Shown here: positions 1 through 64,000 of the stretch, one piece after another
Layout of the letters: every line of letters begins with the position of its first letter
Position numbering within the stretch: position 1 is the stretch's first letter
Origin: Giardia intestinalis
Taxonomy: Eukaryota
DNA: 64,000 bases
Assembly: GCA_000002435.2 (NCBI GenBank)
Contig: CM018789.1
Reading direction: 5' to 3' (one strand)
The notes under the pieces: generated by a model
Databases searched by the model: none
Told to the model about the DNA's origin: nothing
The model's input: the letters and a program-made list of their open reading frames with translations, nothing else
Program-made: the position numbers and the translations under genes

Positions 1-2
1 GT

Positions 3-1466
3 CCCTGTGTTGGCGAGGTTTTCGCCATAGATAATGACAGTGCATCTCCTCAGGATATCGACGTCAAGCTTGATGTTGTCAGGAGAGTCTTTAAAGCTCT
101 TCTTCCGGAGTTACCAATGGAGACCCGGCACGGAATAACGGATTATGCTCTAAAGATTCTGACCACGGCAGTAGCCGGCCTTAGTGCTATATCGAGGGTG
201 GTCGCCCTGCGTCTTCTCCTTCCAGCCATGCACGTTGTTCTAGACAAATATGTGGTGCTGGTACGGAAGTACGCATTGCAGTATGTTGAGCCACTTGTCC
301 ACGCTATTACTCTTGTCTTGTACCCCACACTTTCAGAAGCAGTTCTAACTAATGAGCTTCGCGTGGATGTTGTCAAGTTTGTCCTCTCCGTGGTCGCCAT
401 GCGTGCAGATAACTCTTGCTATCCCCTGTTATTTTCACAGTATGATCGACTTGAGACATGCGCCATCTATCTCTTGGCCGAGCTGGATCTGAAGATGCAA
501 GAGAAGTCTCTCGGAGGCGTCATCGAGCAATGCTGGTCTTGGTGCATGGAGTGCACCAGTAACTCCTTAACTGAGGACAACACCGGTGATGCACGCGCTA
601 CCAAATTCAATCTTTCGCTATTTGGTTCATTGTTTGAAAAGACATACACAGAAGCTGTCACAAGTATCCAGCTCACTTCTCCCCCTTCTGTCCCGCGGAT
701 GACAGCCTGCGCACATATCTTGGCTGTGCTTGGCGGTCAGGATCCTCAGCGCCTTGTTACAGGCGTCGGGAAGCTCTTGTATGAGGTCATCGGCACGTAT
801 CTTTTTGCCATCACGAGCCCACTGGGCTGCGTGCCGTATAGCTTAGATACTAAGACAATCGCGCAGTTGCTCGATACTAGGCAACGAGCGGTGGAGCTTT
901 CTAGTGCGCCCATGGGGATGTTCATAACATGTGGTCTCGAGTCCTCGGCGTCTATCAGTGGAATCGCAGAGGATAGCTTTTACGAAGTGTACTCTATGGG
1001 CCGCTACTTTAATCTCTTTCTCTTTGCATGCGGGCATGTTGTAGGAGCCCTGAGGGATGACGTGTACATTGCAGCGATAAGCTTTATGGTGGCAATTGTC
1101 TGCTCTGCCGTAGCACCTTGCAATGAGCTTAAGGACGTCGTTTACCCCTCCCTCAAAGTAGCACTACAGGCAGTGGAGGGGAACAACAATACCCCCATGC
1201 TTTGGGAATATCTCCATGACATGTCTATAACCCTGACGAAGAACTCTAACGATGCTTTTCGCCTCCGAGGGATTGAACTTTTGGAGGTATTTCTTTGTGT
1301 AGTACTTCCCCACGACACACATTGGTTGACGAGAGCTGCTGGTGTGATTGACGAGGCCATTGAAGACTTGCATGAAGGGGTCAGCGCAGCCGCCCAACAT
1401 CTAATTCGGTCTGTTGAGAGCGTAACGGGCAAATTGTATAGAGACCTGGTCAGTGCTGGGGTGTAA
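3..1466 (+). CDS. Hypothetical protein, 5'-partial (helical/ARM-like composition). The frame is open from the window edge.
   Basis: The frame of ORF 117..1466 has no stop codon back to nt 3, and the context upstream of the ATG at 117 is not AT-rich. The gene therefore probably starts upstream of the window. No family recognised. Confidence 0.5.
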   Translation, partial: PCVGEVFAIDNDSASPQDIDVKLDVVRRVFKALLPELPMETRHGITDYALKILTTAVAGLSAISRVVALRLLLPAMHVVLDKYVVLVRKYALQYVEPLVHAITLVLYPTLSEAVLTNELRVDVVKFVLSVVAMRADNSCYPLLFSQYDRLETCAIYLLAELDLKMQEKSLGGVIEQCWSWCMECTSNSLTEDNTGDARATKFNLSLFGSLFEKTYTEAVTSIQLTSPPSVPRMTACAHILAVLGGQDPQRLVTGVGKLLYEVIGTYLFAITSPLGCVPYSLDTKTIAQLLDTRQRAVELSSAPMGMFITCGLESSASISGIAEDSFYEVYSMGRYFNLFLFACGHVVGALRDDVYIAAISFMVAIVCSAVAPCNELKDVVYPSLKVALQAVEGNNNTPMLWEYLHDMSITLTKNSNDAFRLRGIELLEVFLCVVLPHDTHWLTRAAGVIDEAIEDLHEGVSAAAQHLIRSVESVTGKLYRDLVSAGV

Positions 1467-1618
1467 ATTGACATAAAAACGTGACTACCTCGACATCTCT
1501 GCAGCCCGAAGGGGCTTCGGCCGTGAGTGTTCCTGTGCTCAAAGAGATAGCTTCAAAGCTGGAGACGCTAAGGAGGACGTTGGAGAGGGTCACTGGTCCC
1601 TCAGACGTCAAGAAGAGG

Positions 1619-2962
1619 ATGAAGGACATTATCACGGAGACGCTGAATCTCGTCGACATATCCATTCGTGATAGTGATAATCATCCTGAAGGAGGAGTAG
1701 AAACAGCAGGCGCCTACCGCGTAGAAAGCGCTATCCAGGATGTTTTAGATAAAACCCTTGATCGGCTGATGCACGTTGAAAAACGAGCTAGTATAGCAGA
1801 AGCAGAGAATAACCTTATGAGGCAGGAGCATGAACGCCTTGCTGCGCACCAAAGGCAACAAGATAATCTTTTAGAAAACATTCAAAGGCTCTACCGGGAG
1901 GCACGCGACTGCTCAGACAGAAACGCTGCTTCAGCCAAGGAGTGGCGTGCCCGAGCCCATGAACTCGAGGCAGAGCTTGCTACGAAGAAAAGCATTTCTG
2001 GTGATCAGGAAAAAATCATGCAGAGACTCCGGGCTTTATACATTAGATATACAGAGCTAGCGGCTCGCATGAAAGAGCGGGACACTGAGCTCCGAACACA
2101 AGATGAACTCCACAAGGCTGAACTAATGACTCAGAAGAGCCTGGCAGCCGAACGGATCAAAACCCTGGAGCAGGAAATCTCAGCACTTAAGCGGCAAATA
2201 GAACTGCTAAAGAAGCTGGAGAGATCACCGGGAGGCTCGGTGTTGGACCGCCACGGTAATCATCTTCAGAGGCCTCAGACTCCACCGCTCTCGTTGGCTC
2301 GGGACCGTTCTCTTCGCGAGGACTCAGATCAGGGCGTCGGCACTATTTTTGTACGCAAACCTCTCCTGCAAGCAGAACAGCCGCAGCAATCAGATAGGAC
2401 CATAGGAAGCGGAAGCGTGGGGAGCAGCAGCGTTGTGGATGATATTGACTTACAAACTATACAGAAGATTCAAGAGACCATGGACAAACACTATCCTCAC
2501 AGCTATTCTCGCAAAAATACAGTCCATTCAGGGATACCATCATCATCTCAGCGGCTTAGACCGCATTCATCAGACCTATCTACACGACCCAAGATAAAGC
2601 CCAGTGGTTATCAAGCACAAGAGGATGGAGTGGCATACAGACCTAAGAAACACGCACGGAGCCTTCAAGAACAGTATGAGCGGCCAAAACACATTCAATC
2701 TTTATTAAAAAGCACATCTGTGTATGACCTGGTTGAGCCGAGCACCAATACCACTCGGGTATTTCCGTCGGAATCAAGCGTCCAGGAACAGGATTTAGGA
2801 TACACGAGAACATACGATAAATCCCCTGATATTCAGGAGAGTAGACTAGAGGATGAGACAGACCTGCAAAAAAGTAAGGCGCATTCTATTCTGACTGGCT
2901 TATTTCAGTATTTGAAGCAAACAGAAGAGCAAATGATGGCAACTGATACCAAGCAGGCATAA
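1619..2962 (+). CDS. Coiled-coil protein. First in-frame ATG is at 1619; the frame is open from about 1470.
   Basis: Long heptad-like E/K/R/L/Q-rich segments (LKRQIELLKKLE, LEQEISALK). The track start at 1481 is GTG. Region 1481..1618 is also coding-like in this frame; see the finding at 1440..1640. Confidence 0.5.
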   Translation: MKDIITETLNLVDISIRDSDNHPEGGVETAGAYRVESAIQDVLDKTLDRLMHVEKRASIAEAENNLMRQEHERLAAHQRQQDNLLENIQRLYREARDCSDRNAASAKEWRARAHELEAELATKKSISGDQEKIMQRLRALYIRYTELAARMKERDTELRTQDELHKAELMTQKSLAAERIKTLEQEISALKRQIELLKKLERSPGGSVLDRHGNHLQRPQTPPLSLARDRSLREDSDQGVGTIFVRKPLLQAEQPQQSDRTIGSGSVGSSSVVDDIDLQTIQKIQETMDKHYPHSYSRKNTVHSGIPSSSQRLRPHSSDLSTRPKIKPSGYQAQEDGVAYRPKKHARSLQEQYERPKHIQSLLKSTSVYDLVEPSTNTTRVFPSESSVQEQDLGYTRTYDKSPDIQESRLEDETDLQKSKAHSILTGLFQYLKQTEEQMMATDTKQA

Positions 2963-3740
2963 GGGCCTATCTTTCACACATTTGCCATCTTGAATACTAG
3001 CTTCGTGCATTGATGCAGAGTGGAACTGGGTTTGAGGCTAGTTAATGCTATCTTTAACAGCTGTACATGAATCATCGGTAATGAGACATGGCCCAGAGTC
3101 CGTGCTCATCTTCATGTTATCCTGATTAGGTCCTTCAGATGGTTTGAAATCTAACCTTGCGATTGGCGATGTTTTATGCATAGGTCGTGCGAGGGCATGC
3201 TACACTTAGTCGGGTGTTAGCCAACACTCCTATGGTACTATTTAGAAAACTAATTCATTACAGGATAAGCCTTCCATATGATGCCGCGGTAGTCATGATG
3301 GTAGGCGTAACTGAGGCGTACTGCATCGTTTTAAAAAGTACCAGTTGTGGGGCTGCTGAGTTGATGTATTTATTGTCTAGGTCATGCCCTCTATTGCCCC
3401 ACCGTGCCTTGTGGCTGGCTCGTGTGGCCCTCGGCATGTCCCTGCTGTGGAACGCACTTTTGGAGCCGACCACGCGCAGAGGACAGACCCCCCTACTCAG
3501 GCCCACGGTCTCCTGTCTTTGGCACTGAGCCCCAGCGCCACAGGGTTGCGGCGGGCTTCAGAAGCAAGGGTGACACCCGTAGCCGACGCAGAGCCTATGC
3601 GGTACATACCGTGAGCAGAGGAGAAAATGCAAAATGAGACTATGTTTGCTTGAACATATGAATATATAAATGAATCATATGCTCAATTATCAACTTAAAC
3701 CTATTCAATCTATAAGATATCTATCAATCTAACAAATGCA

Positions 3741-4244
3741 ATGACTAGAAGAGTAGTAACTAACGGCTTTAGCGATAGTTTCACCGGAATCCTGAAAGAC
3801 ATGGTGCTGGTGCTTCATTATAGCTCTTACTGGGTCACCTATGCACTCAAGAGTTTTCCTGATGAAGAACTCAGGGAAGTCGCATTGCAATGCACATCCA
3901 GACAAGAACTGATGATCGTAGAAGAAAGAATCCGCAGCTTGATGGCCCTTCATCATCCAAACATTGTGAAGTGCATGCGAGCCTTTGTATGCAATTCCTT
4001 ACTGTACTGCAGGACAAAACGCTATAATAGACCTTTCGAGCACAAAAGGAAGCAGAATCTTCGCGAAAGCTGTCGTATGTCTGAAGGACGAATGCTCTAT
4101 GTTGTCTGTCAAATAGCATAAGGACTGGCACACCTACACGACCCGAAGAAGAGAAGTAGAGCAGGGCACCCTCTTCCTGTGATTCCACATGGTGACGTTT
4201 GTCCGGCAAACACCCTCGTCAGTGAGTGCTTGGCCAGCTCCTAA
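3741..4244 (+). pseudogene. Degenerate protein-kinase-like fragment with an in-frame stop. Possibly a NEK-family pseudokinase remnant.
   Basis: ATG at 3741 with a classic AT-rich upstream context. The translation shows kinase subdomain order: YALK (subdomain II Lys), LHHPNIVK, Q-I-A-*-GLAHLH, then HGDVCPANTLV (a degenerate HRDLKPENILV). There is a TAA at 4122 inside the homology, and nothing recognisable after 4244. Giardia is known for a large NEK expansion that includes many dead kinases. Confidence 0.35.
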
Positions 4245-4571
4245 TGCTTACCCAGCAGAGCGAGCCACGGCAAAGGAGCTCGGCGCCATAATTACTGGGC
4301 TTAGGCAACCTGTCAGGAATCAGACCAACGAACACTCATGCTCCTTAGTGGACATGCGACAAGATAAGAACGACTTCACGAATCAGAAACCTGAGGCCGT
4401 CACGTTGTGTGTGCTACTCAGTGGCGGATCTAAAGTTCTTGTAAGCGCAGTTTGTGAGAGCAGCATGGATACTGCCGGTCTAGATACCAGCTGATCTTAC
4501 AGAAATGGCAGAGCGGCCTCAGCACGTGTCATGAAGTGGGGAGGGATATCGGGTTCAAAAAATGTAATGCA

Positions 4572-6620
4572 ATGGAGTTGGCCTACTTCACCCGCCTCTG
4601 CTACAACGATAGGGAGTTTGCTATTACGCACGCGGACGCTTTCCAGTTCGCAATAGAGCGACGGCCCTCGACGCGTGAGATCCTCGCCTTCGACACACAG
4701 ATCCAGACGCTTCCCCAGACCTTGACTCGGTACTCAGAAAGCGGGCTAGAACTTTTCGGAGAAGAGACTGTGCGCCACAATTTCGCGGGCCCCATCATCA
4801 ATGGCGCGACGCCCCTCATCTACGCCTGCTACCACGGCCATCACGTCATCGCCCAGCATCTCTCAGACCACACAGCTCAGCCATGTAGCAGGGACGCACT
4901 GGGACGCACGGCGCTCATGTGGGCTTGCTGCAATATTACCACTCCAGAGGCGTTAGACTGTGCACTTCTGCTCGTAGATAAGGAGGCGGGCATGGCAGAT
5001 TCCTGTGGCAACACTGCCTTGATGTATCTATTAGAAAACATGTACTTGCGGAAGTATGATAAGTACCTAGAATTATTCCGCAGACTCGTTCGCGTTGAGG
5101 CTAGACGCTTCAACCAGGCCAACAACACAGCGCTCATGCTGCTGGTTAACTCCGACACGTCATTTGATAACATCTTATCTGCCGATCAAATACGTTTGCG
5201 CAAGCATGTCCTTAAGGAGCTCTGTGAGGTTGAAGGACCGCTGGTAGCAATAACAAATACGACCGCAATGGCAATCTTTCTACACAACACAGAGCGGATT
5301 TCTCCTCTAAAGCACAATGACTACTTGGAAATTATTGACTGTCTGCTTCCATATGAGGGGCTTCTCATGGATGTCAAGGCCATTGATAAGAACATGTTCA
5401 AACACCTCTGTAAAACAGATGATGGTAGGAAACGTATACAAGAGTTGACAACATATAGACCGTTTAAGTTTAGAGCAGATTTTGTCTGCGGAGAATACGG
5501 AGTGCATCAACTTCAGGATCGGCTACACGCCATAGCTCTGAGTTACATCAATACAACAAAGCAGCGCCTTTCGGAACTGTATGGCGAACACCTTGGCATG
5601 GACTCTCTTCTAGCTCTTACCATACCGGATAGCTCCGATGACCCAATTTTGAGGATAACTCCGGAGCATATAACATCGACTCTACTCTGTAGTCTGGATG
5701 AGACTAGCCTTGACCTTCTGCAGAATAATACAACGATTGGGTTGCCTTGTTTCAAAGACTCTCTTCATCTGAGTGAAATGAGCACTATAGTCATGGATGA
5801 TCAAGAGGAGCCTCTGGCCCCTAGTGAGCATATTTCTAGTATTATTCAAAGCCCAAACAAGTCCATCAGTATCTTGTTAGGGCACACCGAAGACCAGTTG
5901 CCATCTAAGACTGAGGCTAAGCTGGCAGTGCCTGGTATGAGAGACAGCGACAGCATTGTTGCATCTCTGCCCGGTGTAGGCTCTAAACTAGCGGTTACAT
6001 CTACTCTTCTGCAACCTGAAGGTAGCCATTTGCTTGAAACCACAGCGAGCGTGGCACCCACTGCCTCTACGTATAATCAAGATCTAGGCCAAGCAGAAGG
6101 GCTCCTCTTCACAACATACATCGCTAAGAACATGTACCACGTTGTCTTCTACTATCTTACCAGCAAGAGATTCTTGCAACGTAGGGCCTTGTTATACAAC
6201 ACGCATATGCTCCCAGGCTCTACTTCCCACCTCATTCAGCTGACGAGAAATAAGCTGCTGATGGCATTGGAGCTGGGCCATGTTGAGGTACTTGTTGTGC
6301 TCCTTATGATGTACTACCATGACCACGTTACCATCCCTTTTGCTCCTCTTCTCAAACGTGGGAGCGCTCTTCTTGATCAGATGGCCGATACTGTGCCCAA
6401 GAACGTTAGTCGCGGTGGTGGCACAGACCCCGTTGTGAGCGCACGTACTGGCCTAGCCGAGTGTGTGGATGTCCTGAGAGCCTTGGATCTCCGCATAGAC
6501 GAAATATTCAACAAGATACGGCTTCATCTTGGAGGCCGCTTCGTCACTGCGCTGGAGATCATGCGGCCGTCCCTGAAGCTCCACCAGCAGAGGGGCGCGG
6601 CCTCGGACACGATTGAGTAA
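4572..6620 (+). CDS. Ankyrin-repeat protein (Giardia 'protein 21.1'-like family).
   Basis: Repeats of the ankyrin form: GATPLIYACYHGHHVIAQHL...D.LGRTALMWAC and GNTALMYLLEN. The track start at 4536 is GTG. The first in-frame ATG is at 4572 and is preceded by AT-rich sequence. Confidence 0.6.
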   Translation: MELAYFTRLCYNDREFAITHADAFQFAIERRPSTREILAFDTQIQTLPQTLTRYSESGLELFGEETVRHNFAGPIINGATPLIYACYHGHHVIAQHLSDHTAQPCSRDALGRTALMWACCNITTPEALDCALLLVDKEAGMADSCGNTALMYLLENMYLRKYDKYLELFRRLVRVEARRFNQANNTALMLLVNSDTSFDNILSADQIRLRKHVLKELCEVEGPLVAITNTTAMAIFLHNTERISPLKHNDYLEIIDCLLPYEGLLMDVKAIDKNMFKHLCKTDDGRKRIQELTTYRPFKFRADFVCGEYGVHQLQDRLHAIALSYINTTKQRLSELYGEHLGMDSLLALTIPDSSDDPILRITPEHITSTLLCSLDETSLDLLQNNTTIGLPCFKDSLHLSEMSTIVMDDQEEPLAPSEHISSIIQSPNKSISILLGHTEDQLPSKTEAKLAVPGMRDSDSIVASLPGVGSKLAVTSTLLQPEGSHLLETTASVAPTASTYNQDLGQAEGLLFTTYIAKNMYHVVFYYLTSKRFLQRRALLYNTHMLPGSTSHLIQLTRNKLLMALELGHVEVLVVLLMMYYHDHVTIPFAPLLKRGSALLDQMADTVPKNVSRGGGTDPVVSARTGLAECVDVLRALDLRIDEIFNKIRLHLGGRFVTALEIMRPSLKLHQQRGAASDTIE

Positions 6621-6878
6621 AGGATATCAGAGCGACAACTAACATCAAGGGTCAGTACAGGTCTGTGGTTCTGTCTTCATTTATTTTTTCGTCTGCTTTT
6701 GTTCTCATTTGCTTCGGAGCTTTTTAAAACCGTTTTTGAAACGATCTCGGTTCCCAGACTTGAACTTGCTGCCTAGTAACTTGCAGTAAAAGCACCGGTC
6801 CGGCCTCTGCGTTACCGTATCTCATAAATCTCTGTAATCTGTTTTGGATTTTTTAGAAAGCGAGGTTGAGTTGGCTGG

Positions 6879-8054
6879 ATGCAGACTGCTCCCTTCGATA
6901 TTGGCTCAGACTTCTCGAAAGAGCTTATGAAGAAGTACAAGCGGCTTTTGCGGGAAGAAACGCGCAGCCCAATTCACCAGCACCTTCTAGAAGATGATGC
7001 GGCACCTGACGGCATTCCGCGTCCTTCATCCAATAGTCGTCGCCCTTCAAATGACCTGACACAAGAACTACAAAGTTTTGTAACAAGCGAGGTTGGTGCT
7101 CAGCCAGTAGCTCGGGACGTGGAGCGTCTCGGAACACCTGTTCTCCAATTGAATAGCCCGCTTAGAGACCGTCCCAAGGTTTCTTTTAGTTCACTACACA
7201 CTGAAAAGAGATCAGAAAAACCAGACAATAGTCACAGAGTGGTTTTCGACAGAACAGAGCGAGACCTTGGCTCCCAAGCAGAGCTCTATCCGATGGAAAA
7301 CAGCACAACAGACATCCTTAAGGCAGAGCATGCTTCAATAGTCCGTGCACTGAAGCAGCGGGCACAAGAGCAAATCATGCAAGCCCACAAGGAGCGGGAC
7401 ATGGCAATTAACGAAGCTAGGGAATCAAGTTTAACATACATGCAAAAGATTGATCAATTAGAGTCGCTTCTCATGGCCAAGGACAATGCTATTAAGAATC
7501 TGCAGGGTGACATGGGTCAGCTCAAAGACCTTTACGACGCGCGGCAGCAGTCAATGATCGACAGACAGGTTGTTCTGGAGCAGGAAAATGCTCGTCTCAA
7601 AGATGAGGTACGTTCTCTTAATACTCGCGTTGATCAAATAAGGGACCACGAGCGAGCAACACTAGAGGAGAGGGTGAAACTGGCAACAGACGCCAATCTG
7701 GCCAGAGTGGAGAGCCTGGAGAACAAGTTGCGGTTAGCAGAGCGCACGATATCTTCTTTGGAGAGGGACAAGCTCGCGATACTCCAAGAGACAGCAAAAG
7801 ATGTGACAGAAATGAATAAGTGTCATGAGGAGCTCAAGGACCGCTACTCTGAACTCGTATTAGCATGTAAAAAGCTCAAGCAAAGAGTGGTCATTGCTAC
7901 CAGTGAACGGAATGCACTAAAAGAGGAAAACGAAGCACTGCTGGACGAGCTTTCTGGGCTGAGAGAACGGAACGAAAATCTCTCACGAGAACTTATCCGA
8001 GCAGACAGGCTTGTCTTTGGAAAACCGCGCAACTCATCTGGAGTGCGTATTTGA
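6879..8054 (+). CDS. Coiled-coil protein.
   Basis: ATG at 6879. The C-terminal 250 aa are almost continuous heptad coiled coil (LESLLMAKDNAIKNLQGDMGQLKDLYD...). Confidence 0.55.
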   Translation: MQTAPFDIGSDFSKELMKKYKRLLREETRSPIHQHLLEDDAAPDGIPRPSSNSRRPSNDLTQELQSFVTSEVGAQPVARDVERLGTPVLQLNSPLRDRPKVSFSSLHTEKRSEKPDNSHRVVFDRTERDLGSQAELYPMENSTTDILKAEHASIVRALKQRAQEQIMQAHKERDMAINEARESSLTYMQKIDQLESLLMAKDNAIKNLQGDMGQLKDLYDARQQSMIDRQVVLEQENARLKDEVRSLNTRVDQIRDHERATLEERVKLATDANLARVESLENKLRLAERTISSLERDKLAILQETAKDVTEMNKCHEELKDRYSELVLACKKLKQRVVIATSERNALKEENEALLDELSGLRERNENLSRELIRADRLVFGKPRNSSGVRI

Positions 8055-8122
8055 CTTACTGTTGCTATCGCCAGGGGAAGTGAAATTCGTATTTTTTATT
8101 TCTCTCCCCTGAAGAGCTTTCT

Positions 8123-9832
8123 ATGAGCTATTCCCGCGCATTTGAGCGGACGATGCTGAAGCGTGAACTGGATGGGGAAAAGGGGCGGACAATTGCCCCT
8201 CCAAACGGGGCTCAGGGAGAGAGAAACAATTACATAGGCTTTCTGGAAGGCCAGCTCGACAAGATAGCAGCGACAAGCGAATTCACTAAGCTTCTCTCTG
8301 ATAAGATTGAAAACTTGCATACGACATTGACCATTCACGAGGAGAGGCTACTGAATCAGGCCCGACTATTGAACCTGACGCAAGAAGCCATAGATCAAGG
8401 GAATCAGCAGCACGGAAAGACTATAACCTTACTAAAGGACCAGCTCAGTATGCTGGACGCTCAATTGAAGAACTTGCAGGATCAGGTCTGCGCGACATCC
8501 TTGTCCATTGCAAAGTGTGCTTCAAACTCGGCTACGGCCCCCGTTCACGAGGGTGTTAGTGAAGAAACATATAAGGGAGTCCTAGCAAAAATGCATGAGA
8601 TTCAGGATGTGCAGAAGCAACACGCTAGACAGCTCAGCCTACTATGCGCTGAGAATGAGGATGGCCTCACCCTTGCGAAAGTCAAGGGTCAACTAGATTC
8701 ACTTGACACATATGTCCAGAAGTCCATTGCGGACTTGAAGGCGACAACTGTAAAGCCTTCCCAAATAGAAAGCACAGTTTTGGGAATGATTCCTGAGTTG
8801 AAAGCATCTATCCTCGCCGCATGTGAAGCAGAACTGACGAGCAAGCTCACACACGAGATTTCAGCCCAGATCTCGAAGTCTGCAAAATCCTTGACAGACA
8901 ATCTTCTGTTGGCAATCCTTCCTGAGGTGAAAACACACGTCAAAGATTCCATTAAGCACATACAAGCTGAAGTTCGGCAAGAAACGATGGCGCTAAGCTC
9001 CGCACTCAACAACTTGAACGAGGACATGAATCAGAACCGAAGGCGAGTGAGCTCTACGCAGGGAGAGGTTGAGACGCTGGTCACGGTCATGGAGGAAATT
9101 CGGAAGCAGATCCGTCTGATGGAGCGGGGAGAGATAACAGAGCGAGCGCGGGCAATTCTGCAGTCCAATTCACCTAGACGCACGGGAGAGTCATCCCCGC
9201 GGATACGACGGTCCACGACCGGCGAACCAGGCGAAGACTGTACACTTCGCAACGGAATCTGGACAGACCAAAAGCGCATTTACACAACTTTCCGTCCTCT
9301 AGATGATAGGCAATACGTACCGATTGCAGTGCCCACACGAGGCTCTCCCAGTCCACCCCGTGATCTAGCTAATCGGTTCGACCCAGAGAAAATGCAGAGG
9401 AGAATCAAGTATCTGCTCACAAACAGTCCACAAAGTCACGCTGGAGACCTGAGCATTGGATCTGCCTCTAGTTCTGACCATGAGTCTAATAGGCAACCCC
9501 AACACCAAAAGCGAGAGAGGAGTGGAGGAGAGGGGAATGGAGACCACACATCACATGATATTGCACGTAAAGTGTCCAGAAATGCACGCTCTTCGAGTGC
9601 AGACGGTAGCCTCAGAGAAGGTGTGGGCCTGAACGTAATGACCAAAGAGCTTCGTAACTCTGGTAAGCTGTATAGTTCTAGCTCAGCCGTGGATGGAGTT
9701 GGGAAGCGTGTGTCCACAGCCACGAGTGCTCACACAAAGGGGACATCTTCCAAGAGCCGAGGCTCGTGCGACGGTCAGAGGGTTTTCACTAAGTCATCAG
9801 CAGGACAGATAACCGCCAGGTCCAAGCGGTAA
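8123..9832 (+). CDS. Coiled-coil protein with a Ser/Arg-rich C-terminal tail.
   Basis: ATG at 8123 with AT-rich upstream context. Long coiled coil in the N-terminal two-thirds, followed by a low-complexity S/R/G-rich tail. Confidence 0.55.
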   Translation: MSYSRAFERTMLKRELDGEKGRTIAPPNGAQGERNNYIGFLEGQLDKIAATSEFTKLLSDKIENLHTTLTIHEERLLNQARLLNLTQEAIDQGNQQHGKTITLLKDQLSMLDAQLKNLQDQVCATSLSIAKCASNSATAPVHEGVSEETYKGVLAKMHEIQDVQKQHARQLSLLCAENEDGLTLAKVKGQLDSLDTYVQKSIADLKATTVKPSQIESTVLGMIPELKASILAACEAELTSKLTHEISAQISKSAKSLTDNLLLAILPEVKTHVKDSIKHIQAEVRQETMALSSALNNLNEDMNQNRRRVSSTQGEVETLVTVMEEIRKQIRLMERGEITERARAILQSNSPRRTGESSPRIRRSTTGEPGEDCTLRNGIWTDQKRIYTTFRPLDDRQYVPIAVPTRGSPSPPRDLANRFDPEKMQRRIKYLLTNSPQSHAGDLSIGSASSSDHESNRQPQHQKRERSGGEGNGDHTSHDIARKVSRNARSSSADGSLREGVGLNVMTKELRNSGKLYSSSSAVDGVGKRVSTATSAHTKGTSSKSRGSCDGQRVFTKSSAGQITARSKR

Positions 9833-9908
9833 TAGTATGTTGTGGCGCGATCTGTATCACTCCAGTAAAGACTTGGTTTGTAATTAAAAAACCCCGTTTC
9901 GCATTAGA

Positions 9909-10481
9909 ATGGGCAGCTCTAATCGCATCAGAAAGATGAAGCTTCGCCATATGGGGATAAAACGTACAGACGAACGCGTCCGCTTCCACCGAAAAGAGAA
10001 GCCCACTGAAGAGAAGGAGATAATGCGAAATGAAGAGCGAGTGTCTGCAGACCGCTTCTTTGAATATAACCCTAACCTAGGCCCGCCGTATCATGTGCTT
10101 GTTGACACATCTTTTCTAAATTACACAGTGAAGATGAAGCTCGACCTCGTCAATGCGATGATAGACTGCCTTTACGCCAAAGCAATTCCATATGTCACTG
10201 ATTGCGTTATACAGGAGCTTGAACGACATGGTCAGCGCTTTGGAATCGCCCTCAGGCTTGTCAAGGACCCGCGGGTCAAAAGGCTCAAGTGCGATCATGA
10301 CAACATAGGCTATGCAGACGACTGTCTCTACAACAGAGCCAAGGCAGCTCAGTGCTACATTGTGGCAACAAACGATGTGGAACTGAAACACAGGATCCGT
10401 AAGCTTCCGGGGATACCACTTATGAGCGTTCTTAGGGGTCGCTATGGTATAGAGCGGTTGGCAGACGCTGCCATAGCGTAG
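9909..10481 (+). CDS. FCF1: FCF1/UTP24 PIN-domain rRNA-processing endonuclease (small-subunit processome).
   Basis: Near-collinear match to the FCF1 family as I remember it: NPNLGPPYHVLVDTSFLNYTVKMKLDLVNAMIDCLYAKAIPYVTDCVIQELE...YADDCL...CYIVATND.ELK.RIRK.PG.P.M. The size, about 190 aa, is right for the family. Confidence 0.9.
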   Translation: MGSSNRIRKMKLRHMGIKRTDERVRFHRKEKPTEEKEIMRNEERVSADRFFEYNPNLGPPYHVLVDTSFLNYTVKMKLDLVNAMIDCLYAKAIPYVTDCVIQELERHGQRFGIALRLVKDPRVKRLKCDHDNIGYADDCLYNRAKAAQCYIVATNDVELKHRIRKLPGIPLMSVLRGRYGIERLADAAIA

Positions 10482-10661
10482 TTACGTAGTTACGTAGTCA
10501 CATCGCTCGTGGATTTTAGTATCTAATGTGTATATGCTAAGGGTCCGTGCTGGCGGCGATCTGCACCCTTCTATCACGGCCACTGAGAATGTGCTAAAAT
10601 GTGCTAAATAGACACTTTGAGACGCTTTTTTGTGTAAATTTTGATAATTTATCAGAAGGAT

Positions 10662-13025
10662 ATGGGTTCAAATTCAGAATTATCCATGACGCTGAACTTC
10701 GAGGATCTGGAGGGCGTGCCCGACATGAGCTATGTTTCTTTTATAGGCTTCTCCGGACACCTAATGAGGGGTCTGTTCTTAATGCCCGATGGCGAGGAAT
10801 TTATCTACGCTGCAGGGAGTCACGTTGTCTTTAACAAAATACAAGAAAAGCAGGCCGTATCTTGCGGCAACACTAAGACCAACGCCCCCACAACTCGTCG
10901 CACGGGAGGCGGCTACGTGGCACCTCGGGCACGCGCACTTGGAGGCCACACCAACGACTATCTTGGGACAACCGTCGAGGGGTCTACCGGGTACATACCA
11001 AACAAAAAGCATGGACCCCCAGTGGGCGCATCCGGGTCTTCTGCGGCAGGTGGAGCTTCCTACCGAGATGTACAGGTAACAGACACAAACGCCATTCTTC
11101 CTGGCAATTTTGTCCGTCCCATTCTAGTAGCAGGACATACACAAAACATTTCATGCATGGCACTCGCCAATTCGGGAAAGTATCTTATCACCGGCACAGT
11201 CACCAATTACGGGTTTTCGCCAGAGATCATAGTCTGGGATACCAGCACCCGTAAGGCGCTCACACTGATAACCCAGCACAAGTCCTCAATCATAGATATT
11301 GCCATCTCCATGGATGAGACGTGGTTCATCACCATCGGGGAGGACAACTGGATTATTGCACACTCTTTGGATGAGGCCTGTGGGTATGAGCAGTTCAAGG
11401 CATTTGCTGGTCGCCGTATTCAAGCTAATAGACCTCCCACAACACTCATTGTTCTTTCTAGCAATGTCATAGTAGCTGGCGGCGAGGACTTTCTCTGCTT
11501 CTACGAATTGGACATACAGGGTCGTGTGTTTAGGGAGAACCCTGTACGCCTACCCCTGCGCCGGAAGATAAACTGCTTTAGAGAGGTTGACTCGCTTCTC
11601 TATGCGGGCACAGAATCCGGTGATGTCATAAAGATAGACCCGGTCCGACAGGTTGCAATGCAGGTTGTCCCGTCCAAGAAGCCATTTCCGGGAGCGATCA
11701 CCAGTATTGTGCCGAACGACAACGGGAATCTCCTCGTGGCCACCAGTGCATCTAAGGTCTATTTGGTTAGAGCTGACACCATGGTGCCGGTTTCTGTCAA
11801 CGACCTTCCGGCTGACACTCAGTTGGTGAGCTCAAGTGCGGCATTTACAAGCGCAGCTACGTCTGCTGTTTCTAGTGCCAAGACCGCCGCTGTAGCTGCT
11901 GCAGCATCGGACAAGGAATCGGCTATGGGAAACGGTCACTTGGCCGTTGTCAATGCGATAGCCAATGGCATAGCTTCATTGGCGGTGGCGTCTTCAGGTG
12001 CCTCAGAGTATGCCCTTGCCTACGGCCCCAACTGTTTCTGTAGAATAAATAAGGTTAGCCTAGAATCTCGGCTACTACAGACTGCTCCCCCTGCCATTAC
12101 TACGCCACTCGGCACCGGATGTGTTGCTTTCCCGTATGACTGTGCACGCATCTGTGTGTCTGCGTGTGGTAGCTTCGTCTCTGTCTGGTCTCTCATCACA
12201 GGGCGAGAACTAGTTAGAATTTCTGTTCCAGGTGTGCGTGCTCTATCTGTGCTCATCTCGGAGGATGGATGTCAAATTATTTCTGGATGGTCGGATGGGG
12301 CAGTTCGATCTCATGCACCACAAAGCGGAAAGTCCTTATGGATAGCTGAGCAGGCTCACGATAACGGTGTTACTGCCTTGTCTCAATGCAGAGGAGGCGC
12401 GTATTTGGTTACTGGTGGCGGTGATGGCCGTCTGTGTCTCTGGGAAATTAGGGACTCATTCCAGCGCCTGGTACAAGTTCAGAAAGGCCACAAAGGAGCT
12501 ATTACCTCCATAAATGTCAAGGTATTGGATAATGGAGACGAGGAAATGGTGAGTACTTGTTCAAGTGGGATGATACAGCTATTCCGCTTTACACATGGCC
12601 AGCTCTTCAACAAGCAAGATGCATTGCAGCACGAACCTGTCAAAATAGAACTCTCGTGGGCAAGCCGCTCGGAGGGAGGGTTGGCTGGCGCTTGGGAACT
12701 TTCAGATGGGTCGCAGGTCTTTTGTTGTGGATCCTCTGGAATGTTGTGGCTACAATGTGGTCGCGCAAATGGCAGTATTCTCAGAGCGCTGCCTCTCCCT
12801 ATACCAGCCACGGCGTGCTACCTCTACGAAAGAAAAGATATAACGAAGATTTTAGTGGGTCTCCGCAACGGCCAGATCTTGCTGATTGACTACGACAGTG
12901 CTGAGATTGAAAAGAAAATCCACGTGCTCTTCGGCGAGGTCAAGTGTATAACTATGTCCAATGAAGATAACCTTGCTCTGGCTTCTGGAAACGATGGGAA
13001 CATCGTTGCCTTCTGCCCCTTTTAG
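10662..13025 (+). CDS. WD40-repeat beta-propeller protein, possibly axoneme-associated (specific orthology not established).
   Basis: Multiple WD-like units (GH..NISCMALANSGKYLITG; SGWSDGAVRSH; GHKGAITSINV; LASGNDGNIVAF). The track start at 10641 is TTG. The first ATG at 10662 has a strongly AT-rich upstream context. Confidence 0.6.
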   Translation: MGSNSELSMTLNFEDLEGVPDMSYVSFIGFSGHLMRGLFLMPDGEEFIYAAGSHVVFNKIQEKQAVSCGNTKTNAPTTRRTGGGYVAPRARALGGHTNDYLGTTVEGSTGYIPNKKHGPPVGASGSSAAGGASYRDVQVTDTNAILPGNFVRPILVAGHTQNISCMALANSGKYLITGTVTNYGFSPEIIVWDTSTRKALTLITQHKSSIIDIAISMDETWFITIGEDNWIIAHSLDEACGYEQFKAFAGRRIQANRPPTTLIVLSSNVIVAGGEDFLCFYELDIQGRVFRENPVRLPLRRKINCFREVDSLLYAGTESGDVIKIDPVRQVAMQVVPSKKPFPGAITSIVPNDNGNLLVATSASKVYLVRADTMVPVSVNDLPADTQLVSSSAAFTSAATSAVSSAKTAAVAAAASDKESAMGNGHLAVVNAIANGIASLAVASSGASEYALAYGPNCFCRINKVSLESRLLQTAPPAITTPLGTGCVAFPYDCARICVSACGSFVSVWSLITGRELVRISVPGVRALSVLISEDGCQIISGWSDGAVRSHAPQSGKSLWIAEQAHDNGVTALSQCRGGAYLVTGGGDGRLCLWEIRDSFQRLVQVQKGHKGAITSINVKVLDNGDEEMVSTCSSGMIQLFRFTHGQLFNKQDALQHEPVKIELSWASRSEGGLAGAWELSDGSQVFCCGSSGMLWLQCGRANGSILRALPLPIPATACYLYERKDITKILVGLRNGQILLIDYDSAEIEKKIHVLFGEVKCITMSNEDNLALASGNDGNIVAFCPF

Positions 13026-13030
13026 CAAGC

Positions 13031-16000
13031 TCATGTTCTGTTTTGTGAACTGGATGTAAAGGACAGGTACCGAGACAGTATGTAGTTTGCGCTTTCTATT
13101 GATCCTGTGGTCAAGTAAATAAGGACAAGTGCATGGGCTGCGGTCTGTACTATGGATTGTTCGTCGTCCGGTGTATATGACTGTCGTGGAGGAGGCCGCT
13201 GTGTCATGTGCTGTTCAAAGAGGAATTTCGTATTGGGGGCAACACTATCAGTGACATCTAAGAGGGAGTTTGAAGATGCTCGGGGGAGAATTAATAGGTG
13301 TAGTGGCCGGTCAAAGAAATTGCTGGAGAGTGAGGGGCCGTATTTGGATCGAAGGATCTTCTGAAGGATAAGCTCTGCTATGTCGAGTCTATGGCAATAG
13401 TACATGAGAGCCAGAGCAACCGCAAGGTGAGTCAGCTTTAGGTTCTGTCCGGAACATATGGTAAAGAGCTGGAGATAACGGAGACCCATCGCAATATGCT
13501 GTGTCTTGGTGTGGATCCTCTTGTTCCCACTAGTTTGCAAATAGGCAACTCCCAGAGTGTAGCACACTGAGGCCTGTATTGATCGCTTTATCATCTCTCG
13601 CTGTTCAAAAGGGCGATTGGTAAATCGCATCTCATCCTGCTCAAGTGCCCGAAGGATGTCGTCACTGAAGCATAAGGGGCAGAGCTTTTCATAGATGGTA
13701 ATGGCCTCTTTAAAATAAGATGATTGGAAGAATGTGGCGGCCATTGCAAACGTTGCTGGAACGGAGTCAGGATACTTCCTAAGGATGCGCTTAAGAAACT
13801 TTCCAATTGGAAGGCTGGGTTCTGTCTGCTGATATTGCCGTATCAGGATAGTGTAGTCTTGCATATTATATGGGCTAGACAGACACCGGCCTCGCTGATA
13901 TGAATACTGCATGGAAACTATTCCTGTCTTATGGATGAGATCCTTGGCAAGAAGGTGCATATAATCCAGGTGTTTCGAATGGGCCACCATGCCACCAACC
14001 TTCGGACTCCGCTCTGTAATGAAGAAGAGAAGGGACAAAAGAGTACTGCTTCTGCACGAAATGCCTTGATAGGTTCCTTCGGCCTCAACAATCTTCCCTA
14101 TAATCTGCTGCAATTCTATCAAGAATAAATAAAAATCAATGCGGGAGACAACCTCCCCTGACACAAGGTGTGAATGCATCTTCTCGTCAGACAATCCCCT
14201 GAGGAGCAAATCTAGCTCCCAGCGACAGCTCTCTATGTCCTCGGGCAAGCTCAACAATATGGAGTTCCGAAAAATATGTAACGGATGGGCTGAGAAGAAC
14301 TGATCGGCGATCTTTTGAAACTTGGTCGCAAAACTGTGCTTACTATTAAATTTGTAATTATTACGCAAACTAGAAAAAAGTTTGTATGCGTAGCGAGGGC
14401 GTGGATAGTTGGCTGGTAGCAGATAGGCATCTGTAAAAATAAGGCCAAAGCCAACGAAAAATGCGGTACATGCAAGCAATTCTAAGCCTCCAAATCCTTG
14501 ATCTGGATAATGCTTTCTCAGAAAAGCTTCGATTGACAACTTCGCCTTAGACCCTGATTTGGCGCTTCGTAAAGCGACATAACTAGAGAAGAGCGAGAAG
14601 AGTGCATATAGCTGCAAGTTTGTAGAAGAGTACGCCTCCACAATACCGATTGTGTCTTGTTCAAACTCAATCCATTCTCGCAGCACTAAATCTTTTCGAA
14701 GGGGTATTGTTAGATGCTCAGTAAACGCAATTCCATAATCTTCAGGATATGATATTAGAGGAACTTCTAATGTAACCGTCGGAGGAGCGTCATCTATATC
14801 AATTGCTTCTGAAAGCGCGGGTCTTGGATGGACAATGTCTAATATCATTTTCAAGTTCCGGGTGATCTCCAGTTCGCTTGCTGATTCAGCATCTGCGGTT
14901 TGTGCTGTCAAAAGAGCAGCATATCCATCTGTTTGCTGTGCGTAAAGAAATCGTGCCAGCTCCTTACGAGGACCGACACCCTTGTAATACTTAAACGCCA
15001 TGCCAAGCTGCTTGGCTACTTCGGCTTTCTGGACCCCTTGAAGGGCTTGAATTCTTGAGCTCACTATGAATAGACGGGAGATTGATCGCTTATGAAGTGG
15101 AGACGGTGTTTCCTGTGCCAAGAGCAGGTTAAGGTAAGACGTGGTCATGTCTGGCACCAGCTTTAAAAAGTTGAGGTCAAGTTGCTCAGCAAGCTTGTCA
15201 AGCGACATTTGTATTGCGGGGTCTAGAGCAGTGCCCCCATTAGACACAGGCTCATGAATTCGTGAGCCCGATCGGCTGAATAACTTCTTTGGGATACGGG
15301 TGTCTGCGTCTATGTTGACAATAAGATCGTTGATAAGTGCCATATTCCGTGTTTTTGTCAACCAAATGGCATCTGCTAGTCCTTCTAGTAAAAAGGTTGA
15401 GACATCTTCAAGCTCTTCGTCATATTGTGGGTGATATGCATGAGTGTAAAAGGTGCTTAAGACATTCTTAATGTGGAGAATAGATACCTTAGTCATCTGC
15501 CGCACCAGCATCGTATTCAGACCAGTACCAACACTGACGTTGCTGTTGTCATCGAGACAGGCGTTGGCATTACCGCTCGAAGCCTTCAAAGCCGAGATAA
15601 CACTTTGCAAAGTGATAATGATATCAACTGCTGCCTTGTGCAGTGAAAACAGACAAATATATCTCTTGTACTCTGCCCGCTCCTGTCCTCTCTTACTTCC
15701 AACACTTTTCAGAGCGAATTCTAAAAGAGTATTGAGTAGTTCAATAATACTTTCATAGCGTTTTGTTTTGTAAAGCAACTTCAACAGACGATTGATAATC
15801 CCTGGAAGAAGACCACTGACCTCTAACATACGCACTTGCTGGCCGATGAGAAACGCGATCTGCTCACTAGCACAACGCATCTTGTGCACATTACCCACCT
15901 TTAGGTCGTTAATTTTGTCTATAAACTGGAGAGTATGATTCTCAACATACGGTGCGTGCATAAGGTGGGTGCAAACCTTTCTATTAAAGCTCAAAAGGAC

Positions 16001-16984
16001 CCCGCGGTCGCGTGCAGTAACGTCTCCATGATTTTCCAGCATAAAGCGATTGAAAATATTACACATGTCTCGCTCAAAAACAAGAAGCTGTGAGTCTCTC
16101 TCAAATATGTTATTACAATACATATCATCGAGCCCAGCTATGAAAAGAGGCAGAAGTCGGTGAAGACAGTATAAAGCCTTAGGCAATCTTCTAACCTTTA
16201 AATAATCGGTGATCAACACGAGAAACTTCTCTGCTTTTGGCTGAAGAATGGCAGCGGCAAGTTGAAACTCCAGAGAAGCAATAAGGAGAGTACTTTCTGC
16301 AAGAGATTGTGGCTTATTATACACTCGCAACACTTTTGCTAATTTAACGTGCTTTAAGAATAGCTGCTCACGGATAATCGTTTCGTAGAATGATGCAAGC
16401 ATCTCAAAGGCGTGGTATGCACGGGCGTCATCTGCAATGCATTGCTTAAGCAGGTTTATGGATTCAACGTAGTCCTTCTCTTGAAAAGCCTGCATAGCGA
16501 GAGACACACTATTCCGGGTGCTTTCTTTTACGATCCTAGTGGGTTTCTCTTGCTGAATAATGGTGTGGAGAAGGGCCAGCGAGGGATACTCTCGAAGCAA
16601 GGCCATCTCCGTGTCAGTCTGCTGAAAGAGAACCTCGTCTGTGAAGGCAAGCTCCCCCTGCTCATCTGATTGCTGCTCCGTCTGCTCTTCATCAAGCAGC
16701 TCTTTATCAAATCTCTTAGCCCTAGAAGATTTAGCTGTCCCATTAGTTGATACGGTTCGGGCAGACACCTTCTGCTCTCGTGGCGAGGCGAGGCCGTCAG
16801 TACTAATATCAGTTGGAGCATCGCTTGGTGTACTGAAGGACTCTTCGTGTGAGGACTTAAAGCTTTCTGCATAGGTATCCGACGAGCTTGGATAGTAGTC
16901 TTCGTCTATGTTCTTGCGCTTTGGTTGTCTCTGGGGCCGAGAGATGAACCCAGTGACGTAGCGGGCGTCTGGATGATCCTGCAT
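13031..16984 (-). CDS. Large hypothetical protein (about 1317 aa), helical/TPR-like composition.
   Basis: Uninterrupted 3.9-kb ORF. The track start is TTG and the first ATG is 3 codons in, at 16984..16982. It shares a 39-bp AT-rich divergent promoter with the next gene. No family recognised. Confidence 0.6.
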   Translation of the reverse strand: MQDHPDARYVTGFISRPQRQPKRKNIDEDYYPSSSDTYAESFKSSHEESFSTPSDAPTDISTDGLASPREQKVSARTVSTNGTAKSSRAKRFDKELLDEEQTEQQSDEQGELAFTDEVLFQQTDTEMALLREYPSLALLHTIIQQEKPTRIVKESTRNSVSLAMQAFQEKDYVESINLLKQCIADDARAYHAFEMLASFYETIIREQLFLKHVKLAKVLRVYNKPQSLAESTLLIASLEFQLAAAILQPKAEKFLVLITDYLKVRRLPKALYCLHRLLPLFIAGLDDMYCNNIFERDSQLLVFERDMCNIFNRFMLENHGDVTARDRGVLLSFNRKVCTHLMHAPYVENHTLQFIDKINDLKVGNVHKMRCASEQIAFLIGQQVRMLEVSGLLPGIINRLLKLLYKTKRYESIIELLNTLLEFALKSVGSKRGQERAEYKRYICLFSLHKAAVDIIITLQSVISALKASSGNANACLDDNSNVSVGTGLNTMLVRQMTKVSILHIKNVLSTFYTHAYHPQYDEELEDVSTFLLEGLADAIWLTKTRNMALINDLIVNIDADTRIPKKLFSRSGSRIHEPVSNGGTALDPAIQMSLDKLAEQLDLNFLKLVPDMTTSYLNLLLAQETPSPLHKRSISRLFIVSSRIQALQGVQKAEVAKQLGMAFKYYKGVGPRKELARFLYAQQTDGYAALLTAQTADAESASELEITRNLKMILDIVHPRPALSEAIDIDDAPPTVTLEVPLISYPEDYGIAFTEHLTIPLRKDLVLREWIEFEQDTIGIVEAYSSTNLQLYALFSLFSSYVALRSAKSGSKAKLSIEAFLRKHYPDQGFGGLELLACTAFFVGFGLIFTDAYLLPANYPRPRYAYKLFSSLRNNYKFNSKHSFATKFQKIADQFFSAHPLHIFRNSILLSLPEDIESCRWELDLLLRGLSDEKMHSHLVSGEVVSRIDFYLFLIELQQIIGKIVEAEGTYQGISCRSSTLLSLLFFITERSPKVGGMVAHSKHLDYMHLLAKDLIHKTGIVSMQYSYQRGRCLSSPYNMQDYTILIRQYQQTEPSLPIGKFLKRILRKYPDSVPATFAMAATFFQSSYFKEAITIYEKLCPLCFSDDILRALEQDEMRFTNRPFEQREMIKRSIQASVCYTLGVAYLQTSGNKRIHTKTQHIAMGLRYLQLFTICSGQNLKLTHLAVALALMYYCHRLDIAELILQKILRSKYGPSLSSNFFDRPLHLLILPRASSNSLLDVTDSVAPNTKFLFEQHMTQRPPPRQSYTPDDEQSIVQTAAHALVLIYLTTGSIESANYILSRYLSFTSSSQNRT

Positions 16985-17023
16985 TGAAGGCAAGACCGAA
17001 AGCCAAAAACTAAAAAGAAGGCC
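16985..17023. promoter_or_regulatory. 39-bp AT-rich bidirectional promoter between divergent start codons.
   Basis: The sequence gaaggcaagaccgaaagccaaaaactaaaaagaaggcc lies between the ATG at 16984 (-) and the ATG at 17024 (+). Giardia core promoters are short AT-rich initiators of this size. Confidence 0.45.
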
Positions 17024-20000
17024 ATGTCATCACGGCCGGGCTCCTCGCGAGCGGATGCCATATCTGCACTGATGACTATGAGCCAATCGGTTACACGAGT
17101 GGGATACGTTCCAGCGGAGCTTCAAAACACATTGAGCAAAGGACTTCAACGACCCGTATATGCATCTCCTCCACACTTCTTTTCTCAGAAAAATCTCCGG
17201 TTAAACCAGCAGCAACAGAGATCACCAATCCGTACCATTTATCAGAGACCAAAAAGATTTTCCTCCGAGGGCCCCCAGCCATCTGTCTATGTACGCAATC
17301 TGGCCAACGAGATTAGAACAACGTCATCACCAGAACACTTTCGTCGATATCCCAAGCAATCGTTCCACACAAGTCAATCTGCAACCATTACCTATAAAAT
17401 TGCGTTATCGAACCATCAGACAAAGCTTATGCATATTCCTTCAGATACCAGAGATGCTAAGGCGTCTAAAGAGACGGATAGTTGCAGCGTTGGAGGGTTT
17501 CGCCCTATAGACCCATCTGCTGCTGCGTTAGTCAATACAAAGGCCTCCGGTCCTGATTTGCGAAAGCATGAACAATCACAGGAAGACATCCAAGAAACAT
17601 TTCTCACAGAACCGCCCGTTGATTCCATTCATATAAACGAGGCTCCAAGGTCACCGTCACCGCTTGCGCAACAGCTCTTGGATGATGAGGCGCTCACCGA
17701 AGAGGCCAGGTACTTGTACCCAAAAGTGCTTACTCCAGATCGTCGCCGTCTTGATCGCTATATTCAGGCGTCCCATGGATATGTGGGGAAAGAGTTTATA
17801 GAGGTCACCGAGAAACATAGTGTTGGGCAAAAGAGACTTGTTGCAGAAAAATACAACAGTGAATATATCAATAAGCTCCCATCATCTCACCACAAGATAG
17901 AGAAGTCAAGTATATCAAAGCGCAACAGCAACAGGGGCTCATCTCTACCTTATGACCCTTCATCATCTAAGCAGCGAGGTCATTCTGAATATTCCCAAGC
18001 ATCCATATCTACCGTGCAGAAACAGCGGGATAATAGAGCAAATGTTCAGGTCGAACTCAGCAAGCTCGCGTGGGAGGACGCTTTTATAAGGAAAATCGAT
18101 CTCATGACTGGCGCTCAATTAGAGAAGCCCGAATCTTCTACAAAGCCACAGGAGAAAGTCTCTGACTCACCACACCAGTCCCAAAAGCGCTCCACTCCAT
18201 ATCCCCACTTGGCAAGCATGTATACTGCAAGCGCTGAACGTAAGCAGAGGCCCCGTACAGCTAGGACAAGCAACCTTAATGAAGTGCGTGAGTTGATGGT
18301 AACGTCTGTGGCGAGACAAGGTCTAGTAAGGAAAAGACCAGTATCAGCAACCATCCCACAGACTTCTACACTGCCATCTACTTCTTCTCTTGATAACTTA
18401 TCAAGCGATGGCATTAAGAAGATGATTTCTGCAACAAGATTCATATCTAGTGTAACTGCTGCTGCCCCTTCGAAGGCAGAGATACGAGATATGTGCGAAT
18501 TCCACAAGAGGACCGCCCGGGACGCCCAGACAGAAAGAAATGTTTCTCTTCTTAATCCAAATGTTGCAGACTTATTCACACGTCTTGGGGAACAGCGCGC
18601 ATGCACATTTTGCGACCATTACAACAAGAACAGAGCAGTGGCTTGTAGACTCGTTCTTACACAGATCTTACACCTATGCCGACAGCACATGTGCATGCAG
18701 TACTTTAACTGCATTTCAGCTGTACACAATCCCTTCCAATCTACACAGCTCTTCTTAGAATGGGAGAATCACTGCATAGTAATTAGAGCGTGTCTGCAGG
18801 CGCTCCATCGCCTTCGGTTTTTCCATGTTATCATGGATCAGCTCCTGTACCATCTACCAGAGTCTTTTTTCAATGAAATTTCTAAGGCTCCGCTCAATCA
18901 GCTGGGTCTTTCGGCGGAACTCATACGCTCCTACTTTACCCTCAAGCGAACCACTAGTGATAGATACGACGATAACACGTCGAATAAACTACTGACCTCA
19001 TTGTCGCCCAGACAAGATAACCCGCAAGTTTCGCTAGACCAAAAACGATCGGTGGAACCTGAAGCAAGCATTTCTGCGGGATTTTTTCCTGACCACAAAC
19101 ATGTGATAGACTTATCGCTTATAGAGCTAAGCACTGCTGTTTCAGAAAGTGGACAGCAAGGAGGTATTGCAAACAATAACATTACAAACACCAACGCCCG
19201 TCTTGCAAATGTCAATATTGGCGCTTTCGATGCACCAGCTCATTCATCTCCCTTACCTGACCAGACAAAACCCCAATCTATAGCTACAGACCGACGGTAT
19301 CTTGCACCACTTTCCCTAGAAGTAGCAGTTGCCATTACTAGCATTCTAGCTGAGAGATTGAACATCTTCACCAGAAAGACACAGCGGAAGTCAGGGATAG
19401 ACGGCGCTCTTCTCTGTGGAGTCATTGCTTTTATTGGGGCATGCAACTATGACTGTTACTATGAGCTCATAAGCCCAGTACCATTAGAAGAGCGTTTGAG
19501 TACATTTGCCGGTCCGAGTGTACCGAAGATTAGAGCAAGAAGCTCTAATAACCACGGAGAGGCATCAATAACGCGTATCCTGGACTACCTGTGTGTTGAG
19601 ATCTTAAGCATGCTCGTCAATAGTTATAATGATTCCCTACCCAGTAATTTAACATATACCAATAAGTCAGCAAAGACACCGTCAACGGCCCCGCGATTTG
19701 AGGTAGTTTCCTCACTCAATAGGGCGCACCCAATCAACGCAACAAGCGTAGACTGGCTCCAGCTCAGTCTGTACGATGGCTTCATCGCGGCAGTCTCGTC
19801 ATTTCGAGCAGCATGCAACAAAAATAGATTCGTCGCCGAGCATACCTTCTTACTGGAATTTAATCCTCAATTGTCGCACAGAGTGTTTGAGGCGGCCGCA
19901 ATAGTCCTGAAAAACATGCCAGTACATGTCGCAGCCCAGCATTTTGACCGTGTGTGCCTAGTCACCTTTTGCACCATTACCTTTATCAAAGGGGCCATAG

Positions 20001-20629
20001 TCTCGGCCTCTACACGGAAGGTCATAACGACAATATTTCAAGGCGTCATTCTGAATGACCCCTACACGATAGCAAACGGATACTACTTGTTATCCACGTG
20101 CATAAGCATTCTTCTGGATATGAGGATAATGTGTAGAGAGAGCCAGAGCAATAACCAGAACAATGCAGAGAATAATCTCAGATATCTGTCGTACTTATTT
20201 TCAGAGCTGTGCCTCCTCAGTGGGATAATAGTAGAGACACATTGCTTGAGCCTAGCATCCGGTATAGCCTTGGGGAATATTCACATGATGTTTTCTAATT
20301 ATCCATCTAATATAAACGGTGCACTGCCCCCCTTTATTTTCTTTTTCAGCGGAGCTGAGGATGCCAATCAGACAGATATAAATATTAATCATGAAAAAGC
20401 AGGGATATATTTGAAGTACTACGTAGCCTCATTCGTCATGAGACTGGGAATCTCATATGCTCGGTGCGCGGGTCGCCTGGACATGTCCATTGCAGAAATC
20501 ATCTCCAGTTCTAGCGTTTTTAGGCACTTATACCAGGAATACTCTGCGTATCGTGAAAAGTATGTCCTCGTAGATGAGTTTTGCAGGGTTCTGTTCGAGG
20601 AGAACAAGGGCCTGATGCTAATCGGCTAG
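17024..20629 (+). CDS. Large hypothetical protein (1201 aa) with a Ser/Gln-rich disordered N-terminal half.
   Basis: ATG at 17024 preceded by aaaaactaaaaagaaggcc. Long ORF with low-complexity S/T/Q-rich first 450 aa and a structured C-terminal half. No family recognised. Confidence 0.6.
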   Translation: MSSRPGSSRADAISALMTMSQSVTRVGYVPAELQNTLSKGLQRPVYASPPHFFSQKNLRLNQQQQRSPIRTIYQRPKRFSSEGPQPSVYVRNLANEIRTTSSPEHFRRYPKQSFHTSQSATITYKIALSNHQTKLMHIPSDTRDAKASKETDSCSVGGFRPIDPSAAALVNTKASGPDLRKHEQSQEDIQETFLTEPPVDSIHINEAPRSPSPLAQQLLDDEALTEEARYLYPKVLTPDRRRLDRYIQASHGYVGKEFIEVTEKHSVGQKRLVAEKYNSEYINKLPSSHHKIEKSSISKRNSNRGSSLPYDPSSSKQRGHSEYSQASISTVQKQRDNRANVQVELSKLAWEDAFIRKIDLMTGAQLEKPESSTKPQEKVSDSPHQSQKRSTPYPHLASMYTASAERKQRPRTARTSNLNEVRELMVTSVARQGLVRKRPVSATIPQTSTLPSTSSLDNLSSDGIKKMISATRFISSVTAAAPSKAEIRDMCEFHKRTARDAQTERNVSLLNPNVADLFTRLGEQRACTFCDHYNKNRAVACRLVLTQILHLCRQHMCMQYFNCISAVHNPFQSTQLFLEWENHCIVIRACLQALHRLRFFHVIMDQLLYHLPESFFNEISKAPLNQLGLSAELIRSYFTLKRTTSDRYDDNTSNKLLTSLSPRQDNPQVSLDQKRSVEPEASISAGFFPDHKHVIDLSLIELSTAVSESGQQGGIANNNITNTNARLANVNIGAFDAPAHSSPLPDQTKPQSIATDRRYLAPLSLEVAVAITSILAERLNIFTRKTQRKSGIDGALLCGVIAFIGACNYDCYYELISPVPLEERLSTFAGPSVPKIRARSSNNHGEASITRILDYLCVEILSMLVNSYNDSLPSNLTYTNKSAKTPSTAPRFEVVSSLNRAHPINATSVDWLQLSLYDGFIAAVSSFRAACNKNRFVAEHTFLLEFNPQLSHRVFEAAAIVLKNMPVHVAAQHFDRVCLVTFCTITFIKGAIVSASTRKVITTIFQGVILNDPYTIANGYYLLSTCISILLDMRIMCRESQSNNQNNAENNLRYLSYLFSELCLLSGIIVETHCLSLASGIALGNIHMMFSNYPSNINGALPPFIFFFSGAEDANQTDININHEKAGIYLKYYVASFVMRLGISYARCAGRLDMSIAEIISSSSVFRHLYQEYSAYREKYVLVDEFCRVLFEENKGLMLIG

Positions 20630-23600
20630 ACACGACCAAAGTTCTCAACGGTGTGGGGGCTTCTGTTGCAATCTCCTACTTCTTCTGTTAATATGGAGGA
20701 TGTGCTCGTCGGAGATTCTTCTGGTTCCATGGGTGAGTCCTTGGGCTTCAGCCGCCGCATAGCAGAGCGCTTGCTTAGCTCCCTGCTATGTGCACTCACC
20801 GGTTTGCTGTGCTGTGCACTGGACGTCCGCGACATATTACTGGGAGTCTCGCTGACAAGATTTCCGCCTGGCGTTATGCAGCTGTACCTGTCCTTGCACC
20901 CTTGTTGAATGGACAGGTCGTCCCCGACTATGCTGCGAAGAGTTGCACAGCCAACCGAACTGACTTGGTCTATGAATGCGTCAAAGATGCGCCTGTGTGT
21001 TTCTAGCACAGGAAACTCATCTATCTCGTTGAGATCGAAATCAAGAACATTACTAAACAGGTCTGCATTGCGCATGTTGAGGATTTCCTCTTCTATCAAT
21101 AGGACCATGTTCGCACATTCGGACATTATTTGTTCTGTGTCCACAATTAAGTTATGCATACCGTTCAATACTATGTGCTCGTTTGTTCCCTTCTCCAAGA
21201 CCTTGAGTAAATCTTCAACTGTGTTGATGTTCAGTGTGCTAGCGTATATGCCGTTCATGCTGCGTATAGCCGCCATGTCCACAGCACCTGCCGAGGTATC
21301 GCGAGCTGACAATGCAGAAATGGGCTTTCCTTTCTTGGGTGTTCCTATCGGAGGCATAGACCTGTTGAGGATTGGCTTAGCGGTTGCAATTGATGATCTT
21401 GCGGTCGCGTTGGCATAATCAGAGTCGCCGCGAGATATGTAAATTTGAATGCACATGTCAACAAGCACGCTAATCACCTTATACGTTTCTGTGAGGGTTG
21501 TGGCCAGCGATCGTACAAAGGAACGGATGACAAAGATGCTTTCGTGCTTGACGAAATTGTTGATTATTTTACGCAGTCCTAGAGAGATATGGGTGGCAAG
21601 AGGCGCTAATTTAGAGTCCCTATGGGGAGGAGCTGCATTCGTTGCACGAAAGATTGAAAGACTGGATGTAGCCCCAGCAGCTCTCTGAACCCCGGGGTCA
21701 TTGAGTAGTAATCGCTCAGATGCAGAGCGTTTGCCAGAAGGAGTTGAACCCCTGACAGAGCTAGTCGTGGCAGAAATCTTTCCAGAAAGCTTTTTAATCT
21801 GCTTTGTGGACAGCCCCGTCAGCATGCGTTGCATATTCTGAACGCTCCTCACCAAAACAGATAAAATGCTCCTGGGTCCCTCGTCGCAGTTCGTAATGAG
21901 GGCTTCAAAAGTGGTTGTTTTGAGGTCACTGTACTGGTTGAGAAAAGACGCCAACAGCACACACGTTTCACTCCAGATTTGCGTGCAAAGGCCAATGCAA
22001 TCCCGAGTGGCTGCACAGGTGCGTGTGATTGCAAAACTGTTTGCTCGCGTGTTATTCGTTGTGCACATAAATGTTTTGTTTGCAAAAAAGGCAAAATATT
22101 CCAACAATTTGATAAAGTCTTCAAACGGCACATTCGAGGAGGAGATTGGCAGCTTCCCGAGAGATCTCAGGGTCGCTAGGAGAAAGGCAAGTTTCTGCTG
22201 CGACAAGAAAGATATAGGTTGACCGGCAGCCGGACGCGCCTTGACCAAATTGTATTCCTCTGTAACGTTCTCCAGCTGTGTTGACAAATAGTCTTTGCTG
22301 CTATAGCTCGGGGGCTCGAAAGTGGAATACTCAGCACTCGAAAAAAGATAGTTATTAAGCATTATAACTCCAGTGCGTGGGAACATGCTGATGATAATGG
22401 CCATGCAGTGGGCAACAAATTCTATTGGACCTATTTGCTTTGCAGTATTGTAAGACGGCAAAGGGTAGACAAGGCTGTGGGAGGAAATAGGAGAGCTAAT
22501 ATACCCTGGTGAGAGGCCCAAGGAGAAGAAGTTCCGCGAAGTAGAGGGGTCGATGTCTTTGCCATAAATATCGTTAACGCTCATTGCTAATGTGACAGGA
22601 TCGTATATATTACGGTAAGACACTGGCTCTGTGGCAAAGAACGAGGTCGGCAAGTAGCTGAATAGGCTATGCACTATGAAGTCCAGGTACCTAGTGGATT
22701 GAAGATTTTCTTCGCTAAGCTTACGAAGTACTGACATCAGCAGAACTGTGAGAAAACGCTGTAGGGCCCCAAATATCACCGTGGAGAGGGTTAGTGAGTA
22801 AGTAGAACAGAATGCAAAAATGGTGAACATTTCCGACTCTAATGAAAACGAAACTGCTTCGGTGATGACGTCTACTTTGTGCTCAAGCAGGCGTAAAAAT
22901 TCTAAATGGAACACGGACCTTACAGACTCGTTGGCAAGTTCTGCGTCGTTTATGATGTCATCTAAGGAGATGTCCGGCATGAATGACGCCTCCTCGGCCA
23001 CCTGGATATATTTTTTCCGCATGTATACATTGTTCAATGCGTAATCATGTATTTCATATGCGACTCCGGAGAGTTCCTGCAGATTAAAGTTCTGCTCAAT
23101 CATTGCAATATAGGCTCGATTATCCATGTCTAGGAAGCTCTTCTGGAGAAGGACAAGGGTGGCCTGGGCAATCTCCGCAAAGGTAACCACTCTAGTGACA
23201 AACTGGGCATTGTAGAGCTTGTCTCGTTCTTTGCTGGTAACAACAGGATTGGCCACCGCAGGCGCCTTGATGACTATTGGGATATCTCTGCCAATCCGAG
23301 ATGTTGTCTGCTTACTGCCTCGCGTAGATGGGCGTGTGGTCTCAGGCTTATCACAACACGTAGGATGTCTTGCAATCTTTTTCGTTGTAAATTCATACAG
23401 GTACGTTAGAATGGCGCACGCGCCCATCTGCACCGCTCCAGACTCTCCACACACAGCATCAACCCGCCTATCCCAGTCTTCTGGAAACGGAAAGTGCACC
23501 GCCGCCAGACAACGCCTGATATAGGACCAATTTTCTCTCCTGTCGGCCAGTATATTGCCCTCATTGAGGTCCAGAATGGTGCAGCTGTCGCGAAAATATC

Positions 23601-23718
23601 GCGAAATGATCTCTGCAACAACGTGGCCGGAGGAGACATCATGCTTAAGATTTCGTGGAACCTTCTTAAGCTCTAGTGTGTTCAACCACCGAAGAACGTC
23701 AAAGCTGAGGCTAGCCAT
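20626..23718 (-). CDS. Protein with an N-terminal CH-like (DUF1042/SPEF1-type) domain; candidate flagellar/microtubule-associated protein.
   Basis: From the first ATG the N-terminus reads MASLSFDVLRWLNTLELKKVPRNLKHDVSSGHVVAEIISRYF. This matches the CH-like motif at the N-terminus of SPEF1/CLAMP-type proteins (L..W......L...RN...DFS.G.LVAEVI..YFP). The track start at 23739 is TTG. Confidence 0.5.
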   Translation of the reverse strand: MASLSFDVLRWLNTLELKKVPRNLKHDVSSGHVVAEIISRYFRDSCTILDLNEGNILADRRENWSYIRRCLAAVHFPFPEDWDRRVDAVCGESGAVQMGACAILTYLYEFTTKKIARHPTCCDKPETTRPSTRGSKQTTSRIGRDIPIVIKAPAVANPVVTSKERDKLYNAQFVTRVVTFAEIAQATLVLLQKSFLDMDNRAYIAMIEQNFNLQELSGVAYEIHDYALNNVYMRKKYIQVAEEASFMPDISLDDIINDAELANESVRSVFHLEFLRLLEHKVDVITEAVSFSLESEMFTIFAFCSTYSLTLSTVIFGALQRFLTVLLMSVLRKLSEENLQSTRYLDFIVHSLFSYLPTSFFATEPVSYRNIYDPVTLAMSVNDIYGKDIDPSTSRNFFSLGLSPGYISSPISSHSLVYPLPSYNTAKQIGPIEFVAHCMAIIISMFPRTGVIMLNNYLFSSAEYSTFEPPSYSSKDYLSTQLENVTEEYNLVKARPAAGQPISFLSQQKLAFLLATLRSLGKLPISSSNVPFEDFIKLLEYFAFFANKTFMCTTNNTRANSFAITRTCAATRDCIGLCTQIWSETCVLLASFLNQYSDLKTTTFEALITNCDEGPRSILSVLVRSVQNMQRMLTGLSTKQIKKLSGKISATTSSVRGSTPSGKRSASERLLLNDPGVQRAAGATSSLSIFRATNAAPPHRDSKLAPLATHISLGLRKIINNFVKHESIFVIRSFVRSLATTLTETYKVISVLVDMCIQIYISRGDSDYANATARSSIATAKPILNRSMPPIGTPKKGKPISALSARDTSAGAVDMAAIRSMNGIYASTLNINTVEDLLKVLEKGTNEHIVLNGMHNLIVDTEQIMSECANMVLLIEEEILNMRNADLFSNVLDFDLNEIDEFPVLETHRRIFDAFIDQVSSVGCATLRSIVGDDLSIQQGCKDRYSCITPGGNLVSETPSNMSRTSSAQHSKPVSAHSRELSKRSAMRRLKPKDSPMEPEESPTSTSSILTEEVGDCNRSPHTVENFGRV

Positions 23719-23815
23719 GGTGTCTGTGAATTTTCCCAATTTTTTGAAAATCTAGGGCTGAAACGGTAGTTGGATTTGAGGAGAAATATCTAACTAAAAA
23801 AGGACGGAGCGTTAG

Positions 23816-24358
23816 ATGTTAAGGCTCTGGCAAGAATACGTACAAGAAGATGATGTCCTTGCATGCCTTTCTGTCCTCGATGAAGACTGTCAGCGAGCGG
23901 TACAGGTCATTGAACGGTTAGATGTTGAAGGAGGAACACCCGAGATGCAGACCCACGAAAGAGTATGCACTAGTTTCTCCCATGGTCTAATTCGGACTGC
24001 GCTGCGCCGCTTCCCTCTTGCCTTATCGAAGAATCTGGGCCGTGTCCAAAGTATGCTCAATGCCTTCAACCATGCGCTTCAGGAGACATCAACCGAATCC
24101 TTTTCACATGCCATCTCGTCCTCTTGTGGGTCGCTAGTTTCAAGTCTCTGTAATAATCCATCTGCGGGAGCCGCCATGGGTGCTCTTCCCAACCTTAGAA
24201 AGTCACCGGGGGCTGCTCTATCTGCCCTTCTTATGGGGCCCACTATTGCTCACCTGGTGGGCTCCGTCTATTCGCTGGGCCTAAACGCATACCATATCTG
24301 CAAGCTAGAACTCCGTGACCTCCGTCTCCACCGAGCAGAGATGGACAAGAAGGCGTAG
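23816..24358 (+). CDS. Small hypothetical protein (180 aa).
   Basis: ATG at 23816 with an AT-rich upstream. The ORF fits exactly between flanking genes. No homology recognised. Confidence 0.35.
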   Translation: MLRLWQEYVQEDDVLACLSVLDEDCQRAVQVIERLDVEGGTPEMQTHERVCTSFSHGLIRTALRRFPLALSKNLGRVQSMLNAFNHALQETSTESFSHAISSSCGSLVSSLCNNPSAGAAMGALPNLRKSPGAALSALLMGPTIAHLVGSVYSLGLNAYHICKLELRDLRLHRAEMDKKA

Positions 24359-24387
24359 GTTTACTTCTGCTGCATGTGTGCTTATCC

Positions 24388-24717
24388 CTAGACAGCGAGA
24401 AGCTCTACCTCAAAGACCAGCGTGGCCTTAGGTGGAATCACGGGGGGATAGCCGCGCTCCCCATATGCAAGCTGGTAGGGAATTGTAAAAAGAGCCTTCT
24501 CCCCCAGAGTCATGGTAGCAACACCTTGATCCCATCCCTTGATAACCTCCCCGGCCCCAAGAGTAAATTGAAAGGGTTTCCCACGGCTGCGCGAAGAGTC
24601 AAACTGCTTGCCGTCGGGAAAACGGCCATCGTAATGAACTGTGACCTTCTTCCCCGCCTGGGGCTTTGTGACGCCGTCGCCAGGGGTAAGAACCTTCTTC
24701 TCCAGCTGAGCCGACAT
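24388..24717 (-). CDS. FKBP12: FKBP-type peptidyl-prolyl cis-trans isomerase (FKBP12-like).
   Basis: The 109-aa protein is collinear with FKBP12: GDG.T.PK.G..V.VHY.G....GK.FDSSR.R.KPF.F.LG...VI.GW..GVA.M..G..A...IP...AYG.RG.P..IPP.ATLVF.VELL. ATG confirmed. An AGTAAAC polyA-signal match lies downstream. Confidence 0.9.
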   Translation of the reverse strand: MSAQLEKKVLTPGDGVTKPQAGKKVTVHYDGRFPDGKQFDSSRSRGKPFQFTLGAGEVIKGWDQGVATMTLGEKALFTIPYQLAYGERGYPPVIPPKATLVFEVELLAV

Positions 24718-24788
24718 CTCAAATTTTGAAACTGGGGTTTACCAAATTCGTGGGCATTAGATGCGGGAGATTACGGGCTAATGATAAT

Positions 24789-25721
24789 TCAATCCCACCC
24801 GCCAGTCAGTGAGCTCATGTAAGAGTCGGGTGGAAGCTCCCTCTGGTCCGCGGGAACAGCCTCGAAAATCTTGAATTCTTCTTCTGCAGACTTAACAACC
24901 ATAATGCTCGCACTGTTCTTAGTGCGATAGGAGTAATTCGGCGCGCTCCAGATTGTAACCACCGTGCCATTGAAGTACTTCTGATACCCGGCAATGGCGA
25001 GCTGGTGCGCGCGGGCAATCATCTTGAGGTCGTTGATTCTAAGGAACTGGTCAACCGCTCTGGGCCCAAAGAGGTATCCTGCTCCGCGGTACGAGTGCTC
25101 CCACGTCTCAAGGGCCGTCGACGGATCAGACCACTGCAGATCTGCAAAGGGCCCCTCGCTGGGGATCTCCGACGACCGGTTCAGGATGCGAATATCGTCA
25201 ATGGTGGGCAGAGACGGGCTGATACCGCCATGGACGCAGAATATGCGCTCATCGATGATCGCTACAAGAGGTAGCTGGTCGAAAAGCTCCATGTACATCT
25301 TCCAGACACCGGCGTGGCCGTACTTCCTGTACGCTTCATCATAGAATCCATACGTCTGCGTGACTGCCCTGCACTCATGGTTGCCCCGCAGTAAATATAT
25401 TCTTGCGGGATAATTGACTTTCAAGCAAAGAAGGAGGGTGATCGTCTCCAGACTGTAGTACCCCCTGTCAACGTAATCTCCGAGAAAAAGGTAGCGAGCC
25501 CCATCGACGATCTTCCCCCCGAATTCAAACATATATCGTACATCATAAAACTGGCCGTGGACGTCCCCGCAAACGTTTAGAGATGGAGCAGACGAGATAG
25601 GAATAACGGTCGGCTCTTCTGAAAGAAGCTCCATGGCGCGCCATAAAAGGGCCAGTACATCGGCCTCGGGGAGAATTTCTCGGTTCAGGCATCGCTCAAG
25701 GTACGAGGCAAAGTCAGGCAT
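24789..25721 (-). CDS. Serine/threonine protein phosphatase, PPP family (PP2A/PP4/PP6-like catalytic subunit, divergent).
   Basis: Canonical PPP motifs are present: GDVHGQ, GDYVDRG, GNHE, HGG, RG, and H(Q)LA.EGY...SAPNY. The track start is TTG. The ATG is at the next codon, with a strongly AT-rich upstream. Confidence 0.85.
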   Translation of the reverse strand: MPDFASYLERCLNREILPEADVLALLWRAMELLSEEPTVIPISSAPSLNVCGDVHGQFYDVRYMFEFGGKIVDGARYLFLGDYVDRGYYSLETITLLLCLKVNYPARIYLLRGNHECRAVTQTYGFYDEAYRKYGHAGVWKMYMELFDQLPLVAIIDERIFCVHGGISPSLPTIDDIRILNRSSEIPSEGPFADLQWSDPSTALETWEHSYRGAGYLFGPRAVDQFLRINDLKMIARAHQLAIAGYQKYFNGTVVTIWSAPNYSYRTKNSASIMVVKSAEEEFKIFEAVPADQRELPPDSYMSSLTGGWD

Positions 25722-25865
25722 CAAACCGCCAGAGACTCTCAGAAACGCTTTAAAGGATTCATGAATAATTTTAATTTCGCGTATAATTTTAACATAAGAG
25801 ATACGTGGCAGTAGTCGCAGTGGCTCGAAGGACTGGAAGGGTTTACTTTGGCATAGAAAGACAGA

Positions 25866-26792
25866 TTACTTTAAACCCTTGATAGCCTCCAATAGCTCGT
25901 TGGGAAGGTCGGCCTCAGTATATTTATATGCATCAAATATGAGGTAGTCCTTCGCCTCGCCGTTGCTGACTGGCATGATGCAGGCCTTGTTCTTGGTACG
26001 ATAGGAGTAATTCGGGGCACTCCAGACTGTTACCAGCTTCTTATCGAAGTATTCTTGGTAGCCCTCCGTGGCAAGCTGGTGCGCGCGGGCAATCATCTTC
26101 AGGTCATTCATGGACAAAAACTGTTCAACAGCCTTTTTGCCAAAGAGGTACCCTGCTCCGCGATATGAATGCTCCCAGTTGTCAAGGTTTGTGCACGGAT
26201 CGGACCAATTGAGATCTGCAAACGGTCCCTCACTGGGGATCTCTATGGTTCTGTTAAGTAGGGTAATGTCATCGAGCGTCGGAAGAGCAGGGCTAAGCCC
26301 TCCATGGACACAGAAGATTGAATTGTCAACTATGGCAGCAATAGGCAGATGGTCAAAGAGCTCCATGAACAACTTCCAAACGCCGGCATGGGCGTACTTC
26401 TTCGTGGTCTCCTCGTAGAATCCATACGTCTGCGTGACTGACCTGCACTCGTGATTGCCTCGAATTAGGAAGATATCGTTAGGGTAGTTGATCTTATAAC
26501 AAAGGAGAAGGGTGATTGTCTCCAGACTATAGTATCCTCTGTCAACGTAATCTCCAAGGAAGAGGTAGCGATTTGTCCCGGATACCTCCCCACCGACCTC
26601 GTTTATCATTTTTATAACGTCTTGAAACTGGCCGTGGACGTCTCCACATACATTGATCTTGTCGCCGGTGGACTTGACTTGCAAAACATTCGGCTCCATG
26701 ATGAATATCTCTATTGCCTTCCATATAACACGGCGCAGCTCCTCCTCATCAAAGAACTCCCTCTTCTTGGCCTTCTCCAACCACCTGTCCAT
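25866..26792 (-). CDS. Serine/threonine protein phosphatase, PPP family. Tandem paralog of the preceding gene.
   Basis: Same motif set (GDVHGQFQD, GDYVDRGYYSLETITLLLCYKINYP, LIRGNHECRSVTQTYGFYEE, FCVHGGLSP, SAPNYSYR). Roughly 65-70% identical to the neighbour by eye. ATG confirmed at 26792..26790. Confidence 0.85.
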   Translation of the reverse strand: MDRWLEKAKKREFFDEEELRRVIWKAIEIFIMEPNVLQVKSTGDKINVCGDVHGQFQDVIKMINEVGGEVSGTNRYLFLGDYVDRGYYSLETITLLLCYKINYPNDIFLIRGNHECRSVTQTYGFYEETTKKYAHAGVWKLFMELFDHLPIAAIVDNSIFCVHGGLSPALPTLDDITLLNRTIEIPSEGPFADLNWSDPCTNLDNWEHSYRGAGYLFGKKAVEQFLSMNDLKMIARAHQLATEGYQEYFDKKLVTVWSAPNYSYRTKNKACIMPVSNGEAKDYLIFDAYKYTEADLPNELLEAIKGLK

Positions 26793-26970
26793 GACTTTTT
26801 ATTTTGATTTTTGCACTGCATCGTGGTGTAACAAGGTTTGCAGTGGTGAAGTGCAAGAAGCATCTGCAGTCTGGCAACTGCTTGCTGGGCAGGTTCTGGG
26901 TTCTAAATAGACAGCGTTGCAAGACGAGGTCGCTTTGCATAATCCTTTTTGTTTCCAAAAAATCGTGTCT

Positions 26971-28824
26971 ATGAGGGCTATAGAAAACCTTGTCGTTGTC
27001 CACCTCGGAGACCCTCACTACAACAGACGCTTCGAGACTCTGATGCAGATCTTCCTCGATAACTGTCTTCACGTCGATTATCTAACGTTTTACAAGGCGA
27101 CCCTGCCCCAGTGGCTCCGCGCCTCTCCTCTCGTATCGTACATGTACATGGACGCAGCATTCATACATACTGCACCGAATAACATATTCTTTTGGCTTAT
27201 TTACCCAATTCAGATCCTCTTTGATACTATATATGTATTCCTTCACATTCTTGTGCTCTGCAAGGCCAATCTGCGTGCGATTGCTGTGTTTTCTTCTCCC
27301 TTCCGTCCGGGCTGTGTTATTGGAGCGCGTGCAGCTGCCAAGTACTTCCGAATACCGTTCTGGGTAGACGTATGTCGTGAGTCCCACAGCCTGGAATACA
27401 CTGGTCTTCGGAGGGCGCTTGTTCAGAGACTTGAAAGAAAGCTGCTGCAGAGCAATTATAAAAACGAAACAGTCCTCCTGGACTCCTCAAGTCTGATCAA
27501 ACACTTCAGTCTGACTCGGAATTACGTCCTCACCCTCAACACGCCAATTTCTTTCAACATGGGCCTGCCTATTCCCATGCACCATATGCTCTTATCGACC
27601 TTGCGCTTTGCTCAGCCGGAGCAGACGTCGATTGGAATTAGAACCCTGTTCCATTATGCCCAACTTGTCCGCAGCATGGATTCAACAAGTGATCGCTCCC
27701 AACTAGAAATAAATAGCCATCGTCCGGCCCTAATTCTGTGTCCTTGCAACTTTCGTGGAGCCGATGACTTTGTTGGCATCTACCAGCTTGCGGCTGCTCT
27801 CGAAAGAATATTCGCGACACAGTCATCAGCTACCGCTAAGGGTGGACGTGTCAGGTTTACTAGCGCCATTATCGTAGTCACGGGGCGTGCAGACCCTTAT
27901 GTATGCTCGCAAACACGAGAGTATCACAAGCAACTAAAGGGGATAGCTGATGCATTCAACAATCACTACACATGGGAAGAGGGTGCAAAGGCACTGTGTC
28001 AGCTGGATGAGCAGAATAAGGCACGTACAGAGGATGCTGCAGAGGATGCTACAAACGATAACTTGGGTAAGGATAATGTCAGAGATGACGAAGAGCCCAA
28101 AGATGAAGATAAAACCGAACACAGAATTGAAGGTGCCGCAAGCCACGAGGAGGGGAAGCATTCTATTAAGGGTAGAAGCATCGAGGCCCGTGCAGCCCGC
28201 GAGGCCAAGTTGGCTAAGAACAGGATGCTGCTGAAGGCAGCCATGAAGGCCCACGCAGCGAACACAAACGGGATCTCTGGAGCAAAGCACGTCAGAGTAT
28301 CAAAATGCTACCTATACAACCGCGATTATCATACTCTTTTAGATTGTGTTGATATGGTGTACATCGCCAAGAACAGCGAGCAGATCTATGGTGTCCCTGC
28401 AGCACTAACTGACGCACTCATATATGAGAAGATAGTGTTACGGAACTTTCCCATAGATGGGACAGACGAGCTATCGGAACTCGTTGCAGATGCTACCATA
28501 GAAGTTACCACCCAGTCAATCCTGTGTTCCAACTTGATCCTGGCTTTGAATCAGGAGGAGGCACGAGCCAACGAAGCAAGAGAATACCATATGGAGCGGA
28601 AGTCTAAAATCATGAAAGCCAAACAATATATTTTGAGCAGATCGTATTCGACGATCTTCAAGGAGACACTGCTTCCCCAGATTCTCCTAGATAATACATC
28701 AGTGGAAGAGTTCATGAAGATGGTGCAAGAACAGAAGGAAGAATTGGAAAGAGAAAAGGCGGAACAAAAGGCAGCAGAGGGAAGCAAATGCTGTTCATGT
28801 GGAAGCTGCGGGTGCGGCTCGTAG
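26971..28824 (+). CDS. Hypothetical protein with a Lys/Glu-rich C-terminal region and a terminal Cys cluster (CCSCGSCGCGS).
   Basis: The track start at 26917 is TTG. The first ATG at 26971 has an AT-rich upstream (tttttgtttccaaaaaatcgtgtct). No family recognised. Confidence 0.5.
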   Translation: MRAIENLVVVHLGDPHYNRRFETLMQIFLDNCLHVDYLTFYKATLPQWLRASPLVSYMYMDAAFIHTAPNNIFFWLIYPIQILFDTIYVFLHILVLCKANLRAIAVFSSPFRPGCVIGARAAAKYFRIPFWVDVCRESHSLEYTGLRRALVQRLERKLLQSNYKNETVLLDSSSLIKHFSLTRNYVLTLNTPISFNMGLPIPMHHMLLSTLRFAQPEQTSIGIRTLFHYAQLVRSMDSTSDRSQLEINSHRPALILCPCNFRGADDFVGIYQLAAALERIFATQSSATAKGGRVRFTSAIIVVTGRADPYVCSQTREYHKQLKGIADAFNNHYTWEEGAKALCQLDEQNKARTEDAAEDATNDNLGKDNVRDDEEPKDEDKTEHRIEGAASHEEGKHSIKGRSIEARAAREAKLAKNRMLLKAAMKAHAANTNGISGAKHVRVSKCYLYNRDYHTLLDCVDMVYIAKNSEQIYGVPAALTDALIYEKIVLRNFPIDGTDELSELVADATIEVTTQSILCSNLILALNQEEARANEAREYHMERKSKIMKAKQYILSRSYSTIFKETLLPQILLDNTSVEEFMKMVQEQKEELEREKAEQKAAEGSKCCSCGSCGCGS

Positions 28825-29523
28825 GATGTGCGCTAATTCTGCATTGAACTGAAGCAGCTTGCGGACCGTGCGTCTCTCTGACGGCTTGAATATGAAGACG
28901 AAATACAGCAGAATTGAGTTGGGTGACTCATACCAAGGTAGACCGACGCGGTCGCTTCTTTCCTTCAGGACATTGAGGGTGTGAATTAGAATAACATTCT
29001 TTAAATCAAAACCGGAGCTCTTCTGCATATCGCGTAGAGCAGTCTCGCAGATATAATAGGGAATGAACTCATTGACTGTCCTCTGGAAGACAGAGATGGA
29101 CGACATTGTGGCAAGGCCTAACCAGAGCGAGAGAAGCATGTCTTTGATAGTTCCTAAGTAAGGGCACATGCTGAGATGCTCCGTTGAGCTCACGAGAAAC
29201 TTACAAAAGGCGTCCACGGGGACCACGGCAGAATAAAACTTCTCGGCCAAGCAGAGAGCCTGCTGGCTACCTACCAGCTTCAGCTGTTGAAGTCGCTTAT
29301 CCTTGACGTTTAGCAGTGTGTAGAAGGCGATTTTCTGGTAGGAGTAGTCATCTTTCCGTCTTTCAGCCAAAAGGATTTGCTCAGAGACCGCATCACCATT
29401 TCGGGCTTTCGGCTCGAGAGGTGTTTTTATCGTAGACAATGGCGTGCTTGGAGTTTCAGAAATCAGCTGGGAAAGAGGGGTTTCTTGGGGAGCCATGATT
29501 GATTCTTTTTTTGCCCGTGACAT
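28795..29523 (-). CDS. Hypothetical protein (242 aa).
   Basis: ATG at 29523..29521. Its 3' end overlaps the convergent gene by 30 nt. No homology recognised. Confidence 0.45.
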   Translation of the reverse strand: MSRAKKESIMAPQETPLSQLISETPSTPLSTIKTPLEPKARNGDAVSEQILLAERRKDDYSYQKIAFYTLLNVKDKRLQQLKLVGSQQALCLAEKFYSAVVPVDAFCKFLVSSTEHLSMCPYLGTIKDMLLSLWLGLATMSSISVFQRTVNEFIPYYICETALRDMQKSSGFDLKNVILIHTLNVLKERSDRVGLPWYESPNSILLYFVFIFKPSERRTVRKLLQFNAELAHILRAAPAAST

Positions 29524-29580
29524 CTCTCAAAGAAAGACCTTTACCTTGGTGAATAGCAATGATATGATTTGGCAGAAGAA

Positions 29581-29612
29581 TCACTGATAGGTCACTGATA
29601 GATCACTGATAG
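29581..29612. repeat. Three tandem copies of TCACTGATAG (11-nt period) in a divergent promoter.
   Basis: Read directly: tcactgatag g tcactgatag a tcactgatag. It lies between the start codons at 29523 (-) and 29826 (+). Confidence 0.8.
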
Positions 29613-29825
29613 TATCCGTGAATGCTTAGATAACATCCCTTTGTTGCCTGCAGAACGCTGAATGCAGCGCATACGTTGAACTTTTCAAATTACCACTGTT
29701 TCGTTACCTCTTTTGCTCTCGTCGTTCTCATTCTTCTACCGCCCATCAGTCGAAACCCAGAAGCACGTACATCTTGTCAGGGAGGGAGCAACATAAAATT
29801 AGGTGTTTTTCCTTTCGGCAAGCGT

Positions 29826-32800
29826 ATGTTTGCTCTTGTCATATGCTTGCTCCATGTCCTGACGAAGAGCACCAAAGTACAGCTAGCCCCAAAGAACTTC
29901 CCCGCTGCAGTGGAAAAGATTTGCGCCACCAGCGACATCGAGCATGTAAGTCTGACTGTGGACAATTATTTCGCAGTCTACTTCAAGGAGACTTGCGATC
30001 TCTCCTTTGTAACTAGATTAGTAGTACTCAACTACGGAACTAACCAAACGATCCAGCTGACGCACACTGCCACATATCCTAGACTGTACTATTCTCAGTT
30101 CACCAGCCCTATCGCCGCGTCACCTATGTTTCTACAGATCATCTATCCACATTGCTCCTTTAGTGGACTTATTCCCGTCAGTTTGCACCGCACCCCGTGT
30201 CTTATAACTGGTAACATAGTCGCTGGGATCTATGAGCAGTCACTCTACATCTACCCGGGAAATTTCAGCGTGCTCATGGGAACTGGCAAAGTATACTGTG
30301 ATACTTATCTCAACCCGCATCTAACGATAACCGTGAGTGGAACTGCATTGGACTGTATCTTTTACGAGTACTATTATTCCTGCCCTCTTTCCAGTGGTAC
30401 TCTTTCCAGTGACATAACCATATTCTCCATCTATAACACATCACCAATTGTTATTACATCAAGCAGTGTGAAGCAGTTTACTAAGCATTGCTTCACTGAA
30501 AGTCCAGACACGAACAGTGACTCTACCTATTCCTTCTACGCATCCGTCTATTCCAAGAGCAACCAAACAGTTCTTGTTGTGCGCCATCCGTATCTCTCTA
30601 CGGTTACGCCACCACCATCACCATCACCAGCGCCAGCGCCAGCCAACACTGACTGCTTGCCGGTGATGCACAAGTGTACTTACAATGGCGTATTAATGAA
30701 TCGTTTCAACTATCACCTGACGGCTAACTATACCGGTAAGAAGCCAACTCAAAGTGCTGCAGAGGCTGTCACCATAGTGTGCAACATTAATTCAACTAAA
30801 ACAATGGAGAGAAAAATAGCGAGCCCACCAGTTGAGGATAAGTATGTATGCTTCCATTCTTTCGTGGTCGCAGAGAAGCCAATGAACAACAGCGTCACAT
30901 CCCTTAATGACATGTTTATAATCTCTAATATGAAGATCGAGCTGACACCCTTCCTACTAAACATTCAGGACAACGAGACAACGTGCACGCTACTCCCCAA
31001 TACCTATCTAAAAATAAACACCACTATCTTTCAGAAAAACTATACCAATTATGCATTTAACTACCAGATGGATGTAACGGGCCAGGATAACGTTAGCCTT
31101 ATAGCACTGACCAACATAGACCCAGGCGTCTCTAATATCTACATGCTTCTCCCACAGTACATGTCCGATAGAGATGCTGGTGACATCACCCTGGACACAT
31201 ATCAAGGGGTTCCTATCTTTGATTTCTTGTCCTACACCACGAAAAATTGCTACGCTATTGACCAAATCCGTTATTACTGTGTTAATAATGTGTTCTACGT
31301 ATCAACTCAGAAATTCTGCAACCCACCAAGTCCTCCTGATAGCCTTACTATCTCTTTATATGATGCATCAGGTCCCAGTCACACCCTCAAACTGGATAAG
31401 TACAGCAGTGTGTCGGGCCAGAATTATATCCACAATTATACTGCCGCTGGTAATAATGAAATCTGCACTGCAAAGCCCTACTTTTCCGTAGACAAGTACC
31501 AGTATGGAGGGATATACCTCTTCATCAACCCACAGTTCCCCGTCAACCTTGCAATAGAGCTTACAGCCACCTACTGCTCCCTCATGGACCCTGCGTTTGA
31601 CTATCAAGTACAGCTCTTTGAAACAACCCTGTACTTTCAAGGGCTCTGCAAGCTCGATGGATACTGCTTTGAGGATATCTATTCTTACACACCTAAGCCT
31701 CTGCAGCTCATACCTAACAACGCAACCCCGGTCTCTCCTATTGAAACCCCGAGATACAAGTACTTCGTCTCATCTATTATAGGTTCAGATATGCCTTATC
31801 TCATAAGTCTGCGCACGTGCTCCAGGTCTGACGAGATAAAAACAAGCATTCTTGGAGCGCCAGCTGTTGGGATGTCAACTGTTCATGACTACTTTTACTC
31901 ATATTTTCAGTCGCCCATGGCTCATGAGATCAACTGGAACAACCAGACACGGCATATGATACTCAACTACACGCGCTCATGCATAGAGGCTCCAACTTAC
32001 TCCAACGCCACTTGGTATGTGCAGTTGATCGAGGCCTCCAACTGGGGCATTCTTGTTCTGGGAATTACTGGCGGTCTGTGCAGTAGTAATGGCATTGATG
32101 TGACCGTCACCTTCTTCGCTGTGTATACAGACTCGAACACACAGAACATGATTGAGCAGCCTATTCTTACCGAGCCCATGACTCTAACAGACACTTTATC
32201 TGCTTCCCACAAGTACCACATAAAGAATACTGATATCTGGCAATCATATTTGAATCTTAAGAATAAAGACGGCGTTACATTTTACGCCAATCTGACATTC
32301 AAGTACACATTCTTTTCTACAGAGAAACACTACATCCCCATCTCCGCCGTCACAGAGCCGTGCATAGTCAGAACCCTGACTACTAAACTACTTGAGATTG
32401 ACTACTCAACGAGCATACTAGAAACGTACGATCAGGAGGGATGCTATATGCTATCTGATTACGTTTACCTTGTCCTTCCATTGACGTCATCAAAACAGCA
32501 AGCTGCACTATTAGAAGAAAATCTGAAGGAACTGGTTGTCTTGGAAGAGCTTTTGCTGAACAACTTCTACTCTTTGGAGGATGTTTGGGCATTTATTGAC
32601 AGCACAAACGTTATGGACATAGCAGCAGCTATTGAGTGGAGCAAGAGCTCCATTCCACATCTCCAGCTGAAAGCTAACCGTGCCCGCACATCAGAGACTT
32701 GGGAGCGATACTCTTCGGGAGAGTATCCCACAGGAAATACAGCAGCCTTTGAGGCTGAGATCATTACCATGTTCAACATGCGCAATAGTAGTCTAGACAT

Positions 32801-34472
32801 GCGTGTGCTAGCACCTTCGCTCTACAAGTATTGGCGCCTTGCCACTACCACTCTTCCATTGATAAATACCAGCCTCGGTGAAAGAACTATCAAAAGCAAT
32901 GCCATGCCAGCGATTCCGTTACCCTTGTCGTTTCGGCTCTCTACTATCCGGAATTTTATCCCAGATTACAGTGTATTTCCAACGCTTGCAGAGCAACTGA
33001 AAAAAGACTTAAATACAGATCTATCCACCGATATCATCACTAATCAGGCTAAGTATAACGTCAGCGGTCTACTAGGTTCCAAAGTGATCAACTTCACAAT
33101 CGGTAAGACCATCCTTTACAACGCAACACCCCTCTCGTTTTATCAGTACAACAACTTCATCATGCTCGTGCTGACACTCGGCAACAGCACTAACAAACAA
33201 TCGAATGTAGATACCAATATATTAATTATGCAATCACCAATTTACACGCCTTTCCTGCTATTATCAGATGCTTCCGAGACTCAAGTGGAGACCATTGACG
33301 ACTACCTCACTATTTACTGTCCATCGTGCATTTTGTATGATCAAGTTCTCTACGTCACTGACCTTCACCTCATTGAGTTCATTTCCCGCTCGAACGTACA
33401 GTCGTTACCTGTCTACCTGTCCACACGCGCCCCAGTGAACGCAGTACGGTACAACTACAGCTACACCATCCGCATCGGTGTACAGATAAACCAATCAAAT
33501 GTGTCCTTCCGCTTTCCTATCTATAATAAGGATATATCTCTCTCTACCCAGTTTATCCCCAATGTCTGCTTCATTAACGGGTACATGAAAGCTTGTCTTA
33601 AGTCGAACAAACTATTTATTTTGCTTGAGTTGGTGAACTGCATTGATATGCGGCCGAGTTCCATTGTCTTCACGTTGGCGGCAAAAGAGGATCTAGAGCC
33701 AGCTGTCGCGATGCAGCTAGGGGTACGTAACAAGGCACTCACTACTGTCAATGAGAACGAAAACTGGGTCTCGTATGCACATGTATTTGATGATGATAAG
33801 GACGTCAATGCTAGTCTTATCATGATGCTGGCAACAAACAACACCTTAGACGTCGTGCTCAGGGCCTCAATAGGCAATACACTTGTCACCAGGCTCGTAC
33901 CAATAGATGTCACTTTATTCTCCATTGAGGAGCAGTACTGGGTGGTGTATCTAATTATCTGGATTGCCATGATAAGCGGTTTGAGCATGTGCACCTGGGT
34001 GATCATAAAAACTCATAGGCTACGGAGCCTCAAAAGGAAGATCATCACTTTAGCAAACTATGAGCTTACCAGGAACCCTACCCTGTATAGATCTATCGAA
34101 AACTCGTTCCAAAAGCATATAAATGAGAATGGTATAAGCCACTCATTGCTGGCTCTACACGTTCTACTGAAAAGGGACTGGTCGATCGATGAGATAGCAC
34201 AAGAGTGCCAGACGACTCCAAGGGTCATTAGCGGATGGAAGGAGAACCTTAAGGGCTTCCTAGATGGACATGATAGGGCTGATAAAAGGAGAGCAAGCGC
34301 GCTTGAGAAGATGAAGCACAAGCTAATGGTGGCAGAACGGCGGAAGAATATGCAGAGGAAGACATCCATCCAATTCTTGAAGAAGAGCAGAAGGAAAGGT
34401 ATGCCTTCACAAACACACAGCACAGACAATCTCCTGTCCACTGATTCAGAAATGACGCACGCCAATAGCTGA
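29826..34472 (+). CDS. Very large type-I membrane protein (about 1548 aa): signal peptide, huge N-glycosylation-sequon-rich ectodomain, single C-terminal TM, basic cytoplasmic tail.
   Basis: The first ATG at 29826 gives MFALVICLLHVLTKS (signal-peptide-like). Dozens of NxS/T sequons. Hydrophobic segment YWVVYLIIWIAMISGLSMCTWVII is followed by KTHRLRSLKRK. The track start at 29676 is TTG. Not Cys-rich, so not a VSP or HCMP. Confidence 0.55.
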   Translation: MFALVICLLHVLTKSTKVQLAPKNFPAAVEKICATSDIEHVSLTVDNYFAVYFKETCDLSFVTRLVVLNYGTNQTIQLTHTATYPRLYYSQFTSPIAASPMFLQIIYPHCSFSGLIPVSLHRTPCLITGNIVAGIYEQSLYIYPGNFSVLMGTGKVYCDTYLNPHLTITVSGTALDCIFYEYYYSCPLSSGTLSSDITIFSIYNTSPIVITSSSVKQFTKHCFTESPDTNSDSTYSFYASVYSKSNQTVLVVRHPYLSTVTPPPSPSPAPAPANTDCLPVMHKCTYNGVLMNRFNYHLTANYTGKKPTQSAAEAVTIVCNINSTKTMERKIASPPVEDKYVCFHSFVVAEKPMNNSVTSLNDMFIISNMKIELTPFLLNIQDNETTCTLLPNTYLKINTTIFQKNYTNYAFNYQMDVTGQDNVSLIALTNIDPGVSNIYMLLPQYMSDRDAGDITLDTYQGVPIFDFLSYTTKNCYAIDQIRYYCVNNVFYVSTQKFCNPPSPPDSLTISLYDASGPSHTLKLDKYSSVSGQNYIHNYTAAGNNEICTAKPYFSVDKYQYGGIYLFINPQFPVNLAIELTATYCSLMDPAFDYQVQLFETTLYFQGLCKLDGYCFEDIYSYTPKPLQLIPNNATPVSPIETPRYKYFVSSIIGSDMPYLISLRTCSRSDEIKTSILGAPAVGMSTVHDYFYSYFQSPMAHEINWNNQTRHMILNYTRSCIEAPTYSNATWYVQLIEASNWGILVLGITGGLCSSNGIDVTVTFFAVYTDSNTQNMIEQPILTEPMTLTDTLSASHKYHIKNTDIWQSYLNLKNKDGVTFYANLTFKYTFFSTEKHYIPISAVTEPCIVRTLTTKLLEIDYSTSILETYDQEGCYMLSDYVYLVLPLTSSKQQAALLEENLKELVVLEELLLNNFYSLEDVWAFIDSTNVMDIAAAIEWSKSSIPHLQLKANRARTSETWERYSSGEYPTGNTAAFEAEIITMFNMRNSSLDMRVLAPSLYKYWRLATTTLPLINTSLGERTIKSNAMPAIPLPLSFRLSTIRNFIPDYSVFPTLAEQLKKDLNTDLSTDIITNQAKYNVSGLLGSKVINFTIGKTILYNATPLSFYQYNNFIMLVLTLGNSTNKQSNVDTNILIMQSPIYTPFLLLSDASETQVETIDDYLTIYCPSCILYDQVLYVTDLHLIEFISRSNVQSLPVYLSTRAPVNAVRYNYSYTIRIGVQINQSNVSFRFPIYNKDISLSTQFIPNVCFINGYMKACLKSNKLFILLELVNCIDMRPSSIVFTLAAKEDLEPAVAMQLGVRNKALTTVNENENWVSYAHVFDDDKDVNASLIMMLATNNTLDVVLRASIGNTLVTRLVPIDVTLFSIEEQYWVVYLIIWIAMISGLSMCTWVIIKTHRLRSLKRKIITLANYELTRNPTLYRSIENSFQKHINENGISHSLLALHVLLKRDWSIDEIAQECQTTPRVISGWKENLKGFLDGHDRADKRRASALEKMKHKLMVAERRKNMQRKTSIQFLKKSRRKGMPSQTHSTDNLLSTDSEMTHANS

Positions 34473-34632
34473 CTGTAAAGTTTAACCACAATCCGTCTAG
34501 AGGTTGCAGAGATTTTTCTTTTATCAATCTACTAGTATTTGCCAAGACTACAATTAATTGTATCCCCCTGCATGCTGTGACACCTGGACATGAAAAATTA
34601 AATTTAAATATTAAGAAAATTGCCAGCATAAA

Positions 34633-35316
34633 ATGTCCAGCGGCGGACACCATTATATCTTCAAGTACATCATCGTAGGCGACTCTGCGGTCGGAAAGTC
34701 CTGCCTCTTGTTGAGGTTCGTTGAACAGAAGTTTATCCCTCTGCATGATGTAACAGTGGGAGTGGAGTTTTGCAACAAGACCCTTCAGGTGCCCTCGAAA
34801 GATGGCTCTGAAAAGACCGTCAAGGTGCAGATTTGGGACACTGCAGGCCAGGAGCAGTTTCGTTCCATAACAAGAAGCTATTACAGAGGAGCGGCCGGCG
34901 CTCTTCTCGTTTATGACGTCACGAACAGGAGTAGCTTTGAAGCCCTTGAGGGTTGGCTTAAGGACATGCTCGCCGGGGTGGGCATGGAAGCCAGTCCGAA
35001 CGGCGTTAGCGGCATGGTTATTATGTTAGTGGGAAACAAGACAGATCTCGAGCACAAGAGGAAAGTCTCGAAGGAAGAGGGCGAGCAGTTTGCCCGTGAC
35101 CACGGCCTTCTCTTCATCGAAACCTCAGCAAAAGACGACCTGAACGTCTCGGAGAGCTTTAACGAGACGGCGCGGACCATTCTTGAGAAAGTGGAAACAG
35201 GGGAGATCGACTGCGTCTCTAAGGATAGTGGGGTGAAGGCAGGGGCTCTCAATATGAGCGCTGCAGCGACCACTGCCTCGTCCACTGACAGCACATTTGG
35301 AAATTGCTCCTGTTGA
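34633..35316 (+). CDS. RAB2: Rab family small GTPase, Rab2-like.
   Basis: FKYIIVGDSAVGKSCLLLRF (P-loop), WDTAGQEQFRSITRSYYRGAAGALLVYDVT, GNKTDLE, ETSAK and a C-terminal CSC prenylation motif. Collinear with Rab2 (YRGAAGALLVYDIT.R). It contains loop insertions relative to metazoan Rab2. An AGTAAAC motif follows the stop. Confidence 0.85.
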   Translation: MSSGGHHYIFKYIIVGDSAVGKSCLLLRFVEQKFIPLHDVTVGVEFCNKTLQVPSKDGSEKTVKVQIWDTAGQEQFRSITRSYYRGAAGALLVYDVTNRSSFEALEGWLKDMLAGVGMEASPNGVSGMVIMLVGNKTDLEHKRKVSKEEGEQFARDHGLLFIETSAKDDLNVSESFNETARTILEKVETGEIDCVSKDSGVKAGALNMSAAATTASSTDSTFGNCSC

Positions 35317-35437
35317 TCTCTCCCTGCCCCGCTCCCGTTATGAATGTGTTCCCAGTAAACTTGATTGCCTTATATGCTGTACGTGGCTACCAATCTATCT
35401 ATGCAGCAGAGGGCCCGCATTCGTCCCATTGTATAAA

Positions 35438-36346
35438 ATGGGAGACTTGTTATATGCACCGTTCTATGCACGACTACCGTCTCTGCCAGCTCTGTCTCCA
35501 TCCAAACATTTACATTATGTGCCCCTCCGCACGGAGGTTGTTCCAAAAGCAGACTCCACTAACACGACAACCTCCAACGCACCCTCTTCTCTGGCCAACA
35601 GGAAGGCGTCCATACGCCCGCCATCTGCAAACATGATACAGCCTCATCCTCACAGACGTGCTGCACAGTTTTACGACGGCCATACAGTCATCGTCCCGCC
35701 CGTTCAGGAGACAGTCAAGATTCCTACCCGGACACAACACATTAAAGCTCAAGATGCCTTTCTGAAACAGGTAGAGCATATAAACTGTGAGTACTCCCCA
35801 TCAAAGATACGAACCTCCCGCGGTATTAAAGCAGAGCTACTTCCCTCTGTGCTGCTGGAGTGCTGCAAAGATGAACCCTGCTATGCATACTTGCTCTCCG
35901 AGTTGGCTAAGGCTGTGGAAAGGCATAAGAGCAGGCTCAAACCTGCTGCAGAGGTCGAGGGCTGTGAAGCAAACCTAGAATCCAAGGAGTCACGAGTTAC
36001 TGATAGAGCTCAAACAGAGAGTCCTAACGCAAAGGAAGGACCTGACGATGAGATAGAGAGGCTTGGAGAGACATCTGGAAACATAGTGTCATTGGCGAAG
36101 CTAGTTGCAAAGAAGGAGATCGAGGCAAGTACGTATCGCAAACGCATGGATCATATGAAGACAACCCTCACAAAGCTGAATAAAGAAATTCAAATAGCCA
36201 AGACAACAATAGGTGCGCTGAATGCAGAGATTGCACGTCTTGAATCAATATACCAAATTTCAATGGAGTCCAGAGCGCCTGGTACACTGAAAGAGCGAAT
36301 GATGAACTTAGATAAGACTGCCCATATGATACTCGCCGGCGAGTAG
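35438..36346 (+). CDS. Hypothetical protein with a C-terminal coiled coil.
   Basis: The track start at 35297 is TTG and would overlap the Rab gene. The first ATG at 35438 is preceded by cattgtataaa. C-terminal heptad region (IQIAKTTIGALNAEIARLESIYQ). Confidence 0.4.
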   Translation: MGDLLYAPFYARLPSLPALSPSKHLHYVPLRTEVVPKADSTNTTTSNAPSSLANRKASIRPPSANMIQPHPHRRAAQFYDGHTVIVPPVQETVKIPTRTQHIKAQDAFLKQVEHINCEYSPSKIRTSRGIKAELLPSVLLECCKDEPCYAYLLSELAKAVERHKSRLKPAAEVEGCEANLESKESRVTDRAQTESPNAKEGPDDEIERLGETSGNIVSLAKLVAKKEIEASTYRKRMDHMKTTLTKLNKEIQIAKTTIGALNAEIARLESIYQISMESRAPGTLKERMMNLDKTAHMILAGE

Positions 36347-38140
36347 CTAACGCTTTTGACGCTGAAACATCGATCCACGTTGGCTCCTTTGGGACTGGGA
36401 GGGCTGTCCTGGTTGCACAGACCCAGTACTTCCCAATGGAGGAAGCGCTGGTGTTATAGAGCTGCCTCGCCTTGCCGACAATTCAGCATTCTGTGCCTTA
36501 AGACTTGATAGCGTGTAAAGTAAATCTGAACGTTCTTGGCACTCCTTGAAGACTGTCTGCTGCAGGCACTGGATCTTCTTCTCCAGGTCAGAGATGTACT
36601 TCCGTGCTTCTTCTAATAATTTGGTTGACGTGGTCTCACCTCGGAGACTTTCTGCCTCTCGTGTCTTCTCTGCTAGTTTAGTCTCTAGATCTACAATGTG
36701 AGACCTCATATCCTGGATTTTCAGATCCATGTCACAGATAAGCTTCTCTTTCTGTTCCTTCTCACTACGCAGCTGTGCAGCTTTCTTCTCCACATCGAGG
36801 GCTTGGTTCTCAAGGAGCTCATTATCGCGCTGCAACTCGCGCAACCTCTTTCGTAGTGCTTCTTCAGCTGCTGAGCTTGTCTTGCCGGATTCTTGTAAAG
36901 CATAACGGAGATCTTCGAGCTCTGTGCTTAGCTTTTTGTTACGCTGGAGAAGAGCCTCTTGCTCTCCTTGTAACTTAGAATACCTTTGATTTGCTGCATC
37001 TGATTCAGTCGTTTCCATAGTCAGAGCCTTGTGTAGGTCTGCTAGCTCTTGTTCTAATGCCTTATATTTGGATGTAGTTTCAGTCTCAAGCCTTTTCAGC
37101 TGAAGTAGTGCATCTGCGAGTCTGTTTGACAGTGCGGTGAGTGTTGATTGGTGGGACTCTATGTCCGCTTGGTGGAGCTTACGGAACTCAGACAGCTCCT
37201 TCAGGAACACTTGTAGGTTGCTCTGCAAAGCCTCTGCATTTTCCTTGCTGCTTTGTAGCTGTTTCAAAAGATCTGCAAGTTCATCATTCCTTGTTTGGAG
37301 CTCACATGTAAGCAAGTTTATTCGTTGTAAGCTTTCTTTCTCACTTGTATTCAGAGTATTGCATTGATTGATTCGTGTTTGCAGTTCGGCTCGAAGCTGA
37401 TCTATCTCTGTTGTCATAACAGAAACCTGCTTCTCCAGTGTCTCATTTGTCGTAGTAAGTAAAGAAATAGCCTCCTTCAGCTCCTGAACCTCCACCCCGA
37501 GTATCTTGTTGTGAGAGTTAACCTCGTTTAGTGTGGACTGCAGAGCTGCTATTTCCTCCTCTAACGTAAGCCTCACTAATCTAAGGTCCTCCTGGGCGGC
37601 AGATAGGCACGTCTGTAAACGCTTTCCCTCGAGCTCGGAGGCTTCCAGCTGCTCACTATAACTGTTCTGTAGGCTCAGTACTAATCTGTGGAGAGCATCC
37701 ATCATTCCAGGAATGATTGTTGGGTCAGTAGCCTTAAGGCATTGGAGTGCTTCTCGGAGAGACACTATTTCTTCACGCAGGCTGCCGAGACCTGTTTGGA
37801 GCCGCTGAATACACGAGAGCAGAGCCTTATTCCGTTCCTCCATCTCTTTCGTCTTTATCATTGCACGATCCCTCTCCGCAGAGGCCTCGTCTGCCCGGGC
37901 TTTGAAGGCTTCGGTTAGATTTGTCAGAGCATCCATCGAAGTGAGCGTATTCATCTGAGATGACTGGGCGTTACTCTTCATTCGCATAAGACTTGCATTT
38001 TCTGTTTCTAGCTCGGCAATCCGCCGCTTCAAGCGCTCCACCTCATGGAGAATAAGGTAGCTAACACCACAGAAAGAACAACTATTCTCGTCCTTTCCTG
38101 TGTCCGCTAAGTCATCTGGCAGGGGCTTCAAAGGCTCCAT
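36347..38140 (-). CDS. Long coiled-coil protein with an N-terminal CxxC..H motif.
   Basis: The first ATG gives MEPLKPLPDD...CSFCGVSYLILHEVERLKRR, followed by about 500 aa of continuous coiled coil. The track start is TTG. Confidence 0.55.
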   Translation of the reverse strand: MEPLKPLPDDLADTGKDENSCSFCGVSYLILHEVERLKRRIAELETENASLMRMKSNAQSSQMNTLTSMDALTNLTEAFKARADEASAERDRAMIKTKEMEERNKALLSCIQRLQTGLGSLREEIVSLREALQCLKATDPTIIPGMMDALHRLVLSLQNSYSEQLEASELEGKRLQTCLSAAQEDLRLVRLTLEEEIAALQSTLNEVNSHNKILGVEVQELKEAISLLTTTNETLEKQVSVMTTEIDQLRAELQTRINQCNTLNTSEKESLQRINLLTCELQTRNDELADLLKQLQSSKENAEALQSNLQVFLKELSEFRKLHQADIESHQSTLTALSNRLADALLQLKRLETETTSKYKALEQELADLHKALTMETTESDAANQRYSKLQGEQEALLQRNKKLSTELEDLRYALQESGKTSSAAEEALRKRLRELQRDNELLENQALDVEKKAAQLRSEKEQKEKLICDMDLKIQDMRSHIVDLETKLAEKTREAESLRGETTSTKLLEEARKYISDLEKKIQCLQQTVFKECQERSDLLYTLSSLKAQNAELSARRGSSITPALPPLGSTGSVQPGQPSQSQRSQRGSMFQRQKR

Positions 38141-38211
38141 CTGATCCGCTTGGAACCGTGCAGTGAGCCCAATCGGCCTAACAAAATAGTTAACTAACAA
38201 AACACTTAAAA

Positions 38212-39924
38212 ATGTTCAAGAAGAAGAACAAGAAGAATGCGTTTAACGAACAGATCGAAAGCAGCTCCATCTCCCAGCCCTTTGATCTTAAGCGCGGGAT
38301 AAGTGTGCGGTACGATCCCCAGACGGGGAAGTTCACTGGCTTACCGGAGGAGTGGCAAAAGCTGGGGCTTATCCCAGAGTCTATGATAAGTACTATCACA
38401 GATATGGCCAACGCAGCTCCTAGCTTAGAGGACGGTGGGAACGGTGACAAACCTCTCATTAAATTATCTAGCCAGTCTATTGACAAGCAGATAGACTTTC
38501 ACACGGGTAACATAGCTCCTTCCTTCTTGGCCACAAACGCTACTCTAGACTCTCTCTACCATATAGATCAGATGGACATTCTTACAGACGCCGTGAAACC
38601 GACGCTTCCTAGCAAGAAGCTGCTGCGCAGCCTCCAAACGCAAAACATCTTCATCAGTAGACCCACCGGCTTTACACACAAGAATCACGTGACCGTAGAT
38701 CCTACTAATGCAACAAGGTACATTGGTCTGCCGAAGGAGTGGGAGGCGAAGCTGGAGGCCGTGGGGTTGGATATCCAGAAAATAGGGCAGAACAAGGACG
38801 ATCTGGACGCTCTCTGCGCAATCATGGATAACTTTTATGATGATAAGATACCCATAAAACCAGATGATCAGGATTTCATGATCCAGGCATTTGATGGAAC
38901 GGACAAGTATGCAGTCCCCAAGTTCCACAGCCTCCCCACAGCAGACACATATAATGACATTCTCGAGAAGCTCCACGACAACTTCACAGAAGTTAATACA
39001 ATTGCAGATGTCTATAGCAATCCACAGGAGGTCGGGCACGGGTCGTCCGGGCATGTCTATCGCGCCACAGAGATAAAGACTGGCAATGTCGTTGCCATAA
39101 AATCTATATCTGCAATAAATTTCCTTACAGACGATGGAAAGAAGGTCCGTGACATAAAATCTGCGGAAGCTGCGACACTCATGGCTCTGAAGAATGAAGT
39201 AGCCCTCATGTATCTTTCAAAAGAGTGCGAGTACATAGTAAAGCTCCACAAAGTATACTTTTCCAAGGCAGCCAAGGAGTTTTATATGATTATGGATTAC
39301 TGCAACGCTAACTGTCTGACCAACATCTTGTCCAGGCACGGATACATAAAGAACGAGCGTGTCTCCTGTATGATTATTCGTGACATTCTAAAAGCCCTGA
39401 ACCATTTACACGAGAACCATAGAATTTACCGGGATCTGAAGTCTGACAATGTCCTTCTAAACGCTGAGCTCATCAACAGCTTAGCCCAGGACGGGGCCAT
39501 AACAAAGAAGAAGAAGTTTTCGCTAAAGCTGTCTGACTTTGGCTTTGCAGTCCAGCTGAATACGAAGCAGCCTACGCGCAAGTCTGTGGTAGGCACTCCA
39601 TTTTGGATGGCTCCCGAGCTCATACGCGGCACAGAATACAACACAAAGGTAGATTGCTGGTCACTGGGAATTGTTGTGCTGGAGCTTTGCGAGTCTCTTC
39701 CCCCGCACATGGAGATGCAGCCACTCAAGGCTGTTTTCAAAATTGTCACCAGCCCTGCTCCCAGCTTCAAGAAGCCATCGCAGTGGACACCAGAGCTCAA
39801 CGACTTTTTGGCCAGGTGCCTCGATAAGGACCCTGATAGTAGATGGAGCTGTGCCCAGCTCCTTGAGCATCCATGGATTAAGAGTGTGGACAACGCCCCC
39901 TTGGATTTAAGTGATTACTTCTAG
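38212..39924 (+). CDS. PAK: p21-activated kinase (PAK/STE20 group) with two N-terminal CRIB/PBD motifs.
   Basis: CRIB motif 1 is ISQPFDLKRGISVRYDPQTGKFTGLPEEWQKL. CRIB motif 2 is ISRPTGFTHKNHVTVDPTNATRYIGLPKEWEAKL. Kinase motifs: GHGSSGHVY...VAIK, HRIYRDLKSDNVLL, DFGFA, GTPFWMAPE, DCWSLGI. Confidence 0.85.
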   Translation: MFKKKNKKNAFNEQIESSSISQPFDLKRGISVRYDPQTGKFTGLPEEWQKLGLIPESMISTITDMANAAPSLEDGGNGDKPLIKLSSQSIDKQIDFHTGNIAPSFLATNATLDSLYHIDQMDILTDAVKPTLPSKKLLRSLQTQNIFISRPTGFTHKNHVTVDPTNATRYIGLPKEWEAKLEAVGLDIQKIGQNKDDLDALCAIMDNFYDDKIPIKPDDQDFMIQAFDGTDKYAVPKFHSLPTADTYNDILEKLHDNFTEVNTIADVYSNPQEVGHGSSGHVYRATEIKTGNVVAIKSISAINFLTDDGKKVRDIKSAEAATLMALKNEVALMYLSKECEYIVKLHKVYFSKAAKEFYMIMDYCNANCLTNILSRHGYIKNERVSCMIIRDILKALNHLHENHRIYRDLKSDNVLLNAELINSLAQDGAITKKKKFSLKLSDFGFAVQLNTKQPTRKSVVGTPFWMAPELIRGTEYNTKVDCWSLGIVVLELCESLPPHMEMQPLKAVFKIVTSPAPSFKKPSQWTPELNDFLARCLDKDPDSRWSCAQLLEHPWIKSVDNAPLDLSDYF

Positions 39925-40223
39925 CTGACTACCTTATTTACCTTCATGCTTTGCCGCGTGGATCCTAGAATAAATTCCCATCCTTATATTTCATATTATG
40001 ACTTCATGACTTATTTAACTAGAAAGAAAACTCTGTTGAAGGCTGTGGATTATTTTCAAAAGATAAAATAAGTGGGATAATATGAGGTGTAACATGAAGT
40101 GTGGTAGTGCTAGGTTTAAGAATTCGATAGAAGGATAGTGTGTATATCAATATCTCCGTGCACCAATATCTCTAGTCCAGAGTAGACAAATACATGGAAA
40201 GAAAAAGTAGACTAACTGCAGCC

Positions 40224-41987
40224 CTAATGCTCTGAAAGATTTGGAGGAGTAGACATTCCTAACTCGATATATATCGCCTCATCAGATCCGTCTCCATAAA
40301 GGCTATAGCCCTGGGTGATGAAAAGGTCGTTCCTAGTGTCTTCGAGGAGAGAGTCCGCAGGCCGATGTTTTTTATCACTGGTTTGGACTCGCTGTTTCGC
40401 CTCTGAAATAGGATCCAAACACGGCTCCTCTTGCAAACATGTGTTCGCCCCTCTCTCTTTGGCACCAGGCTTTTGCCCAGAATCACAAAGTGTAGGTGTG
40501 GAGTGGAGCTTAAGCACTCGTCTTGCTCGCTTTACTGTGCCATGTGTGGCAGTATCAATGGCAAGCTTGGGGACAGTCTTCGGACTATTATCCTTGCAGG
40601 AGGTCTTGGAGTCTAGTAGTTGTTCTATCACAGAAGGCTTCAGTCCGTGCAAATTACTCTCTCGCAGCGTCATATCTGGATCTAGATCGTTGATTGTCAA
40701 AATGGATGATCGGAGGGTATTGAGTACATTCTCGACGAGCTTGTCTTTAAGATCAGGATATTCTCTGCTCAAATTGTTTGTTGTAAGGCTGGGACGAGGA
40801 TCTAGTGTCTGTGGAGCAGCAATTGCTGAACATATTGAGTCTCGCGAAAGCTTAGAATTGTGCAAGGCCAATGTACTACTACGAATAGGTTCGAACATAT
40901 TCTTTACGATGTTATTCGCGCTGCCAATCCCTGATGACCTACTGTGTGAACTTCCAATGTAGAGTGGTGTGTATGCAGAGGCCTCCTCAGTGGAGAGAGG
41001 AATACCAGTCAGCGTGGTGTCCAAAAGACTCTTCGTGCCAGTGCTCTGGCTTCGAGATAAGATCAGCGCACTTGTCCCAAAGGTCTTGCACTGGGGAAGA
41101 ATGATTCTTTCTACTGGAACCAGGGGTTCTTGCGTCTTTATCTGGTTGGAGTGAGACAATTTCGGGTCCACTCTTCCAGGCTTAACACATAAGCACTTGG
41201 AGATTGCAAGGGAGTCACTGAGTGCCAGTGGATTTGGTATCAGTTCTGAGCTCTGTTTATAGTCTGGCTTTTGTTTTGACTTTTGTCTTAACTTTTCTTT
41301 GAAGCCTCGCTGTCCAAGAATGCTTTCTGACCGCTTTGGGTTCGTTACCGCCCGTCCCGTTACTGCATCCGATGGGTCTGGCCTTTTCTTTTTAGTGTGA
41401 GCAATCACCCTCCTTACTTCGCCAAGGGTGCTTAGGGATGAGGACCGCGCCCGTTGATAATAGATTTCTTCGAGAGTCTCCTGCTGATGCTTAGTTCTGT
41501 TGGACGGGTTAATGTATTGAAACGTAAGCTCACCCATTGAGGTACGATCCTCGCTGGCTGCTAATTTGGTTGTAATTCGCTGCTGGATTTCTTTAGAGTC
41601 AAGTGCATATGCTATTGTTCCGGGGAAAAATACTGTGTTGTCCGATGTTCCTTTGTCATTCAATGGCTGGCACTCCAGTGCCTTGTGAAAGGCCTCTGGT
41701 GGAGGACAAATGTTTTTCGCAAGCGACAATCTCTGCTGCTCAGTCTTTAAAATAACTTCATCCGATCGACGATTCTTCTGCTGCCAGGCCTTCTTCTTCG
41801 CCATTGCAGGCTTATAAAAGTAGTCATCATAGATGTCGTCTGCCAATCGAAGACAGTGGGACTCTGCCCGAACTACCTCAGCTGGTATGTACCGCACCTC
41901 GTACTCGTAGAGCAGCGTATTGTCTGTCTTCTTAGCTGTGGGCACTTTGTGCAGAGAATACACCGGGCTCAAGGCCGGTCTAATCAT
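40224..41987 (-). CDS. Hypothetical Ser-rich protein (587 aa).
   Basis: ATG confirmed at 41987..41985. Long ORF with low-complexity S/T/P-rich composition. No family recognised. Confidence 0.5.
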   Translation of the reverse strand: MIRPALSPVYSLHKVPTAKKTDNTLLYEYEVRYIPAEVVRAESHCLRLADDIYDDYFYKPAMAKKKAWQQKNRRSDEVILKTEQQRLSLAKNICPPPEAFHKALECQPLNDKGTSDNTVFFPGTIAYALDSKEIQQRITTKLAASEDRTSMGELTFQYINPSNRTKHQQETLEEIYYQRARSSSLSTLGEVRRVIAHTKKKRPDPSDAVTGRAVTNPKRSESILGQRGFKEKLRQKSKQKPDYKQSSELIPNPLALSDSLAISKCLCVKPGRVDPKLSHSNQIKTQEPLVPVERIILPQCKTFGTSALILSRSQSTGTKSLLDTTLTGIPLSTEEASAYTPLYIGSSHSRSSGIGSANNIVKNMFEPIRSSTLALHNSKLSRDSICSAIAAPQTLDPRPSLTTNNLSREYPDLKDKLVENVLNTLRSSILTINDLDPDMTLRESNLHGLKPSVIEQLLDSKTSCKDNSPKTVPKLAIDTATHGTVKRARRVLKLHSTPTLCDSGQKPGAKERGANTCLQEEPCLDPISEAKQRVQTSDKKHRPADSLLEDTRNDLFITQGYSLYGDGSDEAIYIELGMSTPPNLSEH

Positions 41988-42164
41988 TTTTTGGCGGTAG
42001 TTGAAGGGCCTCGGCGTCCCAGAGAAATAGAGAGCAATTATCCAGGCCTATGCGCCAAATAATGGGAGGATTTCTGCAATGAACCCAAGTGCGGGTCGGG
42101 CTGGATAGTGCCGCTTGCATCACAATCTTTCATATGCCATTTCTTCTAAAACAATGTATGGACC

Positions 42165-43931
42165 ATGAATAAATATCAACTACAACAAATAATGCTCGAC
42201 TCGGCGGTCGTTAACGCTATCCTGGAGATCCTCAAGGCTATCAACGACAAGGCTGGAGTCGTAGAGCAAAAGGATGTTACACGCGCAAGCGCCCTAGTCG
42301 CACGTCAATACAGTCTGCCACAGGCACCCTCTGTTGCGGACATTGCGTCCTCTCTTCCAGCAGCTCAGAAGCTAGAGTTATCTAGCTATCTTGTGCGAAA
42401 GCCTATCAGGTCCGCCTCGGGAGTTCAAGTAATTGCAGTTATGTGTAAGCCCCATCGCTGCCCGCACCAGGTCCGTACAGGTGCATCGTGCACATACTGT
42501 GGCGGCGGGCCAGATTCCGATTTTGCCTACTCGACTCAATCATACACCGGCTTTGAGCCGACTTCGATGAGAGCTATTCGGGCGAGGTATGATCCCACGG
42601 AGCAGGTTCGAGTCCGGATGGAGCAGCTTAGGCAGCTTGGTCACACCACGAACAAGATAGAAGTTGTCCTCATGGGAGGAACATTTCTTTCGACGCCACG
42701 CTCTTATCGCGACTCGTTCATATCTGGCATCTACACAGGGCTGACGGGGCATATCCCAGCGGGTCCCAAGCGAAACATAGTCCCAGAATCAATTTCCTAT
42801 GCTGCTCGCTCGTCTATTAAGTGTGTTGCACTGACCATTGAAACACGTCCAGACTATTGCGAGCCGCGGCATCTAGCTGACATGCTGCGGTACGGAACGA
42901 CACGTCTTGAGATTGGTGTTCAGTCTGTCTACGATGATGTCTGTGGAGACATCAACCGTGGTCATACAGTGCGGAGCGTAATTCGCTGCTTTGGACAGAG
43001 TAAGGACGCCGGATTCAAAATGATTGCACACATGATGCCCAATCTTCCTTTTACAAGTACCTTTAGAGACATCTTTGGATTCCAGGAGCTGTTTCAGTCA
43101 ACAAACTACCGTCCTGACGGTCTGAAGATCTATCCCACGCTGATAATACGTGGCACAGAGCTCTATGAGCGCTGGCGTTTGAACAAGTACCTGCGTAACT
43201 TACCGACGCACAAGCTCATTTATTTATTAACCATCATCTATGTTTTAGCGCCCCCATGGGTAAGGATCTATCGAATAATGCGAGATATACCTCTGCCACT
43301 TATCTCTGCTGGCGTGGACTCGTCGAACTTACGCGAGCTTGCTCTGGCGTCCCTAGCACGCTCTGAAACACAGTCACTGGAAATCAGACAACGGGAGTCA
43401 GGAATTGTCGAAGCGGCTTCCAATGAAATGACTAAGAAGTCTCTATACACACAGGACGGAGGAAACGCCCGTGAGTCTTCTACTGATATTACCCCAGAGA
43501 TCTGTAGGAGAGACTACTGGGCAAACGGAGGTTGGGAGACCTTTCTCAGCATTGAGGCGCCAATAGACTTGGACACCACTCCTACCTCAAAGGCTCGAAC
43601 GTCTCCGCCTGTCCTCTACGCCCTGTGCAGATTGAGAAGACTTCCGCGAGGTGGCGGAGGGCGTTTTCTGGGCATTCGTCCAGAGCTACAGGGGAAGACG
43701 TCTCTGATCCGAGAGGTGCATGTATATGGTAATGCAGTGGGCTTGAGTGAGCGAGGAGTCAGTGTCCAACACAGAGGCTATGGGCGTATACTCGTCAGGG
43801 AGGCGGAGCGCATAGCCAGAAATGAGCACAAAAGCGTCAAACTTGCCATCATAGCGGGCGTTGGAACTAGGGAATACTACTCTAAATTGGGCTACGCCCT
43901 TGATGGCCCATATATGTCACGGACACTCTAG
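42165..43931 (+). CDS. ELP3: Elongator complex protein 3 (radical-SAM plus GNAT acetyltransferase; tRNA wobble-uridine modification).
   Basis: Near-collinear with ELP3 as I recall it: VIAVMCKPHRCPH, C.YCGGGPDSDF.YSTQSYTG.EPTSMRAIRARYDP, RLEIGVQSVYDDV..D.NRGHTV, AHMMP.LP, RDYWANGGWETFLS, ELHVYG, GVGTR.YY.K.GY.L.GPYM. Confidence 0.92.
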   Translation: MNKYQLQQIMLDSAVVNAILEILKAINDKAGVVEQKDVTRASALVARQYSLPQAPSVADIASSLPAAQKLELSSYLVRKPIRSASGVQVIAVMCKPHRCPHQVRTGASCTYCGGGPDSDFAYSTQSYTGFEPTSMRAIRARYDPTEQVRVRMEQLRQLGHTTNKIEVVLMGGTFLSTPRSYRDSFISGIYTGLTGHIPAGPKRNIVPESISYAARSSIKCVALTIETRPDYCEPRHLADMLRYGTTRLEIGVQSVYDDVCGDINRGHTVRSVIRCFGQSKDAGFKMIAHMMPNLPFTSTFRDIFGFQELFQSTNYRPDGLKIYPTLIIRGTELYERWRLNKYLRNLPTHKLIYLLTIIYVLAPPWVRIYRIMRDIPLPLISAGVDSSNLRELALASLARSETQSLEIRQRESGIVEAASNEMTKKSLYTQDGGNARESSTDITPEICRRDYWANGGWETFLSIEAPIDLDTTPTSKARTSPPVLYALCRLRRLPRGGGGRFLGIRPELQGKTSLIREVHVYGNAVGLSERGVSVQHRGYGRILVREAERIARNEHKSVKLAIIAGVGTREYYSKLGYALDGPYMSRTL

Positions 43932-44063
43932 CCCCCAGCCAGTGTAGTCAAGAACAAGCAAGGTACTATTTACTGATACAAAATTAGAGTTAAGACAGAA
44001 CACATACAAGCACATAGACACCTGTACACATAGATTTAGACGAATTTGGTAGGGTTTGTGCAA

Positions 44064-44972
44064 TTACTCATCGACCTGAGAGGACCTGAGAATGCGGGAC
44101 AGCGTGGACACAGAGATGACCCTAGTTAGGGTCCCACTGGTTATGAGCTCATCGAGCATCCGTGTCAATGACTTATTCTTATTTTTACACATCTCGCGGA
44201 TCATTGCTGTTTCTTCATCGCTTAGACCCTTTGGTCTCCCCAGCCTCTTGTTCTCATCGCGATTATTTGGTTTGATGCCTTTTAGTCTGATTATCCTGTA
44301 AACCTGGGAGCGCGAGACTCCAAATGTATTCATAATGGTTCTAATCGGCGTATCTTCCTTGTGCATATCCATGATTTTGCGCCAATCAGAGGCAGAGAGG
44401 CGTTTGTGTGTGTCAACTCTGGTGATGGGTTCAGTCTCAGCGGTAGAAGGGTCAGAGACAGCGGATTGTGGATAACCATATCTACTTCCAACCAAGGTTG
44501 TCCGAGGTGAGCCAGAAAATTGTCCGGGAAACACATTGTTAGGCAAGTAAGGATAACAGGAGATTCCCGGCTGTAGAGAGGGAATGGTGTGCGGCGCTCC
44601 TTGACAGATGCCTGTCGGCCAAATCCCAGGCAGATTGGACACATTAGGGAAGGCCCCTAGCCTAGCTATGCTGTTAGTCCCAAAGCTAGCAGGAGGTATT
44701 TGTTGGAGAGACTGCAGTGGAATGGTGGAAATGGCTGGCGATTGTGTAGCCCCGTTCAGATTCGGCAGCCCCTGGATGGCCGAAAGGGATGTTGTTCCAG
44801 GGTATGACACGCCTCCCAGCTGTATAACCGAAGAGGATGCTGGGTCGTCGCCTTGAACTGATCCTGTAACAGTGGGGAAAAGCTGCATATAGGCTTCTCC
44901 TTGCGATTGCTGAGTAGTGGCTGGATCTGGAAAGGTTGTTTGAGAGATAACTCCATAGAAGGACCCCTGCAT
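44064..44972 (-). CDS. DNA-binding protein with a C-terminal paired/Tc1-type double HTH; candidate Pax-like transcription factor or domesticated transposase DNA-binding domain.
   Basis: N-terminal Q/P/S/G-rich low-complexity region. C-terminal ...TPIRTIMNTFGVSRSQVYRIIRLKGIKP...GRPKGLSDEETAMIREMCKNKNKSLTRMLDELI...VSVSTLSRILR. This has the two-HTH layout of paired-box and Tc1/mariner N-termini. There is no DDE domain. Confidence 0.5.
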   Translation of the reverse strand: MQGSFYGVISQTTFPDPATTQQSQGEAYMQLFPTVTGSVQGDDPASSSVIQLGGVSYPGTTSLSAIQGLPNLNGATQSPAISTIPLQSLQQIPPASFGTNSIARLGAFPNVSNLPGIWPTGICQGAPHTIPSLQPGISCYPYLPNNVFPGQFSGSPRTTLVGSRYGYPQSAVSDPSTAETEPITRVDTHKRLSASDWRKIMDMHKEDTPIRTIMNTFGVSRSQVYRIIRLKGIKPNNRDENKRLGRPKGLSDEETAMIREMCKNKNKSLTRMLDELITSGTLTRVISVSTLSRILRSSQVDE

Positions 44973-45150
44973 AACCCAACCGCTTTATTATTTCAATTTA
45001 AATTAGACCAAGCAAAGCTGTTATTTCTCTGCTCTGAATTTTGGCGTTTAACATTCTTTTTCTAAATCCGACCTATATGAATGTTTACAGGATAGTATAC
45101 GTTTTCATCGTATAAAAACGCCAACGAGTTTTTTTTAATCGGACTATGGT

Positions 45151-46620
45151 ATGATCATCCAACACCCGGATTCCTGCGCCCTAGGCCTATCAAGTCCTGT
45201 GTGCAGCACAGTGCTGTGCATCCGTGAGATAATCGATATCATTGCAAATGCATGTTTACAGGATAAACATTTAGGCAAGAAAACACACACTCTCACGCTT
45301 TCTGACGCGAGTATTTTTTCTGAACCGCTATCTAAACGCTATCCTGCTAGAGACGCTTCCGTGGCTACAGACACCAGAGTTCGACACTGCCAGGAGCGTC
45401 CTAGCATCAGAGGTTGCACCACAGGAGGCATGGTAGCTGTGAACTGTAAGCTCGATGGCGGCAGGTTCATTACATTAACAATAGCAATCTCCGGCCTTCC
45501 TATCTCATGTGAAGAAGGTCAAAGACTGGCCAATCTTATCTTTTTGGACAACCACAAGGAGTGTGAAAGTAACGATAAGTTGTCACTACTTGAACGTTTT
45601 GTCCTGGATCTAAGGAGTGTGATTATATCTGCAAACAGATCTACCGGAAAGCCTGCCATCATTGAAATCCTTGATGCTGCAAGCAGGCTTCGATTTACGC
45701 TCCACATTCCTCAGAAGGACCTGCGCTACTGCGCACACTATACTCTGGAGGAGCCGGGCATGCTCCTTGAACTGGCACTTCCAATGGAGACAAGTCTCGG
45801 CAAAACCCTTAGGTCCTATCTTGATGCCCTGGCTCTAGGGTTCTTTTTCATTCTTCATCCCAGGATAGTGTTCTATGCTCCCGTGCTGGGGTTAAGCGAA
45901 GACTTTCTTCCTCGGTATCAACTGACAGCCGATGAGGATTATCTACGTACTACACTGGCTAGGCTATATAAAAAGGACCTTGTCGTTGCTACCAGTGACA
46001 CTTCCAAGAATGACTACTCTCTAGCTGTTTCCATTTGCATGTCGCCATCTTCAGAGCGCTTAGATCACTTTTCGGTGGAGTACTTGGTAGTAGTTAATAG
46101 CACACCATTGACAGGACTACGCTCTCCCTTATGTCCCACAGCATTGGAGAGTCTAGACTTCCTTGCGGAGTATGATATAACTCTCAATAGATTTGCTCTG
46201 GCTGATGAGCTTACTTTGGAGAGACCCTTTAGTTCATTTTACAGAGCAGCTCCTCAAGGTGGTGCACTAATAGAATCCTGTGTTATCGTTGTAGCCATTT
46301 ACTCTAACAATTGTGCAGGGTTTACAACTCCAGACAAAACGTCTCTGGTTGCTCATCCTGTCCTCTCCTCTGATGTACTGAATAACCTTATATCTGCCTT
46401 TTCGGAGTGCACGTCTAGATTTCCGTCTGGTTTGAAGAAAATAAGTGATCAGAAGCAGCAGCTGCAGCAGATGTCCATTAAGCATATCCTCGCCGACATA
46501 GGAGTACTCTCGTCACTTCTTTTAACTGAAGAGGAATCAAATGCATTCACTCGCAAACACCATGCCATGTCCCTTGAGGAGGCTATCTTTAAAGCTTTTT
46601 CGCCCATCTTAGGTGAGTGA
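45151..46620 (+). CDS. Hypothetical protein (489 aa).
   Basis: ATG at 45151 after ttttttttaatcggactatggt. No family recognised. Confidence 0.5.
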   Translation: MIIQHPDSCALGLSSPVCSTVLCIREIIDIIANACLQDKHLGKKTHTLTLSDASIFSEPLSKRYPARDASVATDTRVRHCQERPSIRGCTTGGMVAVNCKLDGGRFITLTIAISGLPISCEEGQRLANLIFLDNHKECESNDKLSLLERFVLDLRSVIISANRSTGKPAIIEILDAASRLRFTLHIPQKDLRYCAHYTLEEPGMLLELALPMETSLGKTLRSYLDALALGFFFILHPRIVFYAPVLGLSEDFLPRYQLTADEDYLRTTLARLYKKDLVVATSDTSKNDYSLAVSICMSPSSERLDHFSVEYLVVVNSTPLTGLRSPLCPTALESLDFLAEYDITLNRFALADELTLERPFSSFYRAAPQGGALIESCVIVVAIYSNNCAGFTTPDKTSLVAHPVLSSDVLNNLISAFSECTSRFPSGLKKISDQKQQLQQMSIKHILADIGVLSSLLLTEEESNAFTRKHHAMSLEEAIFKAFSPILGE

Positions 46621-46659
46621 AAAGCAACCTATAGAGTGGTTGGAAGTGCTCTGGTAGCC

Positions 46660-47592
46660 TCAGTCAGCTATCTCGTCGTGTCCCATGGTGATCGTGCACA
46701 GGTTTGGCACGTCTTCACGTTTATACTGGTTGAGGACAGACTTGCACTGACAAAGAACCTCTGGTTTTTCCAGATCGGTTGGAGATGGCTTGAATGTATC
46801 GCCTGTACCAATGCAGTGCCCAGTAGAGCAGTGCCGTATAACGACTGGCTGATCTACTAGCACTGGGTGGCCCTCCATCTCCAGTCTGACACTGGTGTGG
46901 TATGGTTCAATAACGAACTCTGCATCCTTGTGGAGACAGTTAATGTCTCCTATGACAGTGTGAATAGTAGAAGTATTTGCTGTCCTAACGCACCCTAGAA
47001 CAACCTGGCCGCAGCCCTTGTAACGATCAGACTCGTCTATCATGTCTTGGTTGCACGTTATGTAGACGCGCTCTCCGTAACGAACAGGGGCATCCTCCCC
47101 AATCATATTATTAGCAGACATAGTGGACATCTTTGTTTCATAATTAGCAAGCTCCTCGTCCTTGAAAAGGTACTTGAGGCGCTTGCCATATTTAAGGATG
47201 CCCTGGTCACTGACTGCGCTGTCTTGTGCCCGTGTGACAGTAAATACGGATCTTCGAATGGGGGCAATGTCCGATGTGAAGGAAACGCGACTTCCTCGAT
47301 CATACTCTTTAACCGCATATCTAGGGTCGCAGGCCAACATAAAAGGCTTTGTATTGTGATTGATAATCATAACACGATCGTTTGGGAAAAGAACCTTACC
47401 CTCAGCTAGCTCTACAGGCTTCAAGATGTTTTCCAGTTGCTTGATGACCTGGACCGACTTTAAGTCCCCTCTGGAGGCAGTATCAAGATACTTTGCAAGC
47501 ACCTCATCACGATAGGCCCGTTCCTCAACCCAGTTATTTATCATTGTTCTACATGAATAGATGTTCTGCACGACTCCTCCGAGATGCTGCAT
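46660..47592 (-). CDS. Hypothetical protein (310 aa).
   Basis: ATG confirmed. It shares a 55-bp AT-rich divergent promoter with the next gene. Confidence 0.5.
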   Translation of the reverse strand: MQHLGGVVQNIYSCRTMINNWVEERAYRDEVLAKYLDTASRGDLKSVQVIKQLENILKPVELAEGKVLFPNDRVMIINHNTKPFMLACDPRYAVKEYDRGSRVSFTSDIAPIRRSVFTVTRAQDSAVSDQGILKYGKRLKYLFKDEELANYETKMSTMSANNMIGEDAPVRYGERVYITCNQDMIDESDRYKGCGQVVLGCVRTANTSTIHTVIGDINCLHKDAEFVIEPYHTSVRLEMEGHPVLVDQPVVIRHCSTGHCIGTGDTFKPSPTDLEKPEVLCQCKSVLNQYKREDVPNLCTITMGHDEIAD

Positions 47593-47647
47593 TCTATAGT
47601 TTTAGGTCTGAGTTTTTAAATTTTGGTCCAGAGTTCCCCTCCACCAT

Positions 47648-48610
47648 ATGCCAAAGCTTCTCACGCGCACGCATGTGCCTTTAGGCTCGTGCACCTCCAT
47701 GACGCCTATACAACCCTTTTATTCAGGAGTGTTAATAGGCACAAGTACTGGCCACTTATTTCTGATTACCTACGTTAAAGGAAGAGCGAGAGTAAGCACT
47801 CCGAAAGGGACTGTAGAAAGGAAGAGTCCAGTTGTTGAGCTTACCATTTGCAAAAACCAACTGGCGGTTATGCGCAACTCTGGGCTTCTACAGATTTATG
47901 AACTACGGCTGGATGAATCTAGTGCTTCACCATGCTGTTTGCAGCTTATCTGCGAACACTTTGTTGACGAATGCCCAAGGTTTAGGCCGCTGTTTCTAGA
48001 CACGGAAACACTGCTTGTTGTTCGCAATAGTGCCTTACACAACCTCTTAAACAAGGAGGAGCAGGTACTGCTGGGCTCTGGTACACTCCTTGGTATAGAA
48101 CAGCTGAGCACACATAGTACTCAGTTTGTTCTCTACGGGGATGGGCTTACATTATGGAAGTGGACGAGAACATGTCCTACTATTCAGTTACAAAGTTATC
48201 TACTAGACCTACACAGATATGCTGCAATTGAGACAGAAGTTACTCCATGTATAATGGATTTCTCTATCCATCAGGGGTTTGCCTTCTGTGCTACTAACAT
48301 GGGTCTATTACTATACTTTCCAGAACCGCAAATTTCAGAGCCCCTTACGGTAGATGGAAAAATTTATCCGATGGTTTATCCGACAATCTGCTTAACAACA
48401 CGAAGGCTTCTCTTTTGGGACAATCTAATAGTACCGTGTGGGGGACATGGTCTAGAACTTCTTTCACTTAAGGTATCTGAAAACACAACCCCCGATATAA
48501 CTGGGATAACCGTCATGACATTTGAAGATAGCTCTACATGTGGCGCTGTTTCTAGTGGACTGCTTTGGATATGCACTGGTGGAGCAGGGATATGCCTGCT
48601 AACAGATTAA
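47648..48610 (+). CDS. Hypothetical protein (320 aa).
   Basis: ATG at 47648. Its stop codon overlaps the stop of the convergent gene (TTAA). Confidence 0.5.
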   Translation: MPKLLTRTHVPLGSCTSMTPIQPFYSGVLIGTSTGHLFLITYVKGRARVSTPKGTVERKSPVVELTICKNQLAVMRNSGLLQIYELRLDESSASPCCLQLICEHFVDECPRFRPLFLDTETLLVVRNSALHNLLNKEEQVLLGSGTLLGIEQLSTHSTQFVLYGDGLTLWKWTRTCPTIQLQSYLLDLHRYAAIETEVTPCIMDFSIHQGFAFCATNMGLLLYFPEPQISEPLTVDGKIYPMVYPTICLTTRRLLFWDNLIVPCGGHGLELLSLKVSENTTPDITGITVMTFEDSSTCGAVSSGLLWICTGGAGICLLTD

Positions 48611-49965
48611 AAGTTGGTGACCAACTTGGAGAGGGCTGCTCTATTCATCACATTGAAATCTGTAGCCAGCTTTATAGCATATAGTGCCCACTCCCGAGCA
48701 CCCGGGCAACCAAAATCTCCCGAGCAGTGTATCACAATAGAAGGCAGGCCATCTAGAATTCGAAGCGTCTCCTGGCTTGCTGGACATGATGCTAACAGTT
48801 GTGCAATTATAGTAAGCAAGCCGCTCCTATAGCCCGGCCAAAATATTCCGTGTGAAACTATATCATCGCAACTAACGGAAATATTAAATCGTGCACCTTC
48901 GTTCAGTAATTCTTCAATGTGTTTTTCTTGATCCTTTATTATAAACCCTGTGAATCCGAATTGGCCCGACCTATTCGGCTGCATTCTGATTGCATGTTGA
49001 AGAAGGAAAATGCAAACACCCATACATCCAGCCTCTGTATACTCTTTTCGAGATATTGCATCGGTGAGATGTTCTGTAGAGAGGCGTATTATGTCTAAAA
49101 GCGACAGAAGTGTCTGAAAGCTATCATAAGAAGCTAGACCTAAACATCCACTACTCTGGCGAACAACTTGCTCCAGAAAGTCTCTGCATTCGAGTAAATA
49201 ATCTACGGCTTCAGTATCTATCAAAGGGCCGGCCTCCATGGTAGAGTTGACATTCAGGCGTCCATTGAGTAGGGAGACAAGTGAATCGGTACCGGCTGCT
49301 CCTAGATGATTGATGTCCTCCTTCCCTTGCATATCAAACCCTGGAACATATGGTATTCCGATTTCCTTTCCAGCCGGAAACGATACTCTTGAGTAGAGTG
49401 TCGAGACACCAAGGATGGTGCAACAACTTTCAACTAACCGGCGTATGACAGAGCTTGAAAGGGCAGACGTGGAGGCAACTGTTGACAAAAGATCCATGGT
49501 CACCTGGTCGATGGGGAGATCTGAGACATCGCAGAAGCATGCATGGCTGGTCACCAGACGTTCGACAACAAGAAGGGCAACCCGGCCACAGCGCGACTCC
49601 TGGTCGGCGGCTGCCAACAGATACCTGTGTGCCTCTGCAAATAGCATAGATAGCATCTTACCAGATGCAGGAACAGGAATGGGCGAGGAGACTGGAGCCG
49701 CGGGGGTGGGGGTGGCCACCTGCAGCAGAAGGCCGAGCACGAAGACGAGGGCCTCACGTCCATCGGCGTTGAGCCGCGGGAAGGCCTGGTCCAGGGCGGC
49801 GAGGAGGGAGGGGCACGCGCGGACACTCGCGCAAGCGGGGGGCGGCCCGCCCTCCAGGACGCGGCCCAGACGGCGCAGCCCGCGGGTCAGGTCCTCGGGG
49901 GCGGCGAGCCCGCGGACAAACGCGGCGGGGTCGTCGAGGCCCCCGCAGCCGACCGGCTTGGTCAT
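48607..49965 (-). CDS. Ataxin-10-like protein (Atx10 homology/association domain). The start is uncertain.
   Basis: C-terminal ...CPGAREWALYAIKLATDFNVMNRAALSKL resembles the conserved ataxin-10 C-terminal motif (..REWAVFAIRNL.EDN..NQ..IA.L). The track start at 50118 is GTG and would run through a same-strand tRNA. The first ATG downstream of the tRNA is at 49965, 14 nt after the tRNA 3' end. An alternative ATG lies at about 49656. Confidence 0.5.
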   Translation of the reverse strand: MTKPVGCGGLDDPAAFVRGLAAPEDLTRGLRRLGRVLEGGPPPACASVRACPSLLAALDQAFPRLNADGREALVFVLGLLLQVATPTPAAPVSSPIPVPASGKMLSMLFAEAHRYLLAAADQESRCGRVALLVVERLVTSHACFCDVSDLPIDQVTMDLLSTVASTSALSSSVIRRLVESCCTILGVSTLYSRVSFPAGKEIGIPYVPGFDMQGKEDINHLGAAGTDSLVSLLNGRLNVNSTMEAGPLIDTEAVDYLLECRDFLEQVVRQSSGCLGLASYDSFQTLLSLLDIIRLSTEHLTDAISRKEYTEAGCMGVCIFLLQHAIRMQPNRSGQFGFTGFIIKDQEKHIEELLNEGARFNISVSCDDIVSHGIFWPGYRSGLLTIIAQLLASCPASQETLRILDGLPSIVIHCSGDFGCPGAREWALYAIKLATDFNVMNRAALSKLVTNF

Positions 49966-51076
49966 TGGGTCGGAAACGTGCAACCTGTGGGGCTCGAACC
50001 CACGCGGGATGACTCCCATTACGGCCTTAACGTAACGCCTTAACCACTCGGCCAAAGTTGCGCGCCAGCGGCAGTCCATGATAGACCCGTTTTCAAGGGT
50101 CTTTGGTATTGGTTCCACAAATCAATGTTAGACTGCATCGCCCGCCACAGAGGATGCGCGCGTAGGAGTCGCATACTTCACTTACAAGCAGCATAGGGCT
50201 GGCTAGCGTGCGACACACGGTTTGCTCGTCGAAGCGGACTGGACTCCTAGCTGAGCGCTGTGCTGGCGAAAGAAACACAGAGTTTCATGTCGTAAAACAA
50301 GGGTGGTTGTGAGGTAGTTACCTCTACCGAACGCTGGCCAGAGCCGTTGCTAGCGTTTTCACCAAAGGCCGCAATAACGCGCCGATCCGGCCGTTAGGCA
50401 GCGGGAGGAACCACGGTCCCCAGGGATATGCTAGCAGCACAAGAACCGTGCAAGAATTGAGCGTGGACATGCACGAGTTCTTTTACTGCGGAAGTGGACT
50501 GTATGCCGAGGCTTGTGCGATCATCAGCCTTTTGGTGCCAAGCCCTACTAAGTAGAAATGAGCTGCTGTATCAGGATAACAGGGTTCACTACAAGATAGG
50601 TAGGTGGCCAGACAGCGCAGCCCCTAAGCCCTTGCAAAGCTGGTTCTACAGGTCGATCTGGAGCTAAGGTTGCGCAACGACCGCAGTCTTGCGGGTCACG
50701 GCGAACTGGCACGTGAGCCCTCGAGATCCGCGAGCCATACGTCGTGTAGCTCCGCCAGCCCTCTTCTTCTAGAATAAGTAGGAGTTCCTGAGAAGCTTCG
50801 CTCCATGGGCAATAATAGAAGGCCTGCTTCCTAAGGATCGCGGTCCATATATCTCCGCATAGAAGACCTGAACAAGCCGAGTGGCGTCCTGTAGCGTCAA
50901 GGATAGCCTCAGCGTGGGACTTGGCCCAGGACTTTGCAGGCGCGTACTCTATGCAGCCACGTGCCGCTTTAGCGAGGTTCTGTCTTACTCGTCCGATTTC
51001 GGGCCTCCCCAGATGAAACCCCAGGAAGCAGTGGCGCATGCGCCGCGCCGGCGGGGCTCTGGTCACGGTGTGCTGT
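49780..51076. repeat. Arm A of a near-identical 1297-bp inverted duplication (partner at 53990..55286).
   Basis: The reverse complement of this arm matches arm B base-for-base wherever I compared. Three ORF translations are identical between arms. Boundaries were found by hand where the sequences diverge (outer GGACCAGGCCTTC| ; inner |CAGCACACCGTGACC). Confidence 0.8.
49979..50061 (-). tRNA. tRNA-Leu, anticodon AAG (class II, long variable arm).
   Basis: Folded by hand. Acceptor stem GCAACTT/AGGTTGC (7 bp, one G-U). D-loop GAGTGGTTAA. Anticodon stem TTACG/CGTAA with loop TTAAGGC. 15-nt variable arm forming a GGGA/TCCC hairpin. T-stem GTGGG/CCCAC with loop TTCGAGC. Discriminator A. Total 83 nt. 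Confidence 0.8.
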
Positions 51077-51943
51077 CAGTTTGACGCAGGTTGCACGGTC
51101 CACTTTCCGAAAAATGGAGCGTTATGAGCTGTTGTTTATTGCATAACTATAGCGTAAAATTGAACGGGTTATCTAGAGCCCGAGGTAGCTCTCTGGTCGC
51201 ATAACTAGAAAGCTTCATATCTGGACGGATCCAGCCCTTGAGAGCATTGTAGGACAGGGCCGATTTGAATGGATAAGAAGCTGTGAGGCAATTTCTCGTT
51301 TAGTGAAGTCACAATCAGACTGTTTAAAGAGCAATATTATACTACGCTTGACTGCAATTTTATGAGGGACTCAAGCTCTTAGATGTCCCTATCTTCACTT
51401 GCATGGCAATAGGCAGACCACTAGCCCATTTTTACATAGTTCTACTAATAAGGTCCCACATCATCATACGCACATGCGGTGGAGTATTCGTTCTAAGAGC
51501 CACGGTAACAGTTCACTGCTATTTTTATATACTAAGATTGTTACATTTACTTCCCGCTCAGCGAGACTATAGCATCGAAGCTTGGTATATCGAACCACTT
51601 TGCATTTTTCAACATAATAACAATATCTGATCAAAAGCACCACAATCAACAAGATACTGGCTTCATATATGAATAGCGCAGGGATGTAACACTGATGTGC
51701 ACTAACGGGCAAAACTAACATTGATAGTGAATTATTGCCTATTAAAACGAAAATCCATTAGATTTTTGTGCCTTTACCTCGTGGACTTTGATAGATGGTA
51801 TCACTGGACTGTCGTATCTTATAAATTCAGATGCCAGAATCCTAGTAAGTTAAAATACGTCCATTTACTAATAGTATTCTATCTCATAAAAATTACAATT
51901 CTTCTTATATGTGTGTTATCAAATGAGATATCAATTTCGCTAA

Positions 51944-53455
51944 ATGCTGATTTCTATAGTGCTCTCCATAGCATCAGCATGCAGCATGGAAACGCCTTTC
52001 ACTGAGGAGCCCAGTCATGGGATGGGTGTACGCTTCACTCAGCGTGGATTGGAAAAATTTTGCCAGAAAGGTTATGCCCTTATTCCTGATATCATCTCTG
52101 CAATGCCTTCACTTCAGGTCCCAGAAGTAACTGTTGGACCTCTCAAGTTTACTTTGTCAAATGTCAAACCTCGCGCAGCGCGCGTCTCGACTATGAAGGT
52201 TCATTTGCAGGACAACAACTTTGTCAAGATGGAGGCCCGGGACGGACTCATGCAGATCTCGATGCGGCTCAAGGCAGTCATCACCGGGATCACCGGGACC
52301 GTCGACTGCATCTTCACCCTCAAGGATTTCGGGGCAGACATCTCCCTGAGGCTCGGGGATGACTCCACCTGTCCCTACCACTTTGGGCTCTCCGAGATAT
52401 CAAATGTCGTGTACTCGTCTGGGTTTGACATCGATGCCATCGGACTTGACACGGGGGGATCTGTCCTTGCAACTGCCATCCAGGGCATGGCGCCCACGTT
52501 GGAGGATTTGATGAAGAACACTGTGCTGCAGTCCCTCCTGGACACAATCTTCAATTCAGTAAAACAGTCAATGCTTAACCTGCTCACAGTTGTCCAGATC
52601 GACGACTATCTGACTGACCAGCGCTACATCAACGGCATCAATGTCGTCGATAACAAGATAGTGGCAGACCAGGGTGGCTTTTCAATGATCATCACTGTCC
52701 CAGATTGGTCGGTTAGAGCTCTCTATCCAAACAAGATCACCTCTCCCCCTCCGAAGACGGTCTACACCGACCGAGACTATGAGTTCTATGTAGACAGGGA
52801 ATCAGTTAACTCCTACCTGTATGCCTGGCATGTGGCGTATGACAAGTTCAAGGCAGATAGTCTCACTGTCCCGTACAGCACCATCAGGGGGCAGAACATA
52901 CCCGGCCTTGCAGAGGCCCTTGTGAAGGCCGGACTACTAAGCACTGTTAACGACCTTGGACTCGGAGTCACTCTGACTCTATCGATCAGTCCCTCCAAGG
53001 ATGCCGCACCCCACATACCGTGGATCGGGGCGGCTGCGCTACCGGTCAACCTCACGGGGGCACTTTCTGTAACGGCCAGTAAGGCTTCCACCTCTGCTTC
53101 TAAACTGTTGGTTAGTGCAGAAGGCAATGTGCTCTTTGTTTCTGCGCTTAAGCTTAGAAAGTTCGTTTATGGGTTTGGTCTTGACCAAGTCTATGCACAT
53201 ATAGAGTTTCTTGATGTGTACGAAATTGCTATCATCAAGAATAACGTTGGATCTATACATGACTTCATCCCTCTGTTAAAATTTCTGCTTCTAAATAAGT
53301 ACCTCCCATTTGCCAATCCAATCCTCACTGAAACAGGGATATGGCGTATGAATGGGAACTTTATTAGTTATGATGCCATCAGTACCATTTATTTATGCAA
53401 CGAAGATAGAGTGCTTTTTGCTACTGATGTAGAAAAGAACCAATACTTCGCTTGA
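51944..53455 (+). CDS. Secreted BPI/LBP/CETP-family lipid-binding protein (BPI-like).
   Basis: N-terminal signal peptide [14 protein letters not shown]. The N-domain is collinear with the BPI N-terminal barrel as I recall it ([22 protein letters not shown] ~ [39 protein letters not shown] ~ FDLSIEGMSISADLKLG). Length about 500 aa, as in BPI. The gene sits in an AT-rich spacer between the inverted arms. Confidence 0.6.
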   Translation: [503 protein letters not shown]

Positions 53456-53989
53456 ACGTTCATTCTACGACTTATTAGTATGCACATGGGTTGATATCAT
53501 GTCACTCGAGTAACTTTACTTGGCGAACAATCTGCTACCTTTAGTCACAACATAGAATAGTAAATGTTAGTATCTCTCAATCCAGATGTAATTTGTAGCA
53601 ACAGTATTTAAAGATCAGTGATGCGTTATCCAACTTTGTAATTGAATGCAGAGCAACCCTGTTGTTCAAATAACAAGTGTAAAGTTAGTCTGAAAAACAG
53701 ATGCAAGTTCTTTTAATAAAGTATTTGCTTTCACTACTCATCGTTCAACTAGTGTCTTAACAACAGAAGCAGTTTTTTAGTTAGATATCTTTATTGAATA
53801 CTATTTAAATTCTAAAATCCTTTTAGCATCGATAAGATAAGGGCGAGACCGTGCTAAGATATGTAGTCTTTATTTTGTATAGTGAGTAATCCGCCGCAAT
53901 CAGCTATTTCTTCGTTGAGTGCAGCAGAATCTATCTGATAACAAAGCAAACAAACACCTTTATACAGTAAGACTACAGCGGCAGCGCAA

Positions 53990-55286
53990 ACAGCACACCG
54001 TGACCAGAGCCCCGCCGGCGCGGCGCATGCGCCACTGCTTCCTGGGGTTTCATCTGGGGAGGCCCGAAATCGGACGAGTAAGACAGAACCTCGCTAAAGC
54101 GGCACGTGGCTGCATAGAGTACGCGCCTGCAAAGTCCTGGGCCAAGTCCCACGCTGAGGCTATCCTTGACGCTACAGGACGCCACTCGGCTTGTTCAGGT
54201 CTTCTATGCGGAGATATATGGACCGCGATCCTTAGGAAGCAGGCCTTCTATTATTGCCCATGGAGCGAAGCTTCTCAGGAACTCCTACTTATTCTAGAAG
54301 AAGAGGGCTGGCGGAGCTACACGACGTATGGCTCGCGGATCTCGAGGGCTCACGTGCCAGTTCGCCGTGACCCGCAAGACTGCGGTCGTTGCGCAACCTT
54401 AGCTCCAGATCGACCTGTAGAACCAGCTTTGCAAGGGCTTAGGGGCTGCGCTGTCTGGCCACCTACCTATCTTGTAGTGAACCCTGTTATCCTGATACAG
54501 CAGCTCATTTCTACTTAGTAGGGCTTGGCACCAAAAGGCTGATGATCGCACAAGCCTCGGCATACAGTCCACTTCCGCAGTAAAAGAACTCGTGCATGTC
54601 CACGCTCAATTCTTGCACGGTTCTTGTGCTGCTAGCATATCCCTGGGGACCGTGGTTCCTCCCGCTGCCTAACGGCCGGATCGGCGCGTTATTGCGGCCT
54701 TTGGTGAAAACGCTAGCAACGGCTCTGGCCAGCGTTCGGTAGAGGTAACTACCTCACAACCACCCTTGTTTTACGACATGAAACTCTGTGTTTCTTTCGC
54801 CAGCACAGCGCTCAGCTAGGAGTCCAGTCCGCTTCGACGAGCAAACCGTGTGTCGCACGCTAGCCAGCCCTATGCTGCTTGTAAGTGAAGTATGCGACTC
54901 CTACGCGCGCATCCTCTGTGGCGGGCGATGCAGTCTAACATTGATTTGTGGAACCAATACCAAAGACCCTTGAAAACGGGTCTATCATGGACTGCCGCTG
55001 GCGCGCAACTTTGGCCGAGTGGTTAAGGCGTTACGTTAAGGCCGTAATGGGAGTCATCCCGCGTGGGTTCGAGCCCCACAGGTTGCACGTTTCCGACCCA
55101 ATGACCAAGCCGGTCGGCTGCGGGGGCCTCGACGACCCCGCCGCGTTTGTCCGCGGGCTCGCCGCCCCCGAGGACCTGACCCGCGGGCTGCGCCGTCTGG
55201 GCCGCGTCCTGGAGGGCGGGCCGCCCCCCGCTTGCGCGAGTGTCCGCGCGTGCCCCTCCCTCCTCGCCGCCCTGGACCAGGCCTTC
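53990..55286. repeat. Arm B of the inverted duplication (partner at 49780..51076).
   Basis: See arm A. The translated ORFs are identical (MFLSPAQRSARSP...; ...TRAPPARRMRHCF...; MEPIPKTLENGS...LDQAF) and diverge exactly at the arm ends. Confidence 0.8.
55005..55087 (+). tRNA. tRNA-Leu, anticodon AAG (second copy, in arm B).
   Basis: Same 83-nt sequence as 49979..50061 on the opposite strand: GCAACTTTGGCCGAGTGGTTAAGGCGTTACGTTAAGGCCGTAATGGGAGTCATCCCGCGTGGGTTCGAGCCCCACAGGTTGCA. Confidence 0.8.
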
Positions 55287-55519
55287 TACTGCTCTGCCTG
55301 CGTGGTGGGTGTCCCCAGGCAACTGTCCTCCCCGTCTCCGTCGCTGACACTGCCTGCCCCTCTCTGCGCTACGATCCGGCCTCCTCCCTCCTCTATGTCC
55401 TGGCCCCCACGACTGATGTAGGAGTCGTTCTGTGCTGCGTCTGCTTCCAGGAGCCCGCAACTCTGGACCCGGCGCTACGGGGGTTCGAGTGGTTCACTCA
55501 GACCGGCACGGAGTTTTAC

Positions 55520-56038
55520 ATGTCCCGGGTTGTTGTCTCGAGTCCCGAGGAGCATCTCTCGTACCGCTGCAAAGAGGGTCCTGAGCTTGCAGAGGCGCAG
55601 GTCGGGGCCGTCTGCATGTGTGGCACCTCGGCTGTCGTCGCCGTGTCGGCCGTTTCCGAGACCGGCGAGCGCTCCGATCTGCCGGTCCTCCTGGTCGTCT
55701 CCGGCCTGCTGTCGCATCTCTCGTTCTCCACGATAGAACTCGATGACTTCGGGGCCCAGAACCTACCCCCGGAGTCAGAGTCGTTCCGCATCTTCTCTCT
55801 GTCCCCATCCTCGGCTGCCCCGGGAAGCCTCTGTCTGGCCTTCTGCAAGGGAAGCCTCCTCCACTTCCACAGGATGCCCGTGGAGAGCGGCACAGACAGC
55901 CCCCGCTCTGTCGGCACATGCGAGCTGGCCCCTTCGACACACACGTTCTGCGCCCTGTACGAGACAGAAGGGGCCCTGCGGTGCGTCTTCACGGCCGTGG
56001 ATGGAGCGCGCCTGTTCCTCTGCATGGCGAGTACGTAG
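55520..56038 (+). CDS. Possible GC3-rich coding segment of unknown function. Start unresolved; may be a 5'-truncated gene remnant.
   Basis: In a 65% GC block this frame alone has protein-like composition and a strong G/C third-position bias (gtc tcc ggc ctg tcg ttc ...). The other five frames give R/P/G-rich noise. The frame is open from 55232 (TTG). The first ATG is at 55520 without an AT-rich promoter. Confidence 0.3.
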   Translation: MSRVVVSSPEEHLSYRCKEGPELAEAQVGAVCMCGTSAVVAVSAVSETGERSDLPVLLVVSGLLSHLSFSTIELDDFGAQNLPPESESFRIFSLSPSSAAPGSLCLAFCKGSLLHFHRMPVESGTDSPRSVGTCELAPSTHTFCALYETEGALRCVFTAVDGARLFLCMAST

Positions 56039-56434
56039 GTGAGTTCCGGCCGTCGCGCTGGGGTCGGGGGGAGGTCGCAGAAGGACCAGGAGGGGAGGCA
56101 GAGGAAGCACAAGGCACGGGTCAGCGATGCGTAGGGCTGTCCTTCCGCTGCCCAGTGCATACAAGGGTGCGCACAGCCACGACCGTCGCGCAGACGAGCC
56201 AATGGCAGGAGCGGGCCCGCACCTCTTCCTGCGCCGTGGAGTCTGAGGATCCGAGCTGGGGTCCCGGGGATGACACACAGGGGCACAGACACGCAGGCGC
56301 ACCTCTTCAGTGCCCCACAAACGGATGCTCTCGTGCAGAGGCCACGGGAGTCTATGAATGAGGCCCACGAGAGCCCAGAGATCGGGCACCCACTGCTCAC
56401 CCACGCCAGAGCACCGCCCACATGTCCATACAGC

Positions 56435-56441
56435 ATTTACT
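56435..56441 (-). promoter_or_regulatory. Giardia polyadenylation signal AGTAAAT (AGTRAAY) for the VSP gene.
   Basis: It lies about 14 nt downstream of the VSP TAA on the minus strand (...TAAgtggcatccacttaggtAGTAAATgctg), the canonical spacing for Giardia. Confidence 0.55.
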
Positions 56442-56458
56442 ACCTAAGTGGATGCCAC

Positions 56459-58357
56459 TTACGCCTTCCCGCGGCAGATGAACCACCAGCAAAGGAAGCC
56501 CACGAGGCCTCCGACGACGACGATGACAGCAACAGAGATGCCGGCTATGGCCCCAGTGGAGAGACCACTCTTGTTTGTACTACCACCGGCGTTGTTATCG
56601 TTACCACCATCGTTAGTGCCATCTGTCTTGACGTAGCAGGTGACAGGACCACTATTACCAGTTGGAGGGGCACAGCTTATACAATTTGGGACACCAACAA
56701 TATGGCTACCATCATTGGGATCATTGGTGTCGCACTTCACACATTTTGCTCCGGCAAGATAGTATCCCGGAAGGCACGTTTTGCATGCCTCCTTGTTTGC
56801 TACCTCACATGTTTTACAACCAGATGCACATGCTGGACAAGATCCAGTGCTAGCTTCTGGTTGTTGTCCATTAGCACAATTCGTACATTTTCCATTCTGA
56901 GCATTGCTACATAGGTTGCTGCCTGGGTATGCAGCCGACTGATAGCATCCGCCAGATTGCAAGAAGTATGTGGTTGTACACGCTTTGCATGTTCCATCAT
57001 TGTTATCATTTGGCGTGCATCCAGTTACTGCCCTTGTCGTTGTCGACACACAGACGCCGTCCACTGGGACGTATCCGGCCTTGCACTTGCTGCAGTACTT
57101 CGAGCCCCCAACGACGGCCGTGCACTGGCCAGCCTCGCAGTTCTCTGCGTACCTTCCCGTGCACTCTGGGATGCATGTGCCGGTGGCTCCAGTATTGCTT
57201 TTACTCAATACAAGCCCAGGATAACAAGCTGTACAGGAGGCTTCACTATCACCATCACATTCTGCACAAGAATTATGGCAATTAGTACATATCCCGCTGA
57301 CATCACGAGTTCCTGCAGGACAGCCCTCCATACACATGTTCTTTAAGGGGTTTAGGCTTTTACCTCCAGTACACTCTTCACACATATTCTCTTCATTACA
57401 CTTTATACAATCCTGTATATCACATAGTACACACTTCGTTCCGTCGGCGTTGGGTTGATTAGTACCTGCTATACAAGCAGAGCACGTGATGAGAATTGTA
57501 CCTTCAGGATTATCCTTCAGAGCACACGTTTTGCAGTCTGCTATCCCTTCTGAGCATTTCTTACACATTTTTCCATTAGTAGGATCGTCAGCATCATCAG
57601 TGAAGTGGGAGTTATCATTACATCCACTTTTATCAATACATGTATTAGAGTCCTCGGTTTCGCCCTTTTTTAGATATGGCTTGTTAGCGGTTGCCTTGCA
57701 CTTCGTGCATTTTCCTGCTCCACCATCGCATTTAGCACAGTTATCCCTATCAGTACACGCTGTACACGTACTTCCAGCATTACCAAGATTTGTACCGAAA
57801 AATCCCTCTAGACACGTTTTGCATATAGCAACATCTGAGCTAGGAGGATCACATGTCGCACAGCCCTCCAAGCCTTTCTTGCCTCCAACTCCAGTTGCAT
57901 CATTGCATGCAATACAAGAGTCCTTATTGTTAGCTGCACTTGGGTTTTTAAAATAGCCAACTACGCAACCCTCACAAACGCCAGGAGTTGTTGATGACAC
58001 ACGACTAGCAGCTGCGGCATCAGCGCAAATAAAGCGTCCAACGTCCCCGCCAATTGCATAGCATCCGTTCTTATGGAGGAAGTATCCTTGAGCGCATTGG
58101 GTGCACGTTCCGTCAGCTGCTCGGGCTTTGAGCTGGCATCCACTGGCGCCTGCCTCTGCCTTACACCCTCCATCAACGAGGTACTCGTCAGTCTTAGCGC
58201 ACTGCGAGCAATACTTCTTGCCGTTGATCCACACGTCGCATTTGCTTGTCAAGCACTTTCCTGCTTGGCCTTCCCCTGCCTCCGTGCACGTCTCTGCCTC
58301 CGGCGCTGCCCAAGCCAATTGCAAAACAAATCCCGCAACGATCAATCTACAGAACAT
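56459..58357 (-). CDS. VSP: Variant-specific surface protein (VSP).
   Basis: Signal peptide MFCRLIVAGFVLQLAWA. About 12% Cys with many CXXC motifs. GGCY motif (SGGCYQSAAYPG). C-terminal TM (AIAGISVAVIVVVGGLVGFLCWWFI) followed by the invariant CRGKA-stop. Confidence 0.92.
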   Translation of the reverse strand: MFCRLIVAGFVLQLAWAAPEAETCTEAGEGQAGKCLTSKCDVWINGKKYCSQCAKTDEYLVDGGCKAEAGASGCQLKARAADGTCTQCAQGYFLHKNGCYAIGGDVGRFICADAAAASRVSSTTPGVCEGCVVGYFKNPSAANNKDSCIACNDATGVGGKKGLEGCATCDPPSSDVAICKTCLEGFFGTNLGNAGSTCTACTDRDNCAKCDGGAGKCTKCKATANKPYLKKGETEDSNTCIDKSGCNDNSHFTDDADDPTNGKMCKKCSEGIADCKTCALKDNPEGTILITCSACIAGTNQPNADGTKCVLCDIQDCIKCNEENMCEECTGGKSLNPLKNMCMEGCPAGTRDVSGICTNCHNSCAECDGDSEASCTACYPGLVLSKSNTGATGTCIPECTGRYAENCEAGQCTAVVGGSKYCSKCKAGYVPVDGVCVSTTTRAVTGCTPNDNNDGTCKACTTTYFLQSGGCYQSAAYPGSNLCSNAQNGKCTNCANGQQPEASTGSCPACASGCKTCEVANKEACKTCLPGYYLAGAKCVKCDTNDPNDGSHIVGVPNCISCAPPTGNSGPVTCYVKTDGTNDGGNDNNAGGSTNKSGLSTGAIAGISVAVIVVVGGLVGFLCWWFICRGKA

Positions 58358-58782
58358 TAAGATTGCAGATATGTTACATGTAATCTATCAAAGATTGACA
58401 TGGGCTAACATACGATCGGATACTACGATTGTCTTGTTGGAAGTATACACTGGGCGCCTTCTCAACACAGTGTTCTCTGTAAATAGTCTATGCGCAAACT
58501 CTAGCCCCCACCAGATTCGTAACGCCAATCCTCAAACACTTCGTTTGCAACGAAGCAGCTAGTGCACATCTATCAACATGCAAAGCCATTCCTACTTTAA
58601 AAGGAACCTTTCTCTCACGTTAGGCCTGCTATGGCACGAGGCTTCCGACTGTCTCAATTTCCAGAGAGCCTAAGAATAGCGCCTTCCATACAGTAGCTCT
58701 CATTTTAGCGAAGGTATAACTATGATCCTGAAGGATCGTCTGAATACTCGTTGGAGCAAAAAATTTTAAATCTCGAGAGTCA

Positions 58783-60687
58783 ATGGACTTTGATCAGGCA
58801 CAACAGATACCGTCAGCAGTGGGGCCTGTTGGCATTCTGTCAGTCGAGCAGTACACAAGCCTCATTGAGTCTTATACATCAGTCTTAAACCCCCATGACG
58901 GAACACTTGTGTCAACGTGTCCGTCCATTAAAGTCCTTTCTCTACGGATCGAGGATACGAAGGTTCCAAACCCAAGGCTTTATTTCTGCATAGACAGCGA
59001 TGTGGAGGGCGTTCGCCAGACGACACTGGCTTTGCATTTAGAAACGCTGCAGAACCTCTGGAGGGCATTAAAAACGGTCTTCCACAAGACAATGGTGGCC
59101 GTACCGATTCTTCCACCCGAGATATCATCGAAGTCCTACTTAAGCTCTCGGTTTATGCGGGGCATTGTCCTTTACCTCGCAGCTCTCCTTCGGCGCTTAC
59201 TATCGCACTCTATCATCAAGCGCCACGAAGTAATGGTGCAGCTATTCACCCGCCACGAAAGCGATGTCTTGCCGATGCTCCAGAAGCTTGCAAATCCAGA
59301 TTTTACACAAGGGCATGCACCAGGGGACGACATCATTAGAAATATAGTAAGTCGGGCACACGGGCATCTCCATAGTAATTTGCACGAGTCTGGCTTAATG
59401 CTTGCCCTCAATCTATCATTACTCTACAACTTTTCCTTGGACGACGCCGCGTTCCTCAAGACAGCCTACTACGGACCCAATTTTGCAAAGCTGATAACAG
59501 ACCGCACAATCACCAAGAGCGCTCTAGCAACCTTTAGAGGGAAAACACGGATTAATGCTGCGTATCTTCAGTCTATTGACCAAGTCTTAGATATGCCAAG
59601 GGGCCAATTCCTCAATACGTTTCTTTATGGACTAATTGATCTAGAGGATTTTCTGTCGCCGAATTTCGGTAAAAAGATCCGCGGGATTTTCCTCAAGCGT
59701 CATCTTATCATAGAGGAGAACCTCAAATCAGCTTATGACAGCGTCAAGCGTCTCTCTGCTTCGGTTGCCGAAATAATAACTGCTGAAACAAGTATTTCAT
59801 CCTCAATGTCAGGACTTGCAGATTCTCTTACCTTTTTATTTGTGTCAGAGACGAAATTTGATGGCGTCCTGGCCGGCCCCGCAACAAACTCAGTGGCGGC
59901 ATGTGTCAATCCACCAACCCAGTCAGACTTCCTCCATACTCAGATAGCTAACCAGTTGCGTGCAGACGTCTATCCACGCTTGGCTGCTTCGTTGGATATC
60001 ATCTCTGCAATGGCTAAGATGGCTACAATGCGCTATGACTACATAATAGTTGGAGAATTTCTCGCTTCTATCCTGAAAAAGAAGGCCAGCGATATTATTT
60101 ACCTAAAGGTCCAGCAGGAGACTATCGGCGATGTTGTACTAATTAACAAAGATGCTGTAAAGAGACAAATAGATGCCATACGCGCATCCGATCTGCATAC
60201 CTTTTCATATGGGATATATAAAGACACCGAAAGAGAGTCTCCCCTGTCCTTGAGTCTTGCTTATGAAAGTGACAAGTCAGAGCTAGAGGGTATTTTAAAT
60301 GCAATAGACGATGAAGCAACGGTTTCCTTTAACAGCTTATGCTCGAGGCTGTCCTTGTCTAGAGCCCAAATAGACTTGTTAGATTCTTTCAGACGCGTTC
60401 ATGCAGCATTTATTGAGCATATCATGTATTCAATTGTTATGGAGTCAAGATTCGTGTATGAGTATCTCTTTTACAAGTGTATGGTATCAGAGTTAATCGT
60501 GCACTCTATGGGCCGCTTATCAGCGATTTTCGGCAGAACGATCCATTTAGAGTCTAACCTGTGGGAGTATTCCGATGAATGGATCAGAAAGACTCGCGGG
60601 CAAGAGACACCATGGCACAAGATAAATGAACTAGACAACGAGCGCTACGAGTTGGAGGTTGACCTGCACAAAGAGCAGGGTCAGTGA
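58783..60687 (+). CDS. Hypothetical protein (634 aa).
   Basis: ATG at 58783 after gcaaaaaattttaaatctcgagagtca. It is transcribed divergently from the VSP across a 425-bp intergenic region. No family recognised. Confidence 0.55.
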   Translation: MDFDQAQQIPSAVGPVGILSVEQYTSLIESYTSVLNPHDGTLVSTCPSIKVLSLRIEDTKVPNPRLYFCIDSDVEGVRQTTLALHLETLQNLWRALKTVFHKTMVAVPILPPEISSKSYLSSRFMRGIVLYLAALLRRLLSHSIIKRHEVMVQLFTRHESDVLPMLQKLANPDFTQGHAPGDDIIRNIVSRAHGHLHSNLHESGLMLALNLSLLYNFSLDDAAFLKTAYYGPNFAKLITDRTITKSALATFRGKTRINAAYLQSIDQVLDMPRGQFLNTFLYGLIDLEDFLSPNFGKKIRGIFLKRHLIIEENLKSAYDSVKRLSASVAEIITAETSISSSMSGLADSLTFLFVSETKFDGVLAGPATNSVAACVNPPTQSDFLHTQIANQLRADVYPRLAASLDIISAMAKMATMRYDYIIVGEFLASILKKKASDIIYLKVQQETIGDVVLINKDAVKRQIDAIRASDLHTFSYGIYKDTERESPLSLSLAYESDKSELEGILNAIDDEATVSFNSLCSRLSLSRAQIDLLDSFRRVHAAFIEHIMYSIVMESRFVYEYLFYKCMVSELIVHSMGRLSAIFGRTIHLESNLWEYSDEWIRKTRGQETPWHKINELDNERYELEVDLHKEQGQ

Positions 60688-60716
60688 TCTCCGCCAGTGA
60701 TCTCTAGCACTTCCTG

Positions 60717-63632
60717 CTATGAGATGTCTTTTCCAAAGACTTCTTGTACAAGTGTGTGCATAAGATTATAGTCTGACATGTGTACTATGTGTGCATCTCG
60801 CCCGGTTCTCCTATCCATTTTTGTGGACCCTTGTAGCATAGGATCCATAACTGATAAATCATACAGAAGCCTCTTTGTGGGCACCTTAGCTACCTTGTCT
60901 AGAAATATGTGATGCTTCTCTTTCTCAGGCCCCTTGCTCTTACCGTCAGGAAGAAGCAGTGCGCTTCTAAAATCAACGTATCCATCTTGGAGAGATGAAA
61001 TCATATAAATAGATTTAAATCGACCGAGATTGCTGTGCTTTGCAAGAATCTCCAGCAGGGGTACGCTGGTCAATTCCTTCAATAGATTGGCATCATGGGG
61101 GACATCCTTCATAAATGGATAGCTATAATACATGCACTCAAGCTGCTTTTTCGTAAGCTTGCCTCCCATAAGCTCTCGTAAGGAGATTTCTTTGCTGTTG
61201 GATGACATCAAGGTCATCCCAAATCTGACAAGCCCGTTACCTCCTTTAGCACCAGCCAGGGGTCCGTTCAGAAAAACGGCTTTATTCAGAAGGTCGAGAA
61301 ATCCAGAAAACGCAGATGATAGGATGCACGCTTCTATGACCAAGCATCCCATACTGTGCCCCACCATATTTATGCGACCTACGTTAGTCTTCCGGGTCTG
61401 GATGTAATCCCTTATCTCTTCAGCTAGCTTAATCCCCAATTCGAGAATGCTACTCTGTGTATGCTCCTGATATGATCTGCTCAGGAGGACATGTGGTTGT
61501 TTGGGAAACCACTGCTTCTGCATCGTGCCGTGAACTATTGCATACTGCATGAGGCAATTAGACATTAGTCGCAAGTCACAGTACGTGCCCCGATAACCGT
61601 GCGCGAACACATAGAGATCCCTGCTCTGTCTCTTCTGTCTAACCAAGTCGGTTATAGATGGTTGCTCCTCTATATTCATAGGCACTGACCGAATGTCCTT
61701 ATGCACATTTTTTGTAAGAGATAGGATAGGAGGAAATGTAAACACACGGGAAGGAGAGTCTGAGCCCCATATTAATTCAATTGGAAAGAGATCATCTCTG
61801 TATCGCTCCACTAACAAGAGTAGACCCTTAGTGGAATTGGTATCTGAAATAGACAAAAGAGAAGGTGGTAGCGATGGAGTCTGGTGCTCTTGGGATACAT
61901 CGTTGAACTTAGCGTTCGATGAAGCCATCGAGTCCTTTATTGTTTTCATCATGGCTAACTCTATATCCGTTCCTTTTCGTTTGGAGTCATCTTTGGGCTC
62001 TAAGACACAAGGAGGAAAGTTGGCAGGACTGGATCCTCTTTTTGCTCTAAAAGCCCTACTCGATGCCTTCTGTCGCTTCTTTTCAGGACCTGAATCTCGC
62101 TCAGCAGAGCTATAAGCGTCCGGTTGTAGGGTATGACTTAGTAAGTGCTTGGCTTTATTTTGTATGGCTTTAAGCTTGATGGTTTCTCGTTCTAGAAGTG
62201 CTTTCATGTAATCCGATGTGTAAAGGTCCACCTTGTCGGGAGAGCAGTTGTGTGTAGATGTATTCAGGGCAGTGGATACAGAGTTAACGCTTTTCTGTTT
62301 AATGATTGGTGCCCGGCGTTCTTGCGGGTCTTCGATGGTAGAGCTGGGCTCGGCAAAGCTTTTACTCTTTGGGGAGTCTTCCAACGATGAGATAGGCAGT
62401 TTTGATTCAAAGTAGTGTGTTAGAGTATCGTAAGCTACCGCTGCAATGGACGCTTCAGAAGATTCTAGAATCAATCTAGTATACTTCTTACACTCCAAAA
62501 AGTATATTGAATCCAACCTTTCTTCAGGTAAAGTGGTATATCTTTGCACATAGGTGTCAAGCAAATTGGAAGTGCCGATATTAGCAATCTTGTTAAGATA
62601 GTAAAGCTTAAAGAAAATAAGAGTCACACGCTTCAATGTTGCAAAGTCAAAACTGTCTGGTGTGGAATTGCACTGAGATAGTATTTTTCTAAGATGCGCA
62701 GGGGTCTCAAGGAACATATGTTCTCTCCCCGAGAGGTTGACTAGGGGGTCTGTTGACATAGGAGGTCCAAGCTCATCTCCTGAGAACCTCAGTGTTACAT
62801 GCACAGGCGTTGAAGATTCCTGAGAAAAAGCTAGATCAATAGTCCTCTGACTAGAATTGAAGATGGCGGAGTTGAGTACCTGGACAGTGTCTGTGACTGT
62901 AGGGACTGGCGCGGACAGCAGGTCATCAAAATCATTTGTTAGTTTCTCCGGAGAAAGGTACTTTCTTGGTTGAGCCTCAGGTATGCTCACCAAATCATCA
63001 TATTGAAGGGTTGTCTCGGTGGAGAACATGAGTTTAAGAAAGGCTGTCAAGCACTCAGGCTTATGAAGCCAAAGGGCTGTGATCTTATCATCTGGGAGAG
63101 CCAGCACCTCTACGGGGTACCAACTAATTATTGTACTCACATGTGAAAAGAAGGTATAGCTTATGTGTTCCGAGAAGCATGTAATGCACGGAAGCAGGAG
63201 AGAATTAAGGCGGTATCTTTTCCTGACAAGCCTCTTGAACGAGGAAAGGGGCAGGTCCGCCTTAGGCGGCATGGTCACCGATTTCCTGGCTTTTCCATAG
63301 AGAGATACCGATATGATGGAAGATGAGTCTATGTTGTAGACGTGGAACAGGGAGAAGCAGAGCTGAACGTTTAAATCTATCAACTGATCTGCATAGCGTA
63401 TTGCAAAAACGGCAGTGCGCATACCGTTCTCATGGTTAGCGGGTGGATACTCTGGATGAAGATATGTATTCGATGTGTTCATAGAAATATACTTATTTGT
63501 CCTAATGGCCAACAAGCCAGGTGGTTGTGGATGTTCAAAAGTTACGGCCAGGAACATGAAACCTTCCGTTACGATATCGATATTTCGTAGTGAATGAAAG
63601 CAGATACTCAAATCCGTCTTAAGGATCTTCAT
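60717..63632 (-). CDS. Putative serine esterase/lipase of the DUF676 (FAM135-like) family.
   Basis: The C-terminal third contains LYVFAHGYRGTYCDLRLM (cf. DUF676 VVLVHGL.G...DLR) and the GXSXG nucleophile elbow in INMVGHSMGCLVIEAC. The large N-terminal region is as in FAM135 proteins. ATG confirmed at 63632..63630. Confidence 0.55.
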   Translation of the reverse strand: MKILKTDLSICFHSLRNIDIVTEGFMFLAVTFEHPQPPGLLAIRTNKYISMNTSNTYLHPEYPPANHENGMRTAVFAIRYADQLIDLNVQLCFSLFHVYNIDSSSIISVSLYGKARKSVTMPPKADLPLSSFKRLVRKRYRLNSLLLPCITCFSEHISYTFFSHVSTIISWYPVEVLALPDDKITALWLHKPECLTAFLKLMFSTETTLQYDDLVSIPEAQPRKYLSPEKLTNDFDDLLSAPVPTVTDTVQVLNSAIFNSSQRTIDLAFSQESSTPVHVTLRFSGDELGPPMSTDPLVNLSGREHMFLETPAHLRKILSQCNSTPDSFDFATLKRVTLIFFKLYYLNKIANIGTSNLLDTYVQRYTTLPEERLDSIYFLECKKYTRLILESSEASIAAVAYDTLTHYFESKLPISSLEDSPKSKSFAEPSSTIEDPQERRAPIIKQKSVNSVSTALNTSTHNCSPDKVDLYTSDYMKALLERETIKLKAIQNKAKHLLSHTLQPDAYSSAERDSGPEKKRQKASSRAFRAKRGSSPANFPPCVLEPKDDSKRKGTDIELAMMKTIKDSMASSNAKFNDVSQEHQTPSLPPSLLSISDTNSTKGLLLLVERYRDDLFPIELIWGSDSPSRVFTFPPILSLTKNVHKDIRSVPMNIEEQPSITDLVRQKRQSRDLYVFAHGYRGTYCDLRLMSNCLMQYAIVHGTMQKQWFPKQPHVLLSRSYQEHTQSSILELGIKLAEEIRDYIQTRKTNVGRINMVGHSMGCLVIEACILSSAFSGFLDLLNKAVFLNGPLAGAKGGNGLVRFGMTLMSSNSKEISLRELMGGKLTKKQLECMYYSYPFMKDVPHDANLLKELTSVPLLEILAKHSNLGRFKSIYMISSLQDGYVDFRSALLLPDGKSKGPEKEKHHIFLDKVAKVPTKRLLYDLSVMDPMLQGSTKMDRRTGRDAHIVHMSDYNLMHTLVQEVFGKDIS

Positions 63633-64000
63633 TTGGAGTTATAGACGCTTACTTAGGAGATTGGATTTTCAAGCAATGTAAATCTTTTATTAAATTTTGT
63701 ACCAAATGCTGTTCTCATGATCATTCTATCGTGACAAAATCCTTAGATTCTGGGCTACACTGAACTGCCTCTTGTCGTCTACTGTCCACACAAGATGACA
63801 TACTCTTGAGTATTCTTGAATTAACACTAAAACGAGCCTCCGACAGTTAGAGATAAGATATCACTGATTGGATTCACTGATTTAGCTTGTTCCACTGCCT
63901 ATTTGCTTAGCTATAACAAGGAAGAGAAATATACACGAGAATGTGGTCGTGCTCTGCTTACAGTTGACACTCTCTATAGAGCCAGAAACAGAGGGCCTCT

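Follow-up and report, generated by a model that had tools for sequence, protein, structure and literature searches.

A published BPI-like gene of Giardia intestinalis stands alone within an inverted repeat that appears to be old and homogenised by gene conversion

In the 64,000-nt stretch of Giardia intestinalis DNA analyzed here (the window; contig CM018789.1), we found that the BPI-like (BPIL) gene GL50803_113165 is the sole gene within a 1.3-kb inverted repeat, whose arms are, judging from sequence comparison, old and homogenised by gene conversion. This is the point that is unreported so far; the gene and its BPI-like nature have been known since 2015, and the locus is not a new kind of system. 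Taken jointly, we read the locus as a published BPIL gene encoding a putative lipid binder of the TULIP superfamily, placed inside an ancient inverted repeat kept by conversion, with a sequence diversity produced by paralog conversion under purifying selection, and we give this reading a probability of about 0.85. Overall, the finding is an ordinary one and a modest addition to the genome dynamics of Giardia.

The 503-aa ORF on which the preliminary description of this DNA was built was confirmed at 51944..53455 on the plus strand. The ORF starts with ATG, its product is 100% identical to the NCBI entry 'hypothetical protein GL50803_00113165', and the cloning primers of Ankarklev et al. (PMC4570179) place at 51844-51867 and 53435-53454. 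That BPI-like genes had been reported in Giardia was also borne out, as eight of them, GL50803_16293, 102575, 112938, 112914, 112630, 113165, 111973 and 113130, were published by the same authors (Ankarklev et al. 2015, BMC Genomics 16:697, PMC4570179). In that paper, GL50803_113165 is called a BPI-like protein on chromosome 1 with a nucleotide diversity of 0.0347, a boomerang fold is predicted, signal peptides are stated, and a variable-region position beside a VSP is given for the gene. The parts of its main text and supplements that were available to us describe neither the inverted repeat nor the tRNA copies, the truncated neighbor, the acidic N-domain or the conversion tracts, and a description of the repeat was not found in the literature on GL50803_113165, on BPIL, or on Giardia inverted repeats and gene conversion.

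The model of GL50803_113165 contains two tandem helix-wrapped beta-barrels arranged as a boomerang, which is the architecture of the BPI/LBP/CETP (TULIP) proteins. Structure comparison ranked CETP first, with a TM-score of 0.59 and the lowest rmsd; the confidence of the model is moderate and its rmsd to BPI and CETP is 4-9 Å. The Pfam families PF01273 and PF02886, which the preliminary description had proposed as a check, gave no direct match at E≤1 for the protein or its 23 examined relatives, and the PDB yielded no BPI match to GL50803_113165 in single-sequence and profile searches. HHalign of the BPIL family against the single human BPI sequence returned a probability of just 4.4%, yet the alignment is collinear and pairs residues 25-233 with BPI 3-206 ([18 protein letters not shown] vs [19 protein letters not shown]). 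The previously noted collinearity of the N-terminal region with BPI/LBP/CETP is therefore real, and its interpretation is supported overall, with the profile-profile comparison bearing out the alignment but not lending it a high probability. In this low-confidence alignment, the invariant Cys143 pairs with BPI Cys135, and the position aligned to BPI Cys175, the disulfide partner of Cys135, is occupied by Leu. At the sequence level, PF01273 is reached above threshold only by a transitive link, in that the BPIL profile matches two distant relatives, P0051 (E=7e-5) and P0053 (E=3e-4), which score 35.2 and 29.7 bits, respectively, above the PF01273 gathering score of 28.8 bits. No match of PF02886 was found for the C-terminal barrel either directly or via intermediates, and it is the structure comparison that suggests this second barrel. 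Since the Pfam, PDB and HHalign searches were by themselves negative or weak, the family assignment required both the structure comparison and the transitive Pfam link.

The N-terminus of the protein carries a predicted signal peptide (aa 1-14; 51944..51985, plus strand) with cleavage after A12 or S14. Residues 2-13 have a mean Kyte-Doolittle hydropathy of 2.42 and are followed by A-S-A|C-S, an AXA-type site, and 23 family members keep the hydrophobic N-terminus, the AXA-type site and Cys13. The sequence of GL50803_113165 contains no further TM-like segment and no KDEL. The tagged form of the protein was localised to the ER (PMC4570179); of the earlier label 'secreted', the N-terminal signal peptide stands, whereas the published location is the ER. 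The ER staining of the C-terminally tagged protein fits a resident protein and a cargo in transit alike and does not separate the two.

The repeat consists of a left arm at 49780..51076 (1297 nt, GC 0.597) and a right arm at 53990..55286 (1297 nt) that are 100% complementary to each other, and the spacer between them is exactly 2913 nt (51077..53989). The inner junction of the right arm is also present in the DH contig L001 and the P15 contig L002, and the outer junction in the DH contig L009. A tRNA-Leu(AAG) gene is found in each arm, at 49978..50061 on the minus strand in the left arm (ARAGORN; Rfam RF00005, 54.5 bits, E=6e-10) and at 55005..55088 on the plus strand in the right arm (ARAGORN and Rfam), and the left-arm copy is conserved in DH and P15. 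In addition, the left arm covers the first 62 codons of the ataxin-10-domain gene GL50803_16641 (48607..49965, minus strand, 452 aa; exact look-up of KAE8301796.1, Pfam PF09759), whose orthologs have 452 and 453 aa. The mirror of 49780-49965 is found in the right arm as a duplicated 5' fragment of 62 codons (55101..55286, plus strand), and the sequence of this copy diverges past 55286. The remainder of each arm, about 1 kb, is GC-rich and non-coding. We rejected the arm ORF at 50548..51066 (172 aa) as a gene; its WB-P15 identity is 55-70% with indels, and it is represented by unnamed automatic calls only. We did not find a published description of the tRNA-Leu(AAG) gene and the ataxin-10-like 5' end in each arm, and the arm tRNA genes and the truncated gene outside the right arm were absent from the preliminary description.

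At its outer end, the right arm runs into a 7-nt microhomology, GGCCTTC (55280..55286), which is common to the ataxin-10-like CDS and to an intact copy of a conserved unnamed gene ('gene X'; L007 and P15), and DH carries the identical GGCCTTC junction. The adjoining sequence (55287..56038, plus strand) was recognized by homology to intact ORFs as a 5'-truncated remnant of gene X with a premature stop (WB CMAST* vs CMAS[TV]Q... elsewhere). This remnant is 85% identical to P15 and about 90% identical to intact 448-aa ORFs in L007 and L017, where L007 mixes L017-like and DH-like sequence and is possibly a chimera made in assembly; intact homologs also occur at 57% and 47% identity. No NCBI protein covers the remnant. 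Beyond it, a VSP gene (56459..58357, minus strand; Pfam PF03302, E=2e-86; NCBI 'VSP' KAE8301798.1) starts the variable region. We propose that the right arm was joined into gene X by microhomology and thereby truncated it, and this joining would place GL50803_113165 where a conserved core block meets a variable block that contains VSP genes. A published description of the junction between the right arm and gene X was not found.

Within the spacer, the gene is bordered by a left non-coding flank of 867 nt (51077..51943, GC 0.386) and a right one of 534 nt (53456..53989, GC 0.348). The two flanks have the lowest GC values of the window, whose mean is 0.48 (sd about 0.045); the ORF has a GC of 0.49 (GC3 0.57), and nine short intergenic gaps in the window have a mean GC of 0.404 with a range of 0.326-0.48. 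Compared with these gaps, the flanks have an ordinary intergenic composition and are unusual only in length. The proposed 'AT-rich island' thus applies to the flanks and not to the gene, and the 'isolated' context is correct in that the gene is alone in the spacer but not in that its surroundings are special, as they are of a long but ordinary intergenic type. The view that the flanks contain no convincing ORF held up: their longest ORFs are ≤94 aa, Rfam was empty for both at E≤1, and the NCBI accessions of the ataxin-10-like gene (KAE8301796) and the VSP (KAE8301798) are two apart, which leaves space for one annotated CDS between them. ORFs of the flanks and the arms appear solely as unnamed automatic calls on short-read contigs. 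The last 100 nt of the left flank act as promoter; the published construct begins at 51844 and expressed the tagged protein (PMC4570179). We compared the locus context using DH, P15, assemblage B and metagenome contigs. The left flank is 62-81% identical to P15 overall and 75-85% identical in its proximal ~300 nt, and the orthologous right flank in the P15 contig L002 is likewise AT-rich (GC 0.374). Long AT-rich flanks and inverted repeats are not general at BPIL loci, as the gaps at the paralog loci L018 and L019 are GC-rich and repeats are absent there, and the assemblage B BPIL paralog sits at an unrelated locus.

The arms of the repeat resemble each other more than they resemble the arms of other isolates. 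In WB they are 100% identical over 1297 nt; in DH the two arms show 4 differences among 496 inner sites and 1 among 487 outer sites, against 16 and 6 relative to WB; in P15 they are 100% identical over 353 nt and about 71% identical to the WB arms, with the reservation that DH and P15 are draft assemblies in which reads of the two arms may have been merged. The inner arm boundary lies at the identical nucleotide in both lineages, and a 5-nt indel is common to both P15 arms. From these comparisons, we infer that the arms evolve in concert and that the repeat arose before assemblages A and E separated, for neither of which a published account was found. Arm-to-arm gene conversion would keep the repeat homogeneous, and, if GC-biased, may account for GC-rich arms beside AT-rich spacer flanks. 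P15 has two BPIL genes, GLP15_712 beside the left arm and GLP15_2725 beside the inverted arm; GLP15_712 occupies the syntenic position, and downstream of it the right arm is missing. The WB structure could have arisen by a deletion between two BPIL copies in direct orientation.

Other origins and roles of the repeat can be weighed against this reading. It could be an invertible switch that flips the spacer by recombining its arms and thereby controls the expression of the BPIL gene or a neighbor. A perfect inverted homology of 1.3 kb provides plenty of substrate for recombination, and the concerted evolution of the arms indicates that they do recombine; but the 100-nt upstream piece that suffices for expression lies within the spacer, so the promoter would flip with the gene, the identical arms leave every junction sequence unaltered upon flipping, and the WB, DH and P15 assemblies all show the same orientation, with the left flank on the ataxin-side arm. 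We consider the switch improbable. We give still less credit to foreign or mobile DNA, that is, a recent horizontal transfer or a transposition cassette having the arms as its terminal inverted repeats. Such a cassette would agree with the sharp contrast in composition, the flanking inverted repeats and the single gene. However, the GC and GC3 of the gene are normal, the flanks have the composition of normal intergenic DNA, the BPIL family occurs throughout Giardia and in other fornicates, and assemblage E has orthologous flanks and an orthologous arm boundary. Moreover, the arms are composed of a host tRNA and the GL50803_16641 5' end rather than transposase ends, no transposase-like ORF is present, and the arm-spacer-arm unit is so far absent from unrelated sites and genomes. 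An artefact of the WB reference assembly is the least credible origin of the perfect repeat; a mis-join or over-polishing could give 100.0% identity over 1297 nt, but in independent draft assemblies the DH contig L001 and the P15 contig L002 both continue from the right flank into the arm, and the DH contig L009 continues from the arm into gene X.

The gene itself invites two further alternatives, one on its diversity and one on its function. GL50803_113165 is among the 30 most diverse genes of assemblage A (PMC4570179), and its WB-DH divergence is 4.97% compared with 1.65% in the adjacent core, which would suit diversifying (positive) selection by host or microbiota pressure. The excess is mainly synonymous, however, with a dS of 0.147 vs 0.03-0.09 in the neighbors and a dN/dS of 0.17, and the differences are patchy: in nt 751-1050, 9 of 12 DH-derived states match the paralog DH_152144. 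Furthermore, the two P15 BPIL paralogs agree at 100% of positions in aa 1-100 and at 46-48% of those at the C-terminus. The block-wise differences with derived states matching paralogs argue against diversifying selection, which we regard as unlikely, and suggest that the high diversity stems from conversion tracts between BPIL paralogs under overall purifying selection, an explanation that was not found in the literature. As for function, the protein could be a true analogue of neutrophil BPI, a secreted, LPS-binding and membrane-permeabilising effector against Gram-negative gut bacteria. This is somewhat less improbable than diversifying selection, but several lines of evidence stand against it. 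The N-domain of human BPI is strongly basic (pI 9.7, net charge +14; BPI sequence verified against 1bp1), whereas that of GL50803_113165 is acidic (pI 4.9, net charge -7), and the BPIL family ranges from -10 to +2 with no member above. The structural similarity is highest to CETP, the tagged protein was found in the ER and neither at the surface nor in the medium (PMC4570179), and the G. muris genome paper (2020) states that antimicrobial activity 'remains to be determined'. Because the N-domain is acidic, lipid binding or transfer is favoured over cationic LPS-directed killing; an acidic surface may still be compatible with a different way of binding LPS or bacterial lipids. In the favoured function of lipid binding, a soluble protein of ~490 residues would enter the ER via its short N-terminal signal peptide, apolar barrel pockets or a tunnel, as the fold alone suggests, would hold lipid acyl chains or sterol esters, and lipids would be bound or shuttled in the ER lumen and along the secretory route, possibly also extracellularly. 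Its mode would be nearer to CETP or PLTP than to BPI, because the acidic N-terminal barrel offers no cationic surface of the kind with which BPI contacts LPS.

These results bear on both the protein family and the genome. The acidic BPIL N-barrel argues against the often-repeated idea of a neutrophil-BPI-like killing of Gram-negative bacteria and points towards the uptake or transfer of lipids in a parasite that is auxotrophic for them, and the diversity of GL50803_113165 would be explained by paralog conversion under purifying selection without an arms race. A repeat with a conserved boundary and concerted evolution would show directly, at the sequence level, that homologous recombination recurs within Giardia chromosomes, and it marks a breakpoint between core and variable regions where a conserved, unannotated gene, gene X, is truncated in WB and DH. 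More tentatively, and with doubts that outweigh our confidence, the whole locus may be a small ancient palindrome whose arms have been kept by conversion since before the A/E split and driven by GC bias to about 60% against 35-39% in the flanks, with the BPIL gene ectopically reshuffled and encoding an acidic CETP-like protein for lipid scavenging or transfer. If so, mitotic recombination and biased gene conversion in Giardia could be followed at this locus, which would serve as a compact natural reporter of both.

Among known systems, the closest is the Giardia BPIL family, of which GL50803_113165 is itself a member and with which it agrees in length, signal peptide, fold, ER location, diversity and VSP-side position. 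Human BPI (PDB 1EWF/1BP1) and LBP (4M4D) are 13% identical to GL50803_113165, which has no Pfam match, and they are granular or secreted, in contrast to its location in the ER. CETP (PDB 2OBD) and PLTP, which transfer lipids in plasma and belong to the same superfamily, are 10-12% identical to it; no lipoprotein partners are known in Giardia. With regard to the repeat, plastid inverted repeats are kept uniform by arm-to-arm gene conversion. The same process keeps mammalian and willow sex-chromosome palindromes uniform (PMC7023750). Like these palindromes and plastid repeats, the Giardia repeat has inverted, near-identical arms around a unique spacer, and the arms are uniform within a lineage and diverge between lineages. 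It differs in being far smaller, with 1.3-kb arms and a 2.9-kb spacer, in belonging to an organism for which we know of no sexual cycle, and, relative to the sex-chromosome palindromes, in that each of its arms holds a tRNA gene and part of another gene, not whole amplified genes.

The window derives from chromosome 1 of Giardia duodenalis (intestinalis) WB, and the 503-aa ORF of the preliminary description is present at 51944..53455 (+), with a product 100% identical to the NCBI protein 'hypothetical protein GL50803_00113165' (gene GL50803_113165, a member of the BPI-like, or BPIL, family). As had been claimed, a signal peptide is predicted from the short, hydrophobic N-terminus (mean hydropathy 2.42 for residues 2-13) followed by A-S-A|C-S, and hydropathy and sequence inspection of the whole 503 aa revealed no second membrane segment and no KDEL. 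Cys13 (51980..51982), at the end of the signal peptide, is invariant in 23 of 23 family members, likewise Cys40 and Cys143. The surrounding pattern, A-x-A|C or, in distant members, L-Y-G|C, loosely resembles a bacterial lipobox at the sequence level; alternatively, the mature protein may begin at Cys13 (residue +1), with this cysteine disulfide-paired.

The interval 51077..53989 coincides exactly with the spacer between the arms of an inverted repeat, and we confirmed that the gene is alone in it. The flanks (51077..51943 and 53456..53989) contain no ORF above 94 aa and no Rfam match at E<=1, and the numbering of the neighbours KAE8301796 and KAE8301798 fits only one annotated protein between them, in agreement with the described lack of flanking genes. 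The described isolation in low-GC DNA was confirmed: nowhere in the entire window is GC lower than in the two flanks (0.386 left and 0.348 right, vs 0.597 in the arms and a window mean of 0.48). The ORF itself has a GC of 0.49. However, the mean over nine of the window's short intergenic gaps is 0.404 (range 0.326-0.48), so that the flank composition is normal for Giardia intergenic DNA. It is the flank lengths that are unusual, 867 nt (left) and 534 nt (right) compared with the typical 55-300 nt. The other BPIL paralog loci examined lack both a repeat of this kind and long AT-rich flanks.

Direct sequence searches gave no BPI assignment: Pfam scans of the protein and of 23 aligned relatives returned no relevant match, and neither phmmer nor the family profile matched any PDB sequence. 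However, P0051 and P0053, among the most distant relatives, score above the Pfam threshold for PF01273 (LBP/BPI/CETP N-terminal domain), which links the N-terminal barrel to this domain transitively by sequence, and three further distant relatives match the same entry below threshold. The N-terminal collinearity with BPI noted previously was recovered by HHalign of the family (residues 25-233 vs residues 3-206 of human BPI, whose sequence was checked against 1bp1), including the motif noted at that stage, but with a probability of only 4.4%. A profile search run exhaustively over 1.84 billion representative proteins recovered no more than 23 relatives, and the AlphaFold2 model calculated from the 23-sequence alignment (pLDDT 70.5, pTM 0.60) shows two helix-wrapped beta-barrels. 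Foldseek aligned this model over ~500 columns each to BPI (1EWF, E=9.8e-20; 1BP1, 3e-19), LBP (4M4D, 2.4e-17) and CETP (2OBD, 3.4e-16; TM 0.59), and in this comparison of the predicted structure the relation to BPI/LBP/CETP is clear. The BPI-like interpretation of the ORF is thus supported.

The arms of the repeat (49780-51076 and 53990-55286; 1297 nt each) are 100% complementary, and each carries a tRNA-Leu(AAG) (49978..50061, - strand; 55005..55088, + strand) and codons 1-62 of the ataxin-10-domain gene GL50803_16641. The true extent of this gene is 48607..49965, with the left tRNA 12 nt upstream of its start; the separate 503-aa GTG-ORF listed there is therefore an over-extension through the tRNA. 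The remaining ~1 kb of each arm is GC-rich and, with 55-70% identity and indels between WB and the assemblage E isolate P15, non-coding. Conservation within the locus is lowest in these parts (50062..51076 and 53990..55004), whose GC is ~60% in WB and 57% in P15, and the persistence of high GC without sequence conservation is compatible with GC-biased gene conversion, which would also explain GC-rich arms beside AT-rich flanks. The junction between right flank and arm is present in independent assemblies of the assemblage A isolate DH (L001) and P15 (L002), as is the arm/outer junction in DH (L009); the repeat is real and not specific to the WB assembly.

Between the two DH arms there are 4 differences over 496 inner sites and 1 over 487 outer sites, compared with 16 and 6 differences from WB at those sites. 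The P15 arms are 100% identical across the available 353 nt and ~71% identical to the WB arms; both carry a 5-nt indel absent from both WB arms, and the position of the inner boundary agrees to the homologous nucleotide between WB and P15. Together, arm similarity within lineages, the common boundary and the P15 indel indicate that the repeat predates the assemblage A/E split and is homogenised by gene conversion. On P15 draft contigs, GLP15_712 (L003 6496..8007) occupies the syntenic site beside the left arm, and no right arm follows downstream; the closer ortholog, GLP15_2725 (L002 144..1655), adjoins the inverted arm on a 2.5-kb contig.

The right arm ends exactly at a 7-nt microhomology, GGCCTTC (55280-55286), which fuses the ataxin-10-like fragment with another gene at about its codon 166; this gene (gene X) is nameless in all reference annotations searched. 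The junction, also carried by DH, suggests from its sequence that the inverted copy formed by microhomology-mediated joining or template switching. In WB, gene X survives as a remnant (55287..56038, +) that lacks its 5' part and carries a premature stop, whereas the AII-like metagenome contigs L007 (1473..2819) and L017 (495..1841) each hold an intact 448-aa version; gene X also occurs on L008 (1..~1070), the P15 copy reaches upstream of the WB breakpoint, and intact homologs share 57% and 47% identity. Between WB and P15, the gene X block (64% GC) is 85% conserved. With a VSP gene following the remnant (56459..58357), the BPIL gene lies at a rearranged boundary where a conserved core block meets a variable one. 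L007 joins intact gene X to a DH-like VSP side: over 1..3300 (vs L017 and L009) it is 100% L017-like across gene X and, starting from the VSP side, 100% DH-like. This contig may be an assembly chimera spanning a duplicated segment, or else a genuine structural variant without the right arm. Further on, the hypothetical gene GL50803_7343 (58783..60687, +) has a marginal, probably spurious Pfam match to Herpes_UL55 (25.3 bits vs a cutoff of 25).

GL50803_113165 ranks within the top 30 assemblage-A genes for diversity (0.0347, chr1; PMC4570179). Its ORF diverges by 4.97% between WB and DH vs 1.65% in the adjacent core, with a dS of 0.147 vs 0.03-0.09 in six neighbouring genes, a dN of 0.024 and a dN/dS of 0.17 (Nei-Gojobori). 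The differences are patchy (0 to 13 per 100 nt); within nt 751-1050, 9 of 12 DH-derived states agree with the DH paralog DH_152144, and over roughly nt 801-1100 the two DH genes share 94-98% identity. In P15, GLP15_712 and GLP15_2725 are 100% identical over aa 1-100 and 46-48% over aa 401-500. The patchiness, the paralog-matching states and the low dN/dS indicate that the high diversity reflects conversion between paralogs under purifying selection.

Neither the gene nor its BPI-like nature is new: in line with the statement that Giardia has several such genes, 113165 is listed by number among eight WB 'BPIL' genes (Ankarklev et al. 2015, PMC4570179), so the interpretation is correct yet already published. 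That study modelled the proteins as boomerang-shaped, reported expression in trophozoites and ER localisation of 3xHA-tagged versions, and placed the genes in variable regions alongside VSPs, HCMPs and NEKs. The primers used there for cloning match the window at 51844-51867 and 53435-53454, indicating that 100 nt of the left flank is enough as promoter. BPI-like proteins have also been reported from Spironucleus, Trepomonas (40 copies), G. muris and retortamonads. Our literature search found no description of the concerted-evolving, tRNA-bearing palindrome, of the microhomology junction truncating an unannotated conserved gene, or of the acidic BPIL N-domain and conversion-driven diversity; these are modest points of genome dynamics and functional hypothesis rather than a new type of system.

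The fold implies that the barrels would hold hydrophobic lipid inside. The cationic surface of BPI underlies its LPS binding and killing. In contrast to the N-domain of human BPI (pI 9.7, net charge +14), the N-terminal barrel of the BPIL protein is acidic (pI 4.9, net charge -7; -10 to +2 across the family), and the best global superposition on the model is that of CETP. The acidic barrel and the likeness to CETP favour a role in lipid binding or transfer in the ER and secretory route, as judged from the model, over a BPI-like bactericidal action.

What the first reader, a model, noticed from the sequence alone, without database searches (positions are those of the whole stretch)
56435..58782. 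Complete VSP gene with canonical CRGKA tail and AGTAAAT signal, adjacent to the rearranged region
It has all the hallmarks of a Giardia variant-specific surface protein. VSP loci are known sites of genome plasticity. Finding one 1.2 kb from a perfect inverted duplication, at a GC-composition boundary, fits that pattern. Whether this VSP is telomere-proximal or paired with another VSP beyond the window cannot be seen here. The 425-bp divergent region upstream (58358..58782) is long for Giardia and may carry VSP-specific control sequence.
Basis: partly seen in the sequence, partly recalled or inferred. Interest (0 to 1): 0.5.

Follow-up and report, generated by a model that had tools for sequence, protein, structure and literature searches.

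The report
Known Giardia surface-antigen gene VSP29
This is an ordinary, already catalogued surface-antigen (VSP) gene of the reference Giardia strain WB; the only mildly unusual points are that it keeps the same chromosomal position in other Giardia lineages and that its coding body is a patchwork shared with a paralogue.

Summary
ORF 56459..58357 (-) encodes a complete 632-aa variant-specific surface protein. It has a signal peptide, 26 CXXC, one GGCY, a transmembrane helix, a CRGKA tail, a TAatgTT initiator and the extended VSP poly(A) signal.

It is 100% identical to the annotated WB protein XP_001709123/KAE8301798. Its properties match VSP29 = GL50803_113163 (chromosome 1, solitary) in the 2010 VSP catalogue. 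So it is already known.

The wider interpretation is only partly supported:
- **Position is conserved.** The gene sits beside the same two neighbours (634-aa gene, DUF676 hydrolase) in assemblage AII (DH) and E (P15).
- **Plasticity is still visible.** The coding body is mosaic: residues 1 to about 95 are locus-specific and the rest is 92-100% identical to chr5 VSP114. DH carries a different 410-aa VSP here. Synteny ends 1.15 kb downstream, at the edge of the 1297-bp inverted duplication, which truncates a conserved 448-aa high-GC gene.
- **The upstream spacer shows no special constraint.** The 425-bp spacer is long and its length is conserved, but it diverges at about the neutral rate.
- **Not paired or telomeric.** No other VSP lies within 56 kb on one side or about 12 kb on the other.

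The parts
56459..58357 (-). Complete VSP coding sequence (632 aa), = VSP29 / GL50803_113163 of Giardia WB
   Evidence: Pfam VSP E=2e-86. 100% identical to P0001 = XP_001709123.1/KAE8301798.1. It has 75 Cys (11.9%), 26 CXXC, 0 CXC and a GGCY at residue 469. These values match the catalogue row for VSP29.
58301..58357 (-). N-terminal signal peptide region (MFCRLIVAGFVLQLAWAAP...) with candidate initiator TAatgTT at the ATG
   Evidence: Hydrophobic N-terminus. Start context CAATCTTAATGTTCT. The PyAatgTT Inr is defined in PMC2996952. The catalogue lists TAATGTT for VSP29.
58059..58357 (-). Locus-specific 5' module of the VSP (residues 1 to about 99), conserved with the DH and P15 VSPs at the same locus
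   Evidence: In alignment columns 1-80 it is 94-95% identical to the DH VSP and 68-78% to P15, but only 18-28% to the chr5 paralogue. DH nucleotide homology resumes at 58059. Short-read contigs L003-L006 end at 58055-58064.
56459..58058 (-). VSP body (residues about 100-632) shared with chr5 paralogue VSP114 (GL50803_113304)
   Evidence: 92-100% identity per 40-column window to P0002, except alignment columns 161-240 at 49-56%. P0002 is 636 aa with 74 Cys and 27 CXXC, matching the VSP114 row.
56633..56767 (-). 'Motif 1' (GYY...two CXXC...GPVTCY, residues 531-575), needed for surface localisation according to Li et al. 2013
   Evidence: Regex match of 45 residues. Motif definition in PMC3656445. 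The spacer between the two CXXC is 16 residues, against 12-15 in the paper.
56462..56575 (-). Conserved C-terminal module ('motif 2'): transmembrane helix plus CRGKA tail
   Evidence: Kyte-Doolittle peak at residues 597-630. 82-100% identical in the WB, DH, P15 and chr5 paralogue proteins.
56433..56449 (-). Extended VSP polyadenylation signal ACTTAGGTAGTAAATGC, 9 nt after the stop codon
   Evidence: It matches exactly the motif ACTTAGGTAGT[AG]AA[CT]GC, located 0-15 bp after VSP stops, described in PMC3091692. It is the only such motif on either strand of the window.
58358..58782 (.). 425-bp divergent intergenic spacer between the VSP and the 634-aa gene GL50803_007343
   Evidence: It is the second longest of 10 divergent spacers in the window, where the median is 178 bp. 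Its length is conserved (P15 445 bp, DH 425 bp). Its sequence is 64.8% identical to P15. Rfam finds nothing above threshold.
55287..56131 (+). Downstream neighbour: high-GC remnant of a conserved 448-aa gene, convergent with the VSP. It is 5'-truncated at the inverted-repeat edge and has a premature stop at 56036-56038.
   Evidence: GC is 0.65 and GC3 0.79.
53990..55286 (.). Arm 2 of the perfect 1297-bp inverted duplication (arm 1 = 49780-51076). It carries a copy of tRNA-Leu(AAG).
   Evidence: The DH contig L012 spans the arm-2/remnant junction.

Best explanation
The feature is the complete gene for variant-specific surface protein VSP29 (GL50803_113163) on chromosome 1 of Giardia intestinalis WB (assemblage AI).

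**How it works (from the family literature, not tested here).** The protein is a type I membrane protein. A cleaved signal peptide sends it to the trophozoite surface, where a cysteine-rich ectodomain (CXXC, GGCY) forms the antigenic coat. A single C-terminal helix anchors it, and the five-residue CRGKA tail stays in the cytoplasm. Only one member of the repertoire is displayed at a time, and switching does not move the gene.

**Shown here.** All sequence hallmarks are present. The gene is identical to the annotated protein. It is solitary and chromosome-internal.

**Inferred.** The gene is a positionally anchored VSP locus. Its 5' module (start region, signal peptide, first ~95 residues) and its 3' module stay in place across assemblages A and E. 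The ectodomain-coding body has been exchanged or homogenised with non-allelic VSPs: it is near-identical to chr5 VSP114 in WB, and DH carries a different 410-aa body.

**The neighbouring rearrangement.** The 1297-bp inverted duplication is a separate event. It cut a different gene, the 448-aa high-GC gene, and its outer junction carries a 7-nt microhomology (GAAGGCC).
For: - **Family match.** Pfam VSP E=2e-86.
- **Protein hallmarks.** 632 aa, 75 Cys, 26 CXXC, 0 CXC, GGCY, hydrophobic N-terminus, C-terminal transmembrane helix and CRGKA.
- **Flanking signals.** TAatgTT start and the extended poly(A) motif 9 nt after the stop.
- **Identity.** 100% identical over full length to the NCBI/UniProt 'VSP' of WB, on a 1,485,438-bp contig. 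The catalogue row VSP29/GL50803_113163 (chr 1, complete, TAATGTT, 632 aa, 75 Cys, 11.9%, 26 CXXC, no pair or array flag) matches my counts exactly.
- **Solitary.** It is absent from the list of duplicated VSP pairs in the 2020 assembly. There is only one CRGKA and one VSP-like hit in the whole 64-kb window. No VSP lies in the ~6.7 kb beyond the window.
- **Synteny.** P15 has DUF676, a 633-aa gene and a 652-aa VSP. DH has the same neighbours with a 410-aa VSP.
- **Mosaic body.** Sliding identity. Short-read contigs break at 58055-58064.
- **Remnant and junction.**
Against: There is no expression, small-RNA or protein-level evidence for this particular VSP. I found no paper text or held supplement that mentions GL50803_113163 beyond the catalogue.

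The direction and timing of the exchange with chr5 VSP114 cannot be decided, because the chr5 DNA was not retrievable.

The spacer between the two CXXC of motif 1 is 16 residues, one more than the 12-15 range reported.

The assemblage-B evidence for positional conservation is only a partial cysteine-rich ORF at a contig end.
Confidence: 0.96

Rival explanations
1. The gene is intact in sequence but is a silent reservoir copy or pseudo-VSP. It is never displayed and serves only as donor or acceptor material for recombination.
For: Many WB VSP-like ORFs are now annotated as pseudo-VSPs: 208 against 133 VSPs. No literature mention of expression of GL50803_113163 was found. The body is nearly identical to that of another VSP.
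Against: Pseudo-VSPs are defined by lack of a signal peptide or start codon and by sitting inside linear arrays. This gene has an ATG in a TAatgTT initiator, a hydrophobic signal peptide, motif 1 plus motif 2, a poly(A) signal and a solitary position. It is annotated 'VSP', not pseudo-VSP. Its orthologue is kept intact in P15.
Confidence: 0.08
2. The VSP itself drives the local instability. The inverted duplication 1.15 kb away arose because VSP loci are recombination-prone.
For: VSPs are among the gene classes most often found at synteny breaks between WB and P15, and VSP regions are described as gene-poor and variable. Synteny with P15 and L011 ends 1.15 kb from this VSP. AI and AII carry different VSP bodies here.
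Against: Neither arm of the duplication contains VSP-like sequence; tblastn of the VSP against the window hits only the VSP itself. The junctions lie in a tRNA-Leu/Atx10-domain gene segment and in the 448-aa gene, not in the VSP. The outer junction shows a 7-nt microhomology, which fits a replication template switch or end-joining that needs no VSP homology. The VSP, its spacer and its upstream neighbours are collinear in AI, AII and E.
Confidence: 0.15
3. The protein is a non-VSP cysteine-rich protein (HCMP or HCP) that merely resembles VSPs.
For: The family search also returns proteins named 'High cysteine membrane protein' at 41-42% identity.
Against: HCMPs have frequent CXC motifs and lack the conserved 3' end. 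This protein has 0 CXC, the full conserved C-terminal 38-40 residues, CRGKA and the VSP-specific poly(A) motif.
Confidence: 0.01

Closest known systems
VSP29 / GL50803_113163 (XP_001709123.1, KAE8301798.1, UniProt A8B728), Giardia intestinalis WB chromosome 1
   Same: Identical protein, 632/632 residues. Same length, Cys count, CXXC count, initiator type and chromosome as the catalogue entry.
   Different: Nothing; this is the same gene.
VSP114 / GL50803_113304 (P0002, 636 aa, chromosome 5 of WB)
   Same: 80% identical overall. From about residue 100 to the C-terminus it is 92-100% identical in most 40-residue windows, including motif 1, the transmembrane helix and CRGKA.
   Different: The N-terminal ~95 residues are unrelated (18-28% identity), and alignment columns 161-240 are 49-56% identical. 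The catalogue lists a different initiator type, CAATGTT. It lies on a different chromosome and carries two protein accessions in the 2020 annotation.
P15 (assemblage E) VSP P0003, 652 aa, contig ACVC01000045.1
   Same: It is the positional orthologue. It has the same neighbours (DUF676 972 aa, 633-aa gene), the same orientation, a 445-bp spacer and the same high-GC gene downstream. It is collinear over the full length at 68% identity.
   Different: The middle third (alignment columns 121-320) is only 30-56% identical. The downstream 448-aa gene is not truncated at the point where WB has the inverted-repeat arm.
DH (assemblage AII) VSP at the same locus, 410 aa, contig AHGT01000007.1
   Same: Same position, spacer (425 bp), neighbours, 5' 300 nt (97.7% over the block 58059-64000) and 3' end (89%). 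The same remnant/arm-2 junction lies downstream.
   Different: The ectodomain body is a different sequence. It lacks the C-terminal half of the WB ectodomain: 10-38% identity in columns 121-480 and none in columns 481-640, where DH has no aligned residues.

Membership tests
Giardia variant-specific surface protein (VSP; Pfam PF03302; definitions of Adam et al. 2010 and Xu et al. 2020) | C-terminal CRGKA pentapeptide at the end of a conserved ~38-residue C-terminus | tested here: met
   ...GLVGFLCWWFICRGKA*. The C-terminal module is 82-100% identical to three other VSPs. Definition.
Giardia variant-specific surface protein (VSP) | Hydrophobic transmembrane segment immediately before CRGKA | tested here: met
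   Kyte-Doolittle 19-residue windows reach 2.65 across residues 597-630.
Giardia variant-specific surface protein (VSP) | N-terminal signal peptide (14-17 aa), required by the 2020 annotation to be a VSP rather than a pseudo-VSP | tested here: inconclusive
   Hydrophobic N-terminus MFCRLIVAGFVLQLAWAAP (hydropathy 1.61) with an A-W-A-like cleavage context. No SignalP run was available. The public annotation names it VSP, not pseudo-VSP.
Giardia variant-specific surface protein (VSP) | Cysteine-rich (~11-12%) with many CXXC and essentially no CXC (CXC marks HCMPs) | tested here: met
   75 Cys = 11.9%, 26 CXXC, 0 CXC. Criterion.
Giardia variant-specific surface protein (VSP) | GGCY motif (present in 83% of complete VSPs) | tested here: met
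   GGCY at residue 469. Frequency.
Giardia variant-specific surface protein (VSP) | Extended polyadenylation signal ACTTAGGTAGT[AG]AA[CT]GC 0-15 bp after the stop codon | tested here: met
   Exact match at 56449-56433, 9 nt after TAA. Motif from PMC3091692.
Giardia variant-specific surface protein (VSP) | Candidate initiator PyAatgTT at the start codon (72% of complete VSPs that are not downstream members of linear arrays) | tested here: met
   cttaATGTTc = TAatgTT. The catalogue lists TAATGTT.
Surface-localising 'core' VSP as defined by Li, Saraiya and Wang 2013 | Motif 1 (45 aa: GYY ... two CXXC 12-15 aa apart ... (G/T)(S/P)VXCY), about 17 aa upstream of the 38-aa hydrophobic motif 2 | tested here: met
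   GYYLAGAKCVKCDTNDPNDGSHIVGVPNCISCAPPTGNSGPVTCY is exactly 45 aa (residues 531-575) and is followed by 57 residues that include motif 2. One deviation: the CXXC spacer is 16 residues. I could not check membership in the paper's list of 73, because the supplement is not held.
Giardia variant-specific surface protein (VSP) | Mutually exclusive surface expression and switching (the functional definition) | not testable with these tools
   This requires clone-specific antibodies or RNA-seq and proteomics. No literature record for this gene was found.
Identical inverted VSP pair or linear VSP array | A second VSP within 2-4 kb (pair) or head-to-tail neighbours (array) | tested here: not met
   There is only one CRGKA-ending ORF, one VSP poly(A) motif and one tblastn hit in 64 kb. 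No VSP lies in the 6.7 kb beyond the window. The catalogue gives no feature flag. The gene is not in the 2020 pair table.

The most novel reading that the evidence does not exclude
This locus may be an example of a positionally fixed VSP 'expression site-like' slot. The start region, signal peptide, first ~95 codons and the conserved 3' module are retained across assemblages A and E, and possibly B. The ectodomain cassette between them is swapped by gene conversion with distant VSPs: the WB body equals chr5 VSP114, and DH has an unrelated, shorter body. If many solitary initiator-bearing VSPs behave this way, cassette exchange at anchored slots would be a defined route of repertoire diversification. 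Recombination among VSPs in general is already reported (Adam et al. 2010), so only the 'anchored slot' aspect would be new.
Probability: 0.12. Interest if true: 0.4.

Novelty: already known. Interest (0 to 1): 0.12.

Why it matters
It matters little as a discovery. The gene is in the reference annotation and in the published VSP catalogue, and it behaves as a textbook VSP in every sequence feature.

The useful by-products are contextual:
- It is one of the VSPs that keeps a syntenic position between assemblages, although the P15 genome paper states that VSPs are rarely syntenic.
- It shows a clean mosaic junction with a paralogue on another chromosome, coinciding with the points where short-read assemblies break.
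- The GC step and the 'rearranged region' next to it are explained by a different, unannotated conserved gene that the inverted duplication truncated, not by the VSP.

Tried and rejected
- **WB chromosomal coordinates.** Exact-protein look-ups failed for the VSP, its chr5 paralogue and two ORFs of the high-GC block. The absolute position on chromosome 1 and the chr5 DNA were therefore not obtained.
- **Hidden RNA gene.** Rfam at gathering threshold found only the two tRNA-Leu copies. A permissive scan of 55200-58900 gave one sub-threshold chance hit, Polynucleobacter-1, 21.3 bits against 37.
- **Conserved control elements in the spacer.** Overall identity to P15 is 64.8%, below the 70.9% at four-fold sites of the neighbouring gene. 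The best island (58489-58458, 30 of 32 identical) is not significant by my rough binomial estimate once about 400 window positions are allowed for. I rejected it as evidence.
- **P0004 as the assemblage-B positional orthologue.** P0004 (53% identical) sits beside PGK, Cluap1 and a proteasome subunit, so it is a different locus.
- **Literature on this gene.** Searches by gene ID, accession and UniProt ID returned nothing relevant. Three supplement searches were empty or not held.
- **AII-like metagenome contigs L010 and L011.** I considered them as evidence of polymorphism 3' of the VSP. I did not rely on them, because joins inside the conserved VSP 3' end may be assembly chimeras.
Full report

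Yes. The - strand carries a 632-codon ORF at 56459..58357 whose product ends in ...CWWFICRGKA.

- The stop codon TAA lies at 56461-56459.
- After nine bases comes ACTTAGGTAGTAAATGC (56449-56433).
- The ATG sits in cttaATGTTc, with two in-frame stops 9-10 codons upstream.
- The next gene, a divergent 634-aa ORF, starts at 58783, so the spacer is 425 bp.
- A perfect 1297-nt inverted repeat has arms at 49780-51076 and 53990-55286. Its right edge is 1149 bp from the VSP poly(A) signal.
- GC drops from 0.64-0.69 (55000-56500) to about 0.49 in the VSP.

**2. What is it?**

Pfam assigns the protein to PF03302 (Giardia VSP) at E=2.1e-86. The protein has:

- 75 cysteines (11.9%), 26 CXXC, no CXC and one GGCY;
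- a hydrophobic N-terminus and a strong C-terminal transmembrane segment directly before CRGKA;
- the 45-residue 'motif 1' (GYY...CVKC...CISC...GPVTCY) and the hydrophobic 'motif 2'. Li et al. 2013 found these necessary and sufficient for surface localisation. One deviation: the CXXC spacer is 16 residues rather than 12-15.

The 3' flank matches exactly the 17-nt extended poly(A) motif. The P15 genome paper calls this the only regulatory motif uniquely associated with VSP genes, found 0-15 bp after the stop. The start matches the candidate initiator PyAatgTT.

**3. Identity.**

The protein is 100% identical over its full length to the 'VSP' of Giardia intestinalis WB (XP_001709123.1 / KAE8301798.1 / UniProt A8B728), on a 1,485,438-bp contig. 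Its neighbours are also exact matches to WB proteins: GL50803_007343 and an alpha/beta hydrolase.

In Additional file 1 of Adam et al. 2010, one row fits: VSP29, clade II, GL50803_113163, chromosome 1, complete, TAATGTT, 632 aa, 75 Cys, 11.9%, 26 CXXC, with no pair, array or tandem-repeat flag. All of these values equal my own counts. The gene is not among the 19 duplicated VSP pairs of the 2020 chromosome-scale assembly. The feature is therefore already known and annotated.

**4. Is it paired or telomere-proximal?**

No.

- The 64-kb window holds only one ORF ending in CRGKA, one VSP poly(A) motif and one tblastn match to the VSP.
- Independent short-read contigs extend about 6.7 kb past the window's right end. 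They carry DUF676, a 1424-aa gene and a MAP65/ASE1 gene, and no VSP.
- With 56 kb of ordinary genes on one side and at least 12 kb on the other, and no rRNA in the window, the gene is chromosome-internal. Adam et al. report this for nearly all VSPs.

**5. Is the locus conserved?

On the 5' side it is.

- P15 (assemblage E) has DUF676 (972 aa), a 633-aa gene and a 652-aa VSP in the same order and orientation, with a 445-bp spacer.
- DH (assemblage AII) and three AII-like metagenome contigs have the same neighbours, a 425-bp spacer and a 410-aa VSP.
- A B-like contig ends 665 bp upstream of the 634-aa orthologue. It shows a cysteine-rich ORF containing GGCY on the VSP strand, which is suggestive only.

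The P15 paper states that VSPs are rarely in syntenic positions, so this one is among the exceptions.

**6. Plasticity is nevertheless visible in two places.**

*(a) Inside the gene.* A four-way protein alignment shows a mosaic:

| Region | vs DH VSP (same locus) | vs P15 orthologue | vs chr5 paralogue P0002 |
|---|---|---|---|
| Alignment columns 1-80 (residues 1-80) | 94-95% | 68-78% | 18-28% |
| Residue ~100 onward | 10-38% to col. 480; no aligned DH residues in cols 481-640; 82-100% in the C-terminal module | 30-56% in cols 121-320; mostly 72-88% in cols 321-600 | 92-100% in most windows |

- P0002 is 636 aa with 74 Cys and 27 CXXC, which equals VSP114/GL50803_113304.
- DH shares only the 5' 300 nt and the 3' ~290 nt. 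Its ectodomain body is different and shorter.
- P15 is collinear throughout at 68% identity, so the WB-type body is probably ancestral at this locus.
- Short-read contigs of WB-like samples terminate at 58055-58064, exactly at the mosaic junction. That is expected if the sequence from there on is repeated elsewhere in the genome.

*(b) Downstream.* The high-GC block is not part of the VSP.

- Positions 55287-56131 (+) are the 3' two-thirds of a conserved 448-aa gene (GC 0.65, GC3 0.79).
- That gene is full length in L011 and L014, 438 aa in a B-like contig, and at least 335 aa at the P15 contig end.
- In WB it is cut at 55286, the outer edge of inverted-repeat arm 2, and has a premature TAG at 56036-56038.
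- Homology of P15 and L011 to the window stops at 55280.
- The junction shares a 7-nt microhomology, GAAGGCC, with the arm-1 side and with the P15 orthologue.
- The DH contig runs through the junction (54800-56278, 97%). The junction therefore exists in both AI and AII and is not an artefact of the WB assembly.
- No VSP-like sequence lies at either repeat boundary.

**7. The 425-bp spacer.**

It is the second longest of ten divergent spacers in the window (median 178 bp), and its length is conserved. Its sequence is not. WB-P15 identity is 64.8%, against 70.9% at four-fold degenerate sites and 92.4% at the amino-acid level in the adjacent gene. A few short identical islands exist: 58489-58475, 58468-58458, 58432-58423 and 58382-58372. 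By a rough estimate they are not beyond chance. Rfam finds nothing. The data give no support for an extended VSP-specific control region. The known VSP-associated motifs are the initiator at the ATG and the extended poly(A) signal, and both are present.

**8. Mechanism.**

From the family literature:

- The signal peptide directs the protein to the surface, where the CXXC-rich ectodomain forms the coat.
- The C-terminal helix anchors the protein.
- The Cys and Arg of the CRGKA tail are reported to be palmitoylated and citrullinated, respectively.
- Only one VSP is expressed at a time, without gene relocation.

All structural prerequisites are shown here. Expression and switching of this particular gene are not shown.

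**9. Verdict.**

The VSP call is correct but already known (VSP29, GL50803_113163). The plasticity story is partly supported: the position is conserved, the coding body is mosaic, and a breakpoint 1.15 kb downstream belongs to a different gene. The control-sequence idea is unsupported. Interest is low.

Noticed in passing
window 55287-56131 (+): Remnant of a conserved high-GC 448-aa gene (GC 0.65, GC3 0.79). It is truncated at the inverted-repeat edge and carries a premature TAG at 56036-56038. The full-length protein has no homologue among NCBI-annotated Giardia proteins. Only metagenome and Logan gene calls match it (P0142-P0145), so the gene appears to be unannotated in WB, DH, P15 and GS.
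   Followed up: partly
window 49780-51076 and 53990-55286: Perfect 1297-bp inverted duplication with a 2913-bp spacer. Each arm carries tRNA-Leu(AAG) (49978-50061 on -, 55005-55088 on +) and the first ~62 codons of the Atx10-domain gene (ATG at 49965). The copy in arm 2 gives a chimeric out-of-frame ORF at 55101-55421. The outer junction has the 7-nt microhomology GAAGGCC.
   Followed up: partly
window 51944-53455 (+): A 503-aa ORF sits alone in the spacer between the two repeat arms, flanked by low-GC (0.35) stretches. It has no Pfam match.
   Followed up: no
L014 495-3117 (ENA ERZ27317378 k141_116213): This is a second locus with the same arrangement of the 448-aa gene convergent on a VSP. 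The gene is full length here and faces a short (~141-aa) VSP with CRGKA and the extended poly(A) signal. TTL, Bystin and Syja_N genes follow; none of them is in the window. The pairing of the 448-aa gene with a VSP may itself have been duplicated.
   Followed up: partly
L010 7001-8343, L011 1-3179, L012 1-1695: AII-like assemblies disagree on what lies 3' of the same 410-aa VSP. L010 has Peptidase_C1. L011 has the full 448-aa gene plus an ankyrin protein. DH (L012) has the remnant plus the repeat arm. L011 differs from DH by 28 mismatches, apparently all 3' of the VSP. This is either structural polymorphism or chimeric joins in the conserved VSP 3' end.
   Followed up: partly
L016 1-665 (ENA ERZ28636381 scaffold_2573, B-like): Upstream of the 84%-identical orthologue of the 634-aa gene there is a cysteine-rich ORF on the VSP strand (…CGSCSGGFFLFRGGCY…CTAC…). 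It runs off the contig end and has no obvious ATG. The same contig has two MatE-domain ORFs inserted between DUF676 and the 1411-aa gene; these are absent from the A and E loci.
   Followed up: no
window 58783-60687 (+): The conserved 634-aa hypothetical protein GL50803_007343 gives a borderline Pfam hit to Herpes_UL55 (E=1.8e-5, 25.3 bits against a cut-off of 25). This is probably spurious.
   Followed up: no
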